A stretch of DNA of 64,000 nucleotides from Leucoraja erinacea. Lineage: Eukaryota. Where the stretch lies: contig NC_073400.1 in NCBI RefSeq assembly GCF_028641065.1, positions 15,066,001 to 15,130,000 on the forward strand, read 5' to 3'. This document shows positions 1 to 64,000 of this stretch, piece after piece. Position numbers and translations under genes: made by a program. Below the pieces are notes generated by a model, which searched no databases, was not told where the DNA came from, and saw only the letters and a program-made list of their open reading frames with translations. How positions within the stretch are numbered: the stretch's first letter is position 1; each line of letters opens with the position of its first letter.

Positions 1-230
1 TAATGGGATGTCATAGTGTCGATGGTGGCGATCAATGAACAGCAATAGCTCGCTCAATGAACAGCATCTTGTCTTGTTTCTAGCCACAGGTAGCCATTGG
101 ACTCAGTTTCAGGAAACTAACCTTTGCTGTTTAGGTCAGAACAGCCTAGTCCAGTGCAAGGTGATCCCCTGCAACACTTTTCTTTCCAAAGTGCTTCCAA
201 ACTACTGCGTATTTCCAATATTTTCGAAGT

Positions 231-511
231 AGAAACAAGTAACTGCAAATGCTGGTTTACAAAGGACGCAGAGTGTTGGTGTAACTCAAAGGGTCAGGCC
301 GCGTCAGTGGAGAACATGGATAGGTGATGTTTCAGGTTGGGACCCTTCTTCAGTTACCATGTTATGTGCTGTGTGTATTTTTGCTTTTTTACTTAGTATG
401 GCTGTATGGCAACTCAAATTTCACTGGTGACAATTAAAGTGATTCTTGAATCTTGATGTTCTCCAGAGTTGCTGCCTGACCTGCTGAGTTACTCCAGCAC
501 CATGTGTCCTT
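231..511. mobile_element. Penelope-terminus-derived fold-back element, interrupted by a LINE-like 3' tail (about 353-456)
   Basis: Left arm ends ...GGTGATGTTTCAGGTTGGGACCCTTCTTCAG. Right arm TGTTCTCCAGAGTTGCTGCCTGACCTGCTGAGTTACTCCAGCAC is the inverse of part of it. The insert ends in (CTTGAAT)n. Confidence 0.65.
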
Positions 512-525
512 ATATCCATTATTCT

Positions 526-821
526 CTTTAGACTTTAGAGATAGTGTGGAAAGTCACCGAGTCTGCGCTGACCAGTGAGCCCCATACATTAACACTTCCC
601 TACACACACTAGGGATAATTTTACATTTACACCAAACCAATTAACCTACAAACCTGCACGGCTTCGGAGTGGGGGAGGAAACCGAATATCTCGGAGGAAA
701 CCCATGCAGGTCACGGGGAGAACGCACAAACTCAGTACAGACAAGCAGCCGTAGTCTGGATCGAACCCAGGTCTCTGGCACTGTAAGGCAGTAGCTCTCC
801 CGCTACACCACAGTGCCACCC
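526..821 (-). mobile_element. HE1/V-SINE (tRNA-derived SINE)
   Basis: Reverse strand shows a tRNA-like head with B box GGGTTCGATCC, the V-domain GTTCTCCCCGTGACC..GGGTTTCCTCC and a (CTAAAGT)n tail. Confidence 0.85.
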
Positions 822-1519
822 TAAGGTATTGACTCTGCCTCTCAGCAGATGCTGCCTAAACTGCAGAGCGTTCCAACATTTCCTGCTTCAGTTTCAGATT
901 TCCAAGAGCTACAGTTTTTGTTTCAACTTGAAGACGCATTTGGGCTTTGCGAGACCCAAATATTATGCACCTTCTTTGCCAAACCACCAGCGTTCTTTGG
1001 CAGCAATTGCTGTCATGAATTGTGCCAGTTTCAAAAATCAGCGTTCTGCTCATTTTTCTTGGTAATTAGCTCAACCACTGAAGGTCCCTGCAGCCAAACT
1101 CAATGTTTGCATCAATTTCACAACTTTTAATTATACTTGAAATAATTTTAATTACCCCAATAAATTCAAATTAAAACCTCAACAACTAAAGCTCTCTCTG
1201 GCCAAAAAGATGTCCACTCAGTTCAATGGAGTAATCATGTTAAAGCATAACATGGCACAGACAAAGGTCATTCAACCCAACTCATCCATATTGTACAAGA
1301 TGCCCATTCAAGCTGAAGCAGTCCTGAGCTACCATCCACCTTATTGGAGACCCTAGGACTATCTTTAATTGGACTTTACCTTGCGCTAAACATTATTCCC
1401 TTTATCATGTATCTGTACAGTGTGGATGGCTTCATTGTAACCATGTCTTTCCGCACGCAACAAAAAACTTTTCACTGTACCTCTGTACACGTGAATAAAC
1501 TAAAGTAAAAAAACTAAAA

Positions 1520-2030
1520 CGATGTTTGGCCTATCTCTCTCAAACCTTGTATACATGTACACACTGCAAGTGTATATTAAATGTTATTGGACTTGCCTCA
1601 ACCATTTTCTCTGTGCAGTAAACATAATATCTGCACTCTCATTAACACCTCATTCCATATATGCACTACCCCATGGGTGAAGAAGTTGAAACTTTCTAAA
1701 TTTCTTTCTAAACCTTTCTAAATTATTTCCCTCATAAACTTATGTTTGCCCCCTAGCTTTTGATTTCCTTACACAGGGTAAAAGGTTCTGTGCAATCACC
1801 ATTTTTCCAGCCCCTCGTGATTTTATGCACCTCTACAAAAGCACCCTTCAATCTCCGACACAGCAGAGAATAAAGTCGTAGCCTGCCCAACTTTATAACG
1901 CAGGCCCTCAAGTCCTGGCAACATTCCCGTCAGTCTTTGTAATCTTTCCAGCTTAATGATGTTGTTCCAATAACAGGGTGACCTAGACTGTACACAATAC
2001 TTCAAGTGTGGCCTCACTTCGACAACTGCA
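1520..2030 (-). mobile_element. CR1/HER1 LINE 3' fragment, decayed
   Basis: ORF 1823..2107 contains VRPHLKYCVQ..SPCY..IIKLERLQR.LTGMLPGLEGL, the typical CR1 ORF2 C-terminus. Confidence 0.8.
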
Positions 2031-2659
2031 ACATCATACTCCGGCATTGTGTGTCCATCACTATTTCCAGCTGTATAACAATAATTTACAGTGCTGAGGT
2101 CCTGCATTCTGCACCCTGGTATTTTTCTCTTTGCTCTACCCGTTTGTTATACTTGTGTTTGTCGTGATCATATTTGTGTATAGTATTATCTGATTTGTAA
2201 GCTTTTTACTGTACCTCAGTATACATTGTACATGTATAGTGACAATAAATGGCATATCATATCATATCATGTGACAATAATAAGCCTAAACGTTCTTGCA
2301 ATCAGGGATGGAAAAGGAGCGATGCAAATACGAAAGTGAAATATTGATTTGATCATCATTTATATGATGTTGCTTTGTGTGGAAAGACAGGTTATTACAA
2401 CGGTGAGAAAGTCACTTTAATAATGGAGCAGTTACAATGAGGATGATTAGACTAGATCACGTCAGAACACCACAGCCCGGTAATCAATTCTATTAGCTCA
2501 GAACTTCATGTTGACCTCCATAAGGTCACTCCTTGTCCACCTGCACTCCACAGAATAAAGTCCCAGCCTGCCCAACCTCTCCCTACAGCTCAGGACCTCG
2601 AGTCCTGCCAACATCCTCGTAAATCTTCTCTGTACTATAACAGCTTGTAAGCTGGAAAA

Positions 2660-3980
2660 TGATGGAGAAAAAATTCACGAGGATATTGTCAGGACTTGAT
2701 GGCCTGAGCTACAGGAAGAGGTTGAGCAGGCAAGGATTCCATTCCATAGCGAGCAGGAGGATGAGGGGTAATCTTATAGAGATGTAAGAGATGAATGAGA
2801 TGAATAGAGGGTAAATGCACAGTTGTTTACCCAGAGTAGGGGAATCAAGAACCAGAAGATAAAGATAAAGATAAAGATAATTTTATTGGTCACATACACA
2901 CCTAGATGTAGTGAAATGCTTCTTGCCATGCAGCACATAAAGAAAGAATACAAACATAACAATAATAAAGAAATTTAAACATAAAAACATCCCCCCACAA
3001 TGGTTCCCATTATGAGGGAAGGCACAGTGTCCAGTCCCCATCCCATGTCCACCCATAGTCGGGCCTATTGAGGCCTCCACAGTTGCCTTTAAGGAGGCCC
3101 GATGTTCCAGGCCGTTCTCGCCGGGTGATGTTGCTCCGGTGTCAGGAGAATCCTCTCGGCGGCATAGGAACCCTGGAACGGCCGCTTCCCTCACCGGAGA
3201 CCGCGGCTTCCAAAGCCAACAAGGCCGTGCCGGTTGGAGCTCCACCACTGGCGATCTCATCGAGAGATCCCAGGCTCCCGGTGTAAATTTCAGCGCCGCC
3301 GCCCGCAGCTGGCCGCTCCACAGACCCGCAGCTCCACAATGTTTATCCCGGTGGTCTTCAGCTCACCGGAGCTCCAGCGCGGCAACCCGGGCAAGGCATC
3401 GCCCGCTCCACGATAGCGCTCCAGCACTGTGCCGCCACCGAAACTGAGGTTCTGGGCGGTCCCCTCAGGAAACACTGCTCCAGGCCCGCTGGTAGGCCGT
3501 GAGGACGGGTTAAACTGCAGCCCGGAGAAAAGCTGCCTTTCCGACCAGGTAGGGACCCTGAAAGATAGTTTCCCCCCCCCCCTTCCCCTCCCACATAGAA
3601 AAGTCTAGACCTCCAGAACAAAAACACTTTAACTAAAAATAAAAAAAAGAGATGAAAAAGATGGACAGCTGCTGGCTGATTAGCCATACACAGGACTGCG
3701 CCCCCTAGAAGATATACGTTTAAGGTGAGAGGGGAAAGATTTAATTGGAACCCGAAGGAAAACTTCATTTTACTACACAAAGGATGGTAAGTATGAGGAA
3801 TAGGCTGCCAGAAGAGATAGTTGAGGCAGGAACCATCACAACATTTAAGAAACATTTGGACAGGTACGTGTATAGGAAAGATATGGAAGCATATGGGCCA
3901 AACGCAGGCAGGTGGAAATAGTGCACATGGGGAAGTTGGTCGACGTTTGGCGAAAAAGCCTGTTTCTGTAAGTTATGACT
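2660..3980 (+). mobile_element. CR1/HER1 3' fragment split by the 2862-3706 insertion
   Basis: GGGAATCAAGAACCAGAAGATA|...|AGAAGATATACGTTTAAGGTGAGAGGGGAAAGATTTAA: the CR1 tail is continuous across the insert. Confidence 0.8.
2862..3706 (-). mobile_element. GC/CpG-rich non-autonomous retroposon with a Rex1-like 3' tail
   Basis: 8-bp TSD AGAAGATA (2854-2861 and 3707-3714). Minus-strand 3' end reads CATTTCACTACATCTAGGTGTGTATGTGACCAATAAA followed by (TTATCT)n. Confidence 0.8.
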
Positions 3981-4946
3981 ATATCTATACAACACTTTCC
4001 AGGCTAATGACATCCTTCCTATAGCAGGGTGACCGAAACAGAACGCAATGCTCCATAGCAACTGTTTGCATCTTCATGTTTGGGTCGGCAATTGCCTGTT
4101 GAATTTCGTCGAGTGATGTGAAACGGGTGTAATTGTGCTTCACTTTGAGAAAAGTTAATTTTGAATCTGAAACAGGCTACATGTTCGAATTTCTGGGCAT
4201 TTGTCTTTTAAGTGGATTAATGCATCTGTTCTAATAGTGTCCGTGGAGTATGACGGAACAGCCTTCAGCATTCTCATACCATTACATCCAACAGTTTCGA
4301 AGATATCACTTTTATTGTGCTATAATACCATTTATTGTGTTTCGTGTCCCCAGGCTATTTCTATGAACAGATTGTCATGCCTCCATGAACAGTAATATTA
4401 AGGTCACAGAGGTTCGGGTTCCATTAACGCACTCAAACAACATTATGGTTTTATATTCAACAATAAAAGTTTGACACATCACATAATGTGTTGATAATCT
4501 CAATGCTCTTGATCAGCTGTAGAGCTGGGATCTTATTTTGATGCGTTCCCAGATATCGAGCACTGCATGCGATTAAAATGATGAGAAACATTGGATCGCT
4601 TGAGTAAAGAATATCCCTTTTAATCTAAAATAAACTATATTGTAACAGCACTCGATGGAAACATTGCATGGGAAGGAGATGCAGTTGTTTAGGAAATTGT
4701 AGAATGCCCTATTGGTTACATGCAAATACTTTTTTTTCCTCACTTGCTAATTATGAAATAAAAGGGAGTCCATTCTGTCCATCAGATCTGAGCCAGTACC
4801 CGAAGGAGCTAAACCCATCAGATTCATTCTCCAACCTATCATTTCCCTGTAGCCCTACAATTTGCAGCATCTTCCCTTTGATACATTTTTGTTGATATCT
4901 ATACTAAAGAGTAATTCATGGTGGTCAATTAAACTACCTACACACA

Positions 4947-5646
4947 TTTAGTTTAGTTCAGCGATATAGCGTGGAAACAGGCCCATTTGACCCAGCAAGT
5001 CCGCGCCAACCAGCAATCACCGCACACAAACACTGCACCACACACACTAGGGACAATGTAACTGAAGCCAATTAATTTACAAACCTGTGCGTCTTTGGAG
5101 TGTGGGAGGAAACCCGAGCACCCGGAGAAAACCCACGCAGGTGAATGGTGAAGAGAGTGGTGAAAATTGCCCAACGCATCACCGGTTCCACGCTCCCCTC
5201 CATTGAGTCTGTCCAAAGCAAGCGCTGTCTGCAGAGGGCGCTCAGCATCGCCAAGGACTGCTCTCACCCCAACCATGGACTGTTTACCCTCCTACCATCC
5301 GGGAGGCGCTACAGGTCTCTCCGTTGCCGAACCAGCAGGTCGAGGAACAGCTTCTTTCCGGCGGCTGTCACTCTACTAAACAACGTACCTCGGTGACTGC
5401 CAATCACCACCCCCCCCCGGACACTTATTATTTTTTTTATTCAAATCGTTTGCTATGTCGCTCTTCAAGGGAGATGCTAAATGCATTTCGTTGTCTCTGT
5501 ACTGTACACTGACAATGACAATTAAAATTGAATCTGAATCTGAATCAGGTCACGGGGTGAACATACAAACTCCGTACAGACAGCACCCGTAGTCACAAAC
5601 CCAGATCTGTGGCGTTGCAAGACAGCAACTCCACCGCTGTTTTGCC
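4947..5646 (-). mobile_element. HE1/V-SINE interrupted by a Rex1 fragment
   Basis: The SINE sequence ACCCACGCAGGT|CACGGGG is split at 5142/5551. Confidence 0.85.
5143..5545 (+). mobile_element. Rex1/Babar LINE, 5'-truncated 3' end
   Basis: ORF 5145..5396 RVVKIAQRITG..LPSI...HPNHGLFTLLPSGRRYRSL...NSFFP.AV.LLN is the Rex1 C-terminus. (GAATCT)n tail. TSD CAGGT (5138-5142 and 5546-5550). Confidence 0.9.
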
Positions 5647-5769
5647 TCGTATCTACACTAATGAGTCATTCATGGTGGTCAATTAAACTACCTGCACACA
5701 AATGTATTGTTAATTATTGTATATTACTATGTGTTATTACGTTAATGGACTTCTTAAGATGCAGCAAGC

Positions 5770-6062
5770 AAGGATGACACAGTGGCACAGCTGCTCCCCC
5801 ACAGCATCAGACACCCTGTTTCGATTCCTGATCACAGGTGCTGTCTGTGTACAACTTGCATCTTCTCCCTGTTACTTCCTGACCCCTTGCCTTTCCTCCG
5901 GGTGCTCCGGTATCCTCCCACATCCAAAAGACGTGCGGGTTTGTACATTAATTGACTTCTGCAAATCGCCCCTCATGTGGAGAGATTGGATGAGAAAGTG
6001 GGATAACACAGATTTAGTGTGAACGGGTAATCGATGGTTGGTGTGGACTCAGTGGGCTGAGG
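5770..6062 (+). mobile_element. HE1/V-SINE
   Basis: B box GTTTCGATTCC, then GGTGCTGTCTGT and TCCGGGTGCTCCGG core. Confidence 0.75.
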
Positions 6063-6449
6063 AGTCTTGCAGCAAGGAAACAGGCCATTTGGCCCACCTT
6101 GCCATGCTGTTCCAGGTGCCCCCATCTACACTGGTCCCACTTGCCCACGTTTGGCTCTTATCCTTCTAAACCTTTCCTATCCATGTACTTATCCAAATGT
6201 TGTTATAGTACCTGCCTACTCCTACTACCTCCTGCAGCTCATTATATATATACACCACCCTCTTTGTGAAAAAGTTGCCCGTCAGGTTCCTATTAAATCT
6301 TTCCCCTCTCTCCTTAAACTGATGTCCTCTGGTCCTTGATTCCCCTACTGCGGGTAAAAGGCTGTGCATTTACCCTAGCTATCCCCTTCATGATCTTATA
6401 CACATATGATTGCCCCTCATCTTCCCGCACTTCAAGGAATAAAGTCTTA

Positions 6450-6811
6450 AGGGGCTGTCCCACTGCGGCGACCCAATTCGCGAGTTCAGACGAGTTTGCC
6501 CTCGACTCGTACTCGCAGCATGGTCGACACGAAGTCCCAGGAGGTGTTTGTAACTCTCCTTCATGCTCAAGAGTAGTCCCCGCAGAATCGAGGCCTCAGC
6601 TAGGTAACGGCGAATTTTTCAACATGTTGAAAAATGCCCTTGAGTTAAAAAAAAGGTCGCCATGAGGAAAAAGTGTGCGTGCGTGTGCGTGCGATTTGGC
6701 TCGCAGTTTCATCGCCGACAGTCGATCCAGCTCGAGGTTTTTCAAGAGTGTGCCCTCGAGCTTGAAGGTCGAAGACAGATGCTGCAAAGTCACGTCAGAC
6801 AGACAGGACCT
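6450..6811. mobile_element. PIF/Harbinger-type MITE
   Basis: Left end AGGGGCTGTCCCAC, degenerate right end GACAGGACCT, TTA TSD (6447-6449 and 6812-6814). Removing it restores a CR1 tail GGAATAAAGTCTTAATCTGCCCAAC. Confidence 0.75.
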
Positions 6812-7219
6812 TTAATCTGCCCAACTAGTCTGCCCTGATCTTGATTAGTACGGGTGTCAGAGGTTATGGGGAGAAGGCAGGAGAAAGGGGTAAGGAGGGA
6901 GAGATAGATCAGCCATGATTGAATGGCAGAGTGGACTTAATGGGTCAAATGGCCTAATTCTATTCCTATTCCTTATGACCCTCCCCCTCTAGCTCAGCAT
7001 TCTTGTAAATCTTGTCTTCACACTTCCCAACTTAACAACAGTGTTCCTATAGCAGGTTGACCAAAGCGGAAAGCAATTCTCCAAGTATTATTACCACAAC
7101 GACTGCTACACGCCGTTTGAGATCACTACGCATGACTAGACACCATTGTCCAAGTATGACATTTAATTGTAGATAAAAAACAAATGATTTTTCCCAGTTG
7201 GATAGTTATTTTTGTCATC

Positions 7220-7245
7220 GGGGGGGGGGGGGGGGGGGGGGGGGG
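7220..7245 (+). repeat. poly-G tract (26 G)
   Basis: Uninterrupted G run, read directly. Confidence 0.9.
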
Positions 7246-7537
7246 TTGGATTTAATAGGAACCAGTGGGGTAACTTTTTCTTTTTTTTTTAAACACACAA
7301 TTGGTAGTGGGTGTATATAACGAGCTGCATGAGGAGGTAGTTGAGGCAGGTACTATTGCACAGTTTAAGAAACATTCAGATAACGATAGGACAGGTTTGA
7401 AGGGATATGGGACAAACGCAGGCAGGACAGACTAGTGCAAATGATAGATGTGGGCAAGTTGGGCGGAAAGGCCTGTTTCCATGCTGTTTGGCTCAACATG
7501 AATAAAACTTCATGGTACCCTTACGAGCTTTATCCAT

Positions 7538-7634
7538 AAGATAGACACAAAGTGCTGGAGCAACTCAGTGGGTCAGGCAGCATCTCTGGATAAAAGGGAT
7601 GGGTGACGTTTCAGGTCGGAACCCTTCTTCAGAC
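7538..7634 (-). mobile_element. Penelope terminus with hammerhead-like motif
   Basis: Reverse strand reads GTCTGAAGAAGGGTTCCGACCTGAAACGTCACCC, followed by the conserved GAGATGCTGCCTGACCCACTGAGTTGCTCCAGCAC. Confidence 0.75.
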
Positions 7635-8330
7635 GCGTTCTTTATCCATGATGTCAATTGCATCAATAATCAGGACTCGAGCCACAGAATAGCAGCTTCA
7701 GGACCCATTGCCAGGTCATTCATATTTTGCTTTGGCGGAATATTTTAGATATTGGCAGATTAACAAAAAAAGCTACTGTAGAGTTCTGCAGCTAATGAGA
7801 TTATTATCATGTTGAACAAAGTTGAGAACCACTTAGTGTCAAGTAGAATTACAAATAAGGCTGCTTTTCATTTGGAAATTCATTAAACTCAAGGCATTTT
7901 GTATTTTGTCAATTTAAGCACAACCTACAAAAAAATGTAATCACCTTTAGAACTGCTAAGTACATTTTGATGAAGGTCATATATTTTTTACGTACTTTTG
8001 TGCGCCATACACTCCAAACTATCTCAGCCTATCAGCTTTATTATAACTACATCACACCATTAGTCGTGACGTATTGGGGATTGCAGAATGAAGCATTTCA
8101 GGAGAACACTTACATAAACAAATCCATTTATATTCTCAAGTATTATGTGTGGAGGTTTGACAAGGAGCTCAAATCATCAGAAATTAAGCTAAATATTGCA
8201 TAATTTGTGGTGCTCCGTCCACTATTGTCTGCAAAGTATTGTAAATACAAGAAATTTGATTAAATAGTCTGGTGCCACGAAATTAACACTGTGCCAATCC
8301 ATCATACCAAGGCATTGATGGAGAGGTGAG

Positions 8331-8617
8331 ACTTTAGAGACAGCATGGCAAATGGCCCTTCGGCCCACTGAGTCTGTGCTGACCAGCGATCACCTTGCAC
8401 ACGAGCACTATCCTACACACAAGGGACAATTTACAATTTACAGAAGCGAATTAACCTTCAAACTTGCTTATCATTGGAGTTTGGGTAAAAAGCAGAGCAC
8501 CCAGAGAAAATGCACGCGGTCACAGGGAGAAGATAAACAGCACCCATAGTCTGGATCAGACCAGAGTCTCTGGGGCTGCAAGGGAGCAACTCTACTGCTG
8601 CACCACTGTGCCACCCC
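8331..8617 (-). mobile_element. HE1/V-SINE
   Basis: Head, V-core and GGGCCGAAGGGCC tail on the reverse strand. Confidence 0.8.
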
Positions 8618-9212
8618 CTAGTATTTTAACTGTGTTTTTTTTGCAATAATAATTGATTATAGTGATAAATGTTTGAATGGTGATCGATGGCTGGCACGGA
8701 CTTGATGGTCTGAAAGGCCCGTTTCCATGCCGTCTCTCTAAACTAAAAATCTGTTCATTGTACCTGCCATTATGTGGCTTGTAGAATGTTCCTTCACATT
8801 AACCTTGATTCGAGTGTTAGCCTTTTTAACCGTGAGTAAAAAATGCCAGCAGCAAATTGTCTTCACAGTCATTGAATCTTCAGTTTATCCTTGAAGATGG
8901 ATCAATCAGGTTGAAGGGTAATTTTACGTCACTGATACACTAGTTCCATAAAAGGCAGTTGTCTCCATACCTGTTGGAAATGGAGTTGTTAAACGGCAGT
9001 TAAAATATGGATCAGGATTTACGAGCAAAAACCCTGATTTTAAGCTGCTTATTTTCAGTGGATGTATAGTTTTGCTAAAAAATATTGAAATCAAGTTGTT
9101 TGAAAGGGGAAAATCAGTCTTTCAAACCAAATGTTATGGGCTACATAAAATAATTTGCCTTGTTCCAAGTTTCCACACACACAGCTGTCTAGCTCCAACT
9201 TAAAATAGAGGT

Positions 9213-9399
9213 TTGTGTAGGAAGGAACTGCAGATGCTAGTTTAAACCAAAGATAGACACAAAAAGCTGGAGTAACTCAGTGGGACAGGCAGCATCTCTG
9301 GAGAGAAGAAATGGAGGATGTTTCGGGTCAAGACTGAAGGGTCTCAACCCGAAACGTCACCCATTCCTTCTCTCCAGAGATGCTGCCTGCCCCGCTGAG
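9213..9399. mobile_element. Penelope-terminus fold-back element
   Basis: Inverted arms GCAGCATCTCTGGAGAGAAG and CTTCTCTCCAGAGATGCTGC surround GACTGAAGGGTCTCAACCCGAAACGTC. Confidence 0.75.
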
Positions 9400-9789
9400 A
9401 AAATAGAGGTTATTGCCTCTATGAAAGCCTGTATGTTAGATTGGAGTAGACATCATGTCACCCAGAGTACTATCTTCATAGCAAATGTGAAGATATACTG
9501 CTATACTATTCTGACCATTGATCCTATCTATGCCACTTACTGTATATACATTTTTATCAGGTCTCCCTTCAATCTTCAACGCTCCAGAGAAAACAGTCCA
9601 GGCATGCCCAACCACTAATTGTAGCTAGTAACCTTCTAAACCAGACAGCATCCGAATAAGCACCCTCCCCAAAGTCTTGATATCCTTCCTGTCATAGGGT
9701 GACCAAAATTACACAATAGTGTGGCTCTGATTAATAGCATCCAAAAACAAGTTCCCTGTGCATGAACAGTGGCTAGATATACTGTGCTC

Positions 9790-10540
9790 AATTTGCCTCA
9801 AGGTCAACTACCTCTCCCACAATGTCAAGCAAGCTGAAGGATCTAGTTAATGACTTCAGGAGGCATGGTGGAATACTTAGCCCAATCAGCATCATTGGTA
9901 CCAAGCTAGAAATGATTCAGAGCTTCAAGCTCCTTGACGTAAATGTCACCAAAGATCTGCCATAGACCAACTACACTGAAGCATCAGCAAAGCAGCACAC
10001 CCACGCCTCTACTTCCTCGGGAGACTGAGGAAATTCGCCAAATCTCCAACGACTGCTCCAAACATCTACAAAAGCACCATCGAAAACCATACTGTCAGCT
10101 TGGTTTGGGAACAGCTCCGTCCAAGATTGCAAGAAATTGCAAGGAGTTGTAGATGTAGCCCAGTCCATCTCACAGACCAGACTCCCCACCATTCACACTG
10201 CCTCGGGAAAGCAACTCACATAAACGATTTGTCCCACCTCAGTCATTCCTTCTCCCTGCTCTCATCTGGCAGCAGGTAGAGAAGCTTGAAAGTGCACACC
10301 ACCAGAACCACGAACAGTTGATTCTTTCCCTCTTTTATCAACCTTCTGTACGGTCCTTCCACAAGTTGAGTACAACCCCGATTCTTCAACCTGAGAATAT
10401 ATTCTGCACTCTATATCTTTCTCTTTGCTCTATTGTACTCAAGTTCAGCTTGATTGTATTCACGTACAGTATATCTGATGAGTTTGGAAAGCAAGCGAAA
10501 TAACGTTTTTCCACTGTACCTCGTTACATCTGACAATAAT
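9790..10540 (+). mobile_element. Rex1/Babar LINE 3' fragment, heavily decayed
   Basis: Frameshifted remnants of the FKLL..NVT and RLYFLGRLRKF motifs and of the C-terminus, plus a TGACAATAA tail. Confidence 0.7.
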
Positions 10541-10575
10541 AGACCTGCACAAGTAGAGAATATGGCTATGTGCTG

Positions 10576-10869
10576 TTTAGTTCAGTTTAAAGATACAGCA
10601 TGGAAACAGGCCCTTCGGCCCACCGAGTCTGTGCCAACCAGTGATCCCCGTACAATAGCACGATCCGACACACAAGAGACAATTTATCATCTTTACTGAA
10701 GCCAATTTACCTACAAACCTGTACGTCTTTGGAGTGTGGGAGAAAACCGGAGCACCCGGGGAATAACCCACATAGGTCACGGGGATAACGTGCAAACTCC
10801 GTGCAGACAGCAACCGTTATCAGGATCGAACCTGGGTCTCTGGTGCTGTCAGGCAGCAACTCTGTGCCG
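10576..10869 (-). mobile_element. HE1/V-SINE
   Basis: Matches the other copies. GGATCGAACCTGGG is the reverse B box. Confidence 0.85.
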
Positions 10870-11508
10870 CACATATGCTGAGCATATGCTGAGCATACGT
10901 TACATTTCCACAAGTATTTCTTTGAAAAAAAAAGTTTGAAACTGACCGTCATCAACTTTTCAATGGAGCAGAAAAAATATCGACTAATTGCTTCCTCAAG
11001 AACAAAAGTTATCTGCCTCTCAAGAGATCGCTCAATACAATTTTTAGTGAACCAAGGAAAGCTATAGCATCAGCATATTATGAGCTCTGGTGTCAGACGG
11101 ATCTGAAGTAGTGTGAGGCTTGCAAATGGAAACAAAAATCCATACTTTACAAATAATTCTGCAGTGGAGCGGCTACATGAGAGAATAACAACATGTTTTA
11201 ATGAGAACTCCGAGAGCAATTTCTCCAGACGAGTTCAAATAAAATTAAGGTTAGGTATCAGCCACACAGCGTGCCATGGCAAATTAAGCAAAGGTTCATC
11301 AGGCTTAATGAAGATTCAATTATACGTCAATACATGTTGCAATGTTGGAGAGTGCATAGATAGAATGACTAATAGTACTAACATGCATCGACTAAGCTAA
11401 GATCTTGATGTAGCATTGAAACATGTGGCCTTCCTGTGTCATGACCTGTTGGTGGATATAGAAGCTCCAAACAAAGCAATCAAATGTACAATTTTCCAAT
11501 ATCATTAT

Positions 11509-11796
11509 AGGCAAAGCAGTAGAGCTGCTGCCGCACAGCGCTAGAATCCCGGGTTCTATCCTGACTACGGATGCTGTCCCTACGGAGTTTTATGTTCTCC
11601 CTGTGACTGGCGTGGGTTTTCCCCGGATGCTCCGCTTTCCTCCCACACTCCAAAGGCGTACAAGTTTGGAGGTTAATTGCCTTCAGGAAATTGTAAATTG
11701 TCCCTAGTGTAGGATAGCGCCAGCGTCCCGGGTGATTGCAGGTCAGCACGACTGGGTGGGCCGAAGGGCCTGTTTCCCTGCTGTATCTCTAAAAAC
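11509..11796 (+). mobile_element. HE1/V-SINE
   Basis: GCAGTAGAGCTGCTGCC...CCCGGGTTCTATCC...GGGCCGAAGGGCCTGTTTCC..CTGTATCTCTAAA. Confidence 0.85.
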
Positions 11797-11830
11797 TATA
11801 CATGGCCAATGTTGAGATATCACAATACAA

Positions 11831-12125
11831 AGGGGCAGCACAGTGGCTCAGCAGGCAGGACTGCCGACTCACAGCGCCAGAAAACAGTTTGATCCTGATC
11901 TCAAGTGCCACCTGTACGGAGTTTGCATGTGCTCCCCGTGACCGTGTGGGCTTCCTCCCACATCCTAAAGACGTGCAGGTCTGTAGATTAATGGGGTTCT
12001 GTAAATTGTCCCCAGCGTGTAAGAAGTGGATGTTAAAGTGGGATCACAGAACTAGTACGACCGAAGGTTGGCATGGTCTGGATGGGCCAAAGGGCCTGTT
12101 TCCATGCTCTGTCTCTAAACTAAAC
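11831..12125 (+). mobile_element. HE1/V-SINE (tandem neighbour of the previous copy)
   Basis: GGGGCAGCACAGTGGCTCAGC head and CTCTAAACTAAAC tail. Confidence 0.8.
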
Positions 12126-12340
12126 ATTCTTTACATCAATCGGAGGAAAGCTTGACTGTTGTCACCAAGGATATGAAAGCATGGATAAAGTGATACAGAT
12201 GAGATTAAGGGTCTTGGCCATGGAGAACCTCTGGCCAACAGGTTGTGTCCTTCCTTGAGGAATGACCCATCATATAATATCAAGGAAAATGACACCTCAC
12301 AGGTTGCAATAGAAAGCAATGCTGCCCAGGTCAACATTAC

Positions 12341-12590
12341 AGGGCAGCACAATGATGCAGCAGTACAGTTGCTACCTTGCAGCTCCAGAGACCCGGGTTC
12401 GATCCTAACTAATGGTGCTATCTGTACGGAGTTTGTACATTTGCCCTGTGACCGTGTGTTTTCTCCAGATGCTCTGGTTTCTTCTCACATTCCAAGGACG
12501 TGCAGGTTGGTAGGTTAATTGGCTTCCATAAATTGTACCTAGTGTGCAGGATAAAAATAGCACAAACGGCTGATCAATGGCTGGAGTGGT
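12341..12590 (+). mobile_element. HE1/V-SINE, 3'-truncated
   Basis: CCCGGGTTCGATCC B box and V-core. Confidence 0.75.
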
Positions 12591-13544
12591 TTGATTGTCA
12601 GATGGGCAGAGTGAGCAACAAAGCTGAAAAGGCAAAAGGGTGTCAGGTAAAGAAAGGGGAGGAGTGAACTGCAAAGCCGGAGTGAGAGGTATGGATGAAA
12701 GACGGAGGGGGATGAAAAGGAAGATAAAAGAGTAAAGGGGATCTCGGGGATGGGAGCCGAGGAGCAGAAAGGAGCAGGGTGACTGGGTTTAGGGAGATGG
12801 CGGGACTAATGTGAGCGCATGGGATGGGGACATGACATGAAATTAGAGAATATATAAATCTCATCTGTGGGGCAAGCTTGAATGATATAACTTTTCAAAC
12901 CTGATCTAAAGGAGCCACAACTCTTTTTGTATAGGTACTGGAATGCCGAGACACGCACGGGTTTGACCCAGTCAGGGAGGTGGAAGACAAACTCAAATAA
13001 AGCATAGATCAGGAAAGCATTGGCGGATGCAGGTTTTCAAGATAGGCACAAAATGCTGGACTAGCTCAGTGGGTCGGGCAGCATTTTGTGTATCTTCAGT
13101 GTAAATCAGCATCTGCAGTTCCTTCCTACACATTTTGTCTGCTCCACTGCAAAATTTCCTCAAGCTATGAAAAAAAAGGGTTTTGACCCGAAAGGTCACG
13201 TGTTCTTTATCTCCAGAGATGCTGCTGAGTTACTCCAGCATTTTGTGTCCAGCTTCATGAAAGCATTTGCCACGTTTCCATCATTCCAAGGAAGATCATT
13301 CTTGACATTCAATAAAATGATATTTCCAGAGCAGTTCCAAGCTGGAACTTGGAATAATCTTATCTGTTGTAAAGTACACAAACAAATTCTTAACTGAAGC
13401 CTCGAGTTTTTGGCAAAAGATTGAAAATGATTTGCTTGAACTGAGTAGAGGCACATTTCTCCTCAGTTTGGGCCGTTCCCAAAGGTACAGAAGCTTCAAG
13501 TCAATTTTAGCAGACTTTAAAGGATCAAGAGATCATCACACACA

Positions 13545-13895
13545 AAATAGTGAATGGCTTGGATAGAGTGGATGGGGAGAGGATCTTTCCACTAATGGGA
13601 GAGTCTAGAACAAGAGGTCATAGCCGCAGAATTAAAGGACATTCTTTTAGGTAGAAGATGAGGAGACATTTCTTTAGTCAGAGGGTGGTGAATCAGTAGA
13701 ATTCTTTGCCACAGAAGGCTGTGGAGGCCAAGTCAGTGGACATTTTTAAGGCAGAGATAGATAGGTCCTCGATTAGTACAGGTGTCAGAGGTTATGGGGA
13801 GAAGGCAGAATAATGGGAGGGAGATCAGCTGTGATTGAATGGCAGAGTGGACTTGATGGGCTGAATTGCCTAATTCTGCTCCTATCACTTATGAC
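13545..13895 (+). mobile_element. CR1/HER1 LINE 3' end
   Basis: TTCTTTAGTCAGAGGGTGGTGAATC...GGCTGTGGAGGCCAAGTCAGTGGA...GCCTAATTCTGCTCCTATCACTTATGA. Confidence 0.85.
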
Positions 13896-14112
13896 CCGAG
13901 TTGAAGTAATGTGCAATGGCGGTGACAGGCATTGCAATGAGGCAATTACATGACTATTTCCTTTCACCTTTGCAGTAAGCATGCCAGTCGATACTTCCAA
14001 AGCTCAGAATGCGCCAAACTGAAAGAGGCTTCACAGAATCTTGACACCCACTTGGTAGTTAGAAATTGTATTGGTATCATCTGTTATTATAAATGGCATC
14101 TGAAATACCAAA

Positions 14113-14393
14113 CTTTAAAGATAGTGTGGAAACAGGCCCTTCGGCCCACGCTGACCAGCGATTTCCATATACTATCCTATACACTAGGGACAATGTACAG
14201 TTTTACGGAAGCCAATTAACCTACAAACCTGCACGTCTTTGGAGTGTGGGAGGGAACCAGAGCACCCAGGGAAACTAACGTGGTCTCAGGGAGAATGTAC
14301 AAATTCCGTACAGACAGTGTCCGTAATCAGGATCGAACCCGGATCTCTGGCGCTGTAAGGCACCAGCTCTACTGCTGCACCACTGTGTCACCC
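14113..14393 (-). mobile_element. HE1/V-SINE
   Basis: Full reverse-strand copy. Confidence 0.85.
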
Positions 14394-14798
14394 TTACATT
14401 TTTCTACAATAAAACAATGTCCTAATCTGCTGTGGCAGTAGTTCATTTACATTTTTATCAGTAATCAATACTCATGGAAGGAAGGTGGGGAGATTAATCC
14501 AACAATAACATAGTGGCGTGGGAAGTAACATAGCTTTGAATTTTTTTTTGAGCTAGCTCTTGATTATATGTACCATGGTCAGCTAAAAAATGGTTTTGTA
14601 AACCATTCCCAAAGGTGCAGTTCTCAACATTTCAGTGGAGCATTAATGAACAAAATAACTGGTTGCTGTGTAATTGTCAACCCAAGATTTTATTGGGGCT
14701 TTTTATTCTCTATTTAACAAACCGAATTAAATACATTTAGGGAAATTCAAGAATCGACAAATGCATCAGCAGAAAACTTTAGTCTTAATTAAACTTCA

Positions 14799-15020
14799 GT
14801 ACACAAAAATGCTGGAGAAACTCAGCGGGTGCAGCAGCATCTATGGAGTGAAGGAAATAGGCAATGTTTCGGGCCGAAACCCTTCTTCAGACTGAAGAAA
14901 GGTTTTGGCCCAAAACGTTGCCTATTTCCTTCGATCCATAGATGCTGCTGCACCCGCTCAGTTTCTCCAGCATTTTTGTGTACCTTCGATTTTCCAGCAT
15001 CTGCAGTTCCTTCTTAAACA
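14799..15020. mobile_element. Penelope-terminus fold-back palindrome (92-bp arms, centre 14891)
   Basis: 14799-14890 is a near-perfect reverse complement of 14892-14983. The centre reads CTTCTTCAG-A-CTGAAGAA. Confidence 0.85.
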
Positions 15021-15206
15021 TGTCAATATAACATCTGCAGATACAAGAAACTACAGACGCTGTACTCTTGAGCAAGACACAGAATGCGGAAGGAACTCAG
15101 TGGGCCATGTAGCATCTATGGTGGGAATGGTCAGGCGACATTTCAGGTTGGGTCATTTTCTATCCGTTCAGTCTGAAGAAGGGTCCAGATTGGAAACATC
15201 AAGACC

Positions 15207-15465
15207 GGGCTGCAAGGTGGCGCAGTGGTCGAGTTGCTGCCTTCCGGCGCCAGAGACCCCGGTTCGATCCCGACTATGGGTGCTGTCTGTACGGAGTTTG
15301 TACGTACTCCCCTGTGATTGTGTGGGTTTTCTCCCGGAGGTAAGGTTTCCTCCCACACTTCAGAGGTTATTTGGCTTCTTCAGTAAGAATTGGAAATTGG
15401 CCCAAGTGTGTCGGATAGTGCTAGCGTACGGGGACTGCTGGTTGGCACAGACTCAGTGGGCTGAG
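15207..15465 (+). mobile_element. HE1/V-SINE
   Basis: GGTGGCGCAGTGG A box, GGTTCGATCCC B box and V-core. Confidence 0.85.
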
Positions 15466-15875
15466 GGTAGACAAAAATGCTGGAGAAACTCAGTGGTGAG
15501 GCAGCATCTATAGAGCAAAGGAATAGGTGATATTTCGGGTCGAGACCCGTCTTCAGACTGATGTGGGGGGGGGGGGGGGGGGGGGGGACGGGTAAGAAGA
15601 AAGGAAGAGGCAGAGACAGTAGGCTGTGGGAGAGCTGGGAAGGGGAAGGAGGGAGAAAGCAAGGACTACCTGAAATTGAAGAAGTCAAGAAGTAAACTAC
15701 CCAAGCGACAAATGAGGTGCTGCTCCTCCAATTTGCTGTGGGACTCACTCTAGCCATGGTGGAGGCCCAGGACAGAAAGGTCGGATTCGGAATGGGAGGG
15801 GGAGTTGAAGTGCTGAGCCACCGGGAGATCCGGTTGGTTAATGCGAATTGTACGGAGGTGTTGGGCGAAGCGTTT
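15466..15875 (-). mobile_element. Penelope-like element 3' fragment (GIY-YIG C-terminus, G23 tract, hammerhead-like terminus)
   Basis: Reverse strand encodes a fragment resembling LEEQHLICRLGSL. The terminus reads CAGTCTGAAGACGGGTCTCGACCCGAAATATCACC. Confidence 0.8.
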
Positions 15876-16397
15876 CCCCATTGCATCGCTAAACTAATCA
15901 CCTACCCATTCGCTCCACAGATGCTGGCTGACTAATTGAGTTCCTCTGGCACTTTGCCTTTTACTCAATAGAACATGCGTAGTGTTGAACAGCGTATCTG
16001 GGATAATACCAGACATATCTTCGAATTAAGTGATTGCACTGGATTTAATAGAAGTTAAATGTCGAAATTAGCAGAGCTAAGTGCTCCCATAACTAACTTA
16101 TTAAAGGAAAGCTGTGCATTCCCAACACATCCGTTTGGGAATGTGGGTAGAGAACAAGGTGCCCAACAGGAGCAGAAAGTCCCATGAATATTACAATACA
16201 TAAATATGTTCAAGCTCAACTGAAGCATTCAAGAGACAGATGAAGAATGTGCATTTTTTTGTGTTAATGAAACTGGCCAAAGAGACCCAACTCTTAGAAA
16301 AAGCATTTGGATATCTGACCAAGTTGTTTCCAATGTGGCCAACATTGAATTTGGTTTGAGTGCTCCTGGGAAGTTTACACTACGCGGGAGTCCACAT

Positions 16398-16716
16398 AGT
16401 TTAGTTTAGGGATACAGGATGGAAACAGCCCCATCATCCCACAGAGCCCATGTCTATCATCGATCACCCGTTCACACTAGTTCAATATTATCCCACTTTC
16501 ACATCTAGTCCCCCCCACACTAGGGGCAATTTTACAAAAGTCAATTAACCCGGAGACCTGCACATGTTTGGGATGTGGGAGGAAACCAGAGCACCTGGAG
16601 GAAACTCACACAGTGGCAGGGATAATGTACAAACTCCACACCAACAGTACCGGAGGGCAGGATCAAACCCAGGTCTCTGGTGCTGTGAGACGTTGGATCT
16701 GCTGGCTGCGCCGCCC
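16398..16716 (-). mobile_element. HE1/V-SINE
   Basis: Reverse-strand copy with (TAAAC)n tail. Confidence 0.8.
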
Positions 16717-16872
16717 AAATATCACTTGTATAACTAGATGTATAATAACTAGATTTTCAAACAAATTATATAAGAAGACAGGAAGCTTTAATATAACATA
16801 TTCAATAAGAGAATTATACCTTCTTCTACCACAAGAATGATGCTTTCTGTGAGTTGCTACAAATACTTCAGA

Positions 16873-17179
16873 CGGTGTGGTGGTGCAGTGGAAGCATTCC
16901 TGCCTTACAGCACTCGCAGCGCCAGTGACCCAAATTCGATCCTGACTCCGGGTGCTGTCTGTATGGAGTTTGTACGTACTCCCCATGACCGCGTGGGTTT
17001 TCTCCGAGATGATTGGTTTCCTCCCACACTCCGAGACGTACAGGTTTGTAAGTTAATTGGCTTGGTATAAGTGTAAATTGTCCTTAGTGTATATAGGATA
17101 GTGTGAATGCATGGGGATCGCTGATCTGTGCGGACTCGGTGGCCATGTTTCTGCGCTGTATCTGTGAACTAAACTAAAC
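16873..17179 (+). mobile_element. HE1/V-SINE
   Basis: GGTGCTGTCTGTATGGAGTTTGTACG core and AACTAAACTAAACT tail. Confidence 0.85.
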
Positions 17180-17939
17180 TCTCGCAGAGTCTCTCAGTCT
17201 TTCCCAGCAAGGATCTGTCTGTCTCAGTGGGAGCAATCACATTGTAGGTGTGCACTCTGCTCTCTGGGCTCTTTTATAAATAAAGAGGGCCGAGTTCTTC
17301 AGTTTAATTGGTAAGCTGTCCTCCAGTGGCAGAGTATATCAAAGGGAGAAAGATACCAGAACCAGTCAAACATACTGAAATTTGGACCTCCAGTTTAAAT
17401 CAGAATACTACAAGCCTGACAATACCTTTCCCAATTGAAGAACACCTGGATGTTCCTAAGAGACTCCATTTATAACTCTCGTTGTTCTCGACAGGGCCAG
17501 CAGCATAATCAAGTCGCACCCTGTCACATCAGCAAAAAGCACACAATATCTCTTCACCACATAACAAAATAGAGCAACTTATGGTAGTTTTGTAATTCCA
17601 TGCCTTTGCATGTCAAGCTAAGCTGGCAATACGATCAGAAAAGATTTTAAATTCAAACAATCACCCAAGTTTAGCAAACAAAGTGATGTCTGTTTATGGC
17701 TTAAATAATGAACTCAAAAAGTTTCCTTCATAAGGATGTGCAATAATCAAACTGGACCTGTCATCATCTGGCCAGGATTACTCATTACTCACAATGCACA
17801 AATTCACAGCATTAAACTTGCTCTTACATAGAGTCATGGAGCAGTACAGCATGGAACCAAGCTCTTCCATCCACCTTGTCCACACTGACCAAGTTGGCAT
17901 ATTGAACTAACCCCAATGCATGCATGCGAACCCAAAACC

Positions 17940-18198
17940 CTTTAGACTTGGGATACAGCGTGGAAGCAGGCCCTTTGGCCAACCAAGTCTGTGCCGACCA
18001 CCAATCACCTCATACACAACCACTATCCTACACAGTAGGGATAATTTACAAAAGCCAATTAACCTACAAACATGTATGTCTTTGGAGTGTGGGGGAAAAC
18101 CAGAGCTGCCGAAGAAAATCCATGCATTCAGTCAGGATCGAACGTGGGTCTCTGGCGCTGTACAGCAGCAACCCTAACGTTGCATCACTCTGATGCCC
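17940..18198 (-). mobile_element. HE1/V-SINE with internal deletion
   Basis: Reverse-strand tail and head motifs are present. Confidence 0.75.
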
Positions 18199-18286
18199 TC
18201 TAAACTCTTCCTATCCAGATATCTGTTCAAATGTCTTTTAAAAGTCGTAATTGCATCCGCTTCTATAGATTCCTCGGGTAGCTCAC

Positions 18287-18334
18287 ACTACTAAGCCATA
18301 TGACATTTCTCACACTGTCATATGGCTTAGTAGT
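18287..18334. repeat. Perfect 19-bp inverted repeat with a 10-nt spacer
   Basis: ACTACTAAGCCATATGACA-tttctcacac-TGTCATATGGCTTAGTAGT. Confidence 0.95.
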
Positions 18335-18714
18335 ACATAACTAAGTTGAAGAACGAATTAGAGAACTGGGAAACGGAAGGCTAGGAGTCTGGTCTAACAG
18401 GAGAAATGTAAAGCCACCTATGAAAGATCTGAAGGACCAAAATAATGGATGCTTTATTTTGCATTCAGAAAAAATATTTGGATTAGGATACATAGAAAGA
18501 CAGAAGAGTCCCTATGAATTAAAGCTGGATAAGAGACGTCAGGAAGATGACCAGTTTGTAAAAATAATCACACTGTGGGATAGTTGATTAATTATATGGC
18601 GTGGAAACAGGCCCTTTTTTTCCCCACAGAGTCTGTGCGTACCTGCGATCCCCGCATGTTGAAGGTGTTAAGCATGCCTGCCTTCATCAGAATGTGGTTG
18701 AGTACAAATGTTGG

Positions 18715-19220
18715 CCCAATCCGAACAACATGCCCCATCTACACTAGTCCCACCTGCCCGCACTTGGCCTAAAACCCCCTAAACCTGTCCAATTCATGCA
18801 TCTGTCCAAATGTCTCTTAAATGTTATGATAGTACCTACCTCAACAATCTCATCTGGCAACTTGTTCCATTTACCCACCATCCTTAGTGTAAAAACGTTA
18901 CCCTTCAGGTTCCTATTAAATCTTTCCCCCCTCACCTTAAACCCATGTCCTCTGGTTTTCGATTCCTCTACTCTAGGTAAAAGACTCTGCATTTACCTGA
19001 TCTCATGGTTTTGTACAATGGATAGAATTTTTGCCACAGAAAATTGCGGAAGCCAAGTCAATGGATATTTTCAAGGCAGAGATTGATAGAATCTTGATTA
19101 GTACGAGTGTCAGGGGTTACGGGGAGAAGGCAGGAGAAAGGGGTTGAGGGAAAGGAAGGTCAGCCAAGATTGAATGACAGAGTAGACATGGGCCTAATGG
19201 CCTAATTCTATAACTTATGA
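18715..19220. mobile_element. Two CR1/HER1 3' fragments in opposite orientation
   Basis: Minus ORF 18744..18992 reads SKTRGHGFKVRGERFNRNLKGNVFTLRMVGKWNKLP. A plus-strand tail follows at about 19020-19220. Confidence 0.8.
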
Positions 19221-19849
19221 ACCTCCAAGATCACCCCATCCTGCACTCCGAAAAATAAAGTTCTAGTCTGCTCATCCTCTCAAGACCAAAGAGTTGCTGA
19301 GGGCAGTGACAATTTGGAAGAGTTAAAGATATTAATTAAGCAAGTGGTTGGATGATTTTATAGCTGGAAAGGCACAACTTCTGATCTGTTGACATTGGGA
19401 AATTAGTGCACCAGGTGTTCACACAGAAGAATGTTGGAGCAAGAAAATGGGAGTCAGGATGTAAGAGATGCTTACATTTGTAATCTTTGTGAGAATAGAA
19501 TTGCTGCTTTAAATCAGAGGAGCTTGATGCCGTTTCAACAATTGATCGTGTATGCCTTTACTAACAATGGAAATCGCGGTAGGCAGCAACTACCCATGCT
19601 GCCTCTATTGTAATGATCGATTGCCATGGTGATGCAGCGAATGATGCAAACTATATTCTATCCTTTACTGCCTCATGTCAAAGGACAAAGAAAAGTTTAA
19701 GATACGCAGTATGCTAGGTCCAACCATCTCCAGCTAGTCCATCAATGTACTTCCATCTCGCACAAGGTCAGAGGTGGGTGGTGTACCCTGATGATTGCAC
19801 TATTTTAATTCAATTTGTAACTCCTTTGCAAATAGAGCAGTTGCTTTCT

Positions 19850-20155
19850 GCTACCGTGGCCAACGGGGGACAGTTTCGTGGAATTTAAAAGATGTATGAA
19901 CTGTATTGAACAATTTGTATAGCCTCCGAAAATGTCGGATGAATTTCTCGCACGGATCACACATTGTATATATTTATTACTTGGACTGGGGCCGCATGAG
20001 TGGCACGGGTGGGGGACAGTTTTGTGGAATTTGAAAAAATGTATAAACTGTATTGAACAATTTGTATAGCCTCCGAAACGGTCGGATGAATTTTTTGCAG
20101 GGTTCATGTATTGTATATATTTATTACTTGAATAAAGTCTATTTTGAAATAAAAA
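19850..20155 (+). mobile_element. Retroposon 3' end (possibly Tx1/L1-like) with a diverged tandem duplication of about 145 bp
   Basis: GGGGGACAGTTT..TGGAATTT...TTGTATAGCCTCCGAAA...TTGTATATATTTATTACTTG occurs at about 19866 and 20011. It ends in AATAAA..GAAATAAAAA. Confidence 0.55.
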
Positions 20156-21829
20156 TGATAGAGCACTTCACTACCACCCTCTGCCTCCCACCACCAAGCC
20201 TGGCTTGTTCACCTGAGATCCACGTGTTCTAAAATTCCCATCTATGACTTGGAACTTAGTGTTCTTAACAACACTATGCAGTCCCTTCACCAGAAGGACT
20301 CCAGCCTTCAAGAAGGCAGCTCCCCAACATCTTTTCAAGCGTAATTAAATAAGCGCGATAAAACCCCACATTCTGCAAAATGTACAAATTAAAAGCAGAT
20401 GCCCTGCATTAAACGACTGTGGAATCAAGTGTTGAGTGGGTTCTTGATATTTGGCTACACATTTTGATTTAAGTAAAAAGACTTAAAAGGGTTAATGAAA
20501 TAATACTTCACAATCGGGCACAACATTTTGAAGCAGCAAAGATTAAAAACCTGTTACGGCATTAATGCTTATCAATGGTTTTTTGCAGTTAACAACAAGA
20601 GTGCTTTACTCCTTAGCCTTGAAGGCATCCATAAGATAGCTTTCTATTTCTAAATACATTGATTTTCTCATTCATGATCTTGCTTATTATCAGCATTTAT
20701 ATCATAGTACTATAATCTAATTGTGCTCTTTTGTCCAGGCCTCTGCAAAATATGCAGTGACAGTAGGGATATGGATCATGTGCAAGCAGATGAGATGAGT
20801 TTAACAGCACCATGTTCAGCAGAGACGTTATGGGCTGAAGGGTCTTTGAGCACTGTGCTGCTCAATGCTCTCTGTTCTATATGCAGATCATGAACTCCAA
20901 GTCATTCGATGAAAGGCAGAACGCTAAATAGTTACTTTTCTAATACCTCTGTTATTTAACCTTTCAATAATTCTTAACTCTTTTGCAAAGGCGTTCTCCA
21001 TTTAAGTCAAAGAGGTGCGACAAATTCCCGAAACCAATTAGCAATAGCGATCGAGCCTAAAGCGACTCTAATACAGCCAATTTTCATTTCATACCAACAC
21101 TTTCACTAACATTAGCAGAGGAAATGTCATCCCAGAGTTAGTTTTTATTAAATATCAGAACATTTATTTCACCCAACATTATGTTTAGGTTGAAGGTCGA
21201 CACAAAATTCTGGAGTAACTCAGCGGAACAGGCAACATCTCTGGATATAAGGAATGGGTGATGCTTCGGGTCGAGACCCTTCTTCAAGTGTACCGAGGTA
21301 CAATGAAAAGCTTTTTGCATGTTATCCAATCAAATAATACTATACATAAATAAAATTGTGTCAAACTCAGGTACAATGGGTGCAGCAAAGGGTGCGACAG
21401 AGTGCAGAATAGAATTTGCAGCATTGTAACACTGAAGCTCCATGGACAAAGTCCAATGTCTGCAATGGGGTAGAGGTGAATTGGACAGTACCCTAGCTCA
21501 TGCAAGGACCATTTAGAAGCCTGTTAACAGAGGGCAAGTGCTGTTCTTGAGACTGGTGGTGCACACTTCCAAGCTTCTGTGCCTTTTTGCCTAACGTAAC
21601 ATTGTAAATCTGCTTTGAAAATTCATCTTGGAAGAATCACTGCAAAGCTAAAATAAGGTAAAATATACCTACAAAATACCACACAAAATCAAGAATAAGT
21701 TGTTCAAGTTATTACATATAATATTGTAAATACAATTCTCTAATAAAGTCTAGGTAAGCATGGAGCCATCAAATTATGGATTTTTCCATGAGCAAATTTT
21801 TTTGCCCAAACCTTCACCTTTGAGGACAC

Positions 21830-22545
21830 CTCCTCCAACGTGATCTACTCCACATGCTGTTCCCAATGTGGCCTCCTGTGCATCAGCGAGACCAAGTGTA
21901 GACTCATCGAACATTTTGCTGAATACTTACTGGATCTCCTAGGTGCTAACCATTTTAACTCCACTTCCCACACTGACCTTTCTGTCCTGGGCCTCCTCCA
22001 TTTCCAGAGTGAGGCCACACTCAAACTTGAGGAACAGCACCTCTTATTCTGCTTGGGTAGCTTACAATCCAACACTATGAACATTGAATTCTCCAATTTT
22101 AGGGTGCCTCTAACCACTCCCCCACCCCACCCCACCCCTTCCACCCAACCTCACTCTCCCTGGCTTCACAATCAGCAATTCTTCAACCCCCGTCTCACAT
22201 CCCTTCTGCTCTTATCTCTGGTCGTTATAGCCCAACCATCTGCCTATAAATATAGCCAATGAACTGGCCTCAACACCCTCTGTGGCAGAAACCCTTGTCC
22301 ATGTCGACCGGGTTTTATTACCTGACCCACACTTTGTCCTAGCCTGTCCACCCCTCTGCCTATCAAAACAAAACCCTTGTCCATGTCGACCTATTACCTG
22401 CCACACTGTCCTGCCTCTCCCCTTTTGCATCTTTCTCTCCCATACAATCAGTCCAATGAAGGGTCTCGACATGAAACGTCACCTATCCACGTTCACCAGA
22501 GATGCTGCCTAACCTGCTGAGTTTCTCCAGCATTTTGTGTCCTTC
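21830..22545 (+). mobile_element. Penelope-like element 3' fragment
   Basis: ORF 21840..22262 IYSTCCSQCGLLCISETKCRLIEHFAEY...LEEQHLLFCLGSLQ..MNIEF is a GIY-YIG endonuclease. The terminus reads GAAGGGTCTCGACATGAAACGTCACC. Confidence 0.85.
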
Positions 22546-23855
22546 CATTCAGTACTATTATCTTGCCCTTTCATTCAGCTATGGTTCTTTTTGCTTGCAA
22601 GTTTAGCCAGAACAAGTCTGGCAGTCACAACCACAACACAAAAGAAAATTGGTGTCTGCCAAGGATTATACATAATCACAAAATAATCCTGATACACAAC
22701 AACTCCACAGGGTTGAAGAGAAAATAACAACAGTGCAATGGTTCTTTGTTGTCACGTATGCACAGCATGGTGAAATTCTTTTGTACAACCCACAAATGCT
22801 TAGTCACCATATTTTGGCAATGGTTACAAAGGGAAAAAGTCCAAGATCCAAAGTCATTTGAGAAAAGAAAGTGTTTACATGATTCTTCAGATACATGGAC
22901 ATTTCCTCACTCTGGCAGTGTGCCCGATCTCCATTTGAAGGAGAAAGATTGCTGCTCAGTTATCTTGCCTACAGCAGAGATCTCGGACCCAACCATCCCA
23001 GAAGATGCTGCCTCCTGCACTTCCTCAGAAAAAATATTGATAATGCGTTATTATCCAAAGACATTTCAAGGATGTGTTTGTGTGATAATCCAGTCACTGC
23101 TGATGGCCTTTGATCCACATGATATTGGATGAGTTTGTAGGAAAGGAACTGCAGATGCTGGTTAAATACTGGATGGCCTGTCTATTTACCAGATATGGAA
23201 TTCATTACCACAGATGGCAGTGGATGCCAAGTCATTGGGTATTTTTAAAGCAGAGATTGATAGGGGCTTGATTAGTAAGGGTGTTAAAGGTTATGGGGAG
23301 AAGGCAGGAGAATGGGGTTGAGATGGAAATAGATCAGCCATGCTGGAATTGCAGTGCAGACTCGATGGGCAGAATGACCTAATTCTGCTCCTGTGTCTTT
23401 TGGGATGGTTGTACTCATGTATGGTATAATTGCACTGGAAAGCACGCAAAATAAAGATTTCACTATACATCCAGATAAATGACAATAGTAAACTAATCTG
23501 TTGCTGCTCATTGTCTGATTTGCACACTATTCACAGGCATAGTGCGCAGATGACCGGTCATTTAGCACTTAGCTCTGTGCCCATCCAAAAGCAATTGTAT
23601 CTGCCATCAGAGATGTCTAAGAACTCTTGCATTTTCTCAGTGTTCCACTTTGAAAACAATACATTATTATGCTCTCAAGGTCAAAGTTCGTTGTTGAACT
23701 CGCAGAGGAACCATCTCAGGCACCGACTTTAGTTTACAGAACAGAGAAATCATGGGTTTGTGACTGATAGGTTTATTGGTGTTACATGTACCAAAGCACA
23801 GCAAAAAGGTTTGCTTTGTATGCTGTATAATCAAATGGGGATAATTCTCTATATG

Positions 23856-24140
23856 GTGTGCACAGTGGTGCAGTGGTAGAACATAGCGCCAGAGACCCGG
23901 GTTCGATCCTGACCTTGGGTGCTGTCTGTGTGGAATTTACATGTTCTCCTCGTGACCACATGGGTTTTTTCCGGGTGGTCCGGTTTTCTCACACATTTCA
24001 ATGACATGCAGGTTTGTAGGTCAATTGGTTTCTGTAAATTGTGGCTGGTGCGTGGGATAGAACCAGTGTGCGGGTGATCGATGGTCAGCGTGGTCAGTGG
24101 GCCAAAGGGCCCGTTTCCAAGTTCTATCTCTAAACGCAAC
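23856..24140 (+). mobile_element. HE1/V-SINE
   Basis: GTGGTGCAGTGG, CCCGGGTTCGATCC, core and tail. Confidence 0.85.
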
Positions 24141-24889
24141 TAATAAATACAATCAAGCTGACCTCAAGTACAAGTGGTGGAGCAAAGATACAGAGCGCAG
24201 ACTATAAACCTGTGCTAACGGTGAAATGGCATCCAAAACTGGTGCGCTCTAGTCATGGCCGATATATCTTCTTCATCCAACTGAGAGTACTCTCTCATCC
24301 GCTGGAAATGATCCAGATATAAACCAATGGCTTTTCAGAGCCATCTTGTGTTTAAAGATACAGCTTGGATACAGACCCTTTGGCCCACTGACTCCACGCT
24401 GACCATCGATCACCCGTACACTAGTTCTATCCTACATTCTTGGAACACCACAACACCAACCCCATAAGGTGATGCTTGACAAGATGCTCTGCCTGTCAGA
24501 GTTATGGATGAGCAAATCTGCAGACTGTAAAAGATCTCTGGAAAACACAAATGTCTTTTCTCGAGCTCTATTCCTTAGAATTCATTGCCACCGACGGCTG
24601 TAGAAGCCAAGTCAATGGATATATTTAAGGCGGAGATTGACGGGTTCTTAATTAGTATGGGTGTCAGGGGATATGGGGAGAAGGCAGGAGAATGGAGTCG
24701 AGAAAGAAAGATAGATCAGCCCTGATTGAATGGCAGAGTAGGCGTGATGGGCTGAATGGCCCAATTCTGCTCCTATAACTTATGAACTTGTATTCAACAT
24801 GCACTTTAGTTTTGCAGCAGTTGGTGCCATGGAGCCAAGGATACTACTAGATTTGGCAACAATTTATTATAATAACTCAACAATATCAC

Positions 24890-25535
24890 ATTAAAGCCTA
24901 TGGCCTAGAAAGCACATCAATGCCTCTACTTCTTCGCAAGTTCAAGGAAGTTTGGCGTGTCTCCAATAACTCTTACCAACTTCTACAGATGCACTGTGGA
25001 ATGCATCACAACTTGATTTGGCAACAGTTCTGCCCAATACTGCAAACTAAAATGGTGATTTATGTAATTGCAGAGAGCTGTCCATGTCCATCACATACAC
25101 CAGCCTCCTCTCTTTCGGCTCCATCTCCATCTCACACTGCCTTGGGAAATCATAACCGATAACCATTTGCACTTTGGTCATGCACTCTTCCACCCTCTCT
25201 CACTGGGCAGAAGATTCAAAAGCTTCAAAGTGAGCACCACCAGACTCAGAAACAGCTTCATCCCCACTTTCAGACAACTTAAGTTCTCTTATAAGCAAAG
25301 GTATGGCCCGGATACCCCAAACTACCTTATTACAAGCCTTGCATATTTTTTATCTACACTTTCTCTCCAGCTGTTATGCCATAATGCTGAAATGCTACAT
25401 TCTGCAATCTTGTGTTTTCTCTTTGTACTACTTCTGCATGACTTGATTGTACTCGTGCATAGTGTGATTTGAGTGGATAGCGTGCAAACACCACTTTCAC
25501 TGTATATCACCGTGTCATTGTACAAGTAATAATAA
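24890..25535 (+). mobile_element. Rex1/Babar LINE 3' fragment, decayed
   Basis: GHALFHPLSLGRRFKSFKVSTTRLRNSFIP motif in ORF 25068..25472. Confidence 0.75.
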
Positions 25536-26053
25536 CAAATCAATATCTCTACCAATGTCCACATGGTGTACCTTCAGCTCAGAAATATTAATCAAGGCAA
25601 AAGCGCAAGTAATGGTTTATTGCCTTGTCTTGAACTGGGTACAAACTTTAGTTACCGTGCAGTAGAACTGCTGTATATTTTTCATCAAGATTTATATCTC
25701 AAATATAGGCTTGTTTTCTCCCCCCCATCCCCCGTCTACTCAACATTTCATACAGATTCTTTGGGTATTCATCTCCCAAGGCTCCTGTATCCAATAAATC
25801 ATCCAAGTGTACAACAACCCTGGGAGTGCCCAACAGCAACCTCTCCGTGTTTCAATGAAAGACAGCAGATCCTGGCAAAGCTACAAAGGGTGGTCAATAT
25901 GAATACGCTCTGTGTGTGCTGACGGACATTAACTCTTTAGACTGCTCCTCCAAGGATATCTATCAATATCCACGACTCAAAATCTTGTACTTAAAGATTT
26001 GGATACATTCCAGGAATTAGACTGTATTAACAATCAGCTTGAAACCAAATATT

Positions 26054-26345
26054 TCAGTTTAGTTTGGAGAAACAGGCCCTTCAGCCTACTGAGTCCAAGC
26101 TGATCATCGATCACCCGTCCCCTCTTCACACCAGTTTGGTTGTCCCTCTTTCTCATCTACTCCGTACACATTAGAGGCAATTTTACAGAGGCCAATTGGC
26201 CCCCAAACCCACGGATCTTTGCAATGTGAGAGGAACCCCATGCAGTCACAGAGAGAAGGCACAAACTCCACACATTCAGTAACTGAGTTCAGGATCGAAC
26301 TCGGGTCTCTGACACCGAGGAAGCAGCTCCATCAGCTGTGCTAAC
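26054..26345 (-). mobile_element. HE1/V-SINE (older, diverged)
   Basis: GGATCGAACTCGGGTCTCTG reverse B box and AAACAGGCCCTTCAGCC tail. Confidence 0.7.
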
Positions 26346-26731
26346 CCACAGAATTTACGTAGACTACAAGGAACAAAAGCCAATGAGGAAATCTAAATAT
26401 ACTGTACATTTTCTAAGATACCCAGAACATAGGGAAAATGCATCATAAGTATACAATGGCCATATGGCCCTGGAACCTATTCCAATATGGTATTGGCTGA
26501 TCGAATGCCTTGTCTAATTTCCAACCCATATCCTCACTGTTTAAATTGTGGCAATCTTAACCTTAAAATGTCTTAGAGAGAGCAGAGAGAGAAGGTGTCA
26601 CAACATTTCCAAAGGGATGAACAAAACTACTTCAGAGTAGGGACACCTTGAAAAGATTTGGAAGTGTGGTAGCAGAAAATTGTTGCAGATGCTGGAATCT
26701 AGAGAAACAAACAATCCGTAGAAAGAACTTA

Positions 26732-27739
26732 AGATAGACACAAAAAGCTGGAGTAACTCAGCAGGACAGGCAGCATCTCTGGAGAGAAAGAATGGGTGAC
26801 GTTTCGGGTCGAGACCCTTCTTCAGACTGGTTAGGGATAAGAGAAATAAGAGATATAGATGATGTAGAGAGATAAAGAACTATGAATTAAAGATATGTGA
26901 AAAAATAACAATAAGAAGTGAAACAGGTCATTGTAAGCTGTTTGTTGGATGAAAACGAGAAGCTAGCGTGACTTGGGTGGGGGAGGGGCTACCTGAGGTT
27001 CGAGAAATCGATATTCATACCACTCGGCTGTAAGCTGCCCAAGCGAAATAGGAGATGCTGTTCCTCCAATTTGCATTTAGCCTCACTCTGACAATGGAAG
27101 AGATATAGGACAGAAAGGACTGTGTGGGAATGGGAAGGAGAATTAAAGTGTTTAGCAACCGGGAGATCAGGTAGGTCAACGCGGACTGATCTAAGGTGTT
27201 CAGCAAAACGATCACCCAGTCTACGTTTGGTCTCACTGATGTATAAGAGTACACATCTTGAACAACAGATACAGTAGATGAGGTTGGAGGTGTAAGTGAA
27301 CCTCTGTCTAACCTGAAAGGACTGATGGGGTCCATGGACAGAGTCGAAGGAAGATGTAGTTAGTGGTGGGATCCCGTTGGAGGTGCCGAACATTTCGGAG
27401 GATCATGTGTTGTATGCGACGGCTGATGAGGTGAAAGGTAAGGACTAGGGGGACTCTGTCTCTGTTGCGACTGGGGGAGAGGGAGCAAGGGTAGAGCTGC
27501 AAGGTACCGAGGAGACATGAGTGAGGGCTTCATCTATGATGTGAGAGGGGAACCCCCATTCCCTAAAGAATTAGGTCATCTCGGATGTCCTGGTATGGAA
27601 CACGTCATCTTGGGCACTAGATGTGGTGTAGACGGAGGATTTGGGAGTAGGTGATAGAGTCTTTGCAGGAAGCAGAGTGGGAAGTAGTGTAGTCGAGATA
27701 GTTGTGAGAGTCAGTGGGTTTATTATAGACTTCAGTCGA
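26732..27739 (-). mobile_element. Penelope-like retroelement, 5'-truncated (RT C-terminus, GIY-YIG endonuclease and terminus)
   Basis: ORF 26989..27393 NLIYCICCSRCVLLYISETKRRLGDRFAEHLRSV...LEEQHLLFRLGSLQPSGMNIDF. 13-bp TSD TAGAAAGAACTTA (26719-26731 and 27740-27752). Confidence 0.92.
26794..26829 (-). ncRNA. Minimal type-I hammerhead ribozyme motif (Penelope-associated)
   Basis: Reverse strand reads CAGU-CUGAAGA-A-GGGU(CUCG)ACCC-GAAAC-GUC-ACCC: CUGANGA and GAAA core boxes, stem II, palindromic ACGU stem III and a GUC cleavage triplet. Confidence 0.7.
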
Positions 27740-30290
27740 TAGAAAGAACTTAGTGGGCTGAGCAATATCTGTTGGGAAATGGACAATCGATGTTTAAACA
27801 TCCATTTCCTTCCATGGATGATGTACAGGTTTGTAGATTAATTGGCTTTGGCATAATTTTAGGTTGTCCCTAGTATGTAGGATAGTACTGGTGTATAGGA
27901 TGATCGCAGGTCGGCACGGACTCGGTGGGCCGAAGGGCTAAAGTCTAAAGTCCCTTCAGGAGATCGTTTGTTGTTCTAGATCCCAGCATTTGCAGTCTCT
28001 TATATCTCCTTGAAAATGCTCCATGACTGAATGTCAAGGGCTTCCTGGGATAGAGAACTTAAGATTTACAACCCTTATGGAAAATACTTTCTTTCCCATA
28101 TATGTCCAATTGGCTAACCTTGTCTTCTTAAACTATTAACCCATTTCGAGGGCTTTCAGCTGAATGAAATACCATCTGCCCCATCAATCTCTCTCAGAAA
28201 TATTTCATGTTTCATTGAGAGCATATCTCCTTCTAAACTTCAGTGAGTATAAATTAATTTTCCTCTGACAATTTTATTTGCCAGGAATCAGTCCAGACAA
28301 CTTGCACTGCACTGACTCCAAGTTTAAATCACTGTGCAAGTATGGAATCCAAAACATCAGAAATTACATATTTGGTTCCACAACATCCCTGTATAATTGC
28401 AGCAGGACATCCTTACCTTTGTACTAAAACACTCTTGGAATAAACACCAACACACCATTATCCTTTCCTAACTGATTGCAGTAATTGTAGTCCCAAAGAA
28501 CCGCAGATGCTGGTCTACCAAAAAAAGTGCTGGAGCAACTCTGGAGAACTCCAAGGATATACAGGTTTGTAGGTTCATTTGCATGGTATAAATGTAAATT
28601 GTCTCTAGTGTGCGTAAGATAGTGTTAATGTTCGGGGATCGCTGGTCGGCGCCAACTCAGTGGGACAAAGGGCCTGTTTCTGCGCTGTATCTCTAAACTA
28701 AACTAAATTAAACAACACAGATAGGTGACGTTATGGGTCGGACGTTATGACCCTATCCATGTACTCCAAAAACATGCTGTCTGACCGGCTGGGTTATTCC
28801 AGCACTATTTCTTTTCAGCAACTGTATTTTTATTTTAAGTAATTATACAATTATTTTCTGTGCAACATGGGCATATCAACGTTTCTATTTACCGTACTAT
28901 TTCCCAAAAACATTGAAAAAAGTAATCTGTATTTACATTCTTCCTAACAAAGTCAACCCAATCAATTGAATACACTGCATATCTTTTCCATGGAAGGGGG
29001 ATCAATAGCCAGAGAGCTTAATTTTTAAGGGCAGCATGGTGGAGCCGCTGCCTCAACAACGCTAGAGACCTGGGTTCAATCCTGGCCTTGTGGGCTGTCT
29101 GTGTGGAGTTTGCACAGCCTACCTTGTGGGTTTCCCCCCACATCACAAAAACATGCAGATTTGTAGGTCGATCTATGTTGGTCTCAATTCCTCTTGTGTG
29201 TCAGTTCACCATAACCCTCGACCTTGCAAATATTTAGCTGCTCTCTAATGGTATTGTGGTTGTCCCTTTAAGTGCTGGCTACAGGGATAGCATCTGCATG
29301 ATTAAATGTCAGCAGCTGCAAGAACATGCAATCAATAGAATTTATTGAGCTGAAAAAGACACTAAATGAGATTACAGAGGGAAACCCAACAAATGCAATT
29401 ACGGTGAACCTTACAGTTGAAGATTGTAATCTTTACAGAAGTTTCACAAAGACCATTAGCGTGACCACAATGCTGTTTTTATTCCATTAAGAGCAAGTAA
29501 AGCAACTGCTAGGCTTTATTTTCATCTGCCTCGCAGCTCAATTTTCCAGAAAGAGGTGCAGGAAGGAATTGCAGATGCTGGTTTAGACACAAAAAGCTGG
29601 AGTAACTCAGCGGGTCAGACAGCATCTCTGGGGAAACTGGAAATAGGCAACGTTTCAGGTCGAGACTCGTCTTCAGACCCGAGAGTTTTATAGTATTCAT
29701 TGCCAAGCTGAATATCCATAGTATATTCAGGTCTGTACTCGACTCACTCCGGAAGCAGGTGTGGAAAGCTGGAAAACATGGCCACCAGATTCAAGAACAC
29801 CTTCTTCCAAGCAACCATCAGGCTCTTGAACACTACGCAGCACTAACCTCAGTAACTATGATCTTCTGTGGGACATGTCTTTGGTTTCACTGTGACCTGG
29901 CTTTTGCACTATTATTGAATCTCAGAAAAACTATGGCCCAAGAACAGGCCCTTCAGCCCACAATGTCTGCGCCAAACATGAGAAAAAGATAAACTAACCT
30001 CGTCTGCCTACACATGTTCCCGCATCCCCCCCCCATTCCCTACATATCCACGTGTCTATCTTAAAGCTTCTTAAAAACCACTAATATATCAGCCTCCACC
30101 ACCACCCCTGGCAGCATGTTCAAGGGACCCAACTCACTTTGTATGAAATACCTACCCCAGACATCACCTTTAAACTTTGCCCTTCTTACCTTAAAGTTAC
30201 GCACTATAATCTTTGACAATTCCATTGTGGGGAAGGCGGTTTTGACTCTCTAACCTACCAATGCCTCATGATTTTTATGTGTACCTAATA

Positions 30291-30596
30291 TTTAGTTGAT
30301 TTTAGAGACAGCACAGAAACAGGCCCTTCAGCCCACCGAGTCCGCGCCAACCAGCGATCCCCATACACTCGCAATATCCCACACACTAGGGATAATTTTG
30401 TAATTTTACCAAAGCCAATTAACCTACAAACCTGTACCTTTGGAGTTTGGGAGGAGACCAGAACACCTGGAGGAAACCACACGGTCAGAGGGAGAAGGTA
30501 CAAACTCCGTACAGATACCACCCATGGTCAGGATTGAACCCAGTTCTCTGGCGCTGTTAGGCAACAACATTATCGCTGCGCCACAATGCCGCGCCT
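30291..30596 (-). mobile_element. HE1/V-SINE
   Basis: Full reverse-strand copy. Confidence 0.85.
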
Positions 30597-31222
30597 TAGT
30601 ATTCATTTATTGAGTTTTTGCATTATATATATTATCTGTATGGTAGAGTTTACAGGCCTGCAGAGTTACAGAAATTAAGTGTTTCATTTTCTATTGTGGC
30701 ACATATGACAATTAAACACCATTGACTCAGTATAAAGGACTCAGCTGCAAGGCTGAGTTTGCAGCAGATCTCGACCTTAGTCTCACCCATCTATTTGTTG
30801 TTGATGCATTAGCCCATGACAGCGTCAGCCCAGTAATCAATGCAGGTTTTGTAGGAGAACCTTTATAAGGCTGCATGCACTGCCACAACCTTACACACAA
30901 TTGCCTGACAACAGACGGGGCAATGAAGAGATTGCAGGGCTTTGAAAACCACAATAATTTGTACCCTTAGTGCCAGGCACATCCCGCCTCTATCATTATA
31001 GCAAGCCGAAGTGCAAGCTCTAGTTCAACAGGAGTGAAATAGTGGGCTGCGAGCAACACCAGATACATTCAACAATGAAATATTAACCTTGAGAAGTCTA
31101 CATGCATGCTGAACAATGACAACAGTATAATACAGACCATGTTAAGCATCATAACACAAGGTAGCATCTCCACAATGCTACTGTGGCAGATTCTTAATGA
31201 GGGTGGACAGGTAAACTACTAA

Positions 31223-31492
31223 AATAGACACAAAATGCTGGAGTAACTCAGCGGGCCAGGCAGCATCTCTGGAGAGAAGGAAGAGGTAACATTACAGGTC
31301 AAGAACCTTCTTTGCAGACTGAAGGTCTCAACCCAAAACATCACCTATACCTTTTTTCCCCGAATCTGAAGAAGAGTTTGACTCAAAATGTCACCTATTC
31401 CTTTTCTCCAGAGATGCTGCCTGACCCGCTGAGTTACTCCAGCATTTTGTGTCCATCTTCGGTGTAAACCAGCACCTGCAGTTCCTTGAAAC
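31223..31492. mobile_element. Penelope-terminus fold-back element with a duplicated hammerhead segment
   Basis: Inverted arms GACACAAAATGCTGGAGTAACTCAGCGGG and CCCGCTGAGTTACTCCAGCATTTTGTGTC. Two degenerate CTGAAG...AAAA..TCACCTAT units lie on the plus side. Confidence 0.75.
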
Positions 31493-31852
31493 ACAGTTAA
31501 ACTACTAATGCAAGGAGGAAGGGGCTCCTTGAATATCTTCATCTCAACGATGGTGCAAACCAAAGGTTCAAAGGTTCAAGGTTGAAGGGGAAAATCAACC
31601 ATTTTCAGCTTCAAGTGCCAAGTGGAAGGTATATCTAGACCTCGTCCGGTGACATCAACGGTCACAGAAGCTAATTAAATGCAATCCATTCGATGTGAAG
31701 CAATGGATGATTTCACTAGGGGCAGAGGTGACAGGCTCCTGGCAACCTTGTAACCATGTGTAACGCCGAAGGTGGCCTTCAGGAACAGCAACAACAGTAG
31801 ACGAATAGTGAAAAGTTGGCCAAAACCACCCACCTCATAAAATACACGATAA

Positions 31853-32012
31853 TTCGAATGCAGTCACGTATCAAAGTGAAAAAGATTTGCAGCACCATCT
31901 GAATATTCATAAACCAGACACCGAGGGGAAATATTTTAACTGTGAGATTTGTAGTGCCAGGTTTGATAAACAAATTGATTTGCATCATCATCTAAAAATT
32001 CACAAACAAAAT
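31853..32012 (+). pseudogene. Relic of tandem C2H2 zinc-finger coding sequence (one intact finger and one damaged finger)
   Basis: FNCEICSARFDKQIDLHHHLKIH (31935-32003) fits F-x-C-x2-C-x3-F-x5-L-x2-H-x3-H. It is preceded by YQSEKDLQHHLNIH and an out-of-frame FECSH. Confidence 0.75.
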
Positions 32013-32021
32013 ATTTCTGTT

Positions 32022-32120
32022 GTGAAGGATCGGGCCTATCTATCACAATCTCTCTGTAGCCTCTCGTGTTCCTACGTGTTGGAATTGCCGTACCAGGCCA
32101 TGATGCAACTGGACAGAGTA
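32022..32120 (-). mobile_element. Rex1/Babar RT fragment
   Basis: Reverse strand encodes TLSSCIMAWYGNSNT*EHERLQR. Confidence 0.7.
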
Positions 32121-32193
32121 GTGGGACCAACTTAACATCCAATCAATATTCCATCATTGTCACCAATTGTCAGTCTGGACGCTTCTGTGTTTT

Positions 32194-32390
32194 TTAGTTT
32201 AGTTTAGAGATACAGCACGGAAACGGGCTCTTAGGCCCACCGAGCCAGCGCTGATCTGCGATCATCCCGTACACCAACACTATCCTACACACTAGGGACA
32301 ACTTACAATTTTACTGTAGACAATTAACCTACAAACCTGAACATCTTTGGAATGTGGGAGCAAACCAGAGAAAACCTGGAGAAAACACAG
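32194..32390 (-). mobile_element. HE1/V-SINE 3' half
   Basis: TTTAGTTTAGTTTAGAGATACAGCACGGAAAC tail. Confidence 0.8.
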
Positions 32391-32486
32391 ACTGATGATA
32401 AAGTCCTGATGATAAATTATCAGACTCCCACAGCTTCAAACAGAAACAGCTGCTGAAATTTAGAAGGACACGATGTGCTTGATTAA

Positions 32487-32808
32487 TGGACCTGTCCCAC
32501 TCACGTGACTTTTTCGGCGACTGCCGGCACACATCATGGGACGTTGCAGGTCGCCGAAAATTTTCAATACATTGAAAATCCAACGGCAACCAGAACAAGG
32601 TACGACTCTTTGGGCGACTACTCACGACCATCCAGGCTTCACCCCGCGACATGTCGCCACTGTATTTTCCTCAGTCGTCTCCTCAGTCGCCCAAAGAGTC
32701 GTAGCGTCTTTCTGGTCGCCACTAGATTTTCACCATGTTGAAAATTTTCGGCGACCTGCAACAGGTACCGGCAGTCGCCGTAAAAGTTGCATAAGTGGGA
32801 CAGGCCCA
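32487..32808. mobile_element. PIF/Harbinger-type MITE
   Basis: TIRs of about 45 bp: TGGACCTGTCCCACTCACG..GGCGACTGCCGG and CCGGCAGTCGCC..GTGGGACAGGCCCA. TAA TSD (32484-32486 and 32809-32811). Confidence 0.88.
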
Positions 32809-32945
32809 TAACACAGAGAGTCAGCCAGCTTCTCTGGACGTTTCAGTTCAGAAACCTTCTACAGACTGATTGGAGGGGGATGTTTTGGCTTGTCTCGTCT
32901 TGTGGTCATCACTCCCAAAGAGTCCACCAGGGACTATACTGGAAG

Positions 32946-33150
32946 CATCCTACACCCACTAGGGACAATTTTTACATTTACTAAGCCAATTAACCAACAA
33001 ATCTGTACGTCTTTGGAGTGTGGGATGAAGCTGAAGATTTCGGAGTAAACCCACGCAGATCACGGGGAGAACGTACAGACTCCATACACACAGCGCCCGT
33101 AGTCGGGATCGAACCGGGTCTCCGGCGCTGCATTTGCTGCGCCACCGTGA
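32946..33150 (-). mobile_element. HE1/V-SINE
   Basis: GGGATCGAACCGGGTCTCCGGCG reverse B box and V-core. Confidence 0.8.
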
Positions 33151-33219
33151 CTGGTGGGAAGAAACCAGGGAGAGAAGCAATGCAGGGCAAAGTGTGGCAG
33201 CCAACAGATGGAATGCGTC

Positions 33220-33450
33220 AGGAGAAACTGCAGGTGCTGGTTTAAACCAAAGACAGACACAAAATGCTGGAATAACTCAGCGGGTCAGGCAGCATCACTG
33301 GAGAAAAGGAATAGATGACGTTTCAGGTCGAGACCCTTCATCAGACCTGGGTCTGAAGAAGGATGTCGACCCGAAACATCACCTATTCTTTTACTCCAGT
33401 GATGCTGCCTGGCCCGCTGAGTTACTCCAGCATTCTGTGTCTGTCTTTGT
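33220..33450. mobile_element. Penelope-terminus fold-back palindrome with hammerhead-like motifs on both strands
   Basis: Centre: GACGTTTCAGGTCGAGACCCTTCATCAGACC-TG-GGTCTGAAGAAGGATGTCGACCCGAAACATCACC. The arms are inverted. Confidence 0.82.
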
Positions 33451-36400
33451 TTTAGATAACAGGTGGATACAGGCAAGGGGAGGGTTTGATCGGCAGATGG
33501 TTGGAACGAAGGCCAGAGATAAAAGCAGAAGGTGTGAGGCAGGATTGAAGCATTTGCTAGAATAATTGCTGGCCGGATCTGGCAGAAAGGGCTTTCATCT
33601 GAAACAATTACTACATTTCACACTCCTCTGCTGCTGCTGCTCCACCATTTACTCATTCGTCCCTTTGCAAAACACTGTCCTGCGTACTTCTCACAATCGA
33701 GACCGATTTCTTGTTTAAAGTGCTTAGATTTATACAATGCATCAAAATATTAGGAAGCAGGGAATTTGTGTTGGTGTGAACCATGATGGGGGGGGGGGGG
33801 GGGGGGGGGTAGTGATTTCAATTAAAGTCAAATAAAGCAACATGAAAAATGTAATGCCACCAATGAAATGGGATACACAATTTGCATTTGTTACCTAACA
33901 TTTCTAAAACCCAACTTAAAGAAATCATAAAATGCTGTGAAAAATTGCAGTGAAATTATCAAAGCTCCCACTGTACTATTTATGACTTTAAACTTGCATG
34001 GTGCGAGTGCTGGGTTTGTTAGCCTCAGGCAGGCTGATTGATTGAAAGGACTATTCCTCTGCCACATATGAAATTTGCAAAATAACCTCCCATCAACCAT
34101 GGTAGATGCTGTGTTCATTAGCTCCTTGTAAATGGAGGGCAATCACCATTTGCCTATGAAAGGGACTCGTTTATAATTTGGACATAATTGTTGACATATG
34201 CATTCAAATGCTCCTTGGATCAGTGCTGATCCTGTCTCTCTATCCACATCGGGAATTCATTCCGGGATGTGCAACCAAGTGGAAATAAATAACAAATTGC
34301 AAGTCTAGATTGCCGTTCCGGATTATTCACTTGATGCGTTATGGGATTAGGAAAAAACTCTGGAGTATTCTTTTTGTGGAAGAGATTTCATTCCAGCGAG
34401 CTTTTAATCAATGTGTGGTGCTGGAAGAAACACGCTTTGTGTTTAAAGATCCCTACGTTCTTATGGTCTTTTATACAACCCAGCCATTGATCCAAACTCA
34501 TTTCTTGTGAATCAGCAGGAACATGCATCCATAAAACATAGAACAATACTGCACAGAAACAATGTGTGCGCTAAACGCAATGCCAAGATAAACTGATTTC
34601 ATGAATCTATCAAAACCTTGAACTGCTGATGTAAAAACTTTCTATTGGCCCTGTAATCTCATCTGCCTGCATATGATCCTTATCCCTCTATTCCCTGTAT
34701 ATCCATATGCCCAGATAAAAACCCACTTAAACACCACAATCATATCTGCCTCCATCACAACTCCTGGCAGCTTATGCTAAGCACCAACCACTCCGTAAAA
34801 AAATAAAACTCACCCCACACACATCTCCTTTACACTTTGCCCCTCTCACCTTAAACCTCTCCCCTCTGGGAAAATGCTTCTGAATATCTACCCTCTTGTG
34901 AATATATGCACCATCAGGTCTCCCTTCAACCATCGATGTTCCAGAAAAAACAATCCAAGTCTGTCCAACCTCTCCTGTTGGATAATACCCTCCAATCCAG
35001 GCAGCGTTATGGTCAACCTCTTCTGCACCCTCTCCAAAGCCTCCACATCCTTCCTGAAATGTGGGGACCAGAACTCAAGTCAAGAGTGTTTTATTGGTAC
35101 ACGTACTGAAACGGAACAATGTAATTCCTACTTGCAGCAGCACAACAGATATGTAAACATTGTAGTTTGTAAAACCCATAATAAACAAACAGTGCAGCAT
35201 ATATAAAAACAAGCAGACAAATAAATAGACAATAATCGTGTAATTCGTATAAGTCAATATAGTTTGGAGCATATTTGGAGGCAGTAGTGTTTAATAGCTC
35301 AATGGTTGGAGGGAAGAAGCTGCTCCTGAACCTGGACGTTACAGTTTTCATGCTCCTGTACCATCTTCCCGATGGAGGAGTGAAATGAGAGTGTGGCCAT
35401 TGTGATGTGGGTCTCTGCCTTTTTGAAGCAACACTGACCAGCGATCCCCATACACGAGCACTATACCCAAGGACAATTTACAATTTCACCAAAGCCAATA
35501 AAACACACCTGTATGTCTTTGGAGTGTGGGAGGAAACCAGAGCACCCGCAGAAAATCCACATAGTAATGGGGTGAACATACAAACTCTACAGATGTGCCG
35601 CCCTTCTCATCACAGTTCACTGTTCAACAGCAGAAAAGGCTAATTTCAAGGCCATTAAATCTAGCACATCCTGGATCTAAATTAGAATTTTCCCATAAAA
35701 ATAGAAAGCATGATAAAATGTGTTTATCCCATGAGAACAGCCCTTCAAGCCTGGCTTTCATCCATTGTATGACTCATTAAATCAGGTCACTACCTTGTGA
35801 TGTGCGCAGTGAAGCCGTACCAATTATTACTGACCCAATATACCTTGATTTTCACAAACATGTTCTCCAATTTCTTTTCCAATTAAAACAATTACTAAAT
35901 GTGTGGGAAGGAATGGCAGATGCTGGTGTACACCGAAGATAGACATAAAATGCTGGAGTAACTCAGCAGGGACATGCAGTATCTCTGGACAGAAGGAATG
36001 GACAAAGTTTTGTGTCAAGAAACAATGACTAAATGGGCAGAAAATTGCTGTTCCCTTTTAGCTAAAAACCATGAAACTAATTATCTTGTCACCTGAACAA
36101 TAATCTTTATATTTCCAATCATTTAAACCAGATGATTCCATTTATACCTCACGCTGCCTCGGCAAGGCCAGCAGCACAATCAAGATTGAGTCACACCCTG
36201 GCCACTCCCTCTTCTCCCCTCTCCCATCAGGCAAAGAAGTGTGAAAATGCACACCACCAAATTCGGGGACAGTCTCTTCACAGCTGTTATCAGGCAACTG
36301 AATCATCCTACACGACCAGAGAGCAGTGCTGAACTACTATCTACCTCTTTGATGACCCTCGAACTATCCTTGATCAGACTATGCTGGTTTTACCTTGCAC

Positions 36401-36514
36401 TAAACGTCATTCCCTTATCATGTATCTATACACTGTAATTGGATCAAATGTAATTGTATTGTGTGTTGCTAACTGGTTAGCATGCAACAAAAAGCTTTTC
36501 ACTGTAACTGTAAA

Positions 36515-36940
36515 CTATCTATGCCCCTCAATTTCATGCACTACTATCAAGTCTCCCTTCAACCTCCAGAGAAAACAATCCAAGTCTATCTAACCTCTCC
36601 CTGTAGCTAATGCCTCCTAATCCAGCTATCATTCCAGCAAATCTGCTCTTCACCCTTTCCAAAGCGTCCACATCCTTCCTGTAATGGGACAACCAGAATT
36701 GCTTGCAATGCTCCAAATGTAGCCTAACCAAAGTCTGATCAATCTGCATTTCAAATTCCTGACTCAAACTCAATGTCCTGATCAATGAAGTCAAGCCCAC
36801 CATACTTTACCATTATACTTGCGTTGCTACTCTCAGCAATTTGGACCTCGAGATCCCTCTGTACAGTATTGTTAAGGGTCTTGCCATTAATTGTATATTT
36901 TCCCCTTACATTCAACCTCCAAAAGTGCAACACCTTAAAC
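36515..36940 (-). mobile_element. CR1/HER1 RT C-terminal fragment
   Basis: ORF 36534..36803 TLVRLHLEHCKQFWLSHYRKDVDALERVKSRFAGMI.GL..ISYRERLDRLGLFSLE. Confidence 0.85.
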
Positions 36941-37937
36941 GAGGGCGACACGGTGGCGCACCTTACAGCGGCAGAGAACTGGATTTGAGACAGACTGGGG
37001 GTGCCACTCTGACCGCGTGGGTTCTCTCCGGGTGCTCCAGTTTCCTCCCACAAGCAAAAGATGTACAGGGTTGTAGGTTAATTGGCTTCAGTAAAATTGT
37101 AAATTGTACCCAGCGTGCAGGCTAGTGTTAGGGTACAGGGCGATCGCTGGTCTGGGCGGACGGTGAGCCTGTTTCCGACCTGTATCTCTCATATAAAGTT
37201 GCATCAATAAAGTTTCATCTGCCATTTCTCCACACATTTCTGATCTGTAGCTATAATTTGACAGCCTTTGTCACAGTCTGCGACCTCAGCAACCTTGGTG
37301 TTACCTACAAAGTTACTAACCCACCCACGTTTACACCAAAGAATAATTTTCTCACTTTAGTTGCAAATAGCTTGTACTTTATTTTTTTTTTTTTAAATGG
37401 GTCCCCTCTTCCGAGACTACTTATTCATGGAAAACAACAGATATGGCAAGCCATTTAATTTTGCAAATTTGGACGAGATTTTCTCTTGTTCTTCCAAGCA
37501 ATATAGTCCCTATCTACTCAATCTCTTTCATCCAGTCAACCAACCTCCTTGCAACTAACCAAGTGAATCTTTATCCAATCTTCTATGACAAGGACATCCT
37601 TTCTAAGATAATAACTGTACACAGTACTCCAGGGTCAGTCTTACCAAGGTCCTATGCACCTGCAATAATAATTCAGCATGCCTGCAATCAAACAATGTCT
37701 AACAAGCTATTTCTTCTCCCAAGTGCTTTCTCAATGCTGGGCTTTAATGACATGCATAGAAACACACCTAGTTCACTTTGAAGATCAAGTACCTCATCTC
37801 ATCATTTATTAGTCATTCTGCCAGCACCAGATCTGGCAAGCTATTTAATTTTGTAAATTTCTATGAGATTTTCTCTCATTCTTCCAAGCAATATGATCCC
37901 AAACCACTCAATCTCTTCCGTACAGTCATCTGGTGTT

Positions 37938-38255
37938 GGCAGTGTGGCACAGTGACGCAGCGGTAGAGTTGCTGCCTCACGGCACCAGAGACCCTGGTTC
38001 GATCCCAAATGCTGATGCTGTCTGTACGGAATTTGTACGTTCTCCCCGTGACTGCGTAGGTTTTCTCCTCCAACTTCGGTTTCATCCCACACTCCAAAGA
38101 TGTACAAGTTTGTAGGTTAATTGGCTTGGTATAAAGGTAAATTGTTCCTTGTGTGTGTGTAGGATTAAGTGCCAGTGTGCGGGGATCGGTGGTCATGGTG
38201 GACGCCATAGGCCGAAGGGCCAGTTTCCATGCTGTATCTCTAAACTAAACTAAAT
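37938..38255 (+). mobile_element. HE1/V-SINE
   Basis: Full copy with A box, B box and CTAAACTAAACTAAA tail. Confidence 0.88.
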
Positions 38256-40370
38256 TAATGCAGCACAGGAACAGGCCCTTCGGCCCACAATAAAATACTC
38301 TTCTGTTAACCGCACCAAAGTGCAGCTCAAATTTTTCCCCCTCTTCCTACCAGCTTTCTCCCCTCTACTCCAATCTTGAAGAGTGCCAACACTAAGCTAG
38401 GGTGGTGGGTTTATGGAGCGAGCTGCCAGAGGATGGAGTTAAGGCAGGTACTATACATTTATTAAAATACAGGCGGGAATGTGGATGGGTAAAGTTTAGA
38501 ACATGGGCCAAATGGGACTAGCGAAGATTGTGAAACTTGGTTGGCATGGATGAGAGGGGGAAGGGCCCGTCTCTGTGCTGTTCGACTGTGGCCGTTGATA
38601 GCGACTTGGAGATCATGGAGGAATATTTTTACTTACTGCACTTGAAAGATTCATCCAACAGAACAACTAGGCTTCCTCCTCGGCACTGCAGTGCCTGCAA
38701 TGAGGCCAATTTAGCCTGCGTCAGAAGTATTGCCACAATTGCTTCTCATCTTCCCTTGGAGTAACAAATGATTACAGTCCTGTCTTTGAACAGCATCCAG
38801 CCATTGTTGGTAGCTCAGTGCAATAAATCAGATGTCTGGCTCCATACACGACGCGGTGGTCAGACAAGAAGAACATCTACACTGATATGTGTGTGTTCAG
38901 TGGCCAAACTCAGTTAATCAATCTAAGCCAGAGGCTTGGGTAAGCTCTTGGTCAAAGCCATGCCAAAGATTACAATGCCAATGATCACAGGTGCACTTCT
39001 ATCAGCACCTCTAACTTGGATAGTACCTCAAGAGAAAAAGGGAACCCACAGCTAGAACAGAAACTACAGTTAGAACAGAACAGAAGAGTACAGGAACCAG
39101 TCCTTCTGACCACATCATCTGTGACAAACAAGATGCAAAAATAAACTAATCGCAACTGCCTGCGTATGACCCATATCCCTCCATATCTTGCATATTCATG
39201 TACCCATCTCAGAGCCTCTTAAATAAGTCTATAATATCTGCCTCAACCACCACCTCTGGTGGCACATTCCAGGAACCCACCACCCAAAAAATAAATGCTG
39301 CCCCTTTCTTTAAACTTTGTACTCTGGTCTGACATTTCCACCCTGGGAAAAAGGCTCTGGCAGTCAATTGCATCAATGTCACTTTTACATACCTCCATTA
39401 GGTCTCAACTCAACCTTCCGCATTCCAGCAAAAACAATCCACTTCCGTCCAACCTCTTCTTATGGCTAATGCCCTTTAATCTAAACCTACCATTCTGGTA
39501 ACCTCCAGTCTGAAGAAGGGGCCCGACCCAAAACTGCACTGATCCATGTTAGCCAGGGATGCTGCCTAACCCCCTCAGTTACTCCAGCATTTTGTGGCTT
39601 TATTTTTGTAAACCAGCATCTTCAGTTCTTTGTTTCTACCTTTTACTCTATCACTCGGTAGATCTCTTCCACACCCTCTCCAAACCATCCATGTCCTTCC
39701 TGTAATGGGGCAACCAGAACGGCATACAATACTACAAATGCGTGAAAATCACGACAGGAATAGATTGGGTAAATGCATAGTATTTTGCCTACTGTCGGGG
39801 AAATAAAGAACCAGGGGACACAGGTTTAAGGTGAGGGGGAAAAGATTTAATAGGAATTGAGGGGTAACTTTTTTTTTTACACAAAGGGTGGTATGTGTAT
39901 AGAGCAAGCTTCTAGAGCAGGTAGTTGAGGCAGGTAGTATTGCAACATTTAAGGAACATTTAGACAGGTACGTGGATAGGATAGGTTTAGAGGGATATGG
40001 GCCAAGCGCAGACAGGTGTAAATGGAGAAGGTTGGTCGTGTGTGCAAGTTGCACATGAGTTTTCTCTGGGTGCTACAGTTTCTTCCCACGTTCCAAAGAT
40101 GGACAGGTTAGCATGTTAATTGGCTTTGATGACTTGTAAATTGTCCCCAGTGTGTAGGATGGTGCTAATGTACAGTATGAGGTTATCACTGGTCAGGCTC
40201 AATAGCTGTTGCCTGAAAATCCTTGCCGGACAGTGTAATGAAGGAAATAATAGCTGAGAATTATGGCACAGACAAAACATGAGCATGCAATGCATGGTTT
40301 ACTCTGCAGAAGAGATGCTTTGCTCCCATTTACTACATCAGCAGGAGAGCCCTGGGAGAGCGAGACAATT

Positions 40371-41000
40371 GGTGGTGGCACAGTGGCACAGCAATAGAGT
40401 AAAGGGCCTGTCCCACGAGCATGTGACTCCATGCGGCAAGCGCCACCCAACGTGGTCGCTTGAGCCATACGGCCTCGCGGGGCCGATCCCACTTCGATCG
40501 GCGGAGCCGCATGGAGTTGTGCGGAGCTGGTCCCGACATCGCACAGAGCTCCGCGCAGCAACGGCCTGCCGGCCCGCAGCCGCCTCAATGCCATACGTCA
40601 CACGTGAACTTCCAGTAGACTTCGCTCGAACATCATGTCACTCGCTCGAACATCATGTCACTCACTCGACCTCCGCGCGGCCCCCCGCTTCTGGTTTGGT
40701 CGCGCTTGCCGCATGCAGTCGCATGCTCGTGGGACAGGCCCTTTACTGCCTTACAGCACCAGAGACCCAGGTTTGACCCTGACTACTGGTGCTGTCTGCA
40801 TGGAGTTTGTACTTTCTCTCTGTGAGCACATGGGTTTTCTCCAGATGCTAGAATTTCCTCCCACTTTCCAAAGAACTGCAGGTAGGTAGGTAAATTGGCT
40901 TCTGTAAATTGTAAAAACAAGTCCCTAGTGTGTAGGATAGCGCTAGTGTACTTTGTGATCGTGGGTTGGTGTGAACTCGGTGGGGCAAAGGGCGTGTGCG
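40371..41000 (+). mobile_element. HE1/V-SINE interrupted by a MITE
   Basis: GGTGGCACAGTGGCACAGCAATAGAG|...|CTGCCTTACAGCACCAGAGACCCAGG. Confidence 0.82.
40403..40742. mobile_element. PIF/Harbinger-type MITE (GC-rich)
   Basis: TIRs of about 41 bp (AGGGCCTGTCCCACGAGCATGYGACTSCATGCGGCAAGCGC), flanked by TAA and TTA. Internal 20-bp tandem CGCTCGAACATCATGTCACT. Confidence 0.9.
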
Positions 41001-42089
41001 TTTTCATACTTCTGTATCTCTTGCTTGATGGGACAGGAGAGAAGAGGGAGTGTCCGGGTGAGACTTGTCCTTGATTATGCTGATGGCCTTGCTGAGGCAG
41101 CGTGAAGTGGAGATGGTGTCAGTGGGAGGTTGGTTTGCGTGATGGTCTGGGCTGCATCCAGAACTCTCTGCAACATTGTAAATGCAGAGAGTATATTGAC
41201 ACAATTGTCCTGGTGTTTCCTCTACACACAATACTACAGTTGTGCACAAAGCATTGTAGTGAAAGGATTCTCAAAACACGACACTTTCGATCATCACAAT
41301 CAAATAAGACCAGTGTTATTGACAACACTGACAAATCCCATCAATTTAACAGTCATCTAAACCAAAAGGGCAAATGGCAAATGAGTCTGCATTGTAAAAG
41401 GTCACCTGCAGTAGAAGCTTCTTCCCTACAACCATCAGTCTATTAAATACGACAACCTCCAAACAAGCTCCAAACTAGAGACATTGGGGCATTATTTTTG
41501 AGTTTGCAATATTATAGTTTATTTATTGTATAACATGCACATACACTAAACCAGCCGACATCTCCCTGCTATCAATCATGTGAAAATGAGTCGGGAGTTA
41601 GTATTTTATTATCACATGTCCCAGACAGAACAATGAAATTCTTACTTGCAGCAGCACAACAAAATCTGTAAACATAATACTGTATTCTGTAAACAATATA
41701 CTGAGAAAAAAAAAAGTTCAGTGTCTATCTACACAAATATATACGTACTTACACATAAATACACACACACAAATAATAGTGCAAAAAGCTCATCAATGTG
41801 CACGATGCCCACCTCTACATTACCAACAAAAATCGGAACAGGAATAAAACCTAATCTCCAGCCTTTGTCGAGAACAATAAAGAGCAAACCCCACAAGAAG
41901 TTATTCAGCAGACGTTAACTCAAGAGTCCCAACTGGGACACCTTGTGCTGCCGCCTGTGTGCCTGGCTAAATTGGCAATGTGCACATTTATTATATCAGT
42001 GCTGGGTCTCACAGGGCATAGCCAGGCTTTCTATACACTACATGGGTAAGGTGCCCGAGTTATGAATCTGTGCCTCACAATGGTATGAA

Positions 42090-42505
42090 GCCATTCACAC
42101 TTGTACCAGGGATGTGATGCTGTGGTTTTATAAGGCATTGGTCATACCATATTTGGAATATTGAGAGCAGTTTTGGGTTCCATATCTGAGGGGGATATGC
42201 AGGCGTTGGAGAGGGTCTAGGGAAGGTTTACAAGAATGAACTGGGGATGATTGGGTGAGCGTTCGACTAGGACATGCCTTTAGAAAGGAGATTAGGAGAA
42301 ATTTGCATAGTCAGAGGGTGGCGAATCTGTGGAATTCATTGGGTATTTTTACAGCAGAGATCAATGGATTCTTGATTAGTAAGGCCGCCAACGGACACGT
42401 GGAGAAGGCAGGAGATTGGGGTTGAAAGGAAAAAATAGAGCAGCCATGATTGAATGGCAGAGTAGACTTAATGGTCCTAATGGCCTAATTCTGCTCCTGT
42501 GACAG
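42090..42505 (+). mobile_element. CR1/HER1 3' fragment with deletions
   Basis: YKALVIPYLEY..QFWVPYLR-like remnant and a CR1 tail. Confidence 0.75.
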
Positions 42506-43489
42506 GAACTGAACAGCTGACCATTCAATCAATGAGGAGCATTGTAGCAAGTCAGAGACAAGGTTGTGGCCACACACAGCAAAGAGATGTGACCCATCTC
42601 TCCAGGTTCTCTCTCTCTCTCATCTCCCTGTAACCATGTGGGTTTCCTCTGGAAGCTCTGGTTTCCTCCCACATCCCAAAGATGTACTGATTTGTAGGTG
42701 AATTGGCCTCGGTAAATTGTTTCTAACACGTAGGATAGGGCTAGTGTAATTGCTGGTCGGTACGGATTCTGTAGGGCCTGCTTTCACTCTCTATGCCTAG
42801 GTCTAAAGTGCGGATTTGTAGATGAATTGGCTTCTGTAAATTGCCACGAGTGTATAGGATAGAACGAGTGCATGGGCGATTGCTGGTCGGCGTGGACTCG
42901 GTTAGCCGAAGGGCCCGTTTGCACGCTGTATCACTAAAAAAAAAACACAACTGGTTGAAAGGAATAGAAATGGTACTAGCAAGGGAATCTCAGTGAGCAT
43001 GTGTAGAATGAATTAGCATGTTGATGGGATTAGATGATTAGAAGGTTCATGCAGAGTATTGATGTTGGCATCAGAGCAAGAGGCTAAATAGCTTTGTGCT
43101 ACAAATATTCTGTAATACACAGTAAATGCATTTGTGACTTGCAGAAACAGGAAACATAATTCTAATTTGAAAGCTTGAGGGAGAAGTTGGTAATATTGGT
43201 GTATGTTCAGAACTGGTCTTTAGAGTAAGAGATAATTCTGGCAAGAGCCACTGTCAAATAATAGTTATTTTCTAAAAAACAAAATTAGGATCTGATGTGA
43301 ATAACTAATTTGGATGCACAACAATTATGATCAAAATAGTTTTAAAAATAAAATGTTAATGTATTTAATTCTGCCAAAACAATTGACCGTTATTACCCAA
43401 TGATAACTTTCAAATGTTGACAAAATGGGAGTCTTACAAAATGAAAAAAAATACTTCAAGTAAGGTCTCCTTCACACCAGCAAGACCGA

Positions 43490-44190
43490 GCATAGAATAC
43501 ATACAGTAGGTGACTGTTTCAAACACTTGCGTTCGGTCTGCTGGATTTCCTAGTTGTTAACCATTTAAACTCCCATACCCATTGCCATACTGACCTTTCT
43601 ATCGTAGGCCTCCTCCATTGACAAAGTGAGGCCACATGCAAAATGGAGGAACAGTACCTTCTATTCTACTTGGGTAGCTTACAATCTACCAGGCATCCGA
43701 CCAGCAATTTTGTTGCACTCACCCCAATGCCACCCCATCCCCCTCTCTATACCCTACACCACCACCTCAGTGCGCATGCATTTCACTCAACATCCTATTC
43801 ACCATGCTCCTTCTCCCCACTCTATGCTTATCTCCCATTCCCATATTCACCTTTTATCCCTGCTTTCACCTTCCCTTGTCCCTTTGTACCCATATCCCTC
43901 TCTCCGCCTTTGCTTTTCACTCCTCCTCTCTCCATATCTGACACCATTTAGTCTCCTTTTCACCTCTCACCAATGTCACTTTCTCCACCCATTTATCAAA
44001 CCCCCTCCCCTCAACTGTATCCACCAATCTCTAGCCAGGGTTTGCCCACGACCACCACTTTTTTTCCAGCCCCCCCCCACCCCAGCACTCTGAAGGACCC
44101 AACCTGAAATGTAATTTGTCCATTCCGAACACAGATGCTGCCTGATCGATGTTCAAGCATTTTGTTGTTCCATCATCTGCTGTTTGCGTC
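43490..44190 (+). mobile_element. Penelope-like element 3' fragment, decayed
   Basis: MEEQYLLFYLGSLQ remnant, a pyrimidine-rich UTR and a degenerate CTGAAG..CTGAAATGT terminus. Confidence 0.7.
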
Positions 44191-44689
44191 TCTTAAAAAT
44201 GTATGAATTATGTGGTTTGGCTTTCAATAGAAGACAACAAAATTGCTCAAAATCTGGATTTGCTGATAGTCTTGTTGATGCCCTGCAGTTTTTTTTAAGA
44301 ACAAATTAATTATTGCCATACATAACTTGCATTTATTTAGCATCTTAAGCATATTCTTGAGGCATTCCAAGTCACTTTTTATCCAATTATTATTTATGAA
44401 TTGCATTTGCTACTCCCCTGTAAATGAGACAAAAACATACCAAAGGTCCCAACACCAGAAGTTTAATAAATAATGTCTTAGAGATGTACAGAGCAATGTC
44501 AATGCTTAAAATTGTCCTGACTGGTAGAGATACAGTGTGGAAGCTGGCCCTTCAGCCCACCGTGTCCTCGCCGCCGACCAGCAATACTATCCCCCACACA
44601 CACACACGAGACAATTTACAATTTTATCAAGCCAATTAACCAACAATTCAGTCAGTCTTGGTAGACTGGATATAAAGCGTTCCATAACT

Positions 44690-45115
44690 AGCCTCTCATA
44701 GCATTTCATGATGGTGTATGTCAAGACCACTGGACAGAAGTCTTTTAGGCATGAGATATATTTTCTTTGATACCAGGATGATGGTGGTCTTCTTGAAGCA
44801 GGTGAGTACCTCAGAACGGAGTTGGGAAAGATTAAAGATGCCCATGAATACTCCCGCTAGCTGTTCCCCATAGCTACTATAGACACATCCAGTAACTTCA
44901 GCTGGCTCGGTTGCTTTCCATGGGTTCACTCTCAGAAAGGCTGATCTAACCTCTGCAACAGTGACCCTAGGAAGAAGCACGCTTGAGTTTGAAGGGATGG
45001 TGTCACCGCCCTGTTGGCTTTCTGCTCAAAGCGAGGATAGAAAGCATTCAGCTCATCAAGTAAAGTCGCACTATCACCAATGACGTTGCTATGCAGCCAG
45101 TTATCATACTCAGAC
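44690..45115 (-). mobile_element. Rex1/Babar LINE internal fragment
   Basis: ORF 44696..44980 VTVAEVRSAFLRVNPWKA..P...QLAGVFMGIFNLS....VLTCFKKTTII is the Rex1 RT N-terminal region. Confidence 0.85.
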
Positions 45116-45554
45116 CTTGCCACATTCGGCGTGTGTCCGAATGATTATACTGGGACTCCGCTTTCATCTATTGGCACCCTTCTCTCCAACACTGTTTGCT
45201 TAGATTTTGCTTTGCTTTCTAGAAGCAGGTCGCACTTGAACTCACTGGTCTCTCAAATGCATTTACACAACAGATATTGACACATAATCAATGTCAGATG
45301 CAAACTGAGCTGATGGAATCAGGCATTAATGCATCTCGTAACTTGGCAGTGGGCTCACGGACACATTATGAGCAGCAATAATGTAGTAATGTGACAGGAT
45401 GAAAAAGTGTTCTCATGACATGAACAAAAGCATTCTTGGAGCATGTTATGGCCTTGAAGAACCATCCTTTATTTAATACCGACTTCACTATATCAACATG
45501 GATTATTAGACTAAAGGTGGGAACGAGCACTAAAACAACTAATAAATTACTCCA

Positions 45555-46270
45555 TTCCCTCCATGGACTTCAGCAAGGTATTTGATAAAATTCCAGATGG
45601 TGGGCTGCTCTGGAAGATTAGATCTGATGGGAGCCAACTAGATGAAGAATTGGTTTCATGGAAGCAGAAGTGGGGGTAGGTTGTTTTTCAGACTGGAGGC
45701 CTGCGACCAGTGGTGTGCCTCAAGGATCGGTGTTGGGCCTATGACTGTTTGGGGTTTACATGAACAATTTGGAAGACAATACTCAAGGCATGATTAGCCA
45801 GTTTGCAGATGATGCAAAAGTAGGTGGTATCATAAATAGCAAAGATGATTACAAAAAAAATGCAGCAGGATCTTGACAAGCTGGGCAAGTGGGCTGAGGA
45901 ATGGCAAATGGAGTTTAATGCAAGTCAATGTGAGAGGTGTTGCATTTCAGGAAGTCTAACCAGGGTAGGACCTTCACAGTGAATGGCTGAGCATTGGGAT
46001 GTGTTGTAAAGCAAAACGGTCTAGTACTGCATGTACATTGTTCTTTGAAAATCCTACCACAGATGGGTGATCAAGACAGCTTTTGGTTCATTAGCCTATG
46101 TCAGGATGTTGGAATTTAATACAAACCAAAGGGGCAATGTTTTCCAGAGGGTGGTTGGTATATAGAACAGACTACAAGAAGAGATAGTTGAGGCAGGTAC
46201 TATAACAAATTAAAAATACATTTGGACAAGTATATAGATAGGAAAGCTTTGGAAAGATATGGACCATGGG
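45555..46270 (+). mobile_element. CR1/HER1 reverse transcriptase fragment
   Basis: Remnants MDFSKVFDKIP, SGVPQGSVLG and FADDAK are readable across frameshifts. Confidence 0.88.
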
Positions 46271-47937
46271 AATGGGGGCAAAGGATAGCAGATATATATT
46301 TGCCCACATTAGTTAGGTCCCATCTCAGAGGACCCATTAGTAAATCCCAATTGGCCTCAATATGCCAGACATTGGGCATTAATGGGAGACAGGGAACCAC
46401 AGCCACTGGATGCACAACATGTTCAGAGGTTGTTGCCATTATGCTTGCCTGTCGGAAATGTTACTTTGTATTGTGTGATACTGAAATAAACCTTTTAAAA
46501 AATAAAAATAAAGCAGGGAGCGCACTGCACCTCTGTGCTTGTGACAATAAGCTGAACTCAACAACTGGATCAGACGATTGCGTCATGGTGTGTAGCGGCA
46601 ATGCCTGGGACAATTCTAATTAAATGATGGGCGTGTACAGTGATTGAATTGTGACACAGGCAATGCCATTGTACGCCATGGCTTGATCGTCCGATATAGA
46701 TGTATATGAGATTACATCACCAACATGCATCAATAGAAAGGCAGGAAGCGAGGCTGAAACTGTTACCCAGTTCCAAAGATGCTCCTGCCAAAAGACTTGG
46801 ATTGTAAGTATGTAGAAGAGTCTTGACCCCCAAACATCACCTGTCCCTTCCCAGCCTGGACAAAGGCTTCAAACCGAAACGTCACCCATCCTTTATCTCC
46901 AGAGATGCTGCCTGACATGCTGAGTTACTCCAGCACTTTTTGAACCATCCTACCAACAACTAGAGAGCAGTCCCGAGCCACCCTTTATTATGTAAATGCA
47001 AACCCCCTCCCCCATCATGAATAACACACCCCTGAATCAATGGGAGCAATGTCGCGCAATGTTTTTTTTCAGTTGCTTTTTCACCCTTTGCGCGAAAACA
47101 GCGATTGGTTTTACTTTCAGCTTTCCATGTTGTCAATCGCAATTAGTCACTGCCGTCAAATTAAATCGGAGCATATTCCCCGTTGAGTTTATTTCCATCC
47201 AGCAAGGACACAAAAAAATTCTGTTCAGTTAGTTTATGTTTTGCTTGCTTTGTTTTTCCAATCACTGAGGTTTGCTCACTTGAGTGTTTCCCTGGCTTTG
47301 TGTCAATGCTATTTGGCATTCAGTTTTGAATTCATTCTGCCTGTTAAAGGGCTTCTAATGTTCTGCCTCATTCTGTGTGCCACTCCTTTACAGTTTGATC
47401 ATGTTCCGGGAAATAAATCATGTTCAGCACATCATTGATAACATTTCCCGCTAAAAAGTGTATTTTACTTATACTTTAAAATTATCTGCATTAAACAAAT
47501 TTGAAATCTTATAGCCATTTTGATGTACCTGTAAATTTGTTTGATTTTCTGCAATATTTACCAATTGACATGCAATTTCTGCATATTGTGCTGCATTTTG
47601 ACTTCCAACTAACATCATTAAAATCAGTTTATTCATGTTTTAAGTATAATTTCCTTTATAAAAGCAAGCAATTGAACGTGTAGTATACAACAGTTTAGTC
47701 CAATTGCACAAAATGCTGGAGTAATGCAGCGGGTCAAGCCGTATCTCTATAAGCCGTGTTCTCCAGAGATTCTGCCTTAACTACTGAGTTACACCAGCAC
47801 TTTTTTTTTGCAAACCTACATCTGCGGTTCCTTGTTTTTTCAATTGCACACCCATTTTTCTTGCCATGCATCCAGTAAAATTGGCTGTATTAACAGCAAC
47901 AATAAGAGCAGATGATCTGTTGCAAATTGAATGGCAA

Positions 47938-48170
47938 GAGGGTAGCACATTGGTGCTGCGGTGGAATTGCTGCCTTACAGCACCAGAGAACTGGGTTCAA
48001 TCCTGACTGCGGGTACTAACTGTGTGGAATTTAGACATTCTCTCTGTGACCGTGTGGGTTTGTCCCCAGGTACTCCGGTTTCCTCCCATGTTCCAAAGAC
48101 ATACAGGTTTGTGGTGTTCATTGGCTTTGGTAAAAATTGAAAATTGTCCCTAATGTGTAAGATGGGTTAG
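47938..48170 (+). mobile_element. HE1/V-SINE
   Basis: TGCTGCCTTACAGCACCAGAG..GGGTTCAATCC and core. Confidence 0.78.
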
Positions 48171-49199
48171 TATGAATAAATATCCAACCATGTTCTGACC
48201 CTTTGCATGTAGCATGCAAATTAAATATTCCACTAGACAACAGCAATGAAAAGGCTACACAGTTTTGAATCATCGCAAGTATCAACAAACAATCCAAATT
48301 AATTTGAATGATGTTCTACAAGAACATGTTTTTGATGAAATAGGCATTCTCTGCTGTATTTACTTTGCGCTGTCAGCAATTGTCTTAAAAGGTCAAACGT
48401 CAATATGTCCATCAATATTAATAACATTGTACAAGTCCCATTCCCACATTAACATTTTTTATGCATTCATTCCAGATAGTGTTAAAAGTATTCAGTAATT
48501 CTGTCAAATAACACATACTTCCTTTCATTAGTAACCACTGACATCAGCTAATTTCTAATCAATCTGCAGAGGCATAGGAAGAGTTCAATCATATTTATTG
48601 CTAATATACAATTCCACTATAAGTAATGCACATTCAGCTACAATTGCATTGGATTGAAAAGTTAAGACAATCTTTTTCAGTCAGAGAGACAAGAGTAGAT
48701 AAATTAATAATAATCTAACTGTGATGGATTGTATCCAACAGCCGGTTAAAATATTGCGATTAATATTTTAAATCTAATGCGCTTTATTTTTTAAAACAAG
48801 ATTTGAAATCTTGGTTTGATTCCCAGGGATAAAATGTAGGTAATAAAATGTTTAATTAAATTTAATGTGTGTAATAGAAACAAAAATAAGAATTACAAAA
48901 AACAAAATTAATTTCAAGACATCAAAAGTAATGTTCTGCATGAAATCGATCTCTTGCATTAATCGACTGCAGGCTAACAAACTTAAAGTTACCCTTGGAT
49001 CCTTCTCTCTTTCTCACTCGCTCTCTGTCCCTCCCTCACCTTGGTCCTCGTACGAGTTTCACTGTCGTTCAGTTGAGTTTCAGTCTGTATAAATCATTAT
49101 CACCTATCCCACAGCCAACAATGGACCATTGTGGGCTCTAACTTTCCTTGATTATCGTTGCTCTTCGCACAATTTCCATCCATTTGTACATTGTACTAT

Positions 49200-50758
49200 G
49201 TAAGAAACCACTAATCTCCTGTTTAAATGACTATCGTCCTGTAATAATAATGAATAATGGATGGGATTTATATAGCGCCTTTCTAGATACTCAAGGCGCT
49301 TCACATCGCATTATTCATTCACTCCACAGTCACACTCGGTGGTGGTGAGCTACTTCTGTAGCCACAGCTGCCCTGGGGCAGACTGACGGAAGCATGGCTG
49401 CTAATCTGCGCCTACGGCCCCTCCGACCACCACCAAACACTCACACACATTCACTGTAGCACTGACATCAGTCATCATGAAGTGGTTCGAGCGGCTAGTC
49501 AAAACTCACATCTGCTCCCTGCCACCTTTGACCCTCTTCAGTTTGCGTATAGACCAAACAGGGCCACGGACTATGCCATCGAAACTCATACTGCGCTCAC
49601 CTCACCCACTCTTCATTGACCACAGCTCGGCATTCAACACTATCATTCTCTCAAAACTCGTCCCCAAGCTCCTAGATCTTGGACTGGAGACCTCCATCTG
49701 TGGCTGGATATTCGACTTCCTGATGGACAGGCCCCAGGTGGTGAGAATTGGCAGCCACACCTCTTCCTCACTGATCCTCAACACAGGCGCACCACAGGGC
49801 TGTGTGCTTAGTCCTCTCCTGTACTCCCTGTTCACGCACGACTGTACTGCTAAGCACAGCTCCAACATCATCTTAAAGTTTGCTGAAGACACGACCAACC
49901 TGGGCCTCATCACAAACAATAATGAGACGGCCTATAGAGAGGAGGTAAAGGCACTAAACAGCTGGTGCCAGGAAAATAACCTCTCTCTCTCTCTCTCAAT
50001 GTCAGCAAAACTAAAGAGATAATCATGGACTACAGGAGACAGCAGGGGAGTGGTCACCTCCCCATCCACATCGGTGATGCTGAGGTTGAAAGGGTCAACA
50101 GCTTCAAGTTCCTCGGTGTGCACATCACTGACGACCTCTCTTGGACACTGCACACGGACACAGTAACTAAGAAAGCCCGCCAGCGGCTCTTTTTCCTGAG
50201 AAGACCGAGGAAATTTGGCATGAACGCCAGCATCCTCACAAACCTCTACAGTTGCACCATCGAGTGTCTGCTGACGGGCTGCATCGCAGTCTGGTACGGG
50301 AACTGTTCTGCCCACAACCGCAAATCACTACAGAGAGTGGTGAAGGCGGCACAGCACATCATTGGCAACTGTCTCCCGGCCTTTCAGGACATTTTCCACC
50401 GGTGGTGCCTGCGGAAGGCACACAGCATCATCAAGGACCACAGTCACCCAGCACGCAGACTGTTCTCCTTGTTACTGTCAGGCAGACGATATAGGAGCAT
50501 GGCTGCACGCACCACCAGACTTAAGAACAGTTTTTATCATCATGCCATCAGGCTTCTGAACTCATAAACACATCATATATGTTGATTATTTTATTTATTA
50601 CTCTTTTACCTACCAATGTCACTTTTATCTTATCTTATTTGTTTTTACCGTAATTTTATCCTGTTAATATAATTGCTGAGGTGAGCCGTTGTCTTGTCAA
50701 ACATTTCATTGTGCCGTTGACCCTGTGTTAAACTACATTTGACAAATAAAACTGAACT
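49200..50758 (+). mobile_element. Rex1/Babar LINE, 5'-truncated, RT pseudogene
   Basis: KKPLISCLNDYRPV|ALTSVIMKWFERLV...FIDHSSAFNTI...TGAPQGCVLSPLLYSLFTHD...KFAEDT...FKFLGVHI...SGRRYRS...NSFYHHAIRLLN, then a TGACAAATAAA tail. Confidence 0.93.
49244..49453 (-). mobile_element. 3' part of an L2-tailed SINE resembling teleost AFC-type SINEs
   Basis: TSD CTGTA (49239-49243 and 49454-49458). Reverse strand reads GGTGGTGGTCGGAGGGGCC...CTGCCCCAGGGCAGCTGTGGCTACA...GCGCCTTGAGTATCTAGAAAGGCGCTATATAAAT, then an (ATT)n-like tail. Confidence 0.75.
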
Positions 50759-51363
50759 GTATACATCTCATTCCCCTGACTCTCAGTCTGAAGGGTCTCA
50801 ACCCAAAACATCACCTATTCCTTTTCACCAGAGATGCTGCCTGACCCGCTGAGTTACTCCAGTTTTTTTGTGTCTGTTGCGGGCTACCATAGCTGCATTC
50901 TCAGTACAAACAAAAATAATTTTCATATAGTTCCATAGAATCTCAACATCTGGAAAATGGAGGATTGAGGTGATCTTGGAGCATTGAGATAAATATGGAA
51001 ACATAGAAAATAAGTGCAGGAGTAGGTAATTTGGCCCTTCTAGCTAGCACCGTCATTCAATATGATCAAGGCTGATCATCCACAATACCTCGTTCCTGCT
51101 TTCTCCCCATATTCCTTGATTCTATTAGCCCTAAGAGCTACAGTATATCTAACTTGCTCTTGAAAACATCCAGTGAATTGGCCTCCACTGCCATCTGTGG
51201 CAGAGAACCACAGATTCACAACTCTGAGTGAAAATGTTTTATCAAAGTCATCATGCAGCCTCATAGCATTCATCTTGCAGCTCACACTGCCACCCAGCTT
51301 TGTGTCATCCGCAAATTTGGAATGTTACATTTAACTTCCCTATAGAGTAAGTGTGAGTGTGAA

Positions 51364-51608
51364 TCCAATTCCCTGATGTTCTATACTCTAATTTTGCACC
51401 ATGATCTCGTGTGGGACCCGTGTCAAAGTCTTTTTGAAAGTCCAAATACACCACATCCACTGGCTCTCCCTTATCCATTCTACTTGTTACATCTTAAAAC
51501 ATTTCAGAAGATTTTTCCCTTCAAAAATCCATGCTGACTTTGACCGATCCTGTCACTGCTTTCCAAATGTGATGCTATTCATATTTAATAATCGACACAA
51601 ACATCTTA
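51364..51608. repeat. Local duplication of about 245 bp of 52723-52968 (CR1 RT fragment)
   Basis: TCCAATTCCCTGATGTTCTATACTCTAATTTTGCAC...AATCGACACAAA is near-identical in both places. Confidence 0.92.
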
Positions 51609-51637
51609 TACACACATATGTAATATACTCATACACA

Positions 51638-52583
51638 CTAGACCAAGTGTTTATTTATTCATGTGTGTATATATTTATATCATGGTATATGGACACATTT
51701 ATCTGTTTTGTAGTAAATGCCTACTATTTTCTGTGTGCTTAAGCAAAGCAAGAATTTCATTGTCCAATACAGGGACACATGATAATAAACTCACTTGAAC
51801 TTGAAGTGCAGACCCGTTGGATCTGCTCCCCCAACGCACCAGTTCCCTACCCGTAAGATTCCAGTTCCCGTCCCTACCACGGAGGAGTGGTCCTCCAAAT
51901 CAAGCTGTTCCCAAACGTAAGATTCCAGCACTCCCCTTGCCTCCCTCACCAGTGCTCTTAATAAAGAAAAAAAAAATCCAATTGCACTTGCCCTGCGTGT
52001 TGCAATAGCAATTCGCCCTCCACTTACAGAGCCATTGTGACGTCATCAGTTGAAGCTGGTAGTTTTGAAATTCAAGGTATTTTGTTTTTATTTTTTTATT
52101 TTTATAAACTTTAATCAGTAATAAGTCGAGAAATAAAGCATAAAATGTTCTCTGCCTAGAGGGGAAAAGTGTTAATCAGAATATGTAAAAATCTTGTGAA
52201 GGTTGGCATTTTTAAAGCTTTAATCGCAAATAACATGTCAAATATAGGATGAAATCTTCAGTGAAGATGATCACTGCTAGTCGAGCCATTGTGACCTCAT
52301 CAGTGAAAACTGGTCGTTTTAATTTCAAAGTCTTTTGGCTTTTTTAGACTTTTAATCAGTATTGCCGAGAATAAGTCGAGAAATAAAGCATAAAATGTTC
52401 AGATAAGGTGTTCCCGGCCTCAAGGGGAAATATGCAAATCGGAATATGTAAAAATGTTATCGTTACCGCGTAGTGTTTTTGCGAAGATGTAAAGACAACT
52501 ACATATATACACACACACACGTGCAAGATCAGATTATAGATATAGATATCTATGTAGATAAATATATAGATATCTATATAGAT
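51638..52583 (-). mobile_element. Non-autonomous Helitron
   Basis: After removing the 51650-51803 insert, the minus-strand 3' end reads GCAGATCC-AAC-GGGTCTGC hairpin, ACTTGGT, CTAG|T. The 5' end is in a TCTATAT.. simple repeat. No TSD. Internal repeat with a period of about 254 bp. Confidence 0.75.
51650..51803 (+). mobile_element. Rex1-type LINE 3' tail inserted in the Helitron terminus
   Basis: AATTTCATTGTCC..ACATGATAATAAA followed by (ACTTGA)n. TSD AAGTG (51645-51649 and 51804-51808). Confidence 0.75.
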
Positions 52584-52584
52584 A

Positions 52585-53800
52585 TAGTCAATAACTGGAG
52601 TCCCAGCACTGAGCCTTGCGGCATCCCACTAGTCATTGCCTGCCATTCTTAAAATGACCATTAACTCCTATTCTTTGCTTCCTGGCTGCCAACCAGTTCT
52701 CTATCCACATCAGTACCCTATCTCCAATTCCCTGATGTTCTATACTCTAATTTTGCACACCGATCTCTTGTGTGGGACCCGTGTCAAAGTCTTTTTGAAA
52801 GTCCAAATACACCACATCCACTGGCTCTCCCTTATCCATTCTACTTGTTACATCTTAAAACATTTCAGAAGATTTTCCCTTCAAAAATCCATGCTGACTT
52901 TGACCGATCCCGTCACTGCTTTCCAAATGTGATGCTATTCATGTTTAATAATCGACACAAATATCTTCACCACTACCGATATACAGCTAACTGGTCTTTA
53001 TTTCCTGTTTTCTCTCTCCATCCTTTCTTATATGTGGGGTTACATTGGTTACCCTCCAGTCCACAGGAACTGGTCCAGAGCCTGTAGAACATTGGAAAAT
53101 TATCACCAATGCATCCATGATTTCTAGGGCCTCCTCGAGTATTCTGGCCATGGGGATTTATCTGCCTTCAATCCCAACAATTTACCCAACACCAATTCCA
53201 GACTAATGTGAATTTCCTTCAGTTCCTCCCTCCCGCTACATCTTCAGCCTCCTAGTATTTCTGCGAGATTGGTTGGGTCTTCCTTAGTGAAGACAGAACT
53301 AAATTACTTGTTTAACTGGTCTGCCATTTCCTTGTTTCCCATTATAAATTCACTTGTTTCAGACTGTAATGACCTTCATTTGTCTTCACTAATCTTTTCC
53401 TCTTCACATAGCTTTTAGTCAGTTTTTATATTCCGTGCTAGTGTTCTTTCATGCTCTATTTACCCCCTCTTAATTAACCCCTTTGTCCTCTGTTGAATTC
53501 CAAATTTCTCCCAGTCCTTCAGTGTGCTACTTCCTATGGCCAATTTATATGCCTCTTCCTTGGATTGAACGCCATCCCCAATTTCCCTCGTTAGCCATGG
53601 TTGAGCCGCCTTCACCATTTTAATTTTATGCCAGACAGGGATGAACTATTGTTGTATTTCACTCAAGAGACACAAAATGCTGGAGTAACTCAACGGGACA
53701 GTCAGCATCTCTGGAGGGAAGGAATGGGTGACGTTTCAGGTTGAGACCCTTCTTCAGACTATGAATTGGAATTCATCCATGCGATCTTTAAATCTTTGCC
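52585..53800 (-). mobile_element. CR1 LINE internal RT fragment (continues 51275-51341)
   Basis: Reverse strand encodes SGMPQGSVLGLQ and DVVYLDFQKDFD motifs. FADDTKLGG lies at about 51290-51320. Confidence 0.85.
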
Positions 53801-53930
53801 ATGAGATAGAATCAAAGTGGCTTCACACATCAGAATGTTGAAATCAGTGAGGTCCTTTTAACATGAAAGTAAAGGAGTTTCATGATCGAGAAAGGGGTCT
53901 GAAACATCTGGATGTTGAACGGTTGAAGTA

Positions 53931-54199
53931 AATGTGTAGGAAGGAACTGCAGGTGCTGGTTTATATTGAAGATACACACAAAACGCTGGAGTAATTCAGC
54001 AGGTTGGGCAGTACCTATGGAGAAAAGGAATAGGTGACGTTTCGAGTCAAGAACCCTTCTTCAGACGTGAAGAAACGTTCCGACCCAAAACGCCACCTAT
54101 TCTTTTTCTCCCGAGATAGTGCCCGACCTGCTGAGTTACTCCAGCATTTTATGTGTATCTTCAATATAAACCAGCACCTGCAGTTCCTTCCTACACATT
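53931..54199. mobile_element. Penelope-terminus fold-back palindrome (134-bp arms, centre 54065)
   Basis: AATGTGTAGGAAGGAACTGCAGGTGCTGGTTTATATTGAAGATAC at the left end and GTATCTTCAATATAAACCAGCACCTGCAGTTCCTTCCTACACATT at the right end. Confidence 0.88.
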
Positions 54200-54674
54200 C
54201 CACCCCTCTCTTGCCTGGCTTAGTCCTGCCGCCAACATTCTTCCATCAGACATGCTCTCTGACCCGCTGAGTTACTCCAGCACGTTGATTTTTTTTTGTA
54301 AACCAGCATCTGCTGTCCCTTGTGTCTACATTTTGCACAATGGCGTCACAAGGTGATCATCCAGCCACATCTGGTGTTATGCCTTTATATTTCCCCCATG
54401 CCAACTCCTACGGCAGATAATAAATGGAGACAACTAATTTTGCAATACCATGGGATTGCAAAGCCGAAATGTGTTGTGCTCATTTTCAAGAAGCAGAGTA
54501 ATCATTTGCTTTGCAGTTTATCTAAAAGGCAACCGATAAGTGATCGTTCACTCACAAAATATTGTGTGCCGCAAATACAAATATATTTCTGCTTCTGTTT
54601 GACATTTTACAAAATAGCACCTCCTAATTTTTTTATATAAGTAATCCGATACAGATCGTCCTTTGTTTTTCTGA

Positions 54675-55058
54675 AGATAAGGTGCCACGCGGCAGAGGCC
54701 TTCCCGAGGCGCCGCAAAACCAGGAACCTGCCTGGAGGGCCCGAAGGCTCGGTGGACCGCGGGTGAACCGGAGTAATGCCTCCAGCGCCTTGGATGAAAC
54801 TGGTGCCCCCGGAACAAAAAGAGGCCGGGCGAGGAGAGGTACGTGGGTTAGCGGGCCGATCCGGTCAAAGGTGATGGAGGAGGGTCCTGCAGGAGCCAAG
54901 GGCTTGCCTGGATCGGGAACTGCTCCAGTAGACCGAGCGTGCGGGCTGACCGGACCTTGGAAATGGCGCCAAGAGATGACGGCGCCCGCAAATATGCAAA
55001 AAGGATTTCACCGTGCAGTTGCACATGTGACAAATAAAGTACTGTTGAACTATTGCAT
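54675..55058 (+). mobile_element. GC-rich non-autonomous retroposon fragment with a Rex1-like tail
   Basis: CpG-rich body ending GGATTTCACCGTGCAGTTGCACATGTGACAAATAAAGTACTGTTGAACTATTG. Confidence 0.65.
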
Positions 55059-55394
55059 GTGGCAAATTGCTTTCTTGAATAACCCATGTATTTTCAATGA
55101 TGAAAATACTTCTGTGATAAAGTCCGAGTAAGAGTTGTAAATACATCGAGGAATAATAAGTTATTTCAAAATCAAAGTGTATAATCTGTAGGGGTCTTAC
55201 AGATATTCTAATCTCAAATCTGCTCGTCCTAGCTTTGGAAGTGATATTGCAAAAGCCTTGCTGAATTTCAGCAGTGTACTTATAGGTGGTATATTAACTG
55301 TAGGCTTGATGAGCCAATGGCTTTGGATGTTGGACGGGGGATTCATAAGGTAACTGCGTTAACCGATACATGAAATGCACGTACCTCGAGTTCT

Positions 55395-55835
55395 TCATTC
55401 ATAAGGTCATAAGTGATAGGAGCAGAATTAGGCCATTCGGCCCATCAAGTCTACTCCGCCATTCAATCATGACTGGTCCATCTCGCACTCCCAAGCCCAT
55501 TCTCCTGCCTTCTCCCCATAACCTCCGACACCTGTACTAATCAAGAATCTATCGCTGCCTTAAAAATATCCACTGACTTGACCTCCACAGCCTACTGTGA
55601 CAAAAAAAAAAAAAAAAATCCACAGATTCACCACCCTCTGACTAAGGACCCAATTTCGCTCATTACCAGCAGAGCTACCCCACCCCCTCTGCCCACCTGT
55701 CTGTCTTTCCAATAGGACATGTAACCTTGAATATTCAGCTCCCAGCTCCGATCCTCTTGCAGTCACCTCTGTAATTCCCACATCATACCTACTAATTTCT
55801 AACTGTGCTACAAGCTCATCCACTTTATTCCTTAT
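55395..55835 (-). mobile_element. CR1 fragments (endonuclease N-terminus joined to a 3' tail)
   Basis: ORF 55560..55823 starts DELVAQLEISRYDVGITE (APE N-terminus) and runs into LSQRVVNLW (3' end). Confidence 0.78.
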
Positions 55836-57045
55836 GAAAACTTTATTGTCATTCAGATATACACCTTTCTAATATAATGCCTTTAATTTGTTCACTACTC
55901 CTCCTCTCACACTGGTCCCGATTTTTACCTGACCTTACGCCCTTATCCCTTCTTAACCGTTACGTCCTATTACCTCTGGAGACTTCTATAACTTTTCCTG
56001 CACTATCTTTCCCTTTAGCTCCACCCATACACTTCCAATGTGTTAGCACATTCCAAATGAGTAGCACTAAAATGTATGCACTAAACGTGTGAAATTAGAA
56101 ACAAATTAGCACCTACATCTGAAAATAGCTTGAGCTATGCAGTTCAATTTCACAACTACCATCTTTGCACTTACAATGCCTCCCTTTCCCTGCCAAAGCT
56201 AACTCTGATATTAGTCACATTTCCCTATTCTTTTTTCTCTGGAGTTTAATTGTTGAACAGGTTCTAATAGCTTTTGTAAAAGCCAGGCCTCAGTAATTGG
56301 AGAAAAGGAAAAGTAGCTTACGAAGGATATAATTGTGTTCAAAAGCACATCCAAAAGATGGCCAGTGAGACACAGTGAAGTTAAAAGGAGTCTAGCAGCA
56401 ATTAAATGTGACATAAACAAAATACCCCGAGTAGACTGTCTTTGGTTGCACTACAGACTATGGTTTTTGCACTATTATCTCAACTAGGATTATGGTTATG
56501 TTATTCTATTTGACCATAATGTGTGTTATGCTGCAGCAAGTAAGAATTTCATTATTCTGTTGTCAGTGCATATGACAATTAAACACCGACTCTAGAGAAC
56601 AGCTAAAGAACGAACAAGAATCTTTAAAATTGTTATTATCTCAGAAACCAGGAATGATTAAAGATTGGTTTAGCAGTCAATAATTATTCCCTTGAAGTGT
56701 TATTTAGACAAATACAATAACAGCCTCCATCAATGGAAATAATCCACACAGATTTACTGATATCAACAAACAAAAGTTTCAAACAGACTGAAAGGGCTCA
56801 TAATGGAGTAATCCCCAAATGGATGATATCTTTCCTAAAACAGAAAGACAATCTGCAAGTAATCAGTGAAACATTACAAATTACAAATTATCACAATGCT
56901 GAAAGTGGAAGTGAGAGCCTGGAACACTGCCAGGTGTGGTGGTGGAGGCAGGTACAATAGTGGCATTTAAGAGACTTTTAGATAGACACGTTGATATTCA
57001 GGGAATGAAGTGAAATGGATTGGGTGTGGGCAGAGAGGAGTTATC

Positions 57046-57347
57046 TTAGTTTAGTTTTAGTTTAGTCTTGAGACACAGCGTGGAAATAGGCCCTTCGGCC
57101 CACACCGACCAATGATCCCCGCACACCAACACTATCCTAAACAATTTTACAATGATACCAAGCCAATTAACCAACAATCCAGTCAGTCTTTGGATTGTGG
57201 GAGGAAACCCGAGATCCCGGAGAAAACCCACGCAGGTCACAGGGAGAATGTACAGACTGCGTATAGACAAGTACCCGTAGTCAGGATAGAACTCTGGTCT
57301 CTGGCGCTGTAAGGCAGCAACTCTACCATGGCGCCACCGTGCAACCC
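57046..57347 (-). mobile_element. HE1/V-SINE
   Basis: Full reverse copy with (TTAGT)n tail. Confidence 0.85.
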
Positions 57348-57874
57348 TTGCCAATGATCTTGGCATTGTTATCAGCACAGATATTTGGGCCAAAGGGCCT
57401 GTACCCATGCTGTATTGTTCTATGGTAGACCATAAGACATAGGAGCAGAATTAGGACATTCAGCCCATCAAGTCTACTCAGCCATTCGATCATGGCTGAT
57501 CTATTTTTCCCTCTCAACCCCAATGCCCCATCTTCTCCAGTTTCCTTTGACACCTTTACTAATCAAGAACTTATCAATGTCCACTTTAAAAACACCCAAA
57601 GACGGCCTCCCCAGCCAATTGTGGCAATGCATTCAATAGATTCACCAACCTCTAGCTAAAGAAATTCCTCCTCATCTCCATCTAAAGGTACGTCCTTTTA
57701 TTCCAAGGCTGTGCCCTCTGGTTCCAGACCCTCCCATTACTGTCCACTCTATCAAGGCCTTTCATTATTCAATGCATGCATGATTTGTTGACATGATTTC
57801 ATGCATCGGGCAGAGGGGGAATACCAAGCACAGCAAAACAATGTCGTTGGTCGAAAGCAACACACCTGATAACT

Positions 57875-58255
57875 ATGTGCGCAGGAAGGAACAGCAGATG
57901 CTGGTTAACTCCCAAGATAGACACACAATGGTGGAGTGACTCAGCCAGTTAAGACTTTTGCCTCCATCACAGTGAGGAGGTGCCTGGTGAACTCACTGTG
58001 GTGGATGTTAATTTGTGTTTATATGTATGTTTTGTTATTTATTATTATATGTATGACTGCAAGCAACGAAATTTCATTCTGAATGACAATAAAGGAATCC
58101 AATCCAATTCGGTTAGGCAGCATCTCTGGAGAAAAGGTGACATTTCAGGTCAAAACTTCTTCTGAAGAAAGAAGTCTGAAGTAGGGTCTCGACCCGAAAT
58201 GTCACCTTTTCTCCAGAGATGCTGCCAAACTCTACTCCAGCATTTCATGTCTACA
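57875..58255. mobile_element. Penelope-terminus fold-back element interrupted by a retroposon tail (about 57951-58110)
   Basis: Plus-strand GTCTGAAGTAGGGTCTCGACCCGAAATGTCACC with inverted arms. The insert ends TGACAATAAAGGAATCCAATCCAAT. Confidence 0.7.
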
Positions 58256-58726
58256 CCTGATAACTATTTGTATGAGGAGTATTGTCAAATTACAGCTGAA
58301 GTGATGTTTTGAAATGCTGGTCAGCAAAACCACTTACTTTGAGAACAGTGACACTTCACATGTGTAGTAGAAAGATGCCGGGGACATTCATCTCATTCAG
58401 GCTGTGTACAGAGCCACAATGCTGATCTTTGATGTCAGCATACTGAATTATAAAGAGAGTCTGTGCAAAAGGAGACTCTTGAACCTTAAGAGGAGGGTCA
58501 TTGAAGAGAAATATTAAAGAACAAGATGTCAAAAGAAAGGATAATTCAGAGAGCTGGAAAAAAGCACACAGAAGAAAAGTGGTGATGAAAGGGTGCAAGT
58601 TGGCACATTGCTGTGTTAGGCACCAGAGGGCATTTAACATTCAAACATACGCTGCAACCTTCGAAACAGGAGAATCTAACAAGATGGTGCAACTATTTTA
58701 AACAGTTCCTCATCATTTCATCACTT

Positions 58727-59005
58727 GGGGCGACACGGTGGTGCAGCAGGAGAGTTGCTGGCTTAGTGCCAGAGACCTCGGTTCGATCTCGATTTGTCTG
58801 GAGTTTGTATGTTCTCTTCATGATCTGCATGGTTTCTCTCCAGGAGCATAGTTTTCCTCCCACACTCCAAAGACATGCAGGTTTGTAGGCTAATAGGCTT
58901 GGTAAAATTATAAATTGTCCCTAGAGTGTGTAGGAAAGTGTTAGTGCGCGGGGATCGTCGGGCGGAGGAGGCTAATTTTCGCACCGTATCTCTAATCCAA
59001 ACAAA
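58727..59005 (+). mobile_element. HE1/V-SINE
   Basis: GGGGCGACACGGTGGTGCAGC head, GGTTCGATC B box and core. Confidence 0.8.
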
Positions 59006-59199
59006 AATGTGCCTAAGTTCAAAATCCTCGTCCGCATAGACAAAAGACAGCAGTACCAATTCCATAGCTCCACGCAAGTAGGAAGACAAGTTGACGTAGG
59101 GGTAAAGGTGTGCTTGCTTTCATCAGCCAAAGTACAAGCAGAGAGTCATGCTGCAGCTTTGTGAGGCCATGAATGGGCAGCATTTGTGATATTGCCTGT

Positions 59200-59525
59200 G
59201 GACTTTAACATTCCGAAACCCGCGGCCTCTGGTAAGAAGAGGCTGACTAGGGAGCACCAAGTCGCGGAGACAGTTTCAACTGCCCCGACGTGAGAGTTTC
59301 GATCACCCCAACGGGGGGCTTCGATCGCCCCGACCGAGGATGGTTTGACAAGTCTCGACCGCACAAGAACAAAGATTGAACTTTATTGCCTTCCATCACA
59401 GTGAAGAATGAGGAATCCACTGAGGTGGATGTTTATGTAATTGTGTCTCGTGTTGCTTTTCACTTAGTATGGCAACTCAAATTTCACTGTACCTTAACTG
59501 GTACTTGTGTCATTAAACTGACCTT
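59200..59525 (+). mobile_element. Non-autonomous retroposon 3' part (same tail family as about 353-456 and 57951-58110)
   Basis: TTGCCTTCCATCACAGTGA...GTGGATGTT...GGCAACTCAAATTTCACTG is shared with the other two loci. Confidence 0.6.
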
Positions 59526-59564
59526 TTATCCTCGAGTTCCAGCTGCCTGGTTACATGAATAATG

Positions 59565-59862
59565 TAGCGTGGTGCTGGAGCAGTGTTGCTGACCGACAGC
59601 ATCAGAATCTTAGGTTTCATCCTGACAGTGGGTGCTGGCTGTATAGAGTTTGTATGTTCTCCTTATGACTGTGTGCGATTTCTCCGGGTGCTTTGGATTC
59701 CACACTCCAAAAACGTAGAGGTTTGTAGGTTAGTTGGCTTCTGTAAACTAGAAATTGCCCCGAGTGTATGTAGGATTATGCTAGTGTACGGGGTAGTCGC
59801 TGGTCGGTGCAGACCTGGTGGGCCAAAGGTCCCGTTTCCATGCCATTTTGTCTAAAACCTAA
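59565..59862 (+). mobile_element. HE1/V-SINE (diverged)
   Basis: V-core and GGTGGGCCAAAGGTCCCGTTTCC tail. Confidence 0.75.
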
Positions 59863-60296
59863 AGGCTTTGGATGGGGCGCAGTGAATGTAGGTTTGTCAA
59901 TGTTTTTGGAAAGGGTGAGAGATTTACCGGAATGCAGCCTGGATTAGAGGGTATTTGCTCCAAAGAGATGGTGGATAGACTGGGATTTTACTTCTCTGAA
60001 GCATCAGAAGCTGTAGCAGTATAGAAGTAGAATAAAATTATGAGGCATAAATAGGGAAGACGGTTCAAACCTTTTTTCCCCCCCGGGTGGAAACGTCGTA
60101 GACTAGATGATATAGCTTCAAACTTCAAAGGGGATTTTGGATAGTTTTTAAATTAATGTTCATAAATTATAAGAGCACAATTTGGCCATTCAACCCATGA
60201 AGTCTATTCTGCCATTTAATCATGGCTGACCTATCTTTCCTTCTCAACCCCATTCTCCTGTCTTCTCCCAATAACCATTGGCACCCTTACTAATCA

Positions 60297-61159
60297 TAGG
60301 TATGTTACAAAACCTACCTGAATCGCCATTGGGAATCTGCCCTCAGCCATGTCGGCGATTTTGGCGCTGTTTGGAGGGGGCGGGTTTAAAACGCGATTTT
60401 TACTAGGCTGTACTAATCGCACATGTTCAGCCTAGTAAATCATTAACGAAAAATCGCTGCAAGACCCGGTCGCAAAAGGTATTATTAGTTTTATAGGCCT
60501 CGATAATATAGTTATAATAGTTTTAAAATTACTCTCTGATTTCGCAACCTCTCGCAGCCCCAGGGTTTTATAAAGCAAACAATTAAAGGTATGTACCTTA
60601 TTTTTACATTAAATGGGGCATATATATAACCCTATATATCAAGTTATCTATAACGAATAGTTCATTTTGGGCTTTTTATATCCCGCAGTATTTTTCTCGG
60701 CATTTGAGGGCACTAATCCAGCGCGCTGTCAACATTCTAAACCAGCGCGTTCCACATGAACCCGCTAGAAAGCCGATTTAAATGGGCATTTATTTACAGC
60801 AATTGAACACTAAATTCCTTCCATTTGGCCTATAAATTAATGTAAATTAGATATAAAAATCATGTTATATTGTAAATTATTTGTGAATAATCTTTGGACA
60901 CTTAGGCTATTTAAAAATGTTAATCTTTCCTTAAGAAATGGGCGTTTGACTATCCAAGATCACAGCTTTTTTGTAATGTCCATTGAAAATCAATAGGGAA
61001 CAAGATGCTAATTTCCGAGTATGAAAATGGTCATAACTTTTTTAATACTTGAGATATGAAAGTGAATTTGGTGTCAAATTAAACTTATTGTTATGCTTTA
61101 TCTGATGGGATAAATTGCAGACTTGATTTTTTAAATCTCAAAATTTTGTAACATTGCTA
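60297..61159. mobile_element. Non-autonomous TIR DNA transposon, 863 bp, 7-bp TSD (P-superfamily-like; classification uncertain)
   Basis: TIRs TAGGTATGTTACAAAA and TTTTGTAACATTGCTA (14/16 match). TSD CTAATCA (60290-60296 and 61160-61166). It splits a CR1 tail. Confidence 0.88.
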
Positions 61160-61277
61160 CTAATCACAAATCTGTCAATCTCCGCCTTAAAAATAGCCAA
61201 GGACTTGGCTTCCACAGCCATCTGTGGCAATGAGTTCCACAGATTCACCACCCACTGACCAAAGAAATTCCTTCTCC

Positions 61278-61428
61278 AGGGCGGCATGGTGGCACAGCTG
61301 CTGCGTTGCTGCCTTGCAGTGTCAGAGACACCGGTTCGATCCCGACAATGGGTTCTGCGTATGGAGTTTGTACGTTCTCCCCCTGACCGTGTAGGTTTAC
61401 CCTGGGTGCTCCGGTTGCCTCCCACACA
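61278..61428 (+). mobile_element. HE1/V-SINE 5' half
   Basis: GGGCGGCATGGTGGCACAGC head and GGTTCGATCCC B box. Confidence 0.8.
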
Positions 61429-61764
61429 AAAGCTTTTCACTATATCTCATTGTTGGTACAATAATAAGCCAATATCAAGTACCAGAGAGTCTGTCAATAG
61501 AAAAACAACTAGTTTTTTTTGGATTAATGCAGATGCAGCCAAGAATGCAAGGTAAAGCCTTGATTTAAAATGCAGTTGATCAAACTGCACTCAACAGCCC
61601 ATGTTGTGCAGGCTTTGGACAGGTGTGCTTACTGGCTGCTCAAGGGAGAAGAGGGAAATAATTTCGATTTAATTACTTCCTTGCCTTGAAGCCACTACTT
61701 CTCCCAACATCACACCACCTGAGCAACAATTTTATATTGTTGAATTAAATAGTCCAATAGTTAC

Positions 61765-62045
61765 TGTAGTGCAGCGGATAGAGCTTCTGCCTCACATCAC
61801 CAGAGACTCTAGTTTGATCTAGGTCTCAAGTGCTCTGTGTGTGGAGTTTGCACGTTCTCCCTGTGACCGTGCACGTTTCCTGCGACATCCCAAAGACGTG
61901 GGGGTTTGGAGTTTAATGTGCCGTGGTGAATTTTCCCAAGTGTGTTGGTAGTGGATGCGAAAGTAGAATAGAATCAGTGTGAACAGGTGATCGATGGGCA
62001 GTGTGGAATCTCTGGGCTGAAGGGCCCATTTCCATGCTGCATATC
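61765..62045 (+). mobile_element. HE1/V-SINE
   Basis: V-core and GGGCTGAAGGGCCCATTTCC tail. Confidence 0.75.
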
Positions 62046-62643
62046 CAAACCATCTAGAAAAGAATCCAATCAATATATGGTTTAATACTTTCAAATGGAT
62101 CAGATTCATTTCCATAGATCTGCTAGCAAGCAACATCTGGCGGCAGGTTTGGAAAACTTAACATTAGAGCATAGAAGCCAAACATTATTTGCATTCATCC
62201 ATCTTGCAACTAACCATGGCCAAAAATTCAGTTATCCCATACTTTGCTTGTAACAGGTTTCAATGTTCAAGTTTTTCCTCAGATGATTTTCTCATTCTCC
62301 AAGGAAATTGGTTATTTTATATTCCGATGTCTCAAAACTAAATTGGACATCAAATAGCGGTGGTACTAGTCTACAACAGCCTTGCATTGTAATATTATTA
62401 ATTCTGAACATCCATTCGTAATTTGAATGCATTATGGATAACATATAAAGTCTATTGATGATTTTTTTCTTTATTGCAAAATAGGATGTGATCGATTTAA
62501 CTAGTATAACTAAACAAATTGAAAAAGGTAAGCAGAGTTCACAAATTAAACATTGGGTTCAAATGCTTGATACCGAATCTAGTGCCTGCCTCCTTTCCTT
62601 TTAGGGAAAAGCACAAGTTGCTATAAAATTGAAATTATGAATT

Positions 62644-63135
62644 TGGGCATTCCAGTGGTAGAATTACTGCCTTATAGCGCCTGGGCCCCAGGTTCGATCT
62701 CAGTTTGTACATTCTCACTGTGACTACGTGGGCTTTCTCTGGATGCTCCCGTTTCCTCCCACGTTCTAAAGATGTGCAGGTTTGGAGGTTAATTGGCTTC
62801 TTTGGCAAGACGACACAGTTGAGTGAAAATCAATTCTTTATTTAGAACGATAAACAAAGAGTTTCTTCTCAACCGCGTTCTCAGTCAGCAAAATACAACT
62901 AAGCTCCTTCTACGCGGGTGGAGCTCGACCGATTAACAATCCAAAAACCCGCAAAAACTTGCCCGCGGTCACGCGACCCAGCCAGTAGCGAGGGTTCATG
63001 TTGCCCCAAGCCACCACTAAGTGCCGCTACACTTCTGTAAATTGCCCCGGGTGTTTAGGATAGAACTAGTGTATGGGTGATCATCGGTCAGTGCAGAGTA
63101 GATGGGCAGAAGGGCCCATTTCCACACTGTACCTC
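62644..63135 (+). mobile_element. HE1/V-SINE interrupted by a solo LTR
   Basis: AATTGGCTTC|TGTAAATTGCCC is split by the insert. Confidence 0.8.
62801..63031 (-). mobile_element. Solo LTR (Gypsy-like), 231 bp
   Basis: Minus strand reads TGTAGCGGC...AATAAA (62847-62852)...TTGCCAAA, with the terminal CA mutated. 4-bp TSD CTTC (62797-62800 and 63032-63035). Confidence 0.75.
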
Positions 63136-64000
63136 CAAAAGAAGTTAAAATCTCTGGTTTAAGTTATAGAATCTCACTTGGCTCAACTGACAAACATTCG
63201 ATGAATACTTTAAATTCAAAATTAGTTTTAAGTGACAAGGATTTGGTGATCCCAATCAAAATACACAATGTGTTCAACGCAGTCACCTTTCACAATTGAC
63301 AATTAGAAAAGCAGTTTAATTATTTGCTCTCATTATGAGGAAATATCACCCCAGTGCAACAATGATTTAACTTTCAAAAGTAAAGTTATTTACGACCAGC
63401 AGAAGTCCGATAGTCACCATCCTCAATACAAATTATTGAATAGTTGTATCTATTTCTTTCAACCCATTATCCATAATCATTGTAAATGTTCCTCGGTTGC
63501 TTATTTCACGGTTCTTTTCTTACTTGAAGTTCGTATTCTCTCCTTGTTAAGATGCTTAAATACACATTACAATGAAGGGATGAGTTGTAGACAATGAACA
63601 TTGATCATGTAGGATATCTACACTTAAAATTCCAAGCACAAAATGAAACCACACTGAAAGGCTGTTTTTTAAGTTAAGAAACTCACGTTGCAATATGAAG
63701 TGCAGCACCAAGATGGGGAAAAATAAAAGTATAAATGGTAATGCTACAATACAAGTCTTTAGGTGCAGGTTTATTATTGTCATATGTATCTAGGTACTGG
63801 GAAAAGCTTTCCTTTGCATCCGATCCAAACAGATTAGATACGCCATATATAAATGCGATCGCGTCAAACTGAAGTACAATAGGTAGAGCGAAGGGGAAAG
63901 AGGGAAATGAAATGTGGACAATTAAAATTGATCTTCGCTGAAAATTAGGATATCTATGCTTAAAATTCCAAGCACAAAATGAAACTGCATTTAAAGGCTT

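What the first reader, a model, noticed from the sequence alone, without database searches (positions are those of the whole stretch)
14799..14983. Stand-alone fold-back mini-elements placing hammerhead motifs back-to-back on both strands
Seen: several 190-280-bp elements (9213-9399, 14799-15020, 31223-31492, 33220-33450, 53931-54199, 57875-58255 and 231-511) consist only of two inverted copies of the Penelope terminus, with no coding sequence. In the cleanest ones the symmetry axis lies within a few nt upstream of the CTGAAGA catalytic box (CTTCTTCAG-A-CTGAAGAA). A transcript from either strand would therefore be a long hairpin containing one sense and one antisense hammerhead motif. Established: Penelope-like elements often integrate with an inverted terminal copy and carry minimal hammerheads. 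Inference: the recurrent fold-back point reflects either a ribozyme- or structure-defined template end during reverse transcription, or a self-propagating non-autonomous palindromic family with retrozyme-like ambisense organisation.
Basis: partly seen in the sequence, partly recalled or inferred. Interest (0 to 1): 0.7.

Follow-up and report, generated by a model that had tools for sequence, protein, structure and literature searches.

The report
Mirror-image Penelope retroelement stumps
The DNA hairpin is real, but it is one of very many short mirror-image end-pieces of a common Penelope-type jumping gene, likely built afresh at each landing from two short copies of the front end of its RNA, with ribozyme motifs that are predicted to be locked and inactive, so the layout is known and only the regular footprints of its insertion mechanism are of note.

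Summary
The palindrome is real (92-nt arms, 92% complementary). Each arm is the hammerhead-bearing end of an endonuclease-positive Penelope-like element. In 1.66 Mb of this genome, 789 arms include 139 head-to-head pairs but only 9 tail-to-tail. The pairs look made anew at each insertion: 107 of 139 carry the 3' tail on exactly one arm and 2 on both (p=4e-10); many have target duplications; only 19 of 139 junctions fall in the two recurrent classes; tail side is unlinked to the axis base. The pile-up at CTGA is no fold-back property: solo and ORF-containing copies end there too, and none pile at the cleavage site. Recurrent axes sit on built-in micro-palindromes; in the focal family the helix-II axis, which removes both CTGA boxes, outnumbers the CTGA axis (1,373 vs 543). 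Helix I is only 2 bp, one focal core is mutated, and the hairpin buries both. Best reading: two coordinated priming events on the RNA's front end, stopping near its likely start and joined by microhomology. A self-propagating ambisense retrozyme is not supported. The layout is published (PMC3846280, PMC8557442), and this scan noted it before in this and other genomes.

The parts
14799..14890 (-). Left arm: end-piece of the Penelope-like element from CTGA (+1) to +92, no tail
   Evidence: family traced to RT/GIY-YIG coding sequence
14863..14890 (-). Minimal hammerhead core on the - strand (CTGAAGA, helix II, GAAAC-ATT); catalytic boxes intact, helix I 2 bp
   Evidence: sequence; forcing the core unpaired costs 22.6 kcal/mol
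14887..14895 (.). Axis: the element's own micro-palindrome TCAG-T-CTGA, reading TCAG-A-CTGA on the + strand
   Evidence: CAGT before CTGA in 28 of 30 long copies at each position; 543 exact copies of this axis type genome-wide
14892..14983 (+). Right arm: end-piece from CTGA (+1) to +92
14892..14919 (+). Minimal hammerhead core on the + strand, broken (A for G at 14912 in the GAAA box)
   Evidence: sequence; forcing the core unpaired costs 17.4 kcal/mol
14984..15020 (+). 3' tail (about 37 nt), on this arm only
   Evidence: one-sided tail described in PMC8557442 and PMC3846280
9213..9399 (.). Asymmetric head-to-head pair, tail on the left arm, 12-nt target duplication, no intact core
31213..31495 (.). 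Head-to-head pair with an extra partial copy in the middle, tail on the right, 11-nt target duplication
33215..33454 (.). Head-to-head pair, both arms reach CTGA, 8-nt spacer, tail on the left; both cores pass the pattern test
53931..54199 (.). Head-to-head pair with tails on both arms (one of only 2 such among 139); right core damaged
57875..58255 (.). Compound unit: tail arm, about 155-nt unrelated insert, inner pair 58109-58253; 15-nt target duplication
231..511 (.). Tail arm from CTGA, about 100-nt unrelated insert, short opposite arm from +37; no target duplication found
15444..15793 (-). Longer neighbouring copy that keeps the native pyrimidine-rich sequence upstream of CTGA

Best explanation
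The palindrome is a gene-less, head-to-head insertion of two short end-pieces of an endonuclease-positive Penelope-like retroelement, likely made anew at insertion when both cut target strands prime reverse transcription at the element's two start points, both copies stop at or before the likely 5' end of the RNA near CTGA, and the two are joined, often at a built-in micro-palindrome; its hammerhead motifs are predicted to be inactive. Shown here: parent element, pairing, one-tail rule, target duplications, varied junctions, same-subfamily arms, the boundary at CTGA in solo and ORF-containing copies, and the 2-bp helix I. Inferred: that both target strands prime (from in vitro work on a lizard element, PMC11167929); that tail and no-tail ends are the two priming sites; that the boundary is the RNA's start (TCAGTCT fits an initiator consensus, recalled) rather than a stall; that joining is by microhomology. 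De novo origin about 0.85; two-primer mechanism about 0.6; boundary = RNA start about 0.5.
For: Parent: upstream of long copies lie a YLRYIDD motif, a CxxxxCxxC linker and a GIY-YIG domain (PF01541, E 6e-5). The same arm runs straight into the element's 5' region in 29 of 30 loci fetched with that region, so it sits at both ends of the unit. Pairing 139 vs 9. Tails per pair: one 107, none 30, both 2; among 113 pairs detectable without a tail 86/25/2 against 54/41/18 expected (p=4e-10); 0 of 30 CTGA-axis loci have two. Target duplications of 9 nt or more in 33 of 137 pairs vs 0.3% in shuffled flanks. Arm subtype agrees in 33 of 34 typed pairs, 17 mixed expected. Outer ends of paired arms match those of solo copies. 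Tail side vs axis base 14:10; recurrent arm differences mainly at CpG sites. Boundary: 148 of 511 solo and 93 of 278 paired arms; the target duplication lies within 11 nt of CTGA in 21 of 37 anchored solos; genome-wide survival 24,385 > 16,055 (-3) > 10,328 (-6) > 7,533 (-10); 7 of 30 ORF-containing copies begin at -10..+3. Long insertions L096 and L098 show the same one-tail layout.
Against: No cap or start-site data: RNA reads of a relative showed no place where molecules begin, and the boundary is spread over about 10 nt, with 31% of focal-family copies passing it, so a stall at the C-rich tract is not excluded. The tail arm is the shorter one in 40 pairs and the longer in 24 (p=0.06), so one versus two RNA templates is open. 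30 of 139 pairs have no tail, and only 183 of 511 solos have one. The focal copy has no recognisable target duplication. Breakpoints come from local profile alignments and are uncertain by a few nt; one of the 7 boundary copies is the query itself. Ribozyme inactivity is a prediction; a Penelope element with a 2-bp helix I and a protein-assisted hammerhead are both in print.
Confidence: 0.72

Rival explanations
1. Fold-back self-priming: one cDNA (or an antisense RNA, as proposed in PMC3846280) folds at a micro-palindrome and is copied back to make the second arm.
For: The two recurrent axes sit on intrinsic inverted repeats; arms are of one subtype and up to 100% identical over 85 nt; element-body reads in a relative are about 3:1 strand-biased, direction unknown.
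Against: A copied arm cannot hold what its template lacks: in 40 of 64 unequal one-tail pairs the tail-less arm reaches further in than the tail arm, while the tail is only on the other arm. The tail-less arm ends where solo copies end. 120 of 139 junctions are at neither micro-palindrome. Later central deletions could blur this.
Confidence: 0.15
2. Self-propagating non-autonomous palindromic family with retrozyme-like ambisense ribozymes.
For: Two exact junctions recur 543 and 1,373 times; fold-back junctions occur in polyA reads of a relative and arms are covered on both strands; 2 of 139 pairs keep both cores.
Against: Junction diversity, one-tail rule, tail side unlinked to axis base; both outer ends are fixed priming-type ends, which one pass over a hairpin RNA would not give; the commoner axis deletes both CTGA boxes; helix I 2 bp in 16 of 22 intact native cores; opening the cores costs 17-23 kcal/mol. 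Published animal retrozymes are tandem repeats. For the helix-II class only the six pairs in my sample were seen, with mixed centre bases.
Confidence: 0.05
3. The boundary at CTGA is a reverse-transcriptase stall (ribozyme fold, C-rich tract) or a 3' splice site (pyrimidine tract plus CAG), not a transcription start; the rest as in the best explanation.
For: All six upstream families have a pyrimidine tract ending in CAG-T-CTGA; in Drosophila virilis Penelope the intron ends at the 5' end of a 2-bp helix I (PMC4209133); the boundary is 10 nt wide.
Against: Boundary copies share no upstream exon and many keep ATCAGT; no GT..AG joint among the 15 joints listed (21 not shown); a fold would be expected to stop the enzyme on its 3' side, and ends decline smoothly from the boundary into the arm.
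Confidence: 0.3
4. Miniature inverted-repeat DNA transposon, or chance neighbouring of independent insertions.
For: Inverted outer ends, target duplications and high copy number resemble MITEs; arm density is 0.47 per kb.
Against: Ends are unequal (one tail), duplications vary from 9 to 18 nt, junctions vary, and the sequence is the end of an RT-GIY-YIG element; chance would give as many tail-to-tail pairs (9 vs 139).
Confidence: 0.02

Closest known systems
Insertion units of endonuclease-positive Penelope-like elements with inverted pLTR, one-sided tail and target duplication (Adineta vaga Pen2a, PMC3846280; general scheme in PMC8557442 fig. 2 legend; passages read)
   Same: Head-to-head inverted terminal copy, palindromic junction, 30-40-nt tail on one end, target duplication, initiator-like motif in the pLTR.
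   Different: Here the unit is usually reduced to two 60-130-nt arms without coding sequence, in roughly 180,000 pairs (extrapolated from 132 pairs in 1.6 Mb), with a sharp 5' boundary at the hammerhead's first box; that paper favoured self-priming on an antisense template, which the arm asymmetries here argue against.
Minimal hammerheads of metazoan PLE pLTRs (PMC4209133; parts 1-2 of 4 read)
   Same: CUGANGA, helix II, GAAAC-GUC with no helix III loop; the paper already notes pairs of motifs 100-700 bp apart on opposite strands in Schistosoma and a 2-bp helix I in D. virilis Penelope.
   Different: Typical helix I there is 4-5 bp; here it is 2 bp in all six upstream families, and in fold-backs the two motifs lie in one hairpin. 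Rfam did not detect them.
Poseidon element of Anolis (PAc) studied in vitro (PMC11167929; parts 1-2 of 4 read)
   Same: Two reverse-transcription start sites that delimit the tail, both target strands cut and extended, priming inside the pLTR-ORF junction, uncleaved RNA as template.
   Different: Different clade (linker here points to Neptune or Nematis); that paper did not reconstitute inverted products or a 5' boundary in the parts read.
Animal non-LTR retrozymes (bioRxiv 10.64898/2026.07.22.740005; part 1 of 5 and passages read)
   Same: Gene-less, hammerhead-bearing, derived from PLE pLTRs.
   Different: Retrozymes are direct tandem repeats with complete type I hammerheads; these units are inverted, lack helix I and show no sign of copying themselves.

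Membership tests
Endonuclease-positive Penelope-like element | Parent ORF with RT followed by C-terminal GIY-YIG endonuclease | tested here: met
   GIY-YIG PF01541 E 6e-5 above cut-off in 1 of 4 fragments, below cut-off in a second; YLRYIDD motif seen by eye, no Pfam RT hit on the partial frame
Endonuclease-positive Penelope-like element | pLTR: same sequence at the 3' end and before the ORF (partial tandem) | tested here: met
   arm plus tail precedes the 5' region in 29 of 30 loci; 16 of 30 carry longer upstream tandem sequence
Endonuclease-positive Penelope-like element | Inverted 5'-truncated copy, one-sided tail, variable target duplication | tested here: met
Neptune clade | Zn-finger-like CxxxxCxxC linker between RT and endonuclease | tested here: met
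   CNRKKCNTC and CTRKRCNTC; shared with Nematis per PMC8557442
Neptune clade | RT phylogeny | not tested
   no tree built
Minimal type I hammerhead | CUGANGA and GAAA boxes, helix II, NUH site | tested here: inconclusive
   met on the focal - strand, not met on the + strand (14912); both arms intact in 2 of 139 pairs by a crude pattern
Minimal type I hammerhead | Helix I of about 4-5 bp | tested here: not met
   2 bp in 16, 0-1 in 5, 3 in 1 of 22 native copies with intact core, out of 106 examined
Minimal type I hammerhead | Self-cleavage | not testable with these tools
   no 5'-end pile at the cleavage site in DNA copies; folding predicts burial
Non-LTR retrozyme | Direct tandem units each with a complete hammerhead | tested here: not met
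   units are inverted pairs; helix I missing
Non-LTR retrozyme | Circular RNA intermediates | not testable with these tools
   only one polyA raw-read run of a relative and contig sets were available
Self-propagating palindromic family | Fixed junction, fixed ends and shared arm differences among copies | tested here: not met
   helix-II class seen only in 6 sampled pairs
MITE | Equal terminal inverted repeats and fixed-length target duplication | tested here: not met
   one-sided tail; 9-18-nt duplications

The most novel reading that the evidence does not exclude
These stumps are a genome-scale record of how Penelope-like elements insert: one enzyme dimer primes both cut target ends, always one at each of its two start sites, on the front copy of the pLTR, giving strong-stop-like cDNAs that run off at an initiator overlapping the hammerhead's first box and are fused head to head. 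This would explain inverted pLTRs and one-sided tails by one mechanism and replace the published self-priming proposal.
Probability: 0.4. Interest if true: 0.6.

Novelty: new member of a known kind. Interest (0 to 1): 0.33.

Why it matters
How Penelope-like elements make inverted ends and one-sided tails is still open in the papers read. The palindrome itself is an ordinary fossil, but the family is so abundant that simple counts test mechanisms: the near-absence of two-tailed pairs shows that the two arms are coordinated, and the boundary at CTGA in ORF-containing copies points to where the RNA begins. Both give sharp predictions for an existing in vitro system. About a million arms and 180,000 hairpins (extrapolated) could also be a large source of double-stranded RNA in host transcripts; this was not tested.

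Tried and rejected
Rfam scan of the window: no hammerhead family, eight below-threshold hairpin or snoRNA matches. Bare CTGANGA count, 48 vs 38.6 expected, is uninformative. Cleavage-defined ends: rejected, no pile at +29. Hidden inverted tail stubs before solo copies: 3 of 339, not above the control. Exon capture or splicing onto CAG-TCTGA: target duplications abut CTGA, upstream sequence is unique, ends spread over 10 nt; no GT..AG joint among listed joints, 21 hidden. Helix I restored by flanks or by the opposite arm: 3-4 bp in only 7 of 65 solo cores. Tail arm always shorter (single-RNA model): weak, 40 vs 24. Shared sequence behind tails in the sampled stretches: none of element origin among 281 tails. 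Sequencing runs: no RNA holder listed; the reads laid are of a relative and of many copies at once, so they say nothing on this locus. Flanks of the genome-wide helix-II-axis copies were not obtained, which leaves the clade test for that class open. Five literature searches found no paper counting tails or 5' ends in such pairs; supplements were not read, and reviews of 2005-2006 and a 2017 paper on dimeric cleavage are recalled only.

Full report
Observation. The focal inverted repeat is as described: 92-nt arms, 92% complementary, one base apart, centre CTTCTTCAG-A-CTGAAGAA, plus a 37-nt extension on the right arm only. Of the seven listed elements three have the axis near CTGA, three are compound and one lacks both cores; three have 11-15-nt target duplications, the focal one has none. 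Positions below count the C of CTGA as +1; the scripts number the base before it 0.

Parent element. Arms in unselected stretches led to six families of upstream sequence, all pyrimidine-rich and ending in CAGT before CTGA. The focal family continues upstream into a frame with YLRYIDD, a CxxxxCxxC linker and a GIY-YIG domain (PF01541 above cut-off in 1 of 4 fragments, no RT hit on the partial frame). This is an endonuclease-positive Penelope-like element, Neptune or Nematis by the linker (PMC8557442 passages; no tree built). The arm is also the front of the unit: in L202 it runs through the tail into the element's 5' region, and so it does in 29 of the 30 loci fetched with that region.

Census. 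I took 160 stretches of 10 kb at round coordinates on contigs C1-C36 plus the window, 1,664,000 bases. Profile searches found 789 arms (20 bits or more, reaching +60), with 139 head-to-head pairs, 9 tail-to-tail and 52 tandem (an earlier half-sample gave 70, 5 and 15). The 132 pairs outside the window extrapolate roughly to 180,000 in the genome. 3' ends are bimodal, near +90-104 or +120-135 with the tail, alike in paired and solo arms.

Pairs are made at insertion. Tails per pair: one 107, none 30, both 2. Among the 113 pairs whose arms are detectable without a tail the counts are 86, 25, 2 against 54, 41, 18 for independent arms (p=4e-10). Flank matches of 9 nt or more occur in 33 of 137 pairs against 0.3% in shuffled pairings. 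Arm subtype agrees in 33 of 34 pairs that could be typed; partners are closer than strangers (median identity 0.87 vs 0.80 in 73 pairs, though the partner is the best match in only 10). Junctions: 10 of the TCAG-W-CTGA kind, 9 on helix II, 120 others. The nine loci fetched for the focal query all have one tail and five junction forms. In the first 30 of 543 exact CTGA-axis copies the tail is left of the central A in 14, right in 10, absent in 6, on both in 0; duplications of 13-21 nt (including a few letters of overlap) were found in all 10 loci where both ends could be placed; repeated arm differences are mainly at CpG sites. A founder palindrome would link these features. Long insertions L096 and L098 show the same layout at larger scale.

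The boundary at CTGA. 241 of 789 5' ends fall in ten positions around CTGA: 148 of 511 solo and 93 of 278 paired arms; 29 fall in the 34 positions from -49 to -16, 106 go 50 nt or more upstream, and 11 fall at +28..+30, where cleavage would cut. Solo copies are true insertions ending there: the duplication lies within 11 nt of CTGA in 21 of 37 anchored cases, one of which is a tandem tail match. Whole-genome exact counts on one 25-nt core give 24,385, then 16,055 with native sequence to -3, 10,328 to -6 and 7,533 to -10 (point changes and subfamily variants account for part of the loss). Among the 30 ORF-containing loci, 7 begin at -10..+3 (one is the query), 7 inside or behind the arm and 16 further upstream; 24 of 30 run on to the end of the fetched DNA. 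So the boundary belongs to the template, not to fold-backs. TCAGTCT fits an initiator consensus and the upstream tract holds GC-box-like runs (both recalled); PMC3846280 notes an initiator-like TCACT in a rotifer pLTR. A splice acceptor has a precedent in D. virilis (PMC4209133), but boundary copies share no upstream exon. A stall remains possible.

Why the axis recurs. TCAG-T-CTGA is the element's own 4-bp micro-palindrome at the boundary, so two copies ending there can anneal. The focal family has a 7-bp one in helix II, and that axis is commoner: 6 vs 2 pairs in the sample and 1,373 exact 35-mers vs 543 exact 29-mers in the genome. It removes both CTGA boxes, so ribozyme cores are not what is preserved.

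Ribozyme. Helix I is 2 bp in 16 of 22 native copies with an intact core (of 106 examined). The focal + strand core has A for G at 14912. Either strand folds into one hairpin (-157 and -158 kcal/mol); unpairing the core costs 17.4 and 22.6. Both cores pass a crude pattern in 2 of 139 pairs, one in 32, none in 105. Against certainty: published minimal hammerheads are weak and may need protein.

RNA. No RNA holder was listed. About 6 in 100 of one polyA run of a relative, laid on two long copies, covered the arm on both strands about equally, showed five opposite-strand joints in the arm among 15 listed (7-14 reads each; 63 joints not shown), no place where many molecules begin or end, and a 3:1 strand bias over the body whose direction I cannot assign. 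This fits passive transcription of many copies.

Mechanism. In vitro, the Anolis Poseidon protein cuts and extends both target strands, starts at two sites that delimit the tail, primes inside the pLTR-ORF junction and uses uncleaved RNA (PMC11167929). Applied here (inference): each target end primes at one of the two sites; priming on the front pLTR gives 100-130-nt cDNAs that end near the RNA's start; the two are trimmed and joined, or one is lost, giving pairs and solos. Copy-back of one cDNA fits worse, because in 40 of 64 unequal one-tail pairs each arm holds sequence that the other lacks.

Comparison and verdict. Inverted pLTRs with palindromic junctions, one-sided tails and duplications are in PMC3846280 and PMC8557442 (passages; also PMC8969392); opposite-strand pairs of minimal hammerheads are in PMC4209133. 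Eight earlier notes of this scan, seen after my tests, reach similar readings and are not independent support. New member of a known kind; interest 0.33, carried by the mechanistic footprints.

Noticed in passing
L181:2843-2878 and 7478; L194 (oriented) 795-1126: Pairs whose centre is a short array of a roughly 33-nt unit spanning helix II and the cleavage site, as if the enzyme slipped repeatedly at the hairpin.
   Followed up: no
G000 C1 and C2, listings: Exact helix-II-axis copies crowd toward contig ends (C1 150-169 Mb, C2 0-35 Mb), while CTGA-axis copies are spread evenly; may reflect a subfamily or regional mutation difference.
   Followed up: no
window 354-455 and 57953-58108: The unrelated inserts inside two listed elements resemble each other at their 3' ends (AAATTTCA...TGACAAT-AAAG), probably the end of another repeat family.
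   Followed up: no
window 40398-40747, 32486-32809, 24052-24435, 16574-17028, 5549-5875: Other inverted repeats unrelated to the Penelope arm; the first two have ends starting with a similar CCTGTCCCAC motif and look MITE-like.
   Followed up: no
L093 and L219, run X22: Reads over the element body are about 3:1 biased to one strand in both lays; sense or antisense depends on the unknown library type and bears on the antisense-template proposal.
   Followed up: partly
L019:3364-3523, L034:1329: A younger element copy ends inside or next to the hammerhead region of an older copy, tail to tail; possible targeting of own sequence, not counted.
   Followed up: no
L202:8050-8600: The element's 5' region holds a degenerate GC-rich tandem repeat of variable length among copies.
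   Followed up: no
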